Shown here piece by piece: positions 1 to 64,000 of a stretch of DNA of 64,000 nucleotides. Made by a program: the position numbers and the translations under genes. Positions within the stretch are counted from its first letter, which is position 1. Each line of letters opens with the position of its first letter. Under the pieces are notes generated by a model, which saw nothing but the letters and a program-made list of their open reading frames with translations, was not told where the DNA came from and ran no database searches. Source of the stretch: Rhodosorus marinus CCMP1338 (lineage: Eukaryota; Plantae; Rhodophyta); the NCBI GenBank assembly GCA_029953675.1, contig JAMWBK010000009.1, positions 1,364,001 to 1,428,000 on the forward strand. The letters run 5' to 3'.

Positions 1-338
1 ACTGGCAATCCCACAGAGGGGTAGGAGGCACAAGAGTTTTCCAGTATTTCATCTTATAAAACTAATCTGCTCCATAATGAGCCATTCTCCAACAAAAGGT
101 ACCCGGTGGATACCTTGATGTTAAAACAACGGACCAAATGCTCAGCGGTTAGGCCGGATAAGTTGACAGACTGTCCAGTATTGGATGCTACTGAGAGGCT
201 TAGTCCGCTGGTCGTTGGGGGGCGGGGGGAGCCGTCAGCCGTTGGCAAGTTCTTGACTACTTCAATGCCTGCCGAAGCGCCTGAGGTACGATCTTGGTGT
301 AAGGATTTACTTCGAACTACGTTCGTGATGTGGTGAGA

Positions 339-1235
339 ATGTTTGGCCTTTGCATAAGCGGCAGACCTCTCATAACAGATTTTCAACAGGTATCTTCTTC
401 CGCAACAACTACGGATTTTATTTCTATGCATGAAGCTCTTCTTAGAAGTTCTGGGAACCTTGTGGAGCATCAAGGGATAACCAGGTTCACTGCAATGTGT
501 TTTTTAGCTGGATCCTTCCGTAAACTGCCAAGCGACATTGTGAAAAGAGCATGACGCAACTTGAGTTCCGGATTATGTATATCAAGGACATCAGCGGATG
601 GACTGGTTGAAGCGTGGGAATTTTGCTCGTCATTATCTCTCTCTCAATCAAGCTAATACTCAAACGCCCTCTTTGCCAGGTTGAACCGAACAAATTCGTC
701 TTCGAGGCCGCGGACGCTGATAATATTCACGAGCTTGCGTTTTTCATCCTTCCCGGAAACGTTCTACCCGATGAATATATAGCTTGTCTGTATGCATCAG
801 GTGCACCGTATGACGATTGGCTACTCGTAGGCTCTGTAACTCAAGACTCGCCGTCTACAATATCTCTCGTTCGTTGGAAGAAACCCGTTGGTGCGGGCTC
901 CAGCGCAAGGGTTAGTGTTTGTCAGGCGGACACCGAGTAGATGTTCTTGAAACCGATTTCGTGGTTTTCCCCTTTCGCAGTTTGGAGTATCTGTCGAAAC
1001 TAGAGGATCCAGCTCTGCGCTCACTGGCAACACGTTGCGCTCTACCTCGTTCACAATCGACGATACAAAAGAATTTGCCAGGGCCATTGCAACGGATCTT
1101 TTTCGATACCTTGACTCATTCGGGCATTCAGTGGGGCAGCACGCAATGACTACACTCGACAAATGGTTCCTAAGGTTTTCGTCGAAAATGGAACGTGACC
1201 CAGAGTTTTGGAAGCGGATTACAAATCGTGACTAG
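339..1235 (+). CDS. HIKESHI: Hikeshi/OPI10 family protein (3 exons: 339-389, 680-910, 981-1235)
   Basis: Spliced product MFGLCISGRPLITDFQQ|VEPNKFVFE...WLLVGSVTQDSPSTI...|FGVSVE...LDKWFLRFSSKMERDPEFW matches the N- and C-terminal motifs of the family. GT-AG introns 390-679 and 911-980 keep the frame. Confidence 0.85.
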
Positions 1236-1837
1236 TAGTCCAAGACGCTTAATGAGCTGTACTAATTACAAATGGTGTATACAGAACTGTTTTGCGGGAA
1301 AACCCGCGAAGGGAAGATCTGCTTTGCAACTAGTCACGTCGAGATTGACACACGCGCTCTGCAGCCATCATTTTCTCTTATCCAAGCAAGACTAGAGTAC
1401 TGGTAACTATCGGCCAGCGTAGCAAGAATTTCAAACTGTGAAATCGTCCTGAGTTCGGGAAAACCCAACCTTCGACTTCTGACCATTCCCCACAAGCAAG
1501 TCCACGGCAGTCGGACTGTTGCTAGAGACAACCTGTTGTTCCTCACGCTTCTGTTCCGCGATCAAAAACCCTGAGCTGTCGATGAAACTCAGCTTTCCTG
1601 CTCAGGGGTTGCAAGGCGCTCACCAAAAAGATCTCGCATGGAGCACAATACCCAATTGCCCTGCTTGCCGCACGAGTAATCGGCTTGGGTAAGGAAATAA
1701 AAAAAGCAAAAACGCGCATGCTTACCAGCGCTCGATAAAACTCATACGCTCGGCATTACCAATAAATGCCAATTTGCTCAGGAGATTCGGGTTTTTCCCC
1801 CGCGCGTGCACTTTGGCTTGACATCCGAGGTCCATGT

Positions 1838-1853
1838 CACACACACACACACC
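1838..1853. repeat. (CA)n microsatellite
   Basis: A run of about 7-8 CA units is seen directly. Confidence 0.8.
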
Positions 1854-3462
1854 TTTCCCCAAAACAAAGGTTCGACCAAGAGCCACCAAATGCCCATTGA
1901 CATTTGCCCTCGCTATCCCCTGGGATACTCATTTTAAATTCGATTGGGACCTATTCCAGAACTCTACGTACAGTCAAGCCCTAACAAGCTCTGTCGAAAA
2001 CAATGTTTAAGTGTTGTCCTAAAATTTACGTATGTTATGGTGAATTAGCTCTATTTAACACCCCCTCCCCCTCCCCCTCACTTGCGCTTTTGAAGTCTCT
2101 TCGACGAGAAAGGAGAAGATTAGAAGCTAAGTAGAAAAAACTGACCAAAGGAAATCCCCCCGATTTCTTATGTTGTTATATTTTTGGACATAGTAACAAA
2201 CCAAATCTATTTCCTTCAAAAAAAGGAACCTATTGCCCTGCGTCAAAAACAACCCTTTTTTATTATTCTTAATCGGCATCAACCTATGATGATTCTTGAC
2301 TGACTGACAAGGATTAAAAAACTTTTTCAACAATCCTGCTGTTTGGGGTTTTTACCAATAAAACATGGCAAAACTAAATCGGAAAAACGCAAAAAAAGAA
2401 ACAGAGAGAGAACAGTATAAAAAAACAAAAAACGTAGAGGGATTCTTAACTCTTGACTACAAAGGGAAAAAAACAAACTTTGATCATTCCCGATGACTTC
2501 CCCCCCCCCCTTCGGCCCCCCGTCCTCCTCCCAGCCTCCCCTCTCGCCCGACACGATTGAGAAATTTTTTTTCCCTGGGTGACGGATTGGTGTTCGGATA
2601 TGACGCTTTGGTAGAACTTTTCTCCCCTTTTTTCTATTTTTCTCCTCTGAACTTAATGCCGGATCCCAAAAAAGGGGGTTTTCGATTGAATTGTGAGAGC
2701 AATGTTCGATGTCTATGTTTTTTCTTTTGAAAAAACTGAAAGTTGATGTTTGTATATTCGTGAAAAATAAGAGGTTTGGGGTCTATTTCTAGTTTAAACG
2801 AAAGTTTTCACACTGCTTAGAATAAGTTTTAAAAGGGGGGTATGAAATATAGTATAGCTGTCGTCGGTTCTTCTCTGCGTAGCTCCGTTGAGCGTTTTTC
2901 CTCGAGCAGAACCTCGCGCTTTAGGGGGCGTAGAAAGAGCTGTGATTTTGTTGACTTCCTTTTCAGCTCTTTCGTGAAGGGTATGTCAGTTGAGGTAGTT
3001 TGCACTTTGTTGGAGGGCGGGAGGGGGCCGAGGGGTTGGATTGGAGTGGGTAGTTTCGGCAAGCTTTGAGGCCGACGCGATGTTTGGTTTGGTTTTTAGT
3101 CACAAGTAGAGGCCAAAGTTGTTGAATCTCTTTGTGGATTTGAGGAGTAAGTATCCGCAACTCGCCGGTTTGTGTTTGTGGTTGAGAAGGCCTGCTTATT
3201 TTTGGGAGGTCGAGATACTGGATTGAGGGAACTCGCCGCGGTGGGTAAGTTAAGGTGAGCACTCTTTGTTTGGTCCTGAGAGGATCTGTTGGAAGTGTAG
3301 GTAACGATGTATTTTGTGATGAGAACGGGAATCTAGCTGGTTGGGGAAGCGGTGATTTGCCTTACGTTGCGCTGGAAGTTGGGAGCACCAACCTTTCTTT
3401 GTTGTTGGGTTGGGTCGAATCGGTTTCGATTCAGGTTTGGCCCGTCCCTGTCGTGACGCTGA

Positions 3463-6175
3463 ATGGTAAGCTTTAGCTTAGCGCGGCAGATTAGACGGCC
3501 AAAGCCGAAGGCCGCGCCAAATCATGGCCGGAACTATGCCCGGTCAGCGTATCCCGCAGGGGATGACAGCGAAGAAGCTAATCAGAGAGGACAAAACAAT
3601 GCAGCCATTTGGGCTTGTCTTTCGGTCTTGCTACCTGTACTTTCTGTGGGAATCAACGCGCAGGTGCTGCTTGTACTTGCAGTATGCTTGCCATTCGGTC
3701 TTTGGCTGTACAGGAGTAATCGGATAGCCGTTGACTACCTGGATCATGATGGAGACTTCACCCTCTCCCAGCGACTGGCGTACAGGGTGGACTACTCTTT
3801 TTCCGTCGTTCCGTACGTGAAGGCTGTGACCTTGATGATCCTCACGGGGGCTCTGATCATGTCCTCCGGGATGGCGATCTATCTCACTTCGGATGACTCC
3901 TTGGCAGAGTCTTTATGGGAAGCTACGGCTGGGGTGGGCTTGGATTGGACATTTGTAGGAGATGACGATTCGTCTTCATATCGTGTTCGCACAATCGGAG
4001 TTTTGACAAACATAGGTGGTCTGGTGGTTACCGCATTATTGCTCGGGATTGTCTCCGACGCTGTTTCCATGTACCTGGATAACTTGAGGAAGGGCTCATG
4101 CAGAGTGGTTGAGAATAATTTCACGCTGGTCATTGGGTACGTTCTATAATTCCAATGTTAATCGTGGCTATGGATCGAGGTCTGATCTGTTGAAACTTTG
4201 TCCCTTCCTTGTCCCAGGTGGAGCAGTAAAACGATTCCAATGATTGAACAGATTGCAAAGGCGAACATATCGGAGAAAGGAGGTGTTGTAGTCATCCTAG
4301 CAGAACGGCCGAAGGAGGAGATTGAAGTTGATATATCTGCAAACGAGAGTAAGATAGGGGCGCTTGGCACTCGTGTAGTATGTCGCGCGGGTTCTGCGCT
4401 CACACTAAGTGATCTGCGAAAAGTTTCCGTGAGCAACGCGAGATCAATTGTAGTTCTCGCGGATCCGTTTGTTTCTGAGGACCAGTCGGATGTTCGAAGC
4501 ATTCGGATCTTGCTGAGCATAATCTCCGCGTTGAAATCGAACGAGGACAAGAAGCCGCGCCCATCGTCCCTGAAGGTGACTGTTGAAGTGTGCAATTCGG
4601 AGAACGCACCGCTGATCAGATCGATCGACCCTTCGCTTATTGAACCGGTTATCGCGAACGGGGTTATCGGGAGGCTGTTGGTTCATACTGCGAGACAGCC
4701 AGAAGTCGAATCTGTCTGGGAGACATTGTTAGGATTCGATGATTGCGAATTTTATTTTCAGAACTGGCCTGATGTCGAGAACCTTACTTTTGGGGAAGTA
4801 CTGTATCGGTTCCGAGAGGCAGTACCACTAGGAATTCGCAGAGAAGGAAAAGGTACGAACAGTAACTCTCCGGAATTTGCGATGGCCGAAAGTCAAGGCT
4901 GTCTTCCGCTAAATCCGGAGAACGCTGCTCTGAATTTTCGTTCCTCTTGGAAATCGTAGGGTCCGTCATTCTAAATCCAACGGACGACACACTCATTGAG
5001 AGGGGAGACGAAATCCTCGTCTTAGCTGAGGATGATGATTCCTACGTCCCAGAGAAGCTCTCGCTGTTCGAACCCGACCACTATTCTGAGGATGATCTTA
5101 ACAGCTCTCTGACTGACATTTTTCAGAAGAAATCTAAGAGCATGTCAATGAGACCAGCACGTTTTAAGAAGCTTCTCATTGGATGGCGTAGGGATATTGC
5201 CAACCTTGTGCAAGTACTCGACAAGGTATGTTGGGATTTTACGGGCTGTTGCCGGTTCAACCCCGAGGGGCTGAACTAACTAGCCGCTTCGTACTTCGAA
5301 CCTGCAGCTCCTTCTACCAGGAAGCGAATTCCACATTCTCTCCGACCTACCTGTAGAGTTTCGAGAGCGCTATCTCTTAAGGGCTACGGGCGGGGTGGCT
5401 GATCCCTCCTCACATCTGAAGGTGGTCCATCACGTTGGCGATGCGAAGACTCGAAAGGACCTTGAGAAGCTAGACTTGGCTTCCTATTCTAGCATAGTGG
5501 TCTCAACCTTTGCTGGGGATGCGCAGCAAATTAACGTTGAAGACAGAGACTCACAATCCATCGTCACGCTTCTGCTGGTGCAGGAGATCTTGAAGACGTC
5601 CCCTTCCACTCAGGTGCGAAGGGTGAAACCCCTCCGCATACCGAGAGGCGATGTTTCTCAGTCTCCAAAGTTGTTCTCCCTCTTCAACAGGATGTTGTCG
5701 TTGTGGGAGAGATTCAAGATCCTAGGTCACGTAGAATGATCCTGGACAGTAGCATGGCGCAGGCTATTATTGCAACTAACGATCTCATTGCGAAATCTCT
5801 GGCTATGGTTTCGGAGGACAGTCATGTGAACAGAGTGCTTGAAGATCTTTTTAACGTCAGCGGAAATGAGGTAGGTCGAGCGTGAAGATTCGGCTTTTTC
5901 CTGACGGAGTTTTGATTTTAGAGGGCGTTTCGCTTTTCTGTTAGATACAAGTCGTTGACTGCTCTCTGTACATCAAGAACGGAGAAGTGCTATCATTCTT
6001 CGAAGTAATGAATAGAGTTCGAAGCGCTCGAAGTATTGCCATTGGATATCGGCGAGGGAACGGGGAGCTCAAGCTGAACCCTGAGGACAAGCTTGTCCCA
6101 CTAACATGGACGAAGCTGGATCGACTAGTCACCTTATCTTACATGGAGCAAGACTTTGACTTGCCGGAAATTTAG
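3463..6175 (+). CDS. CASTOR/POLLUX/DMI1-family cation channel (TM pore plus RCK domains), about 6 exons; start uncertain
   Basis: Motifs GGLVVTALLLGIVSDAV..LDNLRKG..RVVENNFTLVIGW, GGVVVILAERPKEEIEVDI, VVCRAGS...DLRKVSVSNARSIVVLA, QSDVRSIR, ETLLGFDDCEFY, LNPTDDTLIERGDEILVLAEDDD and VLEDLFNVSGNE. Introns near 4137-4218, 4852-4959, 5226-5308, 5594-5690 and 5871-5944. Confidence 0.85.
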
Positions 6176-7176
6176 CCCAGGGAGGGTTACTAGAGTTGCC
6201 AACTAACTTTATTCTTTTGAGTATTATCACACAAAGGCCGAGAGCAGATACCGTTTCTTCGGTTTGTTTTTTTTTCATTCGGTGGTTGTTAGCCCCTTTG
6301 CCGTCAATAACTCTCCATTTGAGCGTGCAAGAAGCATCAATATATAGGAGCACCTACTTCAGCATGAAACTAGACCAGATATTAACATGAAGCCTTTCAT
6401 CATGTCCCCTGGACCACTTTGTATCTTTCCAAACTAGCCGCAAGACAACATCCCTCTGCAGCAAGGAGTCGATCCAAAAAAATCTGACCAATCTGAACGA
6501 TGCTAAAAAAGGACGTCTGGGGGAACAAAATATCATAGATTTAGTCCTTGTATTGAATAAATATAATATGAAGGGCTTATTGTAGATCCTGTTTAGGGAA
6601 TATCTGGTCCTTTATTGTCTGAAGGTGTTTGTTTTAATGTTTTTGGATTGTCGGAGAGGAAAGCTCAAAGCTTGCGGGGGATTGAAGGTTGATCAGCTGT
6701 GTGAGCGACAACACGTCTGAACCTTTAGAGTGATATTCAGTGAACTTGAAGGACGACACGTCTATTTTTAAAGGGTCACAGATTGATCTGGGATATTGCT
6801 AAGGTGTTTGCGAGGGCTCACAAGTTTCGTCAGAGTCGGATAGGTCCTTGGGGGAGGTAGGATTGGCTTCGCTAGGATCGATCCCTGTGCGCTTATCAAC
6901 TGCTCAGGCGGGCATTTGGATGGCTTTTGTGAGAAAAGTTTGTTGACGAATTGGATAGAGGACAGACATCACTAGAGGCCTCGCGATTTTTGCTGTTTGT
7001 TGAGAAGGAAGAAACCCGTTTACCGATTTTGATTTTTTTGTTTGGAGTGTGCTGCTTGGACTCGAGTTGCCGTGCGATTTTTATATCTGAGAGGCGGATT
7101 TGGGGAGTGCCTCGAGTGATTCACTGGAGAAATGACGACTCCTAACTTTTCTCCCAGATGGAACGGAGATGATCCA

Positions 7177-8468
7177 ATGGGAAATTCGAACGTAAGCGCG
7201 AGAATTAAAGACCATGAGCCCGTTTTCGGATGGTCTCTGACTAAAAGACCGTGTCTATGTGGTCTCTGTTTCGTAGCGGTCCATCCTGGTTCAGTTTCGA
7301 GCTGGTAGATGCAAGGTTGAAGGAACAACCATCACTCCGGATACACGGAAGGGAATATTTCGAATAATCCAGGTAGTTCAACCCTTCTTTGGCATAATGC
7401 TGTAGCAAGTAGGAGATGTTTGTGCTGGGCTCAGATTCGCTCCCGCATATTGAAACACGATAGGATGAACAGCACTTGAAACATGTTCAATGGATTGATA
7501 GATCCAATGGACTCATCGAAGAAGACTATTTCACATTTTCGGATGTTGACTTGGAGAGAATTGCCCAGAGCAGTGGCCGAGTCTTCCTGCTCCGGTGGAG
7601 GGACAGGAGCAACAAATTGTTCTTTTGGATGCAGGAAACGAATGCCGAGAAAGACGAGGACCATTTTCTTTTGATTCGCCAGGCTCTGAATGGACCAGAG
7701 GTATTGTTACTCTCATCCGCCGTTCCGCTAGCGCAAAGGCGCTCAGGATACGATAATTTTTGCTTTAGGCTGGACAGACGGAGGAGCCTGGCCCCGAGGA
7801 TCCTTCTGGAGCAGTCTCTACCCCCGCTGCAACTCCAGCAGCGGATGAAACCAACAGTGGACAGCAGACAGCTCCATCTCAACTGACCACCGAGCAGCTT
7901 CAGTACATTTTGGAGAACATGAACCCTCAAGTGTCTGGTTTGGACATTCCGTCGGTTGCTGAACTCCTGAGTCCGGAAGTGGTCCTCCCCATGCTACGCG
8001 ATCCAGCGATTGAACAGGTATGCTAGTACAGTAGCTTACGGTGCAACTCTACGTATCTCTCTGACTGAAAATTCGCTTCTTCCTCTCATAGTCTTTGCAG
8101 TCACTCGTGCAGCACCTCCCTGAGGACGACTCATCCCCGGAAGCTGTCGCAGAACTTCTGAGCAGTCCTCAGTTCCGTCAGCAAGTAGCTGCACTCTCAC
8201 AGGCGTTACAATCAGGTCAAGCTGTAAGCGCCGATCACCATAGGACCCAGTCACTTCCTATCCTCCGTACGAACTACTGACAAATCCGAGCATCCATATC
8301 GTCAATCGTCTTCAATACCCCCGCCAGGGCGAACTCTTGAGGTCTTTCGGAATTGACGCGCAATCCAACGAATCTGGAATGGTTGCGCTGCTGCAGGGTC
8401 TTTTGAGATATCATGCTCAAACTAGAAGTATGAATCCTTCAGAAGACAACCCCATGGACGAAACCTAG
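7177..8468 (+). CDS. RPN13: Proteasomal ubiquitin receptor Rpn13/ADRM1, multi-exon
   Basis: Exons read ILVQFRAGRCKVEGTTITPDTRKGIFRIIQ, HVQWIDRS..IEEDYFTF, SSGRVFLLRW...KLFFWMQE (Pru domain) and LLSSPQFRQQVAALSQALQSG (DEUBAD domain). Confidence 0.85.
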
Positions 8469-9017
8469 GACACACTGGAAGACTTGGACTCTGGCCTCAA
8501 CCCAAGCCTTTTTCCTAAAAAACAACGACGGCATTATAAAAAAAAACGAAATACGACAATTTTGGGACAAGCTGTCTCAATCAATAGCCAAACATATGTT
8601 CTGTGTATTTTGTTTACCCAATTAATTCAGAGGTATAAAAAATATGATCTTAAATTGGAGTTTATGATACTTTATTGGATAACATAAGGTCAAGTTTGGT
8701 TTCTTCATCTGCTATTGGTCCGTTTAGGTTCTTATGTTGTTGACTGTTTTACTAGCATTGCCATTTAAGAGATTTGGGGTTGGGGAGTGTGGGTTTGGTG
8801 CAGGGTGAGCGTGATTGAGTAGCTATGGACCTGATGGTCCTGATGATGTTCTGAAAGAATTACTGGATTATTTGGAAGGAATGAAGCACCAAGGTATGTG
8901 ATTTTTCAGGGTTTGCTGCATTGCTGGTTCTGCAATGCAGAGTGTATCTGACGAATGACTTGAGAGGTGAAGGGTCGATGATCATGGACTGAAATACCTC
9001 TCCAAGCGTACGTCATC

Positions 9018-10596
9018 ATGGATACTAGTACTCGAACTAGCACGTCATCTGCTCCTGAGATGGTACAAGAGGCGCTTGCGGAAATCGATCGACAGTTGGG
9101 AGTGGAGGCGGGGTATATGAAATTCACAGTATAGAAAGGACCATGAACGCTGCCGCCAGAGCGGCACATTCCACAAATGCTTTGGAAGAATTCGTGTCTG
9201 CTGCTAATGTGATGCTAGATGAAAACCGTCGAGCTGGGGCCCAGTTCGTTGGAATAGACTCGTGGTAGGAATCAAAGCCGTAGCATGAGCAATACAACAC
9301 CAGGCCATCCGCTGACTAGTTCGATATTAACTGTGTTACGACTAACTAGCTTAACGAAGCCATTCAAAAGCTTCTCTCCGCGATGGATGAAGTTCGCGGT
9401 GAAAACGATGCGTTGGACACGATCTCGGAAAAGGCCAAGAGCGTAACAGACGAAGCCTCAGTCGCGCACTCGCGGGCACATAGGCTAATGACGACAAGAG
9501 TCAAACTAGAGAACACCTTGGCCGTTTTACAGAGGTTCTGCATCCGCATCACGCGTTCCATAAGGTTTTATTATCTGAAGCATATTTCTGAAACTAGATT
9601 CGAACGCCCCAGTACCAGGAGAATTGTCCGGCTCAACAAAAAGCCACGTGGGCTATGGAAGCCGAAAGATTCCACTCCGCGATTGGAATAATCTTTGTTT
9701 TGAGAGCTGAGGGGGTGCATGCAGCTCGTGAAATCGCTTTGGCAAGGCAGTCGGAGCCTGCCCTCAGCACGAACGCAGAGGCACTCTTCTCCAAGGCCGT
9801 GGCTGATGGAGAGGGTATGATTCAGGAATGGAGCTAGCTCAGACAAGAATATTGCGAGACAGCTTCGTTGCACCGTTGTATGCTTCGATGCGGGAAATAG
9901 GAAACTTAGCACTGAACTGCAGGAGCACTAACCGCTGGCTACCGGAGGTTAGTCGAATTCTTTTCCTGCAAGCGTCATACTCTCATTTGCAAGTTCTGGA
10001 TCCCAAGAGTGACTTTCTTCGGTAAATTGTCTCCTTCAGGTTCGCACAGGCTCCAAACTTGAGCCCCAGCAAAGTGATGCTGGGAACCTATTATAAAGAT
10101 TGTTCCTCTGGACTGTCCTCCTGGTAAAATCAGGCCTGGGGTAACTGGAAGACTTCAGGGAGGAATTTTTTTTCGTCACTGCCTGACAGTCATTTTGTTC
10201 GTGCCACCGCCTGTACACTATCGAAGACCACCACAACGAAGCTGAATGCAAGTGAAGTTTTCGTAGTGAGGAAGAGGCCAGCAGCTCGGAGTCCTTACGA
10301 GATCGATTGCCGGGAGTCCTTGGTTCCTTTCTCGCGCCAGAAGCATTGTCGAGATACCTGTCAACATCACCGACTCTGTCCAAGTACGTTGGCCCATAGG
10401 GATTGATACCAGACCTCGAGATCCACAATTGCTGGGAGGATTCCCAGGCCACGTTGTGGAAATATCTCAACGAGCTGAAGGCGAGGAGAAAAGCGGTGCT
10501 ATTCCTGTAATCAACAAAGTAATAGAATCTCTGCGGAGTCTTCAAATGAATGTTGACAAGCTGCAGAGGTTCCTTGAAGCGTTCTCGAGTGGATGA
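9018..10596 (+). CDS. Hypothetical multi-exon helical/coiled-coil protein
   Basis: A series of GT-AG-bounded open segments (MDTSTRTSTSSAPEMVQEALAEIDRQL; LNEAIQKLLSAMDEVRG...LENTLAVLQR; EEEASSSESLRDRLPG; VINKVIESLRSLQMNVDKLQRFLEAFSSG*). The full exon structure is unresolved. Confidence 0.4.
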
Positions 10597-11103
10597 CCAA
10601 AATGTACATATCGAAGTTTTGTTATTTGACTTTCAATCCAATTCCCCCTTCTTTCCCGACACAGCCCCTCTGCACAGCCGTCAGAGGCAGGGAGACAATT
10701 GCCTATTTATTTAGTAAGCTCAAAACTAGTGACACAAACGCGGGAGCTCGTAGATGAATGATCTGATTGCTGCGATTTTCTTTGCAATCGATTTCGGGAG
10801 TCGTGAAGGCCTATCGCCGAGAGAGATTAACCTGCGTCTGCGCACGAGTAGTATACTCTCGACTGCTTGTTTAAAAAAATATTAACTGATTCAGACGAAC
10901 GCTCCGCATCTTGACTAGTGCCACATGGCCGAGCTTTAAACAGACCGACGGCACTCTTTAGCAAGAGCAATCCAAGGCGCATGGGCTCGATTAGGAGGAT
11001 GTCAACAGCTGGTTTCCACGAGGATTGTCAAACTCTCGGTCACCAAAGGACAGTAGTTGCAGAGCGAGCGTGGATTGAAAAGGGTGTCAACCTGGTCTAG
11101 CAG

Positions 11104-12157
11104 TTAGTTTTTGAAAGCTTTCTTCGATGCAGACTCTCTCGCTTTCTCCTTCTTCTTTTTGTTCTTCGTCTCCTGATTTGGTTTTCTCTTTTTGCCTAAT
11201 CGATTACCGTAGGCAGATCGCGTGGCCCCGTTTAGTGGAGGTTTAACTTGAAATTTTTGCTGGTCTTCAGTCAACACACCTGCATGTGTTTCCGTAGGTT
11301 CTCTGGGGGAAGGAACGTCCCGAGCATCCCGTACCCAGAAGGATTCTTCTTCGTCTTGCTCGCCAGGGTCATTATCAAGATCCATGTCTCCATTGGCTTC
11401 CAAGGTTTCCTTCTCCTCAGGACCTGGCCAGAAAAACTCAAATGTTGAGATGCCGGCTTGGGGTCACATCCATTGGATATGTTTCTCCTGTCGCTAGCTT
11501 ACTACTGGAATCCAAATCAGAACAAGGGTCTGGCGGCTCAGATACGTTTTTCAGCTTTTTCGCCTCGTGCTGCCTGAGGAAGTGTTTGTAGCGCCTGCCG
11601 TTCTTGTGATGCAATATCTTCGAAATGAGGGACACAAAAAGAATGGGAGCTTTCAGTGTCAAACTAAGTGGCAATTAATCTGTGAACGCCAGCTTGGGTG
11701 ATACCTCAGTTCTTCTCCTGTTTAAGGCCTGGCCAGTCAGCGAGCAAAAGACATGAGTGTCGGGTCGCTTCGAGTCGATCTTGAAAAATGGACCAAACTC
11801 AGTCATATCCAACCCCTCATTATCCAGCTTCGAGCGGGCTCTCCTGATTGCTTTTCCGTTCCAGTAGTTGTTCACAGCCTCCAAGCTCATCGGCAACTCA
11901 TGTCCTGTCAAAGTGCAGATTACCTATTCCATCCGGTTCACAGAGGTCAAACCGATTTCAAGACCAGAGAGACAGAGAGCAATCGAGTATTTCCAAGCAA
12001 AAAAAACGGCCTTCCCTCCCCGAACATCAGCAGCAGCAAAACGAAACCAAAAAAACAGCAGGTTTTTCTTTTTTGGTTCTATCCATCATACCTTGCCATC
12101 TTTAACCTCAGCCTCCTGTTTATGGGACTCCAAAAAAGCCTTAATCGACGGATCCAT
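11104..12157 (-). CDS. SURF2: Surfeit locus protein 2 (SURF2), multi-exon
   Basis: MDPSIKAFLESHKQEAEVKDGK|VICTLTGHELP...YWNGKAIRRA...HVFCSLTGQALNR...HKNGRRYK, followed by an acidic, Lys-rich tail containing EEESFWV. Confidence 0.8.
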
Positions 12158-12812
12158 AACAGTCAGGTTTATTTTCCAGTATTGATTGTCCTCAAAAAAA
12201 AAAAGCGAACAGTCCCTTCCTCCCGGACGCCATCCACTCCAGACCTTTCCAGGTCTTTCATTCTCCCCGACGCCCTCAGAAATTCAATAAATTGTTCGTT
12301 CAGTATTGCGGTTTTTAATAGGTTTTGTAACCAATCTTATTTAAGTGTCACCAGTTTCGATCACCGCCGGTGTCCGTTGCTGGTTTTCTTTCTTCTCGCT
12401 CCAACTTATCGTTTGTACATTGACCAGGGGGTTTTGGGGGGGTTCGCTCTAGTAGAATCGATAATGAAAACGAACTAGTTTTTATTGGAAAATCTGCGGA
12501 TGGAAACCGCATCGCTCAATCGTTTGGTGGAACGCTTCGCGGCAGCGTGATACCGCTGCCGCAAAGTTTTGGATTAAGGGTGCCCCCGCAGAAGCAGTTC
12601 GATTTATATAACACGAGAAAGAAATCGACATCCTCTGTGTTTTCGCTACCACAGTATTTCATCCATGCCCTATACCCACGTCCTATTCGTTGTTCCTATG
12701 CAATGAGTTTTTCGGGTCCGTTCAAGACGGAACTCATCCCCTAGACGCATAAAAAAGGCTCTTATTGAAATGTTCTTCTGGCGAATAATATCTCATTCTT
12801 CAAAACTCATTT

Positions 12813-15800
12813 CTAGGCCTGCTTGTTCAGGAGGAGTGTGTAGTTCCTCTCGAACCGACCTCCGTCACGGTTTCGGTCATCGCGCTGGTAGTCTCTCCCA
12901 TATCGTCCGCCCGACTGACCCTGGTAACGACCACGCCCTCCCCGGCCTGCATCCCGAAGAGCAAGGAATGCTTAGGCGTTGGAAACTATGCCAACTCAAA
13001 ACTGCAAGAGCAATTGCGTTTTGCTTACCTCTATTGTTCCTATCTCTGTTATTCCAATCTCGTCCATCATCACGCTCGTCGCCCCGCCCTGAAAGGCCGC
13101 CGGACCTGGCCTCAATAAGCTTCTCGTTGTGTTCCAACGTAGACAAACATTTCTGAGCAACGTTCACCCCAAGGCTTTGCAACCTCGTCGGCTCAGTGCG
13201 TCTAATGATAACCGAGGCTGTAGGTTGATCCCAGCTTGCTCGGAGCTCTTCATTGATAATCATCTTGCTGATGACCGAGTGGACCTACAGTCTCCAAAAT
13301 CATAACTTAGTTCGCAGTGCTTTTATCGCGAGCCGTGGCAGGCAAAAATGTCACAGCCATACCTTCGATGGTTCCAGCTCAAATGTGGCTGAAAGGCGCT
13401 CAGTACTCAACGAGTTGTAGAAGCTTGAATACGTGAGAACGAACGTTCTCATACCCTCCACCTTCACGAGATCCTTCACTTTCGTAAGAGTTGACTGCAT
13501 CGTCCCCGCTATAGTATGCCAGAGGTAATTAGCAAACTGGTTAGAGTCATAGTGAGCAAAAGGCGGCTCGCGTTGGCTGGAAGTCTTACCTTCTAAGCTC
13601 TGCCAAGCTCTAATTGATGCAATGATCTCGTACGCTTTCCTCCAGTCGCATGACATCAAGCATCTCGACGCGCTCATGACGTGATCACGCGTATTTTCTG
13701 CGGGTCCAGAGAAGGCTTGCTTCGCAGACGTTCTGAGATAATACTGAAAGGTTCGTGAAATCACCCTTCTCTTGTTTCCAGTGTCGCCACGCAATCTGGA
13801 CAGAGCAATATTCGGCAACTCTAGCAGCATTGCGGACACCAAATGCGCAGTGTCGATGAGGTCCAACGACAAATGCATATGATACGGAATTTGACGCTTC
13901 TTCTCGGCCCGTTCTTGTTCAGCTGTCTTGTCGTAGCCTCGAACTTGAATCATACCCTGCGCGAGCAGCTCTCGTAGTCTTATTGCACCTCCTCCAGATC
14001 CTGTGTAGGATGCTGTGCATAGTTCTTGCAGAGCCATGTGACACTCATACGGCATACCTAGCCGAAATGCGCATAGACCAATCTGTGGAAAAATCAACCA
14101 CAAATTCTAGCATGAGACAACGACACCTACCGATCGCAAAGGAAAGTAACGCTGAAACTAGGAGCGTCCTACCTGGGCCATTGTCCTGTTGAAAAGGACC
14201 TGCAGAGAAATGTCCAACATGTGTATGGATTCCTGAAGATGACTCAGCAAAAGCATGTCCCGAGCCTCGTAATAACGATTGCCGAGGGCGTGGTTATAGA
14301 TGTGGCAAAGCATGGTCTGGCTCTTGGCTCGTTCTTCCCCGTAGCGGTACACGAGCACAGCCAGCTCCTGAAGTGACTTCTCCGGAAGGCCTGGTTCGTC
14401 CGAAGAGGCCTTGTTCAGCTCTTTGATTTGCTGAAGAAGTTCGTCCGACTTGTAATAAATATGAAGAATGCGCCGGGAAGCGATTCTGGCAGCTCTTGAT
14501 CTGTCATCAAGCATAGACTCGAAGAAGTCCTGCGCATCCGCCATAAGATCAAGAAGCGGTCGTTCGTCCTTCAAAAGCTCGACATATGCTTGCCCATAAG
14601 CGTCCGTATCCTGCCAGGCTCTGAACAGCTCATCATCTAGCCCTTCCACGAGAGTGGCAAGGTCCCCGCGAAGCTTCATGCTCGCGTTTTCTGCCCCGTC
14701 AGCGGTTTGTTTTGCTTCGGTTTTCTTGATTAAATTTTCTTCTTCCTCGTCCTCATCACCGATAATAAGCTAATTAAAGAAAGCCACAACAGCGGAAAAA
14801 AATTATATTCAGCACCTTGTCGCAGAAATGAGGGGGGGCGTGGAATCTTTTGGCGTTACCGTTTGGGCCTTCTCCATGAGAAGCACCTCCGCTTCACCAG
14901 CCTCTTCATATTCAATTGTAGTGGGGTTCTCCCTGGAAATCTTTAGAAGTTCTCTCATATTGCTAACCGCATCCCTCCACGCACTTGGGAGCATGTGCGC
15001 CGTCCCAGGGGCCATAATGTCGAACTGTGCTGAGATCACAGCGAGAAGGATCTCCGCCTTCTGCTTCGCAGACTTCGCTCCAGCGAGAAGCTCCTTAATA
15101 TGATTTACGTGCTCCTCCTTGTCTGTCCCTTTCCTTCCCCTGGTAGCCAGAACCTCGCGGAGCCTGACGTTCAGTTGGTCCTCGTTCATCTCCTCTAGCG
15201 TGAGCTCGGTCTTTGCTGCTTTCTCCTCTGCTGTTCATTGCAATAAAAAAGATTACGGTGACTTAGCGGGTGAGACACTCAAACACGCTGAACACTTGTC
15301 AGTGTCCTGACCTGCTTCGAAACCATCATTATCATCATCCGCATCGGCACCCTTGGGTCTTGATCCATCCGCTGAATACGGAAACAAAGACAGGAGCCAA
15401 AACTATGATTAGAAACAACACACCTTCCACGCAGTATACGAGCGCGATGTCCATCGCATCGATCTTCTTTTGGGGAAAGTTTAGTTTACCTTCCTCTAAA
15501 GGCATTATAACATCGTCATCATCGAGGCTCCGCTCTTCATCCCTGAATTTTTGCATCGCCGGCTCATGCTCTTTGAAATCCTTTCGTGTACGCTGTTTCA
15601 CAGCGTTGAACGCCTTCGTATTGGTCTTCGAGAGTTTAAGGGAAGCTTTGTTGTCCTTTGTCTTGGTCAAGAAATCTTGAATGATCACAAGAGATCCAAT
15701 GAATACGTCCGGTACCTGAACCAATCCAAAAAAAACACAGTCAGTAAACCAAGGCCGCCTTCCTCAGTACTCTACGGCATTTCGTTGTTTTCCAAAAGAA

Positions 15801-16258
15801 ATGTACCGTCGGCTTCTTGCGGGAAACAATATCACGCTTCATGTGTTTCTCCAGCTGGAGGTTGAGATTCTCATAGTCCGTAAGGATACTGATCCAATCG
15901 TTAATCTTCATGTGGTTCCGCAGCTTGTGAGAGGTATCCACCATGGCCTCGAAACGCTTAACCTTCCCTGATTTGATCTCGCGTTTCTCATCTTCTTCCT
16001 CAGAATCGGAACCGACGAGAAAGCGAGATCGATCTCCTGGCCCGGCATCGCTATCGTCGTCGGAATCGGATTCCTCGAATTCTTCATCACCTAAATGACC
16101 GAAGACAAGAAGAAGAAACATTTCGTAAGCATATCTGGTCAAAAGAAATGCCCGGCGATCGCTGAAGTCAGGAACCTACTCCTCTCACTCTCCTCTTCGG
16201 AACTCTCCTCCGAACTCGCCGAGCCATAGAACCTCGATTGGGCTCGAACGCGACTCAT
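12813..16258 (-). CDS. EIF3C: Eukaryotic translation initiation factor 3 subunit C, multi-exon
   Basis: MSR..SRFYGS acidic start; KSGKVKRFEAM; INDWISILTDYENLN; LATRGRKGTDK; MLCHIYNHALGNRYYEARDMLLLSHLQESI; QRQIPY-type HMHLSLDLID; PAENTRDHVM; PCI region ending SWDQPT; RG-rich C-terminal exon. Confidence 0.93.
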
Positions 16259-17290
16259 GATGACCTAAATTTGTAAATTTGTAATCCGAACTCAAAAAAT
16301 CCGTAGATCAAATATCTACTTGTGTCTCTCGTTCCTCAATATACCCAAAAAGAAATCATGCTACTTCCTACACGCATCTTCCCCAAGGTCAGCCTTATCC
16401 AATTCGTCCTCCTCGACAATGGCAACAAGCCCAAGCCCTGTGACGGACGACACTTTGACAAATCCTCGAAAACCTGAAGAATTCCCATATATACAGTAAA
16501 ACTAAGCAAAAACAATATTACTTTTTTGGAAAATCCGTAGGATGGGGTAAAAAGCCGAAAATCGCGAGAACGTATTGATAGATTTTACCAGCCCGGCAGA
16601 TGCTCTTCTTTAGTTGGGTAAAAACTACTAAATTATCGTTAAGTTAGGCTTTCACAAAATTCCTAGGCCCAACTCTCTTTGTATTTGGGAAGGGACTGGT
16701 ATGATAACCCCCCCCCCCTTAGAGTTAATGCTTCTGGACATCAGAACTGAGTTTTTTTAGAAATTGAGCGTTCCTGGACGCCGGCGAAAAAAAAACGTTC
16801 AAGGGCAAGAATCTTATATATAGAAATATTATTTTCTAGAATAGCCTTTTTGGACGACTTATAGGTACAGTTTTTAGGCTTTTTCGGCACGAATCTCTAT
16901 TTAACAAAATATTTTGAATCAAATGTACCCATAGATCTGGAGAGAGATACTTAATTCTGGACCAAGAACAGCGCCAGATATATTTATTTAATATACGAAT
17001 ACAGTAATAGCAATCTTTAAAGCGCCAATATTGACTGAATTGTTGAAATGCCTTACTGAGCGGTATTTCCTTGTTTCCCGCGAAACTCATGTGCTTTGGG
17101 AACATTCGCCAGTCCAATCTCTTGTGCTGGCCAACAGAATTTTAACTGAGAATCTTGTACTGGCGGTGATTAGCATTCACAGCTGGATAGGGGCAGAATG
17201 GAGTGAAAACGGATGCCTAGGACGTAGTGGTTGGCACTGGCTGGGTTTGGGAGGAGGTGGAGAGAACATCTTTCCACAAATGTTGTGATC

Positions 17291-19802
17291 ATGGATGGAG
17301 GTGAACTAACACAGGTGCTTGTTGAGTTTGGGGAGGACTTATGTCGAAGCGGTCGGGTTAGATCTGCGGCACTTGCTTTCGAGGCCAGTTTGAAGACTGA
17401 TGAGGCCTTACGGATGTCTCCCAGAGCTCAGGCACGGATAAGGTTGAGAGCTGCAGATTACATGCTCAAGTTTTGCTCTGTCGACGGTATGAATACGCTC
17501 AAGATTCTTTTGTTTTCCGTTTTGTGTATTCTAATTCGAATGGGCGTTCGTAGATGTGAGCCTGGGGCGAATAGCGCACAATTTGGAAAAAGCTGAGATT
17601 CTTGTCAACGGACTAGAACATTCATTGGCAAAGGACTGGCTGATCCTTAAGGGCCTTCAAGTCCAGACGTATAGTCGATTGCAACTACATGGCAAAGGAA
17701 TGCGTGCCACAACCGATGCCTTGACGGGGCTGAACGTAATCAGCTCTGCCATAGGTCCTTCGGAAGCGAGGAAATGGATTTTCTACTTTCGATTCAAAGC
17801 TGTGGAACTGTCCAGAGATTCAGGGGATTATAAAGTATGCTATTCCAGTACTATTCATGTTGTCATGTTTGTGAATCTCACATGTTCCTCGTGCTCCATT
17901 GCTAGGGTGCGCGAAAGTTCATTGAGGAGAACATTGCAGCGGCACGGACTTTGAAAGATACTGTCCTCTTGGCTGCGTGCTTGCTGGTGAGAGCGCAGTA
18001 CTGCATGGGGATTACCCCCATGGAGGAGGATGAAGTACTTGAAGGTCTTCGTGAGGTGGACCTGGTCTTACGCGGTCTAGCCAAACAGCCAGGCGACGAT
18101 GCAAGGAATCCTGCAACCCAGATGCTGCGATCTTGCGCCGATGTTTTACGGTGAGTTGGGCAGCGCATGTCGTTGTCAGGGCGTCCTCCGCTTACGAGAT
18201 TTGTGCATTAGTGTTCTTCGTGCAGGACTTTCATGGATATTCGCCTGGGTCAGCTTGCTGGGGTGGACAGGCGATTACGACGGATAGTTGAAAACGCTCG
18301 CATTCTCGGGGATCACCAAGCTGAACCAACTTGGCAATGGCTACCGTCGCATGTGATATATTATATTGCGTCCCATTTTAAATACTTGACGGGAGCTGCG
18401 GTAAGGAGAACCCCGCCACTGTCACTGAGAGTCGAGATGTCTCTGTCCTTAAACAATTTTCTACGAACTTTTCCAGAGCGAATCCAATGAGAGATCCTCC
18501 GCCCTGGATCCATTGCCGAAGGAACTGTTGACGCAGGACTTTGAAATCGACAATGTGCAGAAACTATTTCAGCCTATGGGTGAAGGCAGAGATGATGATG
18601 AATACTTTCATTTGTCGCCGAGGGCCCTTACAAGTCTGGCGGCGATGCTTTTGGAAGGCAGGGCCCGGTGAGTTTGCCGTTCTGTGTCGTTGTGGATCAA
18701 AACTCATGAAAGCTGAGAAGCAACTTCTGTACGAACTATTCGCAACTAGGTTTCACCTTAGCAAGTGCAACTTCGCTAAAGCTGAGGATTGCATCGGCGC
18801 CGTTGAGAACGTCGTTCATGAAGGCTTCGCGGAAGTACCATCGACACTGCACCAACTGAAAGGTCAGATTTGATGAACCTTCGCGAACGACGCTTGAAGA
18901 CGGTGTACGGTTTTTGTTCTGAATCTAGATTCCTGCTCACAGGTGAACTGGCTGCGCTCGGGGGAGGCTTGTCAGACAAAGCTCGGAATGCTTTCTTGCA
19001 AGCAAAGAACTTGAGTGGAGAGAGCTCTGATGTAAGAATGCTCGCAGACGCCTATTTAGCGCTTTTCCGCAAAAACGCCAGTGATAATATTAGGTTCGAG
19101 AGGACGCGAGGAACCGAGTCCGGCGTCGAATCGCAAAGGGAGAGGAATCCTCTAGTTAAGGTTTGTCATCCAAGATTGAGCTGCCCGGACCACTTCACGT
19201 TGAAGTACCGCTGAATATCGTTCTGATCTATTCCGCAGGCAACGGCGAGCCTACTGCACGCTGCCGGGTGTCTGCACAGAGGGTTTCAAGAATCTGCGCA
19301 GACTAGAAAAGCTTTAAGGGAATGTCTGAGCCTCATCTGCTTCGAATGCAAGGGCGCACTCTCTTATCAAAGCAAACAGGTGAGTTTCTCAGCGGGGCGC
19401 CATGGGATAGGGCGGGAGCTCTTACTGGTAAACATCTTGTGGAATTCAGATATCTTCGAATGCACTTTGGCTCCTCAGTCAATTCTATCTTTGCTTGATT
19501 GGGAACACTTCGGAATCCCAAAACTGGACAAGGACAGCAATCGAGATGAGTCGAGAAACCCAAGATCTGCACTCCGAGCAAAAGACCGTTCAACTGAAAA
19601 TGGTAGGACTGTCCTCATGTCTGGATGTACACGGAGCATCTCTTGACAGACTCTAACGATCTGCTCTTGATAGGACCTTCACAAGAGAGCAAGGGAACTG
19701 GACGCGTACGAGCAGGCGAGAAAGCAGAAAGAACTTGTCGAGGTGGAATACAAGAGGAGGAGAAAAGAGGCATATTGATATCTATTCCGCAATCTCTGTA
19801 AA
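17291..19802 (+). CDS. MAU2/Scc4-like cohesin loader (TPR/helical), multi-exon
   Basis: The N-terminus LVEFGEDL.RSGRVRSAALAFEASL..MSPRAQARIRLRAADYML...AHNLEKAEIL resembles the MAU2 N-terminal signature, followed by long helical TPR-like exons. Confidence 0.6.
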
Positions 19803-19834
19803 AACTGTACATATTGCATTTGTTAAATCATCAA

Positions 19835-22308
19835 TCATGTGGCAACTGACTTCGAAGCGAGCGTCCTCTCCATGGTCTCAACCCATGAACTCAATTTCTC
19901 GTTGAAGATCTCAGGCACTTCGTCGTGCGGGCAATGGCCTGCATTGAGAAGAGTAACTTGGGCCTGCAAAAAGGGGCGGCCATAAGGTTCAGAAGAAGGA
20001 ACATTTGCAGACCATGGAACTTCGCGATCTCAATGAGCTTACCTCTGGATAGACAACTCCAATATTCCTTGCGCGAGCGCTTGCGTCATTCAGAGGGTCT
20101 TTCGAACCGGTCAGCACTAGCAATGGTCCCGTATAACCTTTGAACAAGTCAATCAAGGTTCTTCTCGAGGGTAACCTTCTCCCAGATTCCAGAACATATG
20201 CTGCGCCAGGGTCAGTTGAGTCCCTATAGATATCTTTCACGAGCCTGAAGTATAGTTTTCGAATATCAGGCGACTGGTATTCACAATCGCTGCCGTTTAA
20301 CAACTACTTACTCGTTAGTGACTTCCTCTGGGCTAGTTGGGTACAACTTAACTAGGATGCTCCGGATTTGCGACTGCAGTAGGAAGATTGCTCCCTTGGA
20401 AACATTTACAACAACCTCGTTCCGGCTGAGACGTTCTTGACTCATACCTTCATCAGGAGCGGATTCTCTACAAGTTGGAGATCAAGCGTTCCACTGTAAG
20501 AGGTCTCTACGCTCATTTCACTGGAAAGGCCGGGGCCGGGGGAAGTGAAAACAAAAATCCTTACCCAAGGCTTCCCGCACTATTCACAAGGACTGCGCCC
20601 TTGCAAAGACTTGGATAGTGATCTGCAACAAACGACATGGACATGTATCCTCCAATCGAATTTCCCACGACGTAAACTGGTTCTCGAACGACGTCTCTGA
20701 CGAAATCAGCGATCTGGGCTTCCCAAAGATGCTGCGTATAGTGCGTTGCGGGCTTCTCAGACCTGATGGGGTCGAGGGCAAGTTAGATGAAATCGAGGTT
20801 CCGATTCCTGGAATTGCCACAGTGTATGATACCTGCCAAAGCCAATCAAATCAAGAGCGAACAGCTTCAAATTTGCTCCTCTCAAGCCCGTCAAGTTCTT
20901 GACAAAGTGCTGTGAGCTGGCTCCGAATCCGTGAACGAAGAGGATCGCAGGTGCATCTGGACTTGACAGGGCGCCCATGGAGCGGAATCGAACTAAACAT
21001 CCTCTCCACAGCCAGTACCTATAGTCCTCAGCAGGCATTCCCAGTAAGTACTGGACAACTAAATATGAGGAACGGAAGCGACTGCGCGGGCTTACTTCCA
21101 ATCAGTCTTTGAATTGAGTGTATCTCCCAACGCCATCCGCCGATGCCAGTCCTTTGCTCTTGCTTTCTCTCCAGCACCCGCAAAGCTCAATTGCGCCATT
21201 GAAACACACCCATAGTTCAGCGGCCGTCGCAGCGTCCTGTCCAGATGACGTGTGAATTCGATTGGAGGGTGTTGGAGGTCTCAAATCATATCCAGTTCAT
21301 GAGCGTACCTGAACAGATCCTTGTTCTCCTTGGTCATTGATTTCAGGCAGACGTCTGGATCCGAAAGTAGCTCCCGCGCGGTGAATGATAACAGGCCGTT
21401 GGTGTTTTCATCATCGGCTTTCTCCATTTCTTCAAGATAGGTGGATGTGAAGACATCTTTTGCATACTCTGACACTGTTACGTCGCCAAGCTTTTCCACC
21501 ATAGAGCCCACGTCCGGTGGTGATGGAAGGGTGGTCGGTGCTGGACTTGGCCGAGGGGTTCCCAGCGAAATCGACTTTAAACCTGCGCCGGATATCAAGA
21601 ATCCAAAAACCACGACATTTGTTTTTTCGCCGCGTTAGAAACCACTTTTGCTGCACCTTTTTCAGGGTCTAGCTGCTCGTGCTAAGGTCGCGTACCCTTC
21701 CAACGTGAATAATGTGACTCTGGATGGGGCATTGAGTCATCTCCAAGGATAGTCTCGTCGACAACATTGACTTGTCCCTCAAAATTGGAAAGAATCATGT
21801 CGTAATTACGTTGCCAGCCATGTTCCGCTGACCTCGTGGCATAGAGTGCGTCCGCCTTAATCTCGCTCGCGAACTTGGTAACCTGTGCAGCAGGGACCAT
21901 CAACAAAGTAAGAATACTAGGTCTGCGCGAGCTTTTGAAAAGAATATCTCGCGCTACCTCTTCACCCGCAATGCCAGACCTCACGAACAGATTTGAGCCC
22001 CTGCTAACCAACTCCTCGCGCAATGCCTCCAGGGCATCGTTCAGGAACAACAGGTCCGCAGGAGGTGAGCCCAGAAGAAGCGGATCTTGTACAAAAAGGA
22101 CCGCCAAGCGATCTTCATTCTGAGCAGCTCGAATTGCCGCCTGATCTTCAATCCGGATATCTCTGTACACCCAAACCAGACCCACATTCCTTCGAACTCT
22201 GCATCGATTTCGAAAGCCAGACGGACCAGCACCTACCCCTAGCGCAAGGGCAAAGCCAGTGGGTCTCCACTCTCCAAGAACACCTGTTTTTTCTGCGTAC
22301 GTTATCAT
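19835..22308 (-). CDS. Photolyase/cryptochrome-like N-terminal domain fused to an alpha/beta hydrolase (At4g25290-like architecture), probably plastid-targeted
   Basis: VWVYRDIRIEDQAAI...FLNDALEALREELVSRGSNLFVRSG (photolyase alpha/beta domain); ILFVHGFGASSQHF...FALDLIGFG; LLVLTGSKDPL; last exon LLNAGHCPHDEVPE. Confidence 0.8.
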
Positions 22309-22546
22309 CGCACGTATTCTCTTCCAACAAGGCCTCGAGACCCCTTCTCCTTCAGCTAGCCCGTCCCCAAAAGCTATGCGATCCTCTTCTCATGCCAATC
22401 ATCCCAAAAACCTCCAAAAAATAAATATCATCTTATTGATTAAATTACATGTTAATCTTAGGTACTTTAAGATCAATCACAATTTCTTCATTTATTGAAT
22501 ACTAAGCGATCCTGAAAAGCCAATGGGTTTCTCTGAAATTTGAGAG

Positions 22547-22972
22547 ATGTCCAATAATAGTTGATGAACATCTATACAAATCGATTCATTCCTTTTTCTA
22601 ACCGATACGATAGGGCTGCGTGTTTTGGTGTGCTCAATGAGTGTGGCTCTTCGGCATGAGCTTCGCAACGCTGTATTGTTTGATCCCTCAGTTCTCATCA
22701 ACGGTGAGACCAGCGTCTCAATTTGAATTGCGTGGTTCATAAGTGTCAGGCTCTTCCGATGGCGCTTTAGAGGTCGCGAGGTAAACCGGTATCCGTTAGT
22801 AGTTTTGCTCCACACTCCACCGGAGAATTTTCCTTTCGACGGGAGGATGGAAACATCAACGCAGCCGTTTGTGAATTTCGACAGATTAGCATACTTTTCA
22901 ACCAAAAAACATGCATCTTTGCGTGTCATCAAGGTTGATGTGCTCAGCCATTTTCCGAGGAAAGTCGACTGA
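22547..22972 (+). CDS. Candidate small spliced orphan gene, antisense to the listed 146-aa ORF
   Basis: A branch point plus acceptor (ctaac...gatag) and donors gtgaga and gtaaac on the + strand can be threaded into about 90 aa. Confidence 0.25.
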
Positions 22973-22973
22973 T

Positions 22974-25211
22974 CTAGGAGATCAGTGGTAGCAGCTCTGT
23001 TGAATGCCGCTCGAAGGATTCTAGGATGTCATCCATGGGTTGCATGTTGGCCTTCCGGAGCTTCTTCTCTATGACCTTTGCTGGGACGAACTTGAGTATC
23101 GCATTTCGTGCTTGAATGCCGAGCACGTCCGAGAGGTGAGCTATTTTCATCTGGGTCCGCGCTTCGCCCGCAATTCCATTAGCGATTCGCTTTCTCCTGA
23201 ACTCGTAGTCATACAGTGCTTGACTGTAGCCATCGTGAGCGTTGAAGTTTTCCCTTAGATAGACGCCGAGAGTTATGGCATCATCGATTGCCAGGCAGGC
23301 CCCTTGTGCGGAGTTTGGTGTAACAGGATGTGCCGCGTCACCAAGCAGCACTACCGGGCCTCGACTCCAGTATTTCAGCGTCTTTGAGTCTTCGATGGAG
23401 TGTATGTATCGCTTGGACTTGTCCGTAATCCTATAGAGGTTTTGCAACATGTCTGGCCACGACTTAATGTGAGCTTCCTGTTCTTCAGTGCTCAATTCGC
23501 GAGCCGGGGTTTTGCACCTCTGCTTGACAAAGAAGTACCCAACGGACCTGTCCTTCTGCAGATACCCTACGGAATACCGCATACTGCCGGCCATTTTGAG
23601 CTGCATGTCGCCCTCATTTAGAGAAGCATCCAGTTCGGTACCGCCAAGAGATTGAATTGGAAATGTGCCACGATAACACACCTCCCCACGGAACTCTATC
23701 CTGGCTTCCTCGGAAACGAACTTCCGACCGACAGAGTAGGCTCCATCGGCGCTGATCAACAGCGGAGCCGTCATGGTATTCTGGATTCCCTCGCTCATAA
23801 GCCTTAACTCTACCCCGCTTTTTTTCAGCTCAACTGACGTGAGGGTGGTGCTGTACATAATTTTCTCCCGCGGAATCAGCTTGCTGATTGCCTTCATGAG
23901 CGGAGCCCTCGCCACGAGCAGGAATCCTTCGCCAGATCCATCGACGACATCATCCAGGTTGACTAGCTTGAGCTCTTCGTCTGTATCTGCAATCTTCATT
24001 CGCATCCGGGATACCCGATAAGCATTTTCCCACAGACTGTCCGCGACGCCTAGGGTCTTCAGTGTTTTGATTGCGGACGGCCATAGGCCGAGATCTGCTC
24101 CATTATCTACGAAACCCTTGTCTCGCTTCTCTAGAACCAGATACGGAAGTCCAAGCTTCTCCAGGCAAGCTGCCATAGCCAACCCACCAACGCCACCACC
24201 GCAAATCACAATTCTCTTCTCCTCAGCTTTCCAATTCGCGATCTTCGCGGAGAGGTCGCCATCCGCTTCCGTTTCTCTTCTTCTCCGTAGAGACAGGGTA
24301 TAAGCCGCGCCATAGACAAGCAACAGAAGCAGGCCCAGGAGGCTCCACTTGAACTCGAAAATGCTCATTAACAACAAGGCCAACAGGCTGACTAGCTGGA
24401 GCAAACGCAGCTTGTCTGGCTGACCTCTTGCCCACAGGAGTATGGCCAAAGGAGCGCTCGAAAGAATGGCAAAGGCTGCATAAATAGGCTCCTTCGAATC
24501 GAGCATGCCTAAAATCAGGGCGAGGATGTAACCAGCGGAAACTGACAAAATTGATAATCTAAAACTCGATACTTTTCCTAGCACAACGGGCAACGTTCTT
24601 CTGCCTGTCATCCAGTCGCTCCGTTGAGAAGACATCTCCCAGGCGACGATTCCACCGAATTGGATCAGTGCCATCACGGGAAGTACTAGTCCGTGGCGAG
24701 GTCCGAGCAGTCCTACATGATTCGGTTGAAGCACGCTGCCCAACAGCATCACCAACCCCGTCTTGACCACAGTAACTATCTCCACAAACGGGCCCCTGCT
24801 AACCAGCAGCGGTGGACAAGATACCTGATTTCCCAGAATCAGAATCATTAAAACCAAGGTCTTGTTGCTCGATTTAACAAATGAGACCGCACCGAACGCT
24901 GCGAATACCAGCGCACCCCATCCTACGACCTTCAACGCCTGGAGGGACTCATACCCGTCTTCCCTTTCATTAACACTAAGTCCCAACCTGCTCAGATTCT
25001 TATTAAAAACCCGCTCCAACAATGCGTTGCTCAATTCACCAAGTAGAAGGATCACAAATCCTTGTAGAAATACGCCCGCCCAGACCGTTCCCCCATTCAG
25101 CCCTGCACCAACGCAGTACGGAAGTACGCATGCAAGCAGCACCTTCTGATCTACGATTTCACTGCTCAAATTCTCCGATCGTCTGATTATAGACGAAAGC
25201 AAGGATTCCAT
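22974..25211 (-). CDS. Intronless fusion: MenA/UBIAD1-like (UbiA superfamily) multi-TM domain plus FAD-dependent monooxygenase
   Basis: N-half: VLPYCVGAG, VSCPPL..RGPFVE, SDWMTGRRTLPVVLG and about 8-9 hydrophobic segments. C-half: GGGVGG (FAD-binding), ISADGAYSVGR (DG motif), LLGDAAHPVTPNSAQGACLAIDDA (GD motif). Confidence 0.85.
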   Translation of the reverse strand: MESLLSSIIRRSENLSSEIVDQKVLLACVLPYCVGAGLNGGTVWAGVFLQGFVILLLGELSNALLERVFNKNLSRLGLSVNEREDGYESLQALKVVGWGALVFAAFGAVSFVKSSNKTLVLMILILGNQVSCPPLLVSRGPFVEIVTVVKTGLVMLLGSVLQPNHVGLLGPRHGLVLPVMALIQFGGIVAWEMSSQRSDWMTGRRTLPVVLGKVSSFRLSILSVSAGYILALILGMLDSKEPIYAAFAILSSAPLAILLWARGQPDKLRLLQLVSLLALLLMSIFEFKWSLLGLLLLLVYGAAYTLSLRRRRETEADGDLSAKIANWKAEEKRIVICGGGVGGLAMAACLEKLGLPYLVLEKRDKGFVDNGADLGLWPSAIKTLKTLGVADSLWENAYRVSRMRMKIADTDEELKLVNLDDVVDGSGEGFLLVARAPLMKAISKLIPREKIMYSTTLTSVELKKSGVELRLMSEGIQNTMTAPLLISADGAYSVGRKFVSEEARIEFRGEVCYRGTFPIQSLGGTELDASLNEGDMQLKMAGSMRYSVGYLQKDRSVGYFFVKQRCKTPARELSTEEQEAHIKSWPDMLQNLYRITDKSKRYIHSIEDSKTLKYWSRGPVVLLGDAAHPVTPNSAQGACLAIDDAITLGVYLRENFNAHDGYSQALYDYEFRRKRIANGIAGEARTQMKIAHLSDVLGIQARNAILKFVPAKVIEKKLRKANMQPMDDILESFERHSTELLPLIS

Positions 25212-25448
25212 TCTTACCAGAAAAATTCAAACTGCAGAATGAGAGGTTAGCTCACGTCATCCCCAAGGTGCCAAAGTAGCAAACTCCCACTCCGGTGCTT
25301 CACCAACGTGATCCTTTGGTCCGGTCAGTGAGTGGGACATTGAGAATTCTTCGATTCGGGTTCAAGCCAACAAAAAGAACCATTTTTTTTATGTGGTTTC
25401 ATTGACTGGACTTAGGCTAAAGTCAAGGGTTCCATACAGAGAAAGGGT

Positions 25449-26710
25449 TCACATAATGTCCCAGAGGAATCTGGAGAATTCTCCTCCCTCATCCAGGCGC
25501 TTTTTCCTCAGCCAGAGCGCATCACTTTTGGATGGGACATGTGGGACGGTGAGAGGTCTGAAACGATGGTAGGGATGAAGGTCGACGTGATAACAAGCAA
25601 GAAATTTCCGCCTTTGACTCCCTTGGCTAAGCGTCTTGGATCTCTGAGTGGGAAATATGATCCTTCCACCCGCGTTGCTTCGTCGTCCTGCTTTCCATGT
25701 CAAGGTAGTATCATGCTTGCAACAATGCGGCGATGCAGATCTGCGGCGCGTTTTTCTGTAGAACAATCGCCGAACGTATCTAAACGGGCTTTTTTTCTCT
25801 TTTTCCTCTCGGTTCTCGTGCGTATCTCGTGAGAATCAAATCTTCTTTTAAAGTCAGTGGCGCACGAACAGTGTTAAACGTACAAAGACCAATGCTTCGA
25901 CCTAGTTCGTCTTCAAGCCGTGTGAGCAGTGAATCTGTTGAAGTATTATCAGCAGCTCTGCTACGATACAAATAAATGACCCAGACTCTTGGCGAATGGA
26001 GATGTGGCAGCTGTTGTTGTCACAGCCAGGTCTTCCTCACGCCCATAGCGCCTCCTCTTGTTGCGGAGTCGAACGCCATTTTCTTGAGGTGGATACACAT
26101 AGTTTTCGAGTGCTCGGAAACTATTGACCTCCTCAATCGTCTCTTCTCCGACGCAATCCGATTCTTCTCTAGTTTTTCCGCTATGGCATCCAGCCTCTTC
26201 TTGTATTCCATCATCTTCGGATGTGATTCTGGGGCATCCTCAACTGTGATTTGTACCCGACCAACTTTTCGGCCTTTCTCCAGTTTCCTATATCTGACCT
26301 TTTACGGGTGCAGGTTGCAAGCAAGAACGTTAAAAACGGGAATTCAAAATACGCACGGAAAAAGGCATTTAAGGCTGCCCACTTACTATTCCCGCCTGCA
26401 CGGCATAAATACTTTGGTTCCTGGAGACCCCAGCTCCAAGTCCGGGCAAACGCTTTAAACCCCTCTGCAGATAAATGCTTTGACCCGGTTTCACAAACTG
26501 ATTATCTTTGATCTTCACTCCGAGACCCTTGCCCTTCACGTTCCCTTTCTGTCTACATTTTGTAGCTCCTTTCTTAAACTTCCAACGCGCATGTACAGTC
26601 GTCCCCCCCGCAGCTTCGAACGACCCATTCAGCCCCGATTGCACGCTTCCAACCGACAAACACCCACCAAGAATTCTTCGCCCCGCGAGACCGAGCAATC
26701 CCCCAAGCAT
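25449..26710 (-). CDS. RPL27: Organellar (probably mitochondrial) ribosomal protein bL27, divergent, with C-terminal extension; 3' end is either 26020 or 25449
   Basis: Presequence followed by KKGA...KGLGVKIKDNQFVKPGQSIYLQRGLKRLPG...SRNQSIYAVQAGI|VRYRKL (bL27 core). Downstream exons can be threaded in frame. Confidence 0.65.
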
Positions 26711-27519
26711 GGTTCTCCTAAGCCTGCTTCTAACCCGTCAAAAGCAAACCCCACACACTCGCAGATCAATAAATCACCCAATCACGAAACAAGCAAAAGA
26801 AGAAACTGCTCACACCTCCAACCCTCCCTACCCTCAACCCATCTCTACTCCTTTCCTCCTCATCACCTCCCTCACCGCTTCCCACCATCTCGTCTCCTGT
26901 CGACCACATCAAAACCTTCAACTACGACAATTTCTAGCACGCTCGACATCCTAACTAAACTCTGATTTGTACTATGAAGACTATAATTAATTTTTCTAAT
27001 TAGAAAATTCACTAATCATGAACCATTTAGCGGGATACAGTTCTATTTAAGCTCGGTTTCGGTTCTTTTCATTCGAAAAAGCTCATATTTAGGGTATATT
27101 TTCATAAATCATGCAATCTTTTATGCGGTTTGCTTCAGCGCAAGGATCGTTTTTTCAGATTGGTAGGTTTGGTAAGGGAAGATCTGCGGATCTGGTGGAC
27201 TGTGGAATCGAAGATCCGGACAGCTTTTCAGAAATAGCCTCGAAGGTTTCTTTTTTTTTGGAGAAACGGCGCAGTTTGATACCATTGGAAGGTCGTTTGA
27301 TCCACAACCCCTGTCGCGTTCTTTTCATTCAGAAGTGGTTTTGGGGGGTGAGGGGGCTCCCTCCCCCTTTAACAACTAGTCCGTCTAAATACATCAAATT
27401 ACCCGTCAACCGGACTCCGTCGATTGAGAACGTGAAGGAACCTCACTCCAGTAGGCCAATCAAAAAATACTTGCTATCCAAAAAAACAGCCAATCTCTCC
27501 CCAAATCGTAAGATCATTG

Positions 27520-28676
27520 TCAGTATGGAGCATGGCGTCCACGGTACCCTGCCCTATAGCTTCCGCGAAATACCCTTCCCCGTCCCCGTCCTCTTCCTCT
27601 ACCTCGCTCCGTCGTGCTTACTCCTGGAATGTTAGTGCGCTTTGGACTGACCTAAAATCAAGTTTCAACCGAGCTCGCCACAGTCAGCCATTCTACCCCA
27701 CTGGCAGAGTTGTCTGCTGCAAGCATCATATGGATAGTTCCTACCTTGATCTGCCTCCCTTTGAAGGTAGACTCATTGAGTATCGTCGCGTTGCTAACAG
27801 CTTCTTCTTCGGCAAACTCTATATACGCAAAGCCTTTGGGTTGACCTGTGGCCCTATTCTCAAAAGACGAGACCAGTGTATAGACGTCGGATCCGTAAGC
27901 CGCAGATTCCACTGCTCTCGGCCATCAGGAAGAAAAGACCGGGGTAACTATTAGACTTACTTGTTACACAGTATAGTGATCCGATTAATCTGGCCGCAAT
28001 CTTGAAAGTGGGCCTGTAACTCCGCAGGTGTCGCACTGTAATCAACCTGTCGAACCACGTACACTAAGTTCAGTAAAGAATATAAACACGCGTGCTTCAG
28101 TCTGAAGTTGCCTCACATTGCCGACGTATATGGACCGACTGTCAAGGTCTGACTGCTGCACCGTGGCCCCTGCTGATCCCTCTTGAGCGCTCGCTTCCTG
28201 TATATCGTCGAGCTTCGCAGCTTCGTCCTCCTCCCACTCCTTGAGTTTCTTCTTAACATCTTCCAAAGCCTATAACACGGACAATCGAGCACGTATTTAG
28301 CAACATACCCACTTCCCACTTTCTTCCCCAACTACTCTAAGCCCACAGATAGCAGCCATCTTTTGCTTCGCCCACAAACAATCGACAAAACACTAACAAC
28401 TGGGGACAGGCCAACACCATGCTAGGCTTGCAAATGAGTCCTTTTTTGATCGGATATGAGTCTTACCGCGTCAAGATCTTCCTCTTCCGCAGGATCTACT
28501 CCTCCTTCCACGCCGGCCCCTTCCGCAACCGCGCCGTTCTCACCCCCAGCGCCAGTAGCCTGTTCCTCAGTTTCTACATTGCCTCCTTCCACAGCAACTT
28601 CATTCCCAGCGTTCACCGCCTCGTTCTCCACGGGAGACCCTTCGCCCTCCGCCTTGGCTTGAGCACCCTCCTCCAT
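27520..28676 (-). CDS. PABPN1: Nuclear poly(A)-binding protein 2 (PABPN1), multi-exon
   Basis: Acidic N-terminus, coiled coil ([18 protein letters not shown]), [21 protein letters not shown]...[20 protein letters not shown], and [14 protein letters not shown]...APY C-terminus. Confidence 0.92.
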
Positions 28677-29466
28677 CTTCGAATTCCTCAACGACCGATC
28701 TCCCAGAAAAACCCTCCCAACGGCTTTCCCAACCCAAAAGAAAAACACGAAATAACTCTCTAAAAACCAGAGGCAGACAGTTCCAGGAAAAACCTCAACA
28801 ATCTTCAGTCCAGATCTCAGAATTAATAATCAGTCAGAAAAGTCGTGTCAAAAATGCCTAGGTACAAACCCACTCCCCTTTTCCTCCATCACCTCACCAG
28901 CTAGCTTCCTATGCACCCTCACCAAACCTCCAAAAAAACTGCTTAAGAAGTTCCCTCTTTGACATCCTGTCCATTGAAAGGACCATTTTTCCATCGAATT
29001 TCAACGAAGGGCGTTTCCCATCCACGCTGGATGGGTAATATCAATGCCACCGACCCACCTCAAAATGCAAGTTAAAATTTAACTTTCACACAAAATTAAC
29101 ACTTATTCAGTAATATCTACCAATATTTTAGAAATATTCGGTGCATTTTTAGTTTTATTGAGTTATTCAAGAACTAGAAAACTATGCTTTACAATTTTGT
29201 GGTAGAAATTTCAAATGATCATTCTGGCCCCCCCCCCGTATTCTTTCATCTAGTGCACAGTAAGTAGTCGAATTTATTTTTGTATTAGATTTCTGGACGC
29301 TTCTTAGGGGGGAGGTGATCATTTTTAGTACCGATTACTAAAGTCAGTAGATCCGATTTGGTGTCAAACTTTTACTAAAAGGAAGCTTTGCCGTGCTTTA
29401 GTACTGAGAATGGTGTACTATCCATTTTCGGAGTACTTCTATGTGCAAACCTTTGAGTAGAGCAGA

Positions 29467-30400
29467 CTAGTCTTCTCGGTTCTTAAAGTTCTCTCGAAAT
29501 TGTGGATTTCTTTTCCATTCTGGCAGCGCGGCTTGCTCCTGCGCTTCCGATTCGCGATAATTCGCCAACTTATATTTAGCCCAATCGAACTGGTGAGTCT
29601 CGTGGATGTATTCCTTGAAGTCCTGTAGGGTTCCTATGTACCGGTAGCATGGTGGAATGAATCTGATACCTCTTTGTCCAGCACAGCCCTGTGGTTAGAG
29701 AGAAAACGAAAGAGGAGAAAAAACACAATCGGCGTTTCCATAGTCGGGTGAGAAACGGCCAGATGTGGTCGGTCAAGCGTGCGATAACGCTTGAACTAAC
29801 GCACCTCATAAACCATCACCGGACCCTTGTTTTCCCGACCTCCCTTGACGCCTTTCTTGAGTTCAACATGACGTGCTTTCCAATCCTCTCTGCGACAAGG
29901 CTTCGCAAAAGAACGTACGTCCTAATACATAAACGACAATTTTAATCATTTGAAGATCTGCTCAGATCTGGGCCTAGTATTCTTTGTGATAACTATCGTC
30001 CTAAGACGCTTATGCAATTCCACATAAAGACACATTGTGGGCTCCTCATTACCTGGAATCTCGTCACGAGATCCGCGGCCAGTTCCACAGCTGGAGAGGA
30101 TCCGGAAGGAAAGACAATCAAACGCAGCAAAGTGAGATCAGCTCAGCATGAAGCAGCTGCGAGATGCATTTCTCATTTACATATTCCCTATTTGTTGTTT
30201 TTATTACCTTCTTCATAGGCTTTGTTCCCTTCAACTCCCTCAACGTAGTAACATGTTCTGCCAGCCGAGCGTCCACAACTCCTTAGTTCGAGGTTGAAAA
30301 TTTTATCAATCCAAGCCTCCCCACCCTGCAAGGGTTCGTAGCTATAAAATCTGAAACCAGAAGCATAGTCCTTCAACCTCTTTTCTTCATCTTCATCCAT
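29467..30400 (-). CDS. Hypothetical protein of about 190 aa with a possible glutaredoxin-like fold, 4 exons
   Basis: Spliced: ...CYYVEGVEGNKAYEE|AVELAADLVTRFQ|DVRSFAKPCRREDWKARH...GPVMVYE|GCAGQ...RYIGTLQDFKEYIHETH. All junctions are GT-AG and in frame. Confidence 0.55.
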
Positions 30401-30569
30401 CGGAACATTCAGCCAAAAAACAAAGCACCTTCCTCAGCTACAGTAGGCCAGCTGCCCTCACTTCGCCACCGAAACCATAGATCAAAAGATTTTCACAAGA
30501 ACCAGATACTCTGTGCAGTCTTCCTTCTCTCACGAATACGGCATCAGTTCCAACATACTTCCAAGCGCT

Positions 30570-30593
30570 TCGCGTCGCGTCGCGTCGCGTCGC
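30570..30593. repeat. (TCGCG)n pentanucleotide microsatellite
   Basis: tcgcg repeated 4+ times, seen directly. Confidence 0.85.
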
Positions 30594-31528
30594 ATTTGCC
30601 ATATTCCATCTGCAGTCACATATCCTCGCGATGAATGGGGAAGCAGTACGGAAGGAGGCCGCGAGCGCATTGGCAGGCTGTAGTGGTATGTTGTTTCATC
30701 ACAGTTGTTCTGCCCAGGTGTGTTATTTGCGATTCACAAGCGTAGGTACAGTAGCTGTGGACGAGTGAGAAACATGAAGCGGTATAGTCCGGATTTGGAA
30801 CCGGATCCAACATCGTTTCCGTTGACGTACGGCTCTGTAAGCTTGTATCCAATCAGCATCTAGAAAATGGTCGGTGTCCTTTTCTAGGTTAACAGGCTAG
30901 CTATGTTTTTAAATATAGACCAATCGGATGATTTATTTTACAAAGCACGTCTGAACAACTCATATCCCACATAGTTAAGACCAATCTTCGGCTAGATATT
31001 GGAACAACTGACGAAGTTAAAAAAAAGAGAGGATTCGATAGCCGAGTTGGTCAAACACGTGATAGGGTGTCTGCTTCTACCCAGTATAACTTGAGAACTC
31101 TCTCTGAGATCATTACAATTTTTCGATCATTCAAGCTCTCAGGTTCCGGTTCACGTCGACCTGGTCTGTCTGGTTTGTTGTTCACAACGGTCACAGTTCA
31201 AACCTCATCGATTTACTGGACCATACCACCATTTTTCGGGATGTTTCATTGATAACCCTTGGGTGCTGGTGTGCACCTTCACGCTCACCGATTAGTGAAG
31301 CCAGTGCTGTACAGGTCTCCTCGACCCACCAAATCAGATCCAATCTCTCTCCTTCGCATCTTTTTCCTGTAGTAGAGCAAAACATAAATGACTGATGCAG
31401 AAAGCGCGGAATGATTGAGCGATTTGGTGGTCTTGATTACGACGTTGAGCAATATTGGAGGCGAGTATAGGGATCTCTATTGTTGATAGGAAAGACGTCA
31501 AAACGCGGATTAGAATGTGCTTTCTGCA

Positions 31529-32477
31529 ATGTCTTGTCCTGCTTTTGTTTCTGTTTCATCGGTGGTCGGAAAGAGATCCATTTTGAACCGTCACGATGTG
31601 AGGAGGAACCGAAAATTTCACGCAAAGGGACGCGCTCGTGTTTTGACGGTATTGTGCGCTGAGTCGTGTCCGAGAATCAGACCAGCAACGGAAGATGACA
31701 TTGAGCTTCTGGTAGACATTTACTCCGATGCGTTTCTCGGCGATGGGGAGAGTTTGGGCCTGTTGAAGAAGCCTTGGTTCGCATGGAAAAAGCTGGAAGT
31801 CAGGAAGCAAATGTCGGAAATGTTTGACTTCATCAGCCTGGATGAAAAAGAGCGGTTGCACATGGTATACATCGCAGAACTGGATTCTACAGGTACAGTG
31901 AGAGGGTTCTGTAAGGCTGCGCACAGGCTTGGAGCCGGTCAGCTAACTCTCGATCGTGTGCGACACCCCTGCAGGTCAGGCGGCGGGCTTCGTGCAGCTT
32001 ATGACGATGCCGTGCCCGATTCCTCCGGATCGTAGACCAGCTCCTGAACTTCCGTATATTGGAAACCTAAGCGTTTTCCACAAATGTAGGCGACGTGGTG
32101 TGGCCTCGGCGTTGGTTACGCACTGTGAAGATGTTGCCATATCAAAAGGTTTCAGTGAGATTTTTCTCCACGTAGAACTAGGCAACCTGCCGGCGAGGTG
32201 AGTCAGCCTACCGAAGACAGAGGAATCGCCAGCTTGCTAAGTAGGAAGATTGCGTGTACCTTGTAGTGAGATGTATAGCAAGCTAGAGTACCGCGCAGAG
32301 CTTGTCGATCCAGAGTACTATTCTGCTAGGGGCAAAACTCGGCGTGTTTATCTTCGCAAAGTGCTTGTTGATGATGAGGAGGAAGATGAGCTAGAGTCGA
32401 CGGAATATTCATCCGCGTCAGTTTTGTTTAACCCGAACGAGCGAGTTGAGCCGAACATTGTTCCGGAAACGGCTTAG
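31529..32477 (+). CDS. GNAT-family acetyltransferase, probably plastid-targeted, 3 exons
   Basis: MSCPAFVSVSS transit-like start; IRPATEDD; PYIGNLSVFHKCRRRGVASALV (acetyl-CoA motif A); IFLHVELGNLPA..MYSKLEY. Confidence 0.85.
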
Positions 32478-33624
32478 TTGGTACAGTGGAAACTGTTCTT
32501 ATAATTAATCTAGGAGAGCTCTATTCTTGGAGAGCTGTTCAATTGACTATTGATCCGATGAGTAGCGCAGAAGTTGTGTTTTCGGATGCGTTGTAACCAG
32601 CAGCGTTTTGAATATTTCATTGCAAATCTGGAGACCCAGGGCAGGCAAGTCCAGTCGGAAAGTGCTGACAAACACTCGTGCGTTTAAAGGCCGCCAATGC
32701 GAAAGGATCTAAAATGGCAGTGTGACTAGTCAGACATCTCGCGCACGTTGGTTAACTTTGGGCTCACCCGCGCGAGGGAGTCCCAGGTTACGAAGATGCT
32801 GTACGAAGACAGTCTAGAAGACGCAGAGACCCATCATAAAACATAGCCAGCTCCTTAGCGACCCCCAGGTCCATGTTCATCAGTTGTTGGTTTGAAACCC
32901 GACTGACCATCAAATTGCTCTTGATAGCACACGCCCAGATACGTTGTTGGAAAACTTTTATTTACCAGGGAGCACATCGTCCCGTTGCCGAATGATATCT
33001 CGAAAGGTGCACAGCCAGCTTCCACAACTACAGTTTTGCAAGACTAGTCCGCCGAGAAAGAACTAAACGCAATAGAACTACTCGTCAGGATGGACCGGGG
33101 TTTCTTTCTTGTTTGCACAGACCAGAACCGCGTTGCGATTCCAACAGTCGCAAGCATTCTTGAGTAGGAATCACAAGCTCTGTGTGTACTAGAAACCGTG
33201 GTCCATCCAGATAAAGTACTCCAATCGCCTAATCGCCGGTACAATGACACGTGGTTCCTTCTCGTACATACTATACCGCCGTTCGGTTCATTGAAGACTC
33301 ACGATAAGTACGACCTCATTGTCATCACGTTGCGCGGGCTATGAAAAACGACAGCTTGATGGCGAATGATACTTTTCAATGCCAGCGATCCTTTTTGCAT
33401 CACTTCCTCCGGAAAGAATTCTTTGGAAGACTTCTCTTGGCCAAGAAACGCTTCCTAGTTGTGGCGCATGATACTTCAGGATCGATTTTGAGCGATTTTT
33501 GGATCATAGGAGAATTCTTAAGGTCATTGAGAAGCACTTTGGCTGAGGAGAGCGGAAGGGGAGTGTTGAGGTTTAGCTTGTTCCATTCGGTTCAGCAGGA
33601 TTTACTTTTCTGTTATTGAGATTA

Positions 33625-34999
33625 ATGGCTGAAACATGGGTGGATCCTCCGCCCTTGGATGGAGTAACTCGTGTTGGTTACTCCTTGTCTGGTGAAGATC
33701 TTTTAGTTGCTTCTTGGTAAGGACTGCTTGGATGAATGTTCTTCGTCTCTCGGGTTTTGTCTCCGAATTGCTTAACTATTAATTGTGTAATTTTTGTAGG
33801 AATGGACGGATAAATATCTACGATGGAGTTGGGGGTCGGCTTAAATCTCATCTGAATGTAAATGCACCGGTGCTTGATGCTTCGTTCGACGAGGTTGGTA
33901 GGATCTTCAGTGCCGCTCTTGGAGGAAATGTTATGTTGCATACTTTGGCTCCAGATGGCTCCTTCAAATCTGATCTCATCGGTGCGCACGATCAAGCAGC
34001 GAGATGTTTGGTAAGTTTCGTTCGCGTCCTTTAATTTACGGAAGATTTGGCAGAATCTCCACATGCGAAGGGCCCTTCTTGTCGCCCCAACGAATCCTGA
34101 AAATCCCATGCCAACACGATTGCAGGAGATCACGCGCGATCCTAAGATCGTTGCAACTGGTGGATGGGACGAAACCCTCTGCGGATGGACCCCAGATAGC
34201 AGTGCCTCATCCCAGCGAAAGCCGCTATTTTCAGTAAAAGTCCCTGGTCGAGTATTTGCAATGTCCTCCTTGGGTGGCACAAAAATGCTTGTCGGGACGT
34301 CGAATCGTGAGATCCTGCTTTTTGACGTTAGAAACCCTTCTCAACCGGAACTCCAAAGGTACGCGTGCACTGCGGTGAATCTGTCATTGCAGACCTATGG
34401 CATTACTTCACACAATCTCTAAGGGGGAGGCTAAGCATACTATTGTTTCTGGTCTCTTTGCGTACGATAGGGAGTCTCTGCTGAAGAATCAGCTTCGTTG
34501 TATAGTCGGTTTACCGGATGGTAGCGGTTTTACAGCGGCCTCAACGGAAGGTCGAGTCGCTATTGAAAACCTAGATGGGGTTGGATCCTATACTTTCAAA
34601 TGCCACAGAGTTGACAACCGCATTTATCCAGTCAATGCTATTTCGTTTCACCCGCATTGGCATACGTTTGCCACTGGGGGAGCTGATGGAAGCGTGTGCG
34701 TATGGGACGGGACTGCGAAGAAAAGAATTCGGCACTATCCGCGGTATGCCAAAAGATTTTTTTCCACCTCCTCCCCCTCCGTTGTATGAAACAGCTTACA
34801 GGTCATGTGCGGTCTGCTTGCTCTGTTCCCTAGGTACGATACAAGCGTCTCGAGCTTGGCGTTTCATCCGAAGGGAGACTTGTTGGCAGTTGCTGTCAGT
34901 TACACCTTTGAGGAAGGCGACAAAGCGCATCCAGAAGACAAGGTTCTTCTCAAGCCGGTGACAGATGCTGATGTTCAACCCCGAATACGAAAATCTTGA
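33625..34999 (+). CDS. BUB3: Mitotic checkpoint WD40 protein BUB3, multi-exon
   Basis: DPPPLDGVTRV.YS...LLVASW; APVLDASF; ATGGWDETL; RESLLKNQLRCI; STEGRVAIE; YTFKCHR...IYPVNAISFHP.WHTFATGGADG; SSLAFHPKGDLLAVAVSYTFEEG. Confidence 0.88.
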
Positions 35000-35339
35000 C
35001 ATCAACAGTCCTGAAGCTTATCACCAATACACATCTCACCTAGCTTTGCGTAATTCGACACTTCTTCGTTCACCTGAGCCCGGAATGGGCGTCTACAGCG
35101 GAAGAGGAGAGGGAAGAGGCAAGCCAGATACCCCGGGACGATCAGCCCGCAAGCCCATGCTCCTGGGGCGAGATACTCGGTCGCTCTGCCCGTCATTTCC
35201 ATCAGACAATTCCGAAGCGGGTGGAACTAACTTGGCTATTGACGCAGCTTTGATTGTACAGTGGAGTTTTTCTCGTTTTGGCTTTGGTGCTATTTTTTAG
35301 CAACTAATGTACAGTTCCTGGTATCCTTACAAGATCCTT

Positions 35340-38300
35340 TCAGGGCGCAACAGTCTCAACTTTCGGTTTCTCCGTTTCGAAATCGTCCAAGATCACCGTG
35401 AATTCCTCCACAAGGCGCTGATGCCTTCTGCTGCTGGATAGGGCAGGAAGCACGACCTTCCTCAAAAGAGCTTGCTTTGGTGTTTCCTGTGAAGCGAATA
35501 GGACGACTCCCAACAATGAGGATCGTGCTTTGTTTCAAAGAAGCGGGACTGTTCGTACCAGAATATCACCAGGCTCGCATAGCATCTCGCAGATTTCCCT
35601 TAGCTTCGTCTCTCCCCCGTCTATGACGGCCTCTGACGTTCCCAACCGTAACGCATAGCAGGCTAGGAAGTGCTTGTACTGATCAACATCCCCCAAAGCG
35701 ATAGCGGAAGCCTAGACGTGCGACATCGAGCTGGTGAGCACAGGATAGAAGAAAAAGAAGACACAAGAGCTTGAAGTGATACGCGACGCTCACCATGAGC
35801 GTCTCCAGATGTGTGACTGTTTCAACCGCAGTGCGCTTCAGTCCTCCAGTTGGCAGTAGGCCAGTGCCCTTTTTCCGGGCCGTCATGGCCGCGCCGGCCT
35901 GAAAACAAGGCGTAACCAAAGAGTCTTCAATTTTGGCGATCTTGCTGAATCTTCTCTAGGTTGCCATACTTACTTGAAGCTTCGAGAGAAGGGAAGTGTC
36001 TCCTGCCGGGGGCACAAGTCGATAGTACTCCGAGTTTGGTGCGTAATCGTCCGCTACTCGAAGCCAGGATTGCAGGCGCTGGTTATACACGAAGGCGTGC
36101 CCGTCCGAGAGGACGAGAATTGGCTCTTCCCGATCCGATACACTTCCAACCTAACAGATGAAAGTCACCAAGGCTCAGTATGTTTAAGCGAAACCTTCCA
36201 CCGTTCTGCGCATTCTAACTGATATTTCAGTGCCAATCCTCACAGAGATGCCCCTCCGTAGTTTCTCGTTCTTGTTTTCTTGTGAATGCTCTTCGTCGTC
36301 ATCAGCGTCCGCAATTCTCACTAAAAGAGGTGCCGCGTTCACCGAGCATACTAGCTCCAACGCATCCAGAGCGTAGAGGTTCACAATCGCCGATCTCGTT
36401 ATCAAAAGTAGCAGGCACTTGCCATTCGTTTCGAAGAGGTCCATTAGATGCGGCGGAGTATCAAGCGATATTGGCGGCGAGAACCTTCGACCTGAAGACG
36501 CTTTATAAATATGCAGGAACGCATCCGCGGTGGCAACCTGGTGGACAAGTAAGTCCCACTATTAGCAATCGACAAGAGTCCATCCATACCATCCACAGTT
36601 AGTAATCACGGCGCTTACCGCTGCAAACTTTCCGGTTGACCCAGCCAGTGCAAGGATTGGAGATCCTGTTGGACATGACGCGCGAAAAAGTTAGCAATCA
36701 ACGAATAGCGCAGCCCGTCGGGAATCACGCTTGGGCCGCTCAGCAATGTGCCAACTGGTCGTACCAACATAGTCTCGCCACAAAACTTGTCCTCCTTTGG
36801 AACAGGTTAGAACAGTAGGTTTCGACGAGCCCTGTGAACTCGCTTCGAGCATCGTTGGAACCGGCTCCGAGTCCATGGCTCGACACCGAGAGCCTCCTCT
36901 TCTACCCGCCGAAGGCAGATGGCTTTGACCCTTTAAACTCGAAACCCACGGGTTCATGTCGGCCGCTGGGTTCCCGCTAGTTGTCATGCCCACTAAATCA
37001 CCAGGTCCCTGGAATTGTACAGGAGCGAAAATACTCCTTGAGCGAACTCCCCGTTCTGAGCAGAGTAGGTGAGAAACTGACGCTGAACGCTCTGCTTTTC
37101 GTACCATTGTTCTCGGCCTCTTGTTCGTGGTACCATCATCGACTTGAGAGGAGCCCACGGCACCAGATTGATTCGTCGCCTCCCATATATTCCCCAACGA
37201 CTGTGAATTTGGATCGTTTACAGGATCTGCCCCAGTTCCAAGAGGCTGGGGTATAATTCTCCTTCGCCCACCCTTCACTCGTTCTTCCCTTTGACGAATC
37301 TGTTGGGGTGGAATGGGATTAACCGTCGGCGGGCTCGTCTTCGGCTTTGGGGTATTGCCGGTCTCAACTGGTACAGGCTTGACTGGTGTCCCGTTCTGCT
37401 CTTTCCCTTGAGCTTGCTTGGTCTCCCGCTTGGGTTTCGGAGTAACGACCACCGCCTCCGGCTCCCCCCGATCTGTGTGCATGTCGTTCTCCGTCGCAGG
37501 GGCGGTAGCCGGCTTCTTCCTTTCCAGCTCAATTGCTACCTGAACTCTATTCTCTGGCAGACCGTTTTCGCTGCTTTTCCCTCCGAAACTCTTTCGAGCC
37601 ACAAAGTGCAGGTTTTAGTTGGCCGTTTGATACTTCAATCAAGTAGTAAGACCAACTACGAGCAAGAAACTTCAAACACAGTTTTCTAGGGAAGAGAATG
37701 CCCACCTGCCACAGCTCCTTGAAGATATTCTGCTCCACCTTCTCAGGCACAACGTATCCAAGCTCCGCCGGATCAAACCGTATCAACATTATTCCTCCGT
37801 CCGTAGAGCATGCTACAAGCGTGTACCTGGAGGGAGAATCGAACATTCCCTTTCAGCGGGAGCGTCGATGGACGCAGAATCCTCTATCACTACGAAAGGA
37901 ATCGTGAAAGCCGCTGTTCGGAAACTTACCCGTCCGCCCCCCAGGCTAAATCCACAACATCGCCGCCAAACATATCATCGAGGTGTACGAACTGCTTTGA
38001 GCTTCCCGCTATCCATAATGAGGCTCCTCGATCCTTTGAACCGAGAGCCACGCAAGTGTACGCGGGGTTATCCTTTACAAGACACGGGAGTTAGGGCCCG
38101 CTTCACAGTCCATTCAAGCAAACCTTAAGAGGCCAAAAGAGGCAAGATTCCCTCACCTTCGATGCCTTCTGCTCTTTTCCGGAAAACTGCTTTCTGCTAT
38201 ACAATCGAGGAGAAAACCTGCCTACAACGACGGGTTCTCGGTGTCCTATAAAATCCACGTGGTCGGTGAGGCCACTCTCTCTGCTAAACATTGGGGCGAG

Positions 38301-39658
38301 ATGCGTTGCTGTCTTCTTTGCATATGCGTTCGTCGCAACAAGCGACGAACCACACGGGGACCAGTTCAACCGGAGAAAGAACGCCAAATTGTTCTGTTAA
38401 TGATAATAGTTGCGGGGAAGCGCGCAATTCTTGTCAGTTGCGACCAGGGCAGTGTCCACTGGAGATCATGAGAACTCACATCGTGCAAGATAGCTTCAGC
38501 GAAAGGTGCAGTTATCCTTTTCTCTATGTTCCAATCATTCGTTCGCCAAATAATTACACTCTTATCGTCCGACTGCGACGCTACAAACTTTCCAATAGGA
38601 TCCCAGGCGACTCCTTTCACAAGGCCTGGAGAAAAATATTGGTTGGCCGGTACCGAGGGTGCTGTTTGGTTTTGGGGTGTTGGTACCGCTTACCGTTGTG
38701 GCCTTCCAACTTGACGAGGGCCTTCTCTGTGCGCGCTGACCATACGATTACTGTGTTGTCCACCGACGCGGAGCAAAAGCGGTCTGAATCAGAACTCCAC
38801 GCAACATCCGTTATGTCACCTTTTAGAAGATTGCATGATGAAACTTTCAGATACTTTCTGGGGCAACAAGTGCTCAATGACCATGCTCATTCGTACCCAG
38901 GTGGGCTCTTAAGGGCTTCCTACATCTCCAGTTCTCAACATCCTCCTCTTGCGAACCGAAGGCTCCGGCTCTGCCCGCACCGGCAAGTCTTTCATACGTC
39001 AGGACGACACTATCATCACCTCCAGAGGCAAGAAAATGTCCTATTCAAAGAATCCAACAGTACGTCAGTCGAAGCCTTCCAACCTTCCGCAGGTATTCGA
39101 GCTCGGTGAACTATCGATGGAGACGGACGATTTCGTTCCATAAAAAACAAAGGACGTACGCTAGCCGCTTAGCTCGGGGATTTCACGCCCGCTACTTACC
39201 ATCTGGAGAGAACCTCACGCAATTAACAGCGCCCGCGTGATAAGCCAGAGTCGCCAGTAGAGCACCTTTCGGAATTTTCCCTCCACTCTTTTCACTCCCC
39301 TCCCCTGCCCCTGTCTGAAATGCAGAGAGGGTACCAGAACGTTAAGATGAGGCGCCCAATTGTGAAACGCCAGTAGGGTACACTGATAGGTTCCTAGGAA
39401 GAGGTAGGCAAATCTTGGTTTTGAGGATCAACGTACGACCAACACTTGCGTTCGAGACGGAACCGAATCGGAAGGCTTAGAAGCAGTCTTGAGGGATCCT
39501 GCCTTCACGAGATCCTCACAAGACCATATTCTGATCTTGCAGTCCTGTCCAGCACTCGCCAATCTCCCGCCGACGGCCTGAATATCCACCGAGAACACGG
39601 GTTGACTTCCCGACCCCTCAGCCCCGTGCTGGAGCCACGAGGGCCGAAAGAAAAACAT
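35340..39658 (-). CDS. HIRA: Histone chaperone HIRA (WD40 + B domain + Hira domain), multi-exon
   Basis: FRPSWLQHG...PVFSVDI...[14 protein letters not shown]; DITDVAWS.D...[11 protein letters not shown]; [25 protein letters not shown]; [11 protein letters not shown]; DFIGHREP; [15 protein letters not shown] (B domain); TVTHLETLM|[15 protein letters not shown]. Confidence 0.93.
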
Positions 39659-40674
39659 TCTTATGATATAGATAGCTACCTAAAGCTAGCCCGAAATTTC
39701 TCGAAACCAAGCCCCAATTCAAACCCACCGCCTCAAGACCGATACCACCACCTTAAATGGTCAGCTCTTCATCACGCAGTTATCAACGTCCACAAACTAG
39801 TCCCCGTTGTATGTACATCACCCAAGGCGCTCTCAAAAATCAAAGCACCACGAAATCCTTCAGATTTGTCACAAGCTCCACGCTTAAACCCCCACCCTTT
39901 CGCCCCTACCTACCAACAAAAGAGAAAAACCACGCCCAGATCTACTCAGCAACAGATACCAAACCCGATAAAACAAAATCAGCTCCTTCTACTTTTCGAA
40001 TAACACCCCAAATTCCTTCCACTCCTACTCCTCGAACACCGCCCGCCCATCACCTTTTCACCTTCACTCCTTCTAAACGCCTCCCCAAAAACAAAACCTT
40101 TCCTTCCTCCTCAACAAAACACCCCTAAAACCAAGAGTCCCAAAGTCTGAACTCTGGATTTTGCACTTCAAATAAAGTTCCTCTCTTCGTCCCAATTTCA
40201 TGGATCCGCGCATCAACACTTCTTTCCAACATTCAGCTTCCTAAGCCTCCCTAGATCTCTCTCACCCTCCCCGGCTCCCCCCTCCATTCGTAAAAAGGAT
40301 ACATTCACCATCTTCGCGAGCGGATCTATAATTTCCCGCGTATATCATGCGGAACTTCCTAGACAACGGAATAGAATAAAAACCAAATAGAAATGCATCC
40401 GAGATATATGTTAGGTCGTAATATAGCATGCATCCGAGTTGTTTTGTGGTACTGCTAGTTAAAGAGTGCTCGGAACTGGTTTGGGTTGGTGGCTACATAC
40501 ACAGCTCGGGTATTCGGAGGAGTCCGGGGGATGCAGAGGTTCGGGTTGGGAGGCGTGGTTTTTTTAAACCTGTAGACACTGGTGTGAGAAGGAATGAATT
40601 TTTGACGAATTTTTTTTGCAGGAGCGATAAGGGTAGAGGGGAGGTTCCGCCATACAAAAAAAAAACGGACTCGA

Positions 40675-42293
40675 TAAGGGGTTTGGATCTAGAGGTGCGC
40701 TACTAGGAGTGAGCGGGAAGAGTTCCTCGAAGTGTACTGCTCATCCACGTAGTTGTTCTGGAGCACTGTCCAATTGCATATCTCGATAATTCGCGACCGG
40801 ACTGTGCTCCAGGTACATGCCAACTACAGAAGGAGCTCTACACTCTTTGAAACCCCAATAGAGCGTCGTGCAGACCTTTTCACTTCTCTGAATTTCCTCT
40901 GGTGGCGTGCGAACGTCGGGTTCATGGTTCCAGGTGCGGGCGGGCGTAGCTCTGTTGGTTGCTTCGTAAGCGCCTGAAATTATCTTCGCGACGTGACGGG
41001 TTGGTTGTTGGGTTTCGTAAGTGTAAAGGGTTAACCGGTGATGCTGTGGGAATGGGTTGGAGTTCGTTTAGCCTAGAAATCGCTCGTGGAAATTTTCAAT
41101 TTTTTTGTGGTAGAAGCATTTACATGCGTTGAAAGCGGGTCGGCTTTTCGTAGTTAGCGTGGAGTGACTTCCTGTTTTGTTGCTCTTTCATGACGGCAGC
41201 TTCGTTTGAGGATGCTGAACGGAACAACGGCTGCGTGGGGAGTCCAGACCAACCATATCTGGATTGTTTCAGCGGTTGCATCCTGGATCTGTTTTAGAGT
41301 CCCTTTTTTGGACCGATGAGCGACGTGTGCTTCTAATGGCGTCTTTACGCGCCCCTGTCTCGTCGTGAGTTCATAACGGGCGCTGACTTTCTGCACAATT
41401 CAAAATAGAAAAACCCGCACAGTGAGTTTCGTGAGCTTGCTAACGTCACAGTCCAAATTCGCAGCTTCCCTACCGACCACTATGTGGTAAGCTATCACAT
41501 GTGACAAGCCACGCGGTCAAGCGAACAAGGTGTTCTGTGGAAGTCCACACTGGATTCTTGCCGAAGTGCTGGTTCCATTAGTTGTCCACATATGGATTCT
41601 TGCCAAACACAATGCCCTACAACGAAACACGAAACATCAAATCTCATCGGATCTGAAATTGCCAAAAACGTCTCCTGAAATCCCTAAGGGTTGCTATGGC
41701 AGCCAACTTAACAGGCGCTACGGGTCTTCTGATCATCGTACATCTACTCGCATGGGCAGTTGGAGAAGACCTATCGAAAACGGTTGCTACTAATTTTTCT
41801 TGATCATCCAACAAGATCTATTCCTACTCTGTTTAAAATGAATTCTTCGATTCCCAACGTGTTGCTAGCTCATCTCGGTTGATCGCATGAGGAGAACAAA
41901 TACGAAAAGCCGACCCGCTTTCAACGCATGTAAATGCTTCTACCAAAAAAATTTGAAAATTTCCACGAGCGATTTCTAGGCTAAACGAACTCCAACCCAT
42001 TCCCACAGCATCACCGGTTAACCCTCTACACTTACGAAACCCAACAACCACCCGTCACGTCGCGAAGATAATTTCAGGCGCTTACGAAGCAACCAACAGA
42101 GCTACGCCCGCCCGCACCTGGAACCATGAACCCGACGTTCGCACGCCACCAGAGGAAATTCAGAGAAGTGAAAAGGTCTGAACGACGCTCTATTGGGGTT
42201 TCAAAGAGTGTAGAGCTACGTGGATGAGCAGTACACTTCGAGGAACTCTTCCCGCTCACTCCTAGCAGCGCACCTCTAGATCCAAACCCCTTA
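40675..42293. repeat. Long inverted repeat (arms 40675-41152 and 41901-42293) around a unique spacer of about 750 bp
   Basis: The arms are reverse complements from taaggggtttggatctagagg to ggcttttcgta, with a few substitutions or 1-bp indels and one 83-bp indel. Both outer ends are TA. No transposase is visible. Confidence 0.92.
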
Positions 42294-42629
42294 CAACGAT
42301 TTCGAGAAACCTAAACTTGTAATCAAGTGCGTCAAATTCAATGACTCAGGAAGTGTGGTTCCCAGGACCCTTGTAAACGATCTCAAGGCCTCGATTGCGT
42401 CGGTGGCGACTGGAAGGAATCTGATACCCCGAAGTGATATCGCAGGACATTCAAGAGATCCCTGGTGAGTCCGTTTTGCTTTTCATTATGTACGATTCTC
42501 TTAGTTCCAATTTGCCGAGGTTTTTGTTTTGAGCTCACCAGACAGGACGGTGATCGAAGCATTGCCGGGCTCGTCTTTGAACGGTGCTAGGAAAGCAATT
42601 CCGGCGGTACTGCTCGTTTGGGCTGAACG

Positions 42630-44088
42630 ATGATAAGTTCCAGAATTGTTCATTTTTTATGCAGCGGACGAGGATGTAGGAGGTTTCTGTCGACGAGCGC
42701 AACTCTGCACCAGAAACTTGAACTGTTGGCGAAGAAAGATGCGGATGCGTATGAGGAGATCCAGACCACTATGGCGACTGAAGGTAAGCAACCACAGTTG
42801 AAACTCAGTCGCAGGATTCCAAAAGTTGAACCTGATTTTTGCTATGTCCGCTGCTCTCCACGCAAAACGGTAGGAGATGCCCGGAAGCTAGGGGATCTCG
42901 GCTCCACGGCCGGACGGTTGAAGGCAGTAGCTAGCGTCTTTCAGACACTCGAAAATTCTAGGAACGAACAGAAGGATCTAGAGGAGCTGGCGAAAACCTC
43001 AAATGATTCTGAATGGAAAGAGATAGCCGAAGCGGAGGTGAGGAGCTCGGGTGACTGGACAACCACAGTGATTGTTGCCCGAATCTCTGTTTGTGGAAGT
43101 TGATGGATTTGTGCTCTTACCGTCATTCTAGATGGCAGAATGGAAAGAGAAAGAAATGCTGTTGGAGAGGGAGCTTTTCGAGCTCATGGCCTCAAAGCTG
43201 GTCCCCGGTGACGGGACAGAGGAAGCGGAAAGCGCGATTGTGGAGCTGAGAGCGGGCACGGGGGGTGCTGAGGCAGCCCTTTTTGTTGAGGACATTCTGA
43301 ACATGTATATAGGATGGAGCTCACGACATGGAATGTCGTATGATATACAAACAAGTCACCGTGGACCAGATGGTAGGGGTTTTCGCGAAGTGCGCCTCGA
43401 AATAGATAGCAACTCGGCTTGGAACTTGCTTCGCAACGAGGCTGGGGTTCACCGGGTGCAGAGAGTGCCAGCAACAGAGGCATCAGGACGCATTCATACA
43501 TCTACAATGACCGTTTCCGTCCTTCCGTCCAGCCTGGGAGGAGTGGAGGAGGTGGAGATTAAAGATAGCGATTGCAGGGTCGACGTTTTTAGGTCTTCTG
43601 GTCCCGGAGGTCAGCATGTGAATACAACTGACACTGCAGTCCGCATTACGCACAGACCCAGCGGTATTGTCGTTCAGAATCAGGACGAAAGGTAAGGCGG
43701 AGATCATGAAAAACTTGCCGAGACAAAGGGTGAGCTCGAATTCACGAATATGTTCACTTTTCGCAGGTCGCTGGTTAGAAATCGGGCTTTGGCGACGGAG
43801 CAACTGCGACAAGCACTTCAGCAAAAGGCAGTCGCTCAAGCCTACGAGAGGATCAGAGACGAAAGACGAGCTCAACTTGGTTTCAACGCAGGAGAGCGAT
43901 CGGACAAGATACGAACGTATAATTTTCCGCAGTCCCGGATAACTGATCATCGCCTAACTGGTCTAAACATCAACACTCAGCTTGAAGGCATATTATCAGG
44001 TGGGGAAGCTCTTGACAATATACTGAGCGCACTCCAAAACAGATTTCGAGAGATTGAACTCGAAGCAGCCCTGGAACAAACCAAGTGA
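42630..44088 (+). CDS. prfA: Organellar (probably mitochondrial) peptide chain release factor 1, multi-exon
   Basis: AIVELRAGTGGAEAALF; EAGVHRVQRVPATEASGRIHTST; DVFRSSGPGGQHVNTTDTAVRITH (GGQ motif); ERSDKIRTYNFPQSRITDHR. The N-terminus resembles a presequence. Confidence 0.93.
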
Positions 44089-44766
44089 CCTCTGGTCGGT
44101 CACCGGTCCACCGACCATATACCAACTCGCGCGCCCACTCTCCCTCCCCCCTTTTCTTTGACGTTGCTTACTAGGAATATTCATTTAAAATACGCAACTC
44201 GCCATAATTTTATTTTATAAACACATATCATAAGTCAATTATCAAAAAATTCAAAATGGTTTGGTTTCTTCATCTAAATTGATTGGCTGAAAAACTCCGT
44301 CGGAACGGGGGTAACGCTTGTACAGTATAAATTAAAAAGAAAAACAGGTTGTTTCTAGTTTCACCAATCATTTTAAAAACGTGTTCTTAAATATCATAAT
44401 GATTGGATAATTAAGAAACGGGATACTATAATATCATCTTAAGTAATATGATTGGATAATTTAGTAGTAAGACCCTGAGCTCGCTCTCTTCAGAGGAGAT
44501 TTTTATATACAAAGAATGATATTGAAAATAAGAAGAAATTAGGGAGTGGGTTCTCCCGCGGTCGGGAAACCAATTTTGGGAGTATAAGAATGGGAAATGG
44601 ACGTTGGTACTACGGGTTGGGAGGAAGAGGAGGAGGGAGTGAGGGGAGTAAGAGGTATACGTTGTGGTAAATCTGGTAGATCTACTTGGTCTGTGATTCA
44701 GATTTCGAAGGAGGAAGAATCGGAGTGCGTGTTTGGGGTGTTTTTTTGTTGTTTTGGATTGAAAGA

Positions 44767-45770
44767 ATGGCTGGGTTTGTGGGGGTTGTATCTGTGGGGG
44801 GGAGGTCTGGATCTGGTCGTAGTGTATGTGAGAGGAGCTTGGCCAGGAGAGCGAGCGTTCGGGTAAACGTTTCGGCAAGTGTGGAATTGACTGAGCTGAT
44901 TGATGTGCTGGGTGATGATAGGGTGTACAAGAGAGACGAGGTTGGTTTGTCTTGGATCTAGGAATGGGAGTTCATGCTGTGTTGGGTGGATTGGTTTTCT
45001 GAAAGCGTTCGTGGCGTGTGTGCTCCTTTTTTTTGATTATTAGGCTATTGCGAAAATCGTTCAGAACAACGAGCCTGCTACAATTCCGTCCCTGATTGCA
45101 CTTCTCGGAGAACCGAAAGTTTCACTACGAAGGGCTGCGTGTCAGGCCCTCGGCAAACTTGGAGAAGAAGCTGTACCGGCCGTTGTGCAGCTTCTAGAGG
45201 AAGATGAATTGGTACCGGTCAAGCGAGCAACCGGCGTAAAGGTGCTCAATCATGTGTTTATGCAACATCCAGAGATGAGGGAAACTATTGCACAGGAGAG
45301 GGTAGACCTTGTTTATAAGCATCTCACCAGTTTTGATCCCGTTACCAAGCTTGCAGCTTCTATTTGCTTGGGGTTAATCGCCTCTCCAGGATGGGATAAG
45401 GCCAAAGGGGTGAGCATTAGCTATTGGAATATATCATCGCGGTTCTTATTCCTAAGCAGTTTTTGTGACCTTATGACATCGTTAGGAGCCAATCGAGGGC
45501 AACAGAAGCGTGAGGGAACTCCTGAAAGAATACGTTAGAACGTCTGACGATATCGCTATTCTCCCAACAGTCATCCTGTACTTGGGAGGATGTGCAAGGA
45601 GACTCGACCCAGACGATGCGGACGAAGTCTACAGGGTTCTAGAAGAAACTGCCTCCAGGCCTGACCTGGATGACATCATCAAGGAAGCGATCCTCACAGA
45701 ACTCGCCAAGAAGGACGGAAAAGACATGCCGTCACTGCAAGACCCACCTGCAGCAGCAATGGGGAGTTAA
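44767..45770 (+). CDS. cpeZ: Plastid-targeted CpeZ-like HEAT-repeat phycobilin lyase/chaperone, 3 exons
   Basis: MAGFVGVVSVGG transit peptide. ELIDVLGDDRVYKRDE|AIAKIVQNNEPATIPSLIALLGEPKVSLRRAACQALGKLGEEAVPAVVQLL...QHPE...FDPVTKLAASICLGLI parallels cyanobacterial CpeZ as I recall it. Confidence 0.7.
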
Positions 45771-46456
45771 GGAGGCTTGTCTACTAGAGCAGTAGCCTTT
45801 CCAGAATTCAACTCCAGACATCGACTAAGGGAGTATTTAGTTATTAGAAAAGCTAGGTGGATGTCCAAGACGCTCTTAGTTCCAGCAATTATCAATCCAG
45901 GATAGCTCATTCTGACATCTTGAGTCGAGTGAAGTAGACCATCGAATATTTTCTTTTGTACGGTAAAGCCAGAGACTTATCTTCTCCAGGCTGCTTCGAC
46001 GTGTTGCTAGCATCGTTGAACTTTGCACGGGGTGGACATGTAACGCCTGACCTTTCAAACTCCAAAGCTGAAACAAATACGAAGTAATACCAAATGGTTA
46101 GCTCCATTAACGAAGCTTTCCTTCCCTCCCGGGATCCAGTATGGCTCGTAATTCTCAGAGTAGGCGTACAAGGGTCGCAGCAGTTTTCCCAGCTTTGTCT
46201 TTAAGCCAGAATTACTTACTTGTAAAAAATTCACTGATTGTTGCTAGACCGACTAGCGGTTTTACCGTTTTTGAGTCGGTCGGTTATCAAAAGTTTTCGC
46301 GACTCCCGGTGCTCTTTCCCCCTTCGATGGCATCGCTGATGCAGGAGGACAGCTCGTTAGGGTGGGAGAAGTGACGCCCATACCGTCAAGCGGAAGGAGT
46401 TCAATCTCCAGTATCTTCTCGTTGATTGCTGCTTGCTTTTGCTCTCTACTCGAATA

Positions 46457-46761
46457 ATGGGCGAATCCGATTTCAAGATTTCGAGGCTCTTGGATGAATC
46501 TCTAGAGACAACCCTGAAAAGTGTAGGGTACGGTTTCTGCATTGGGACAGGAATTGCAGCGGTTTTGTTCCGTAAGTAAATGGTTACTTTTCCTCCTGAA
46601 TTGTATTCAAGAATCTTAAATTTAGTTTCGTATCCACTCCTGCAGGCGGGAAGTTGACGCGTTCGGCAGTTCTCGGCTGTGCGACCGGCTTTGCGCTGGG
46701 ACTCTCATATGCCAATCTGCAACATGATATTGACGAGATCCGAGGAGAGTCTGGAAGTTAA
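46457..46761 (+). CDS. MIC10: MICOS subunit Mic10, 2 exons
   Basis: MGESDFKISRLLDESLETTLKSVGYGFCIGTGIAAVLF|RGKLTRSAVLGCATGFALGLSYAN: two Gly-rich TM segments in about 76 aa. Confidence 0.8.
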
Positions 46762-47287
46762 AAACTTGATATCGTTGGCTTCAATGTACTAATGCTCCAA
46801 CAAGAGGTAAATACGAAACATAGGAAAGCAGGATTTCCAGAATAGCACTCGGGCCCTCGACGTCCTCCCGTGGTTACAGCATGTAATCGATGAAATTGGT
46901 GATAGTTCTGTTTTTGAGGCGGAAGGGTCGATTAGCTGCGGCTTTGTTTCAAATGAGTTTAAAGAAATGGTTCCCAAGCGGAAGAGGCAACCCGTTGTTT
47001 GTACAAGCAATTTGTAGCACTCTTCTGGCATGTTCTAGGACGCTGGAGCGCGTTGTATACCTGGCAGACCTGTACTCCGAGTGATGTCTGTCACTGAACA
47101 CCGTGCAAAAGGTGCAAGCACGAAGCTTGATGGACTTGGCCAACCACGAGGTGCATAAGAGGAAGAACCACGGGAAACTGACCTGTTTAGCAACTTCCCC
47201 AAAGCCATTTTTGGTTACTAGAAGAGCCTTTGGGTGTTCTACAGCAGTGCAGATGGCAACCCTTATAGTCAACACGCCTATCCGAAT

Positions 47288-47674
47288 TCCCCGCTCATGT
47301 CCGTAGGGCCATTGAATTACCGCTCCTCTGTTTTGAGCCCGAGACATTGAGAGACTTTGAATGCACCGTTGAGGGAGGGAACACTACAGGAGGTATATTG
47401 CCAGACCAAAGTGGGGTCCCCGCTCATGTCCGTAGGGCCATTGAATTACCGCTCCTCTGTTTTGAGCCCGAGACATTGAGAGACTTTGAATGCACCGTTG
47501 AGGGAGGGAACACTACAGGAGGTATATTGCCAGACCAAAGTGGGGTCCCCGCTCATGTCCGTAGGGCCATTGAATTACCGCTCCTCTGTTTTGAGCCCGA
47601 GACATTGAGAGACTTTGAATGCACCGTTGAAGGAGGGACACAACAGCAGGTATATTGCCAGACCAAAGTGGGGT
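47288..47674 (+). repeat. Tandem repeat, 3 copies (129, 129 and 128 bp)
   Basis: The unit tccccgctcatgtccgtagggcc...ccagaccaaagtgggg starts at 47288, 47417 and 47546. Copies 1 and 2 are identical by eye. Confidence 0.95.
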
Positions 47675-50519
47675 GACCCATGTCACTTCGGGGTCCATGC
47701 CCAGATATGGACATGACGAACCTAGGTGTAGCGCTGAGCACGAGGACAACCACATCTGTGAATCGCCAAAACCACGAGACTCAAGGGATGTTCTAAGACA
47801 GCCATCCATGGGAGGCACATTCCCTCAACCGTAGGCACTTCGCTTCCTGGCAACGGCTAGCCTGCGTTTATCAGTGGTTTAATACCCCCCATAGGAGGAA
47901 AGCACGGAAAAACAAACCTGCCCTCGCAAATGACTCTTTTTCACTTGTCGAGTATGAACACGGTACTGCCCTATATAGCTGTCAATGAAAATCCAACGTG
48001 AATATCCAACAGCTTGCACCACTCGGAAGGTCACTTTGCAGTGGAGACCAGTTCATCTTCCACAACAGCCTCGACTATAGTAGACTGTTTGTTTCAATGA
48101 CTTGACGACACGGGCGGTGAGGATCAGTAAGCCTGCGCGAGACCTGAGGAAAAACCCTGGCAATAAGAATCCGCGCTGCTGAATGCACGATTTCAACTAT
48201 CTCCGGGGAAGAAATTTGAGTACACAGGAGCTCATTGGAAGACATTGCCATTAAAGTCATTCACATCTGTCAAACAGCCAACGACAAAGCAGCTTGCGGA
48301 AGCAACGAGGTGAACCGCTGGAATCGCACGTCTAGCAGATATAAACAGGGAGGGGTAATTAGGCCGGTATCGAAATGTTCCGCCAGTGCTGAATCGAATC
48401 CTATTCAAAAACTAAACTCTCTACTCAACGGTTTGTGCGGTAATGCATTCCAATGGTTAAAATACTGATAGGAAGTCAAGTTATTGCCCCTCACGACAAT
48501 ACTAGATTGGGTGTGGGCGGCGGGGGGGGAGGTGGGGGAGGGGGATGGGTAACTAGCTCGGGGGTAAAACAATTGTACAAATGGAAATCAATTAGGTATC
48601 GAATAGAAGCCGGGTGGGGTTTGGAAATCGCATCACCCGAAACGGCGCCCTCTCAAAAATTTGTACGAGTGTTGTTGGGTCCGACATACCTGTTTGATAG
48701 ACAAATCTGATTGTTTCAAGGCGCGAAGCTTTTTGGGGATCCCTTCTGAAATACGATGTAACGGGGGTGGCGTTGTCGGGGGGAAGATCAGCCCTCAATA
48801 AAGAACACCTTTCGGGCTGCTGCAAGCTAAAACTGGGCAGCGATCGATGGCCAAAGCTCGATGCCATATATCTGGCCTTACCAATCAGATTCCTGCAACC
48901 CTCCGCCAATCCAATTTGATTATTTCTGGACGGTTCCTTAAAAGCTGCTTGCCAGGAAGCAATATAATTGGATAAATTCGTCGGTCGTGGAAAGTGTACT
49001 AACTTCCATTGGCTGCTCGTGTGGAGATTTCCAAGGTACCTCGTCGAGGACCAAGAATCTCGACTCCAAAATTTAGATTATTTTAGGGAGAGTTCGAAAG
49101 CAGAACCTTCAGTAGAAGCGATTGAGGTCTACTATATGGCACAGAATGATCATAAATAAGCCAACCGGTTTTAGAAGGGAAGTACGCCGGGACAAACCAA
49201 TGGCTGTTCAGGGGCCGCGCTGACGTTTGAAACTGCTAAATTGCTAATTTTTAGGATGTTCTAGGGACGTGAAAGCACAGGTGGATGCGTATTTCAGAAA
49301 AACGGCATCACGGAGATTCTTCAATCAATTTCAGGTTTTCCATTGACCAATGAAGCTTCTGTATTTCACCAGTACCAGCAACTTGACAATTTTGATTAAT
49401 TTGCTATAGAATTATCGTATTTAAAAAATCTGAAAAACCTTAATCGTTTTTGCCCTCAGAGTCGAGGCCCAGTCAATGTGACGCGTTTTTGCGAGGGAAG
49501 GGGGGTAAAAATAGCAATTCATTGCCTATTTGGACATGGGGTCAATTTAATTGTTTTCAAAAATAACTTCCTCCATTGCCGTCCGCGCTGAAACCCCGCT
49601 ACCCAGTCGAGTCCATAGCAAAATATCTGCCGGAGAATTGCAAGCAGAACGAACCCCTTGTCCCATCCTCGCAGTGCACATCAATCAAAATCAATTTGTA
49701 TTGCCGTTAAATACTATAAAAACGAAATAGCTTTCACAAAATATCACAAAGCAAATTCTAACTTGCGAATATAGCAGGGGTATGAAATTGTACCTATCAA
49801 TATACTTAGGAATACAATCGAAATTATTTCATCTCTATTTCTACGAGTTCCGTCAGATACTAGAGGGGTAAATTTTCTTCGAAGTGACAAGGCAGCGTGG
49901 AATTAACATATAGGACCGGAGCCTGTAGCCCTCGCGCAGACTCCCCCAAACCGTATTTTCAGATTTTCCTTTTTCTGTAAAAACGTGGATGATCGGCACG
50001 GCACAGGCTTGAGATCACACCAGGACCACATCCGCTTTTTTGAAAACTTATGAAGCTCTTTCGTGAGCTCGCAAAAAGGGGTGTTGCATTAGATCGACAA
50101 GTTTTGACATATTTCTAGGGGGGTTAAGGAGAATAGAGCTTCCAGTTATCGCTTATATTTATACATTGATATGATTATTTGGAGAGACCCGAAATTCTGG
50201 GGACTAGAGAATACTCCCTCGAGAGTTTTCCTCAGGGCCCCTAAAAGACTTGGAGAACTTTTTTTTGAGAATTTATGAGGTTTTTTTTTGTTCTTTGAAA
50301 AGGGTGGGTCTTGGCCGGAGGGAGCTATTTGCTTGCTTGAAAACGTCCAATTTAGGAAGGAGATAAGTTTAGGTCTTAAAGAGCAAGTTGACCGTGTAGG
50401 ACGACTGAGCGGGCTTGGAGAGGGTTTACAGGACCACGAGGGGGCAAAAGGTGAAGAGAGAGGCAGTACCGGCGAGGAGGGCTGTTAATATATATAATAA
50501 GCTTTTCCCGATTGCTAAG

Positions 50520-51814
50520 ATGATGGGTTTTGTAGGGTCGGTTGCTTCGGGAAGGACGCGGTTGACAGCGCCGGCCGCCACTGCTTCCCAGGTGAACGTT
50601 CCGAGGCAGGCCTTGTTCAAGCTGGACATGGAAGTTGCAACCACGGAGAAGAGGAAGAGGGTAAACCCTCGGAAGGCTAAGGATACAGTTGCTCCGAAGG
50701 AAAAGCTTGTGCAGAAGGTTGCGGACAAGATCGAAGCCCCGAAGAAGCCAAGGGTAGGTACAGATATGGATTCGTCGCTGATGGCGTACTTGAAGGAGAT
50801 AGGATCCGTGCATATGCTGGAGAATGAAGAAGTGGTTGAGTGTTCAAAGTCTGTACAGAAGTTGCTCAAGTGGGAGTTGAAGAAATCGGATTGTACAAAG
50901 GAACTGGGTCGTGACCCGACTTATGTGGAGTGGGCAAATGCATTGGGAATGCCTCAGGCGAGGTTCGTGCCGGAGTTGATTAGGTTGAGGAACGCCAAGG
51001 AGCGCTTAATATCAGGAAATCTCAGACTTGTTGTATCAATCGCAAAGAAGTATGTGTCCGGAACGACATTGAGCATGCTCGATCTCATTCAAGAGGGATC
51101 TTTGGGTAAGTGATCCATTGCATGATCATTTAGGGAAAGTTCATGTTTCGATGCGAGCGGGATTCTAATATATGTCCCTTTCGTATTCTTTTAGGTCTTA
51201 TCCGGGGAGCTGAGAGATTTGATGCTTCGAAGGGTTTCCGCTTCGCGACGTATGTGTCATGGTGGATAAGGCAGGCCATTTACAGAGCGGCGAACGAGTC
51301 AGCTCGTCCAATCAGACTTCCGTCGCATCTGAGCACTACAACGCGCAAGGTGGGGAGAGTCAAGAAAGCTCTCTTCTTGAAGTTTTCTAGGGAGCCTACA
51401 ATTGAAGAGATTGCGAGCGAGATGGAGATGCCTGTGGATAAGCTACTCTTTGTCCTGGAGAAGAATAAGGAGACCGAGACCGTCTCACTCGATAAGCCGA
51501 TACAGGGAATGTCGGGCGAGAACGTGTTCCTGTCGGATTTTATTGTAGACGAGCGAATTACGCCGGACGAGAACGTTACGCAGACGCTTTTGAGAGACGA
51601 TCTGGAGAATGTCTTGTCAATGCTCACGGATACGGAGAAGCAAGTGATGAGAATGAGATACGGATTTGACGATGGGGCGATGAAGAACCATACCCAAATT
51701 GCGGACGTGTACTCTGTATCACCGGTGAAGATTAGACAAATTGAGACTCGAGCAATGAGGAAGTTGAGACACCCAAACATGAATAGAAGCCTGAAGGAGT
51801 ACGTTCAGCCTTAA
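50520..51814 (+). CDS. Nuclear-encoded plastid RNA polymerase sigma70 factor (intron 51106-51194)
   Basis: MMGFVGSV transit-like start; DSSLMAYLKEIG (region 1.2); LISGNLRLVVSIAKKY...DLIQEGSLG|LIRGAERFDASKGFRFATYVSWWIRQAI (region 2); PIRLP (region 3); IRQIETRAMRKLR (region 4.2). Confidence 0.95.
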
Positions 51815-53254
51815 AAAGTAGCACAAGAAGCTCGAAGCTCGCGCGGACTACGTTGCTGTCACGCGCTCTAACTATTAGTAACTGTTGGAGAGATACTTAC
51901 TTGAGGGGAAAAATTGCCTCTGTGTGCTGGAGATAGCAGGACACGATAATAAAATAGTTTTGTACTTGATCGGATTCACGGTTTGTTGCCCTTGCTCTTC
52001 CCGACAGCGGTTTCTGTTTTTAGATGGCAGATTTTTTGTAAGCATTTCACGGAGGATTTAGCTTGGAGTAGAACAATGAGCCTGGAGCAGAATGTCTCAT
52101 GAGGACTGGAGAACACAGGGTTCCTGGTCAAGCCACTGGCCTGTGCTGTGCCTGTAGATGAGATCCATCAACGAGTCAACACGACAACTCCTCTCATCTA
52201 CCGGATGCTGAAGCACTCGCGAAGCAAAACCCAAGTCCACCAATTTTGAAAAGAAGGACCAGCGCTCACCAAGACACAGTCAACCGTCAAAACCTAGTCT
52301 TAACAGGTGCACATTAACCCGAGGCCCTGCGCCCGTTAGGGACACTCTGACTTTTGCGTGGCACCAAGCAAACCCAAGCAAACTCATGTTCCAGAGAACA
52401 CGAAAACAGCCAAGGCGTTGATAAGAAGAGCCTCGGCGAGCATCTGAGCAATCCGACCAGTTTCATATTGCTTCATAGAAAACAACATTACAACCCGCAT
52501 CAGTCTTTCTTGTCCCAAAACCCGTCCCGACAACTCGAGGCCGAATTTTCAAGAAACAATTCCCGCCACGGGGCGCACAAAACAATTGTAAGTGTCGTCC
52601 GCTATTCAGTCTATGATAAAGATTGATGTATTTTATTTTCTAAATAATATAATATATTCAATCAATAAACCGCAATACTAAAAATACACGTGACAGTAAA
52701 ATATCCGGGAATAATTCAGGAAAAAACGAATGAATTTGGTTAAGCGAATACAAATATTTTGAACTGAAAAAAAAATGAAACCTCTTAGCTGACGTAAAAC
52801 TCGGATGGAAGCCACTAAAACCCTGTAGGAATATTTTTTAAGTGTCATCAGCAATATCAATCTGTTTCACGTGTATCTTTTTAATAATGTAGTTCTAAAC
52901 AACTCTTTGAGGTTTATTTGATTGAATTTTAGTAGACACTTAATATGATATTTGGGTTTTCCGCATCGTAGTCTCGGGTGGGTTGGACAAAGCGTACTTA
53001 GCTTAAGAGAGTTGGCCATTACTGGTGGGGACGGTTGGGGATGTGTGTGTTAGGCACCGTTTGCAGATGTGAAGGATGGTTACTGATAAGGTTAGGTTGA
53101 AACCTGAGGAGTGAGTGTTGTTTGGTTTTTGTTGGATATCGAGCGAATTGGGTTTGGTGGGCGAGTGGTGGGGTAGGTTGCGGGTAGCGCGCGTTCTGTT
53201 GTGTGTAATTGGGAGCTGAGTGTATTGTTTGAAGTTTTGTTCTGTTTTGTTGGG

Positions 53255-53735
53255 ATGGATAGAAGCGGTGGTATTCAAAAGAAAGGAGTCGAGCGTGGCG
53301 ATGGGTCTGATGGCAAGGTGAGGGAGGTGTTTCCTTTGGTGAAAATGGAAAATTGGTCGTCGTGGTTGTTTTTGTAGTGTGGTTCGCAGCCCCTGGAGTC
53401 CTTACATTGTTTTTTTTACTGCATTCATGTGTGCTTAGGAGAAAAAGAGAGCTCACGCTGGAGACTTCGAGAGGCAAGTAGAGCAGATAAGGAAGGAGGC
53501 TGAACTGGTTCGAGCGAACCTCGATGCTGCTGAAACGTAAGAAATAACCCTTGACCAGAGTTTCGGTTTCCAGCGCAGCTTTTTGGGGGGAGAGGCTCAC
53601 CGTTTTTTTGTCCTCAATTTCCCTTGCTATAGTGCTCTAGAAGAGGCTAGCCAGCAACGCTCGAACCGACACGTGCAAGAGCCGCATGCGCTGAGAGTTG
53701 GGAAGGCCGCCGAGGAGGCGTACATGCCGAAATAG
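53255..53735 (+). CDS. Candidate small 3-exon coiled-coil protein of about 88 aa
   Basis: MDRSGGIQKKGVERGDGSDGK|EKKRAHAGDFERQVEQIRKEAELVRANLDAAET|ALEEASQQ...YMPK*, with gtgagg..ttag and gtaaga..atag introns in frame. Confidence 0.45.
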
Positions 53736-54124
53736 GGCTCCAATAGAATAGGATTTTGATGGAGCAGGTTGTTCGTCCCTAGTTGACCTTGGATATCGGC
53801 CGAGTTTTGAATTCTTTTCGGCATTGTCGTTCTGACGGCGCCTGCCTCCTCATTCGGACGGACGGCTACCCTCAAAGACCCGTCCTTATACCTTAATTGT
53901 ACAGATTTCCCCAACGCAAGCTTGTCGTTGAAGGGAGCGGCGTAGGACGGCAGGTGCTCCTAAGGATGCGCGCTCTCATTAAATCCTACAAAACCTGCTG
54001 TTAATGACGCACGTTGAGCGCAACCCGTGCGATAAAGTTTGACCCTTTTTTAGGTTTTTGTCAGGAATAAAACTACTTCTGAAGCAACAATCCTCTTCCT
54101 GTCACAACGGGGGGGTTTGGAATC

Positions 54125-55525
54125 CTACGTCTTCCCCAGCGCTTGATCCACTTCCCCCTGTGACATGATCGACTTGTCAAGCGCCGACTGTACATTGTCG
54201 GGGAGTCCCGGGTTTCTGAGGAAATCCGGAACGGGGAGTTCTTTGGATTCAAGAAACTGCTTATTATAAATTTTTCCACCGTATCTTTGCCCAAGATCAC
54301 ACAACACAGTAACAACCGTGTGACCAGGACCAAGAGCTTTTGCAACCCTGATTGCACCTGCTACGTTGGTTCCAGACGAACTTCCCAGGGCAAGACCTTC
54401 ATACTTCAGGATATCGTTTAGAACAGCTATGGCTTCATCATCTGGAGTCAGCAAAGGCCAAAAGGACAACAAAAACATTTTCAGAGGGCTGCTTGAGCTA
54501 CGAATGGAACTCGCACAAGTTGCCAGCTGTTCAAACCTGGAATCTCAAAGCTCAGATCCGGAGTAAAACCTTCCAAGTTCCCTGTTACCCGCCCCTGACC
54601 GATTCCTTCGGTGATGGAGTTGCCTTCTGACTTGAGCTCCCCGGTTGTGTAGTAACGGTATAGCGCTGCTCCACATGGATCGGTTAGACCGACCTTTACG
54701 TTGTGGTTCTTGCTTTTCAGGAACATTCCAACACCAGCTAAGGTACCACCCGTGCCGACGGCACAGCTAAATGCGTCAACTTCTCCGTTGGTCTGTGCCC
54801 AGATCTCCGGTCCCGTCGTTTCGATATGAGCACGGCGATTAGCAGTGTTATCGAACTGTTGCGCCCAGAAGGCTCCGAGGTTTTCCGCAATTCGTCCGGA
54901 CACTTTGACATAGTTGTTGGGATTACGATAAGGAGCTGCAGGAACCTGAAGGTGCGTCAACAAGAGGGCAAACACCCGAAAAAGATGAGCAGAATAGCTC
55001 AGTTTTGGATCTGTCCCAATTCTGAAATCTTCCGGAGTTTTTTGGGTGACATTTTTCTTTTACCTCGACGAGCTTGGCTCCAGCAATACGAAGCATCTCC
55101 TTCTTCTCCTCGGATTGTGTCTTCGGGATGACAATGACTGTGCTATAACCTCTTGCTGCTGCAACAAGGGCGAGTCCTATGCCTGTGTTCCCTGCAGTTC
55201 CCTTCAGAGCAAAATCAAAAACTAGCAAAATTAGACGCAGGGCACCCGATAAGCCTTCTGACATGAAACGAGACGGGCCTACTTCAACGATCACCCCCGG
55301 CTCGCCCGGAGTCAGAATTCTCCTTTCCTCTGCATCCTTGATCAGATACAAAGCGGCTCTATCCTTCACAGAACCACCGGGGTTCATGAACTCGCACTTT
55401 CCATAAATCTCGCATCCTGTCTGTTCCGACGCCTTCCTCAGTCGAATCAGAGGAGTGTTCCCAACAGCATCTTCAAACCCAGAGTACACGTTGTTGCTTA
55501 TAACCTTCCTAGCTGGAATTTCCAT
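54125..55525 (-). CDS. cysK: Cysteine synthase (O-acetylserine thiol-lyase, PLP), multi-exon
   Basis: VGNTPLI...KCEFMNPGGSVKDRAA (PLP lysine); EGTAGNTGIGLA; QQFDNTAN; VGTGGTLAG; ITEGIGQGRVT; EGLALGSSSG. Confidence 0.93.
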
Positions 55526-56583
55526 CGTTGTTCTCCTCAATCTCGTCCAAACTGTCCCCCCCCCTCCCCCTCGAAACGCACATAAAAACTCAACTGATCT
55601 CTCCCCAGCCACCCTAAAGGTCAATCCAAAGAAAGATGGCTTAGGCAAAACATACTATCGATCCACGTAGCCTCAGATTTCTTGTATTCCAAAAATCCGT
55701 TGAGCTCAGCTCAACTGTTGGCAGAGAGCAGGTGCATCCTGTGGTAGCAGAAAAGCTCGTCTGTCTGAGAGCAGTTGGACATTTGTTTTTCGTCAAACCG
55801 CAAGCATGTCGCTGACGCTTGGCTAAGTATGACTGCAGCTCTGCTGCTTGAAGCACTTAGTCATCATGTTCAGAGGTGGAAAGGTTCTGACTAGGTGCGT
55901 TGTGGATCCGTTGATCGAGAAGACTAGCGCGGAGGGGGACCAGAGGACCCGCGGAGGTCGACTTTCCAAATGACAAGTCCTTGATCCTAGGGTCAGAATA
56001 GAGTAGTGGAGTTCTTGAAGGGCAGGAAGTCAGCTTGAGGGTGGAATGATTGCAGCTAAAGCAGCTGAACGGACTTTTCGACCGTAGACTAGATGTGCGA
56101 TGGTCCGTGCGTCACTGTTGCTGGTGCTTTCGCTCCTCACCTGGATTTGTTTATGTGGAGATTTTCGCCCTTTTTTTTTCTTCGATGACAGGCTATGAGT
56201 ACTTCTCGAGGCAAGGGCGTAGCCTCTCTGCGAATAGTTATTTGCTGATTGAGCGTCCCCTAGAGTCTGATACTTTTCTGAAGGGTTGCTGAGCAGCACG
56301 CTGTTCGATCCCAGGAAGTGTCTGCTACCCTAAGGAAGTACCTAAGGAAGTACCTCAAACAGCAATTCTTCGTTCAGGAGTAGGGTCTCAGAGCCTCTGT
56401 ATAACAAAAGGGCAATTAGCTTGACCCTCGTCACTTCACACGTTTTTTATTAAGCTGGATTATTCTATTGTCAGTATAGCTATTCATCATGCGCAGTCTT
56501 GAAAAAGCCCTTGCCTGCTGAAACTTATGTTGTAATATGTTAGAAGTGTTAATGACAGAGTTCTTGTTGCCCGGCGGGAGACA

Positions 56584-59500
56584 TCAAAGAAGACATTCTC
56601 CAGCACCTGAGCTCCCCAAGGTTTGGCTACCAACCACTTTTGAAGCTATAGGGGAGAGCTCTGTTTGGAGCGCTTGTCTAGGAGTGCGTTCCCCCCCTAC
56701 GCTCCTTCCCGTTTCTTCGTCCAACGCTTCGTTCAAAGCCTCTGTATTTCTCGCTTCCAGGTTCCTGATGTTCTGGAACGAAAAGTCGTTAAATATCTTG
56801 TCTTTCGTACTCTTGCGTGGAACACGCCTATCCTCATCCGAAGATTCCAACTCTTCAGCATCCTGCAAAAGGTCTTGCAGGTCCTCCTCTTCCTTCCCAA
56901 ACATTGAGGGTCTTTTTCCAGTGTCAAAGTATGAAGTGTTCTCAAAGGTAGAATTCTCAGGGATGAATATCGGCGTTTGTTCCAAAACCTTACTCCAGTC
57001 CACACCTGAAAAGTGGCATTGCCCAGCAGGAAGATGAGCAGGAGAACGTTAGAGCGACAGCAAGGCAAGTGGTCACATGCCCACATCTCGCGCTTACCAG
57101 CAAAGAAAGGATGGCTTCTTATTTCTTCCGCCCCTTTGGATCCCAGCCTCGTTGCCGGATTCGGATCTAGAAATCCTTTGATTAAATCCAAGCCATCCTC
57201 GTCGACCTCATCTGGCACTACTGGCCAGTCGATTTTGCCATCCAAAATGTTCTCGAAAATGTTCTCCGCGGTGGACGCGTGGAATGGTGGGATTCCCATC
57301 AAAAATTCGTAAAGCAATACTCCAACAGCCCACCAATCGACCGTGAAAGAGTGGCCTTGGCCAAGAAGAATTTCCGGGGCCAAGTAGTCCGGCGTCCCAA
57401 CCTAGCGCACAAGTCCAGAAACCGTTAGAAACTTAACATACGGTGCAAAACCACCTGCACTGTTTCGTACATAGACTTTGTGGCTACCACATACCTTTTC
57501 CTCTTCCGCTAGAATTTCGGCGATTTTCATCGATCCCACCCGGCGGAGGGCGTTCTCTGCAAACCTTCTCGCCGCAGGCTGCGTATCCTCGCCCGTCCTC
57601 TGCTTCCATGGATTATCATTCAGCAAGTTGCTCTCGAGCAAGCCCAGTCTTGACAGGCCGAAATCCGTGAGCTTGACATGGCCGTTTTTCCCTATCAGGA
57701 CATTGTCCGGTTTAAGATCCCGATGGACAACGTTCATACTATGAAGATACTCAATTGCCAAAACGATCTCGGCAACGTACTGCCGGGACACGTCAAGGTC
57801 AAGAAATCCAAGGTTGCACAGCAATGAACACATATCCCCTCCAGGCAAATACTCCATGACAATAAAGAGCTTGGTCGCGGACTCAAATGACCAGTACGAC
57901 CGCACAACGAACGGGTTCGCAACCCCAGATAGAATATCCTTCTCCGTCCGAACCCTCGTAACAAGGTTCTTTCGCAGCATGTCCTGCTTGCTCAGGGCCT
58001 TGATTGCAAACAAGTCTTTTGTTGAGTTCTTCTTCGCCAAGTAGACGCTTCCAAACGCGCCTCGTGAAATTGGCTTCAAAATTGTGAAGTCATCAATGCA
58101 TGGAATCAGCGATCCGCAACCGGCGTACATCGAGGTTAGCATTGCATCGTTGTTCAAGGAATCAAACAGCTTCTCAAGTCGACTAGCAGCGGGAATAATA
58201 GTCCTCTCTTCTTTTTCTGTCGAGCCAGGTTCTTGGAAGCTCTCGCACTCTTTGCAAAGATCATGCAAGCCAGCAGAGAGTCTCAGAACTTCGGCTCTAA
58301 TCTTCTTAGATACTTGAACCAATAGACTGTCAGATGCCGCCTCAGCGGTTGCAACGATTTCGTTCAGCTCCGAATGGATTTCGTCCAGTCCTCCCTCGCA
58401 AAGAAGTCCTCCGGGGATGGAAAACTTTCTGCGTTCTCCACTTGTGTTCCACGGGCCTCTAAAACCAAAGCCTAGACTCTTCAAACAGTTCACATCTCCC
58501 AGTCGACAGATTTCCGCTAGTCGCAAAAGCATTTGCCTCTGCTTCTCACTCCTCACTTCTCCAGTCTTTCGTCGATTCTGAGCTCTGTCCTCAATCTTCT
58601 TACCAAATTTAACCAAGCTCTGATTTGTCTTAACAACCTGCTGGGTACTCCTGGCGATTTTCGAGCACGCAGACGAATGGGACTCGAAGCTCTCCTTGCC
58701 TTGACCTTCTTCGCATATGCGGCATACTAGCAAGTCGTCGCTTTGGAGAGTGGGACTTGGCTCTCCTCCTTGATGAGCTGAGCTTGGCGTCGCGCTTACG
58801 TGAATGGCAGGGCTAACAGACTCTTCCGTGTCAACGTCAGTATACGTATCCCTTCCGGACTGCTGTTGGAGTTCTTTGGGTAAGACAAACACCAGCTGAG
58901 AGGGAAGGTTCCATGCCCCACCGTGCAGCCCATCCAGCTTCGACGAATCCATCCTACCACCAACGTCGCGTGGGTATGTATCATCCGCTGACCCAGTGAT
59001 AGAGTCCTGATCGTCTGTATCGGCATCTGTGCTGTCCGCTTTCCCACTATCCAACGATGGCGAATGGATATTAAAACTTGCAACGATCATATCTGCCTCT
59101 TCGCTTATCGACCTGGGAGGCGGACGCGAGACAGCCTGCCCAGGCTCGTATCTGAGCTGAGACTCTGCCGCGTCCGACTGCAGGATAAGAGAGGACACCG
59201 GAGAGTTTTTCGAAGGTCTGAATTGATCCGCAACTCGAGAGAGCTTCGATACGATCATAACCAAACGCATAACTGGAGAAGTCTGACCACCGCTTTCTGC
59301 TAGTTGTCGATTTTGCCTGAGAAGCTGAAGCTTGTCCATGTTCTCCTGCAGTCCACCATGACCCGCTAATCTCAGCTCTTCAAAAGTAAGCGACTTCACT
59401 GATTCAGATATCCCAATCAGTGAGCTATACAGTTGGCGTTGTTCTCCATCATCCAGCAGGCGCAGGGCCTCAACACAGTGATCTCGGAAGTCTTCCAGTT

Positions 59501-59993
59501 CTCTATCTACTTGCTCCTTTGTAGTTTTTAATCGTTGTTCAACGCCTTCTAGACGCCTAATATACATCAAGTTCGTCAATGCACTGTTCGCCTTTCTGGA
59601 TCTACTCGGAGTAGGAAGTTCAATCATGTTGAGAGAGGAGTCGCGGCTGAGAGAGCTCCCAAAGGAAATCTCCGAGACCGCTGAGTCCTGGTCAGGGCGC
59701 TGCAGCTCCAGCTTCTTTGTGAAATACTCCGCCATAATGTTAACTCCGTGGTCCGCTCCGTGGCTTGAAGACTTTGAGGCTCTGTTCCCGAGGTTCCTCA
59801 AGCCTGGCGAAGGAGTCTCGGACAACTCCGCCCTTGCCAACCTCGGAAAGAGGCGAGGGGATCTTAAACGCTCCGAACTCTGACCTCTCTTTTCGAATAT
59901 GTCTTCGTCGGACGCTGCTTCCGACTTAGCTTCCTGCGTATCCTCCAGCTTCATACTCGAAGAACTGTCCTCTTCGACACCTTCCGAGCTCAT
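56584..59993 (-). CDS. AGC Ser/Thr kinase of the IRE/MAST(Greatwall)/Rim15 group with a C2H2-like finger; 3' end approximate
   Basis: CRICEE...ESHSSAC finger; [22 protein letters not shown]; MEYLPGGD; HRDLKPDN; LTDFGLS; [17 protein letters not shown]...DWWAVG; AGC tail PIFIP...TSYFD. Confidence 0.9.
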
Positions 59994-62900
59994 GCCTGAA
60001 CAAGCAGAGGTTCACCCTAAAGAGGGTAGTTTGTCGTCCCTCTTTCTCAAGTCTATCTCTTCACGCCATACCAACCTCTCTTGAACGGGAACCCAGTCAA
60101 TCAGACCCATCCACTGTCAGTCTACACCCCCGAAAGAGACTACCTCCACAGTCTCATTCAGTCCGCTCCTCTCCTTTCTCTTCTTCATTTCCAGCGAGCT
60201 ACCCCTCAATTGCCCAACACAACCATCCAAAATTCTCGTTTAAGAACAAGGTAAACCAGAAACAGCTTCACCAAAACAATAACATGTCGCATTCAGACAA
60301 ACTTCACACACTTCAACTCCGCAACTTTGCGCTCTTCAAACTAGCAACGGCAAAAATCAACAAAGATAACCCACCTTCCACACAACCTTCCTGAAAAAAA
60401 CAAGAAACAAAGCTCTCCACAGCCTGCCCCTCCTCGTCCACTACCTGAACAACTTCTCCCCCACAAAAAAATTCCCACCTTTTCCAATCTCTTATCTCAA
60501 CCGTCGAGAAACCCTCTTGTTTTACTACAAAACGAGAAAGAGCAGTACCCACACACCCTCAGCCTGTCATCCATCAGAGCCAACCCACCGCCAACCCAAA
60601 AAAAGAATTAGACTTTGTCCCCAAAAACTTAAATTTAACAACCCTATTTTCCGGAATATATTCCCAAAATTCATATTTATGGCCCTTCCACTGCACTTCA
60701 CCCCGTGACCTATTTTCATAATCAGCGACAATAGTGCTTTTGATTTAGTTCATTTGTCAAGTACCCCGGAAGATTAAAAATACTTCTTTCAAGCATCCGA
60801 AATCTTCTCCTCCACCCAACCCAGTGCCACAAGACTAGGGGGGGGTAATCAATTCACTCCAGTTTCTCATACGGCTCAAAATTTATTTAATACCACAAAA
60901 TATCTACAGCTGCCTCTTAAGACCGAACTGTCGGCATAGCGCATGGTTGGGGTTGTGAAATGCGAGACTGTTCTTGATTTTTTCGAGATTGGAGCAAAAT
61001 ATCAATCTTAGAGTGCAAGCTTTGAAATTCTAGTTGGAAAACCTTAATTTGAACCTATGAGAACGTCCTTTTGTTTTAAAACGTGCAATTTGATATGTTT
61101 CTTAATAAATTGAGAGATTTTTATTGGGGAAATGAGTCATGGTGATAGCAATCGATTGGAGCAGTGTAAGTTGTGTGTACGTAGAGCTGTCGGATAGCCA
61201 ATGCACATACGTTCGGGTTGATGAGGCGGTGGGGGGGGCTGGGAGGCTGGGCTGGGAGGCTGGGCTGGGACTGAACTGGCGTATCTGACATATTCGAGAT
61301 TGAGACGTTTTTTGAGTGAACGGGCGGTGCTTTGGATTGATAGCTAGTGAGAGCACCACACTGGGCGGCCTTGTTGGTCTTTATCGTTTTTGCGACCAAG
61401 GAGTGACGCGAACGTGCGTTCACATCTTGGACTCCTCACGGAAAGCCTACTGATGTAAACAGGTCCTGATTGGCGCTCGCTACGGGTGGGTGGTGTATAG
61501 AATTTCAAGAACAGTGGGTTCATCTGGATTGATCTGCACTGCTAGGGGGACCCTGAATTCTTTCGTTTGACTCGTGACAATCGCAACACACTGTTCGGAG
61601 GTCTGCTCAAAAAATATCTGATAGGATTGGGAAGTCGATGCCTTCTTTCATGGATTGAGGCCTTCCCTCTGTCTGACAATTTTCGCATGTGGGAATGCGT
61701 GCTCGTCTTGTAAACCGGCCTGCTATTCTCCGAATCCAATGATGCCAGGCAGGTGATGACCAGCATGAAGCAAGGAGGCCACATCTTGTCACTAGACCAG
61801 CTTGCCCCCAGCACCCTATCGCAGTTTATGAAGAGGCCAGAGACCCAGACAACGCCCTCTCCAAATGTACTAATCGAGGAGCGATCACACGCCGACTTAA
61901 TTAGAATAGAGCATCATAGGCGCGCAAACCAACTCCCCATCCGAATGTGCGAACTCGATTTGACTAGGGTTCCGCGATCAATCAAACTACACTACAATAT
62001 TGACTGAAACTTTTCCACTACCTGATATATTGCTTGCTGAAGTCACAATTACTTCTTCGCAAACCATTTCCTTAGATTAGGAATATTGAGAAAATAAGAT
62101 TTAGGGGAAGAGGAGGAGAAATAAAAACTGCAGCCCTAAAATCGCCCTTTCAAAAAAAACCAACCAAAATAAGTAAAAGCGAAGGAGAAGAGGCGCGCAC
62201 TCTCCCGCTCTCTCTCTCTCAGGGCTCCGCGACCACTTGTTTTTTTTGGGTGTGTGTGTATCTCCAATTTGACGAGGGTGGCGACTCATGTCAAATACTG
62301 AAAACAGGCAGCATCGTTTTTGGTTTTCTTTTCTCGGAAGTCTCAGAACAGGAAGTCAATGAATGAAAGATATGTTTTCGTTGCTCCTGATGCAAATGTC
62401 AGCCTGTGTAACAACAAAAAAAAATTCCCGTTTGAGCGGTGAGCTTCAATGCTCTGTTGAAGGGGGTGGGTATAAAATAGAAGAAGAAGAAACGTCAAGG
62501 AAAAAACGAGATTTTAGAAAGTTCAACCCCAGAATAGATTTACAGTAATCCCCTGGGAACATTTTTTTTGTTGGTGCTCTTCGCGTGGATCTGTTCCGAA
62601 CTGCTGAGTCAAAATGTCAAACTTTAGTGCCTCGAATTCGTTTACAAATATCTCAAACCTCCACTTCCCCCCCCCCCCCTCCTCCTCTTTTCGCCTTGAA
62701 GTCGCAAAAAAAAAATTTCAGACCTGGCGATGCCATTTTCAGGTCATACAATAAAACTATCCAGGGGTAAAATTTACTCCTTTTTCACCAATAATATCCA
62801 AATCTTTGAATTCCAATCACACAACCATCAACCCCCCAACGAGCTGCATTCCTGTTTTATGCCTTCCACGAGCGAAACCTGTTCAACCCCAACCCCCCCT

Positions 62901-63385
62901 CTTCAAACGCACACATGTCTTCTTTCTGCGAAACAAGTTCTTTATTACTTTTTTTTACTATATTTTTCTTCTCATAAAGCAAAAGCGGGCAAATGAGCGT
63001 ATCTTTTCAAGTAGTTCCGATACCAGTGGTTTTTTCTTCTTCTATTTTTGATATGGAAAATTTTCGAAAAAATTTGCTAGTACACTGCGCAGCCTTGTGA
63101 GGATTTTAGGACCGATCGTTGTTTTTGATCGTTTTTGAATGGGTTTCCACTTTACAACAACCTTCGAATGGAGTTGGTACTTAGAGGTTTCTTGCTTTTT
63201 GGGTGTGCCGTGGAGGTGGGGGGGGTTGGGTTGCGGAGTTGAGGAAGGCTGAGTTGGGTTGGAAAGGGGGAGGGGGGGGGTGGGGGTGTTGAATAGGGAG
63301 GGGTATGGGGAGGGTGAGAGGAAACTGGATTGGTTGATGGGTTGTTGTTTTTTGTTGGTAAGAGGGAGAAGGCTTGAAGGAAAGC

Positions 63386-64000
63386 ATGGATGCGGAGTGT
63401 GATGGCTCTAGGGCTGACTTCGTCGCTGTGTTGCGACTACAGTTGATGGGGGGGGTGATGGGTCGTGATGATTTGAAACGGGGTGAGAGGAAGTCAACTT
63501 CGTTCTGGTCAAGTTTATGGACTGGGAAGGTGGACGTGAAGAGCATTGAGCAGATGCCGTTTGTTGATAGGCAGGAATGTCTGAAGGAGATTTGGCTGTC
63601 GGAGGTGCTTTCGGATTGGGAGAAAAGCTGGAAATCGGAGAGAGCGAGGGAGCTTTACTATGCTGGCGTTCCAGTCATGCTGAGGGGCAAGGTGTGGGGG
63701 ATGTCCATTGGTAACGATCTTCAGATTGACCCGTCAATGTATTCGGAGTTGGTTCAATTGGCGAGGGATAGAAGGGCCCAGTGCGATGAGGATGATATTT
63801 ATGCGGAGAAGAATCGGCTTTTGGCGAAAACTGTGGAACACCTTCATATCGACGTGCCGAGGACAATGCCGCACTTGGAAGTGCTTCAAGATGAACAGCC
63901 AGTGAAGATTTCTGAGAACGTGGGAAAGGTCCTAGAGGCGTTCCTCATGCTTCGGCCCGATATTGGCTACTCTCAAGGAATGCTGTTCCTTAGCTCAATG
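63386..64000 (+). CDS. TBC-domain Rab GTPase-activating protein (TBC1D12/14-like), partial, runs off the window
   Basis: Open frame from ATG 63386 to the window edge: W..EVLSDWE...AGVPVMLRGKVWGMSIGNDL...HIDVPRT (R finger)...RPDIGYSQGM (Q finger). Confidence 0.88.
   Translation, partial: MDAECDGSRADFVAVLRLQLMGGVMGRDDLKRGERKSTSFWSSLWTGKVDVKSIEQMPFVDRQECLKEIWLSEVLSDWEKSWKSERARELYYAGVPVMLRGKVWGMSIGNDLQIDPSMYSELVQLARDRRAQCDEDDIYAEKNRLLAKTVEHLHIDVPRTMPHLEVLQDEQPVKISENVGKVLEAFLMLRPDIGYSQGMLFLSSM

Follow-up and report, generated by a model that had tools for sequence, protein, structure and literature searches.

Two workhorse enzyme classes serve the biosynthesis of ubiquinone, vitamin K, plastoquinone, and meroterpenoids: the UbiA-family prenyltransferases and the class A flavin hydroxylases, which normally occur as separate proteins. 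The MenA/UBIAD1 branch of the UbiA family (PF01040) comprises DHNA or menadiol polyprenyltransferases with a core of nine transmembrane (TM) helices. The class A flavin monooxygenases (FMOs; PF01494) of the HpxO, 3-hydroxybenzoate-6-hydroxylase (3HB6H), salicylate hydroxylase, and NicC group are soluble, stand-alone enzymes, and prenyl-chain epoxidases are also found among class A FMOs. In the 64,000-nucleotide stretch of Rhodosorus marinus CCMP1338 DNA analyzed here (the window), relatives of both enzyme classes are joined in a single polypeptide with the following organization.

22974..25211, minus strand: UbiA-FMO fusion, complete and intronless coding sequence of 745 amino acids plus stop (ORF, gene span, sister-strain mRNA)
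24276..25145, minus strand: UbiA-derived (MenA-like) membrane domain, residues 23–312, nine-TM UbiA core plus TM10 (Pfam, phmmer, profile, Foldseek, hydropathy)
24276..24347, minus strand: extra tenth TM helix and RRRR, residues 289–312 (hydropathy, alignment)
24216..24275, minus strand: interdomain linker, residues 313–332, dN/dS ∼0.9 (dN/dS)
23052..24215, minus strand: class A FMO domain, residues 333–720, dN/dS 0.10 (Pfam, NCBIfam, PDB 3rp6, dN/dS)

The fusion ORF starts with an ATG and runs uninterrupted for 2238 nt in the nuclear genome of R. marinus CCMP1338. As the original prediction had noted, it is intronless among mostly spliced neighbors: its coding length equals its gene span (2238 nt), whereas in all seven complete neighboring gene models the span exceeds the coding length by 88–670 nt. 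This absence of introns in an intron-rich neighborhood is the only oddity of the gene. According to the gene models, the adjoining genes are unrelated. By eye, no organelle-targeting signal is evident in the 22 residues N-terminal of TM1, among which acidic residues are present. An mRNA contig of R. marinus MMETSP0011 (L007) aligns with the window in a single colinear block of 2600 nt at 85.9% identity, extends from position 25266 to 22677, and covers both domains and their junction, with an in-frame stop 5′ of the ATG. Rather than the two separate transcripts that would have spoken against a fusion, the sister strain thus provides one message, and the fusion is a genuine single-exon nuclear gene that is transcribed as one mRNA. 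Read-through of two adjacent genes, one for a membrane protein and one for an FMO, or an error of assembly or annotation has a negligible chance of explaining the ORF and is effectively refuted. Apart from the missing introns, nothing was found in favor of such an artifact; the ORF is unbroken in a long-read, chromosome-level assembly (PMC10250338), the junction is spanned by independent mRNA of another strain, and four other independent sequences share the architecture.

The N-terminal half consists of ∼10 hydrophobic helices, as judged by hydropathy. It matches the Pfam UbiA profile (PF01040) over profile positions 69–232 of 250 with 24.3 bits (E 2.3e-5). The match, from the Pfam search suggested in the original prediction, falls short of the gathering threshold of 34.2 bits, which P0004, P0005, P0006, and P0008, relatives of the N-half, clear with 53–80 bits (52.6 for P0004 and 62.4 for P0006). 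P0002 and P0003 are without a recorded Pfam UbiA match. The top NCBIfam models of the four relatives that pass are of the MenA type. A phmmer search of residues 1–325 against 1.84e9 representatives returned only P0002, P0004 (3e-6), P0005 (8e-5), P0006 (1e-4), and P0008 (6e-4), together with one spurious repeat protein. To obtain UbiA matches in the PDB, a family profile of 10 sequences (A4, window protein included) was required, which retrieved chlorophyll synthase (7e-9), UBIAD1 (1e-4), and DGGGP synthase (7e-4); a two-sequence profile of the N-half gave only a spurious RNA-polymerase match among the PDB sequences. A word-indexed search with the N-half alone, a TM-rich query that filled the limit of 8000 candidates, yielded no match and missed even the 88%-identical orthologue.

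Structure prediction of the membrane domain, as proposed originally, also led to the UbiA fold. The best 14 Foldseek matches of the AF2 model of the N-domain were all UbiA-superfamily structures (TM-score 0.48–0.68), and superposition with AfUbiA, DGGGPS, ApUbiA, and UBIAD1 gave TM-scores of 0.55–0.66, although the model is moderate (pLDDT 60) and the match is partly circular because the underlying alignment contained bona fide UbiA proteins. A full-length AlphaFold model from three sequences (pLDDT 40) was discarded. The phmmer, PDB profile, and Foldseek results all identify the N-half by homology as UbiA-derived rather than as a plain membrane anchor without UbiA match, and MenA-type enzymes are its nearest relatives, in line with the original prediction. 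The MenA/UBIAD1-like landmarks named there are all present: LPYCVGAG (31–37), SCPPLLVSRGPFVE (131–144), and DWMTGRRTLPVVLG (199–212). As in the MenA/UBIAD1 branch, the motif 1 relic is located at the end of TM2, YSxPPL-xxxRGxGE extends from TM4 to L4-5, and DxxxGxxTLxVxxG lies in L6-7. The Rhodosorus protein nevertheless scores far below all NCBIfam MenA equivalog cutoffs (PRK06080.x/TIGR00751), with 21.8 bits against 555 for the best model (NF004753) and 20.8 against 277 for the next; relatives with intact motifs reach just 41–48 bits against the cutoff of 277.

The active-site motifs of the prenyltransferase are found at the following positions.

24987..25016, minus strand: relic of the first Asp-rich motif, ERVFNKNLSR, residues 66–75, with N replaced by E66, D/E by R67, D by N70, and D by S74 (alignments to N(D/E)xxDxxxDR)
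24780..24830, minus strand: TM4 signature NQVSCPPLLVSRGPFVE, residues 128–144, with Tyr replaced by V130 and the basic residue after PPL by L136, and with S131, P134, L135, and E144 kept (alignment; PMC4106721)
24576..24638, minus strand: relic of the second Asp-rich motif plus L6-7 loop, EMSSQRSDWMTGRRTLPVVLG, residues 192–212, with the first Asp replaced by S195 (alignments)

In the alignment, of seven positions that are key to catalysis or diphosphate binding, six have changed (E66, N70, S74, V130, L136, and S195), and D199 alone remains. The AfUbiA residues N68, D69, D72, D76, Y139, the Lys after PPL, and D198 correspond to E66, R67, N70, S74, V130, L136, and S195, whereas D202 is kept as D199. 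The first Asp-rich motif, N(D/E)xxDxxxD, reads E66-R67-V-F-N70-K-N-L-S74, with all three acidic positions replaced, and the second, DxxxD, reads S195-Q-R-S-D199, with only the second Asp retained. The original prediction had both motifs lost; its reading of motif 2 as WEMSSQRSD was exact, and these columns align with NNTRDMESD of UBIAD1, but NALLE is not the counterpart of motif 1, which is ERVFNKNLS (66–74), four residues downstream. The TM4 Tyr is replaced by V130, and by I130 in P0002, whereas P0004, P0006, and all standalone relatives carry Tyr. At the position of AfUbiA Y139, 97% of UbiA family members have a Tyr, and single Ala substitutions at the positions considered here abolish either GPP binding (AfUbiA) or activity (E. 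coli MenA) (PMC4106721). The additional loss of this Tyr and of the basic residue after PPL strengthens the earlier view that the N-domain is probably inactive as a prenyltransferase.

Polar residues lining the cavity are kept (R75, S131, E144, D199, G203, and T206), as is the fusion-specific, invariant W200; E144 is a Gln in Purpureofilum. All five known fusions carry D199, W200, G203, and T206 without exception, and nowhere in the N-domain is conservation higher than in the segment of the second motif and L6-7. Binding of a single metal ion by E66, N70, and D199 is conceivable.

The two halves are under different selection regimes. The N-half has a dN/dS of 0.39 (0.23–0.47 in the TM cores and 0.75–0.94 in the loops), a relaxed but real constraint, whereas the FMO is under strong purifying selection (0.10), and the ∼20-residue linker is essentially without selective constraint. 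Between Rhodosorus and Purpureofilum, identity is 20% in the N-domain and 52% in the FMO, which is the reverse of the order seen in the motif-intact pair P0004/P0006 (32% and 26%). The N-halves of Rhodosorus and Purpureofilum can be aligned only over the segment from TM5 to L6-7, which surrounds what used to be the active site. TM10 is present in all five fusions and missing from standalone relatives. From the AfUbiA topology and hydropathy, this helix, which follows TM9 after a turn of only ∼3 residues in Rhodosorus, is predicted to return the FMO to the membrane face that bears loops L2-3 and L6-7.

The C-terminal half carries the three class A FMO fingerprints that had been predicted.

24168..24206, minus strand: GxGxxG FAD (ADP)-binding fingerprint ICGGGVGGLAMAA, residues 336–348 (alignment to 3rp6)
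23718..23756, minus strand: DG fingerprint ISADGAYSVGRKF, residues 486–498 (alignment to 3rp6)
23277..23348, minus strand: GD fingerprint LLGDAAHPVTPNSAQGACLAIDDA, residues 622–645 (alignment to 3rp6)

Their cores, GGGVGG (338–343), ADGAYS (488–493), and GDAAHPVTPNSAQG (624–637), align with the motifs of the flavoprotein monooxygenase 3rp6, which matches residues 333–696 with 4e-25. Pfam FAD_binding_3 (PF01494) covers residues 334–680 over profile positions 4–345 of 349, essentially full length, with 80.5 bits (threshold 22). The NCBIfam models HpxO, PRK06753, and 3HB6H score 127–152 bits, each below its cutoff; the HpxO (152.3 versus 500), PRK08163 (126.7 versus 459), and TIGR01988 (UbiH/UbiF/COQ6 family; 60.8 versus 224.65) equivalog cutoffs are not reached. 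The nearest solved or curated relatives are the aromatic ring hydroxylases HpxO, NicC, 3HB6H, and vanillate 1-hydroxylase. Judged by its sequence, the C-half is an intact class A FMO of the HpxO/3-hydroxybenzoate-6-hydroxylase/salicylate-hydroxylase type. A pairing of the geranylgeranyl-reductase or ChlG-ChlP type was rejected, since the top curated models of the C-half are aromatic hydroxylases.

We found five UbiA-FMO fusions, the window protein and four others, none of which is characterized. Orthologues of fusion length are encoded in R. marinus MMETSP0011 (736 residues) and Purpureofilum (772 residues; its N-half is not recognized by Pfam UbiA), and two RNA-seq-like contigs encode fusions of 749 and 730 residues. 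The catalytic residues are replaced throughout the Stylonematophyceae branch, that is, in the two Rhodosorus strains and in Purpureofilum. Two of the four other fusions, P0004 (SRR12898368) and P0006 (SRR22824290), share the architecture, TM10, and the DW-x-x-G-K/R-x-T loop with the Rhodosorus protein at 31–37% identity in the FMO and 23–24% in the N-domain. Unlike the Rhodosorus protein, they clear the Pfam UbiA threshold, and both E-x-x-D-x-x-x-D and N-x-x-D-x-x-x-D are preserved in them, as are Tyr-Ser and the basic residue after PPL; in P0006, the GD motif of the FMO is disrupted. With acidic motifs and conserved Tyr retained, P0004 and P0006 look like bifunctional prenyltransferase-hydroxylases, which makes the Rhodosorus protein a degenerate representative of a small family. 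Because these motif-intact relatives have a Gly at the Mg-binding Asn position of motif 1, their transferase activity is likewise putative.

A word-indexed search with a profile of the five fusions retrieved P0001–P0003 and nothing further. A metagenome scan with the fusion alignment, keyed on generic FMO patterns (VLLGDAAHP, GxGxxG), returned only ordinary bacterial FMOs of 22–30% identity, none of them near a UbiA gene, and the contig flanks of the SRR12898368 and SRR22824290 fusions contain no identifiable genes. Within ±8 kb of MenA-like relatives, no FMO of the fusion type was found in 80 prokaryotic loci (positive control P0006, 154 bits), so that there is no independent prokaryotic support for a functional prenyltransferase-FMO pair. 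No description of a UbiA-FMO fusion was found in the literature. Far from being common and characterized, which would have gone against the original prediction, the architecture is rare and undescribed, yet not unique to Rhodosorus.

We propose, with what we regard as an even chance of being correct, that an ancestral bifunctional prenyltransferase-hydroxylase lost its transferase in the Stylonematophyceae and that the N-domain was kept as an anchor and prenyl-lipid pocket for the FMO. The ancestor would have been a MenA-like UbiA prenyltransferase fused to a hydroxylase, in which the residues for Mg2+/diphosphate binding and catalysis were then replaced. The N-domain would no longer ionize a prenyl diphosphate but would persist to anchor the protein in the membrane, and a prenylated lipid may still be held in its central cavity and lateral tunnel. 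TM10 would place the FMO on the membrane face to which the cavity opens (loops L2-3 and L6-7), where FAD, NAD(P)H, and O2 could serve the hydroxylation, possibly with decarboxylation, of the aromatic head. From these features, we infer the topology and the role of the pocket, and also the substrate class, probably a prenyl-(naphtho)quinol or prenyl-phenol that resides in the membrane and is the product of a different enzyme.

Squalene epoxidase, with its N-terminal membrane anchor, is an analogue for a simpler arrangement in which the UbiA-derived domain is a mere multipass tether that localizes a lipid-directed FMO and has no specific ligand pocket. The loss of the catalytic residues, the fast evolution of the N-domain relative to the FMO in the Stylonematophyceae, and the failure of Pfam UbiA to recognize the Purpureofilum N-half all agree with a tether, for which a dN/dS of 0.39 and conserved TM helices are equally expected. 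Nevertheless, we consider it unlikely: 10 TM helices are more than a tether needs, distant family members share buried polar residues (R75, S131, E144, the invariant D199-W200-x-x-G203-x-x-T206, and P254), and the only alignable segment of the Rhodosorus and Purpureofilum N-halves falls on the former active site. That the protein still transfers a prenyl group through a non-canonical metal/diphosphate site (E66, N70, D199, R67, R75, R139, R204, and R205) and then hydroxylates the product within one polypeptide appears improbable. The motif-intact P0004 and P0006 suggest such a function for the ancestor, purifying selection on the N-half persists, and the relic motifs have several Arg residues nearby, but six of the seven functionally tested positions are replaced, including the 97%-conserved Tyr and three of four Mg-ligand positions, where single Ala changes suffice to abolish GPP binding (AfUbiA) or activity (E. 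coli MenA) (PMC4106721). Moreover, Rhodosorus and Purpureofilum do not have the same replacements (N70/E, E66/K, and S195/F), as is expected from decay and not from a new conserved site.

The N-domain might also have acquired Mg-independent chemistry, such as the acid-catalyzed opening or cyclization of a prenyl-chain epoxide made by the FMO. Fungal meroterpenoid pathways, in which an epoxidase is paired with a membrane cyclase, provide a model, and the acidic D199 and E144 are conserved in the presumed cavity, the domains are covalently coupled, with TM10 bringing both to one face, and class A FMOs do include prenyl-chain epoxidases. We rate this scenario as highly improbable, since the closest solved or curated FMO relatives are ring hydroxylases and not epoxidases, E144 is a Gln in Purpureofilum, and we know of no precedent for epoxide-opening or cyclization chemistry in the UbiA fold. 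The broader idea that a red-algal lineage repurposed the UbiA fold as a non-transferase module, either an intramembrane substrate-delivery pocket or, more radically, a Mg-independent catalytic chamber, is a long shot; if true, algae would make a modified prenylquinone or meroterpenoid by a new route in which the repurposed UbiA and the FMO share one polypeptide.

The covalent fusion is a “Rosetta-stone” sign that a MenA-like transferase and this hydroxylase clade share a membrane-bound intermediate, and the motif-intact relatives are candidates for an as yet unassigned step in algal prenyl-(naphtho)quinone modification. Rhodosorus and Purpureofilum represent a natural experiment, a UbiA fold without catalytic residues yet under selection, and their N-domains belong to a very small set of candidates for UbiA pseudoenzymes. 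The fusion also offers a handle on how lipid substrates are supplied to membrane flavoenzymes, although its narrow taxonomic distribution limits the practical impact.

The Rhodosorus protein has the homologous nine-TM core in common with the MenA/UBIAD1 branch but differs in motif 1 (ERVFNKNLS), motif 2 (SxxxD), Tyr to Val, and Lys after PPL to Leu, and in the addition of TM10 and a C-terminal FMO; prenyl transfer is predicted to be absent. Its FMO shares full-length FAD_binding_3 and the GxGxxG, DG, and GD motifs with the soluble HpxO/3HB6H/salicylate hydroxylase/NicC enzymes, whereas it is covalently attached to a 10-TM domain and stays below all curated equivalog cutoffs. The pairs of UbiA/COQ2 with UbiH, UbiI, UbiF, or COQ6 combine two matching enzyme classes that act on membrane-bound prenylated aromatics, and the ancestral fusion is most naturally read as their functional counterpart. 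These pairs, however, are separate polypeptides, sometimes in a complex, whereas in Rhodosorus there is one chain, its UbiA part resembles MenA, not UbiA/COQ2, and lacks the catalytic residues, and its FMO lies outside the UbiH/COQ6 family. A precedent for a UbiA fold that senses or binds lipid as the partner of a second enzyme, and is not confined to transferase activity, is UBIAD1, which has a non-catalytic regulatory role with HMG-CoA reductase. Chain 8djk_B, from the HMG-CoA reductase–UBIAD1 complex (PDB 8djk), is among both the sequence matches of the family profile and the Foldseek matches. In contrast to the Rhodosorus fusion, UBIAD1 has intact catalytic motifs, and no covalent bond joins it to the reductase.

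The red alga Rhodosorus marinus CCMP1338 carries the fusion gene on contig JAMWBK010000009.1 of its nuclear genome, which was assembled from long reads (GCA_029953675.1; PMC10250338).

22974..25211, minus strand: UbiA-FMO fusion coding sequence, a single ORF with ATG start, 745 codons
Residues 333-720 of the protein: FAD_binding_3 domain (Pfam), full-length, 80.5 bits against a threshold of 22

In the deposited model, coding length equals gene span. In all seven complete neighboring models, the span exceeds the coding length by 88-670 nt, indicating that these genes are spliced, as had been noted for most neighbors. The R. marinus genome contains 24,821 introns in 8,392 genes, ∼3 per gene on average (PMC10250338). 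An mRNA contig from another strain, MMETSP0011 (encoding the orthologue P0002, 736 aa, 88% identical), aligns across both domains in one colinear 2600-nt block, from 55 nt 5′ of the ATG to ∼300 nt beyond the stop, and carries an in-frame stop codon 5′ of the same ATG. The fusion is thus transcribed as a single message, from a gene truly without intron, as originally proposed; that the fusion is an artefact is extremely improbable.

The downstream neighbor (19835-22308, minus strand; spliced, 607 aa) combines an N-terminal DNA_photolyase domain (PF00875) with an alpha/beta-hydrolase domain (PF00561), and its ORF fragments display VWVYRDIRIEDQAAI and ILFVHGFGASSQHF. A tandem repeat at 47288-47674 (129 bp, 3.0 copies, 98% identity) could be coding, since its period equals 43 codons. 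Neither tRNA genes nor Rfam families at gathering threshold were found in the window (1-64000).

Taken alone, the N-terminal half scores below the Pfam UbiA threshold (24-25 bits versus 34.2) and weakly matches MenA and homogentisate phytyltransferase models. When residues 1-325 were compared exhaustively by phmmer with 1.84 billion representatives, six proteins were retrieved: the Rhodosorus orthologue, two as long as a fusion (P0004, 749 aa, E 3e-6; P0006, 730 aa, 1e-4), a pair of standalone proteins ∼300 aa long (P0005, 8e-5; P0008, 6e-4), and a repeat protein judged spurious. P0004, P0006, P0005, and P0008 pass the UbiA threshold (53-80 bits) with MenA-type models as their top NCBIfam matches, and P0004 and P0006 also contain FAD_binding_3. 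A profile of ten N-domains, including that of the window, matches the PDB sequences of chlorophyll synthase (7e-9), UBIAD1 (1e-4), and DGGGP synthase (7e-4). The AlphaFold model built from the alignment of these ten domains is moderate (pLDDT 60, pTM 0.53; core helices 70-85). All 14 top Foldseek matches are structures from the UbiA superfamily (AfUbiA, DGGGPS, ApUbiA, DPPR synthase, and UBIAD1; TM-scores 0.48-0.68), a match that is partly circular because true UbiAs are in the underlying alignment. Independently of this fold match, the sequence evidence shows that the N-half derives from UbiA, in keeping with the predicted UbiA/MenA-like ancestry.

In AfUbiA, motif 1 supplies N68 and D72, and motif 2 supplies D198 and D202, as ligands of the Mg2+ pair, with assistance from D76, R22, and K146; no position in the family is more highly conserved than Y139 (97%). 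Mutation of these residues in AfUbiA or E. coli MenA abolishes GPP binding or MenA function (PMC4106721). Our column mapping was verified against DGGGPS (NDIFDIEIDR), chlorophyll synthase (NDFYDRDIDA), and UBIAD1 (NNTRDMESD).

Window residues at AfUbiA catalytic columns (family alignment)
E66: AfUbiA N68
R67: AfUbiA D69
N70: AfUbiA D72
S74: AfUbiA D76
V130: AfUbiA Y139
L136: AfUbiA Lys after PPL
S195: AfUbiA D198
D199: AfUbiA D202, retained

D199 alone is kept among the eight columns, consistent with the predicted degeneracy. Motif 2 had been read correctly as WEMSSQRSD; motif 1, originally placed at NALLE (62-66), corresponds to ERVFNKNLS (66-74), four residues further downstream. With so many of these positions replaced, a transferase that remains active in a non-canonical manner seems unlikely, D199 notwithstanding. 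In the Purpureofilum fusion (P0003) these sites have degenerated too, but to different residues (K, A, E, S ... F, D), which points to decay instead of a new conserved site. P0004 and P0006 retain E-x-x-D-x-x-x-D, with Gly replacing the motif-1 Asn, as well as Tyr-Ser, Arg/Lys, and N-x-x-D-x-x-x-D.

The C-terminal half is, by its sequence, an intact enzyme. As originally read, all three class A flavoprotein monooxygenase fingerprints (GxGxxG, DG, and GD) are present. Among solved structures, it is nearest to hydroxylases of aromatic rings: 3rp6 (4e-25), tropone 2-monooxygenase, decarboxylative vanillate 1-hydroxylase, 6-hydroxynicotinate 3-monooxygenase, and 4bk3, a probable salicylate monooxygenase.

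Between the two Rhodosorus strains, dN/dS is 0.10 for the FMO half and 0.39 for the N-half (TM cores 0.23-0.47, loops and linker 0.75-0.94); the N-half is constrained, but far less than the FMO. Rhodosorus and Purpureofilum share 20% identity in the N-domain and 52% in the FMO, and BLASTP aligns their N-halves only from TM5 to L6-7 (residues 145-212, E 0.001). The motif-intact pair P0004/P0006 is more similar in the N-domain (32%) than in the FMO (26%). A104, D199, G203, T206, and P254 are invariant in all ten N-domains, R75, S131, P134, L135, and E144 nearly so, and W200 is shared by all fusions and confined to them. All five fusions possess an extra hydrophobic helix beyond the 9-TM core, followed in Rhodosorus by RRRR. 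Both Asp-rich loops of AfUbiA are cytoplasmic (PMC4106721), so this tenth helix would return the chain to that face.

The five fusions, a count obtained with a degenerate query that fusions on other UbiA subfamilies would escape, comprise three from Stylonematophyceae (two Rhodosorus strains and Purpureofilum apyrenoidigerum) and Logan contigs of SRR12898368 and SRR22824290, one with an A-tract just past the stop. No FMO of this type occurs within 8 kb of the closest standalone MenA-like genes in 80 prokaryotic genomes, and 80 metagenomic FMO loci lack a UbiA gene. P0006 (L003 440-2632, SRR22824290) shows the reverse degeneracy: its UbiA motifs are intact, whereas its FMO has an interrupted GD motif (GDAAHLSSMHNLRGRLQAPSVAVEDA) and a different sequence in place of the DGADLGLWPS region. 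Its called start may be too short, as an in-frame upstream ATG (MAGWGKVSWKVLVRLARSQ-MTLIS...) would add a segment resembling the WLKASRLQ N terminus of standalone relatives. In two myxobacterial MAGs (L073 6637-7920; L039 6767-7915), an FAD-dependent oxidoreductase ORF lies immediately upstream of the MenA-like gene; it matches the FMO profile weakly (E 5e-5 and 1e-4) and is possibly geranylgeranyl-reductase or MenJ-like rather than a hydroxylase. Methyltransferase genes directly follow P0008 and P0005, the closest standalone relatives (L004 1212-2237; L006 1005-1511; one O-methyltransferase with Dimerisation domain, one PEMT/ICMT-family), suggesting small prenyl-aromatic tailoring operons.

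Most simply, the family would have originated as a bifunctional MenA-like prenyltransferase and aromatic hydroxylase sharing a single membrane-bound prenyl-aromatic target. In our best reading, which has about an even chance of being correct, Stylonematophyceae lost the transferase chemistry, strong selection on the FMO continued, and the N-domain would persist as a 10-TM anchor and as a lipid or head-group pocket with the FMO at its mouth. A plain anchor, compatible with the lost catalytic residues, is rather less probable; the retained buried polar residues and L6-7 DW-G-T signature favor a pocket. New chemistry within the UbiA fold is very unlikely. MenA-like ancestry together with ring-hydroxylase relatives, some decarboxylative, is the sole basis for suggesting a prenyl-naphthoquinol or prenyl-phenol substrate. 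The observation behind the original prediction is confirmed and its interpretation supported as far as sequence goes, refined by the motif-1 mapping and the motif-intact relatives.

As a candidate UbiA pseudoenzyme, the Rhodosorus fusion makes a clean, testable case, and it links two enzyme classes in Rosetta-stone fashion; its confinement to a narrow lineage counts against it. The literature, including reviews of algal vitamin K metabolism, yielded no description of a UbiA-FMO fusion, in line with the prediction that none is characterized; the architecture itself recurs in four further proteins. The top curated models for the FMO half (HpxO, PRK06753, and 3-hydroxybenzoate 6-monooxygenase) all fall far short of their equivalog cutoffs, and the model for the UbiH/COQ6 family likewise falls far short of its own. 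Each domain family is well known by itself; what appears new is that the two are covalently joined and that the UbiA domain has been stripped of catalytic residues.
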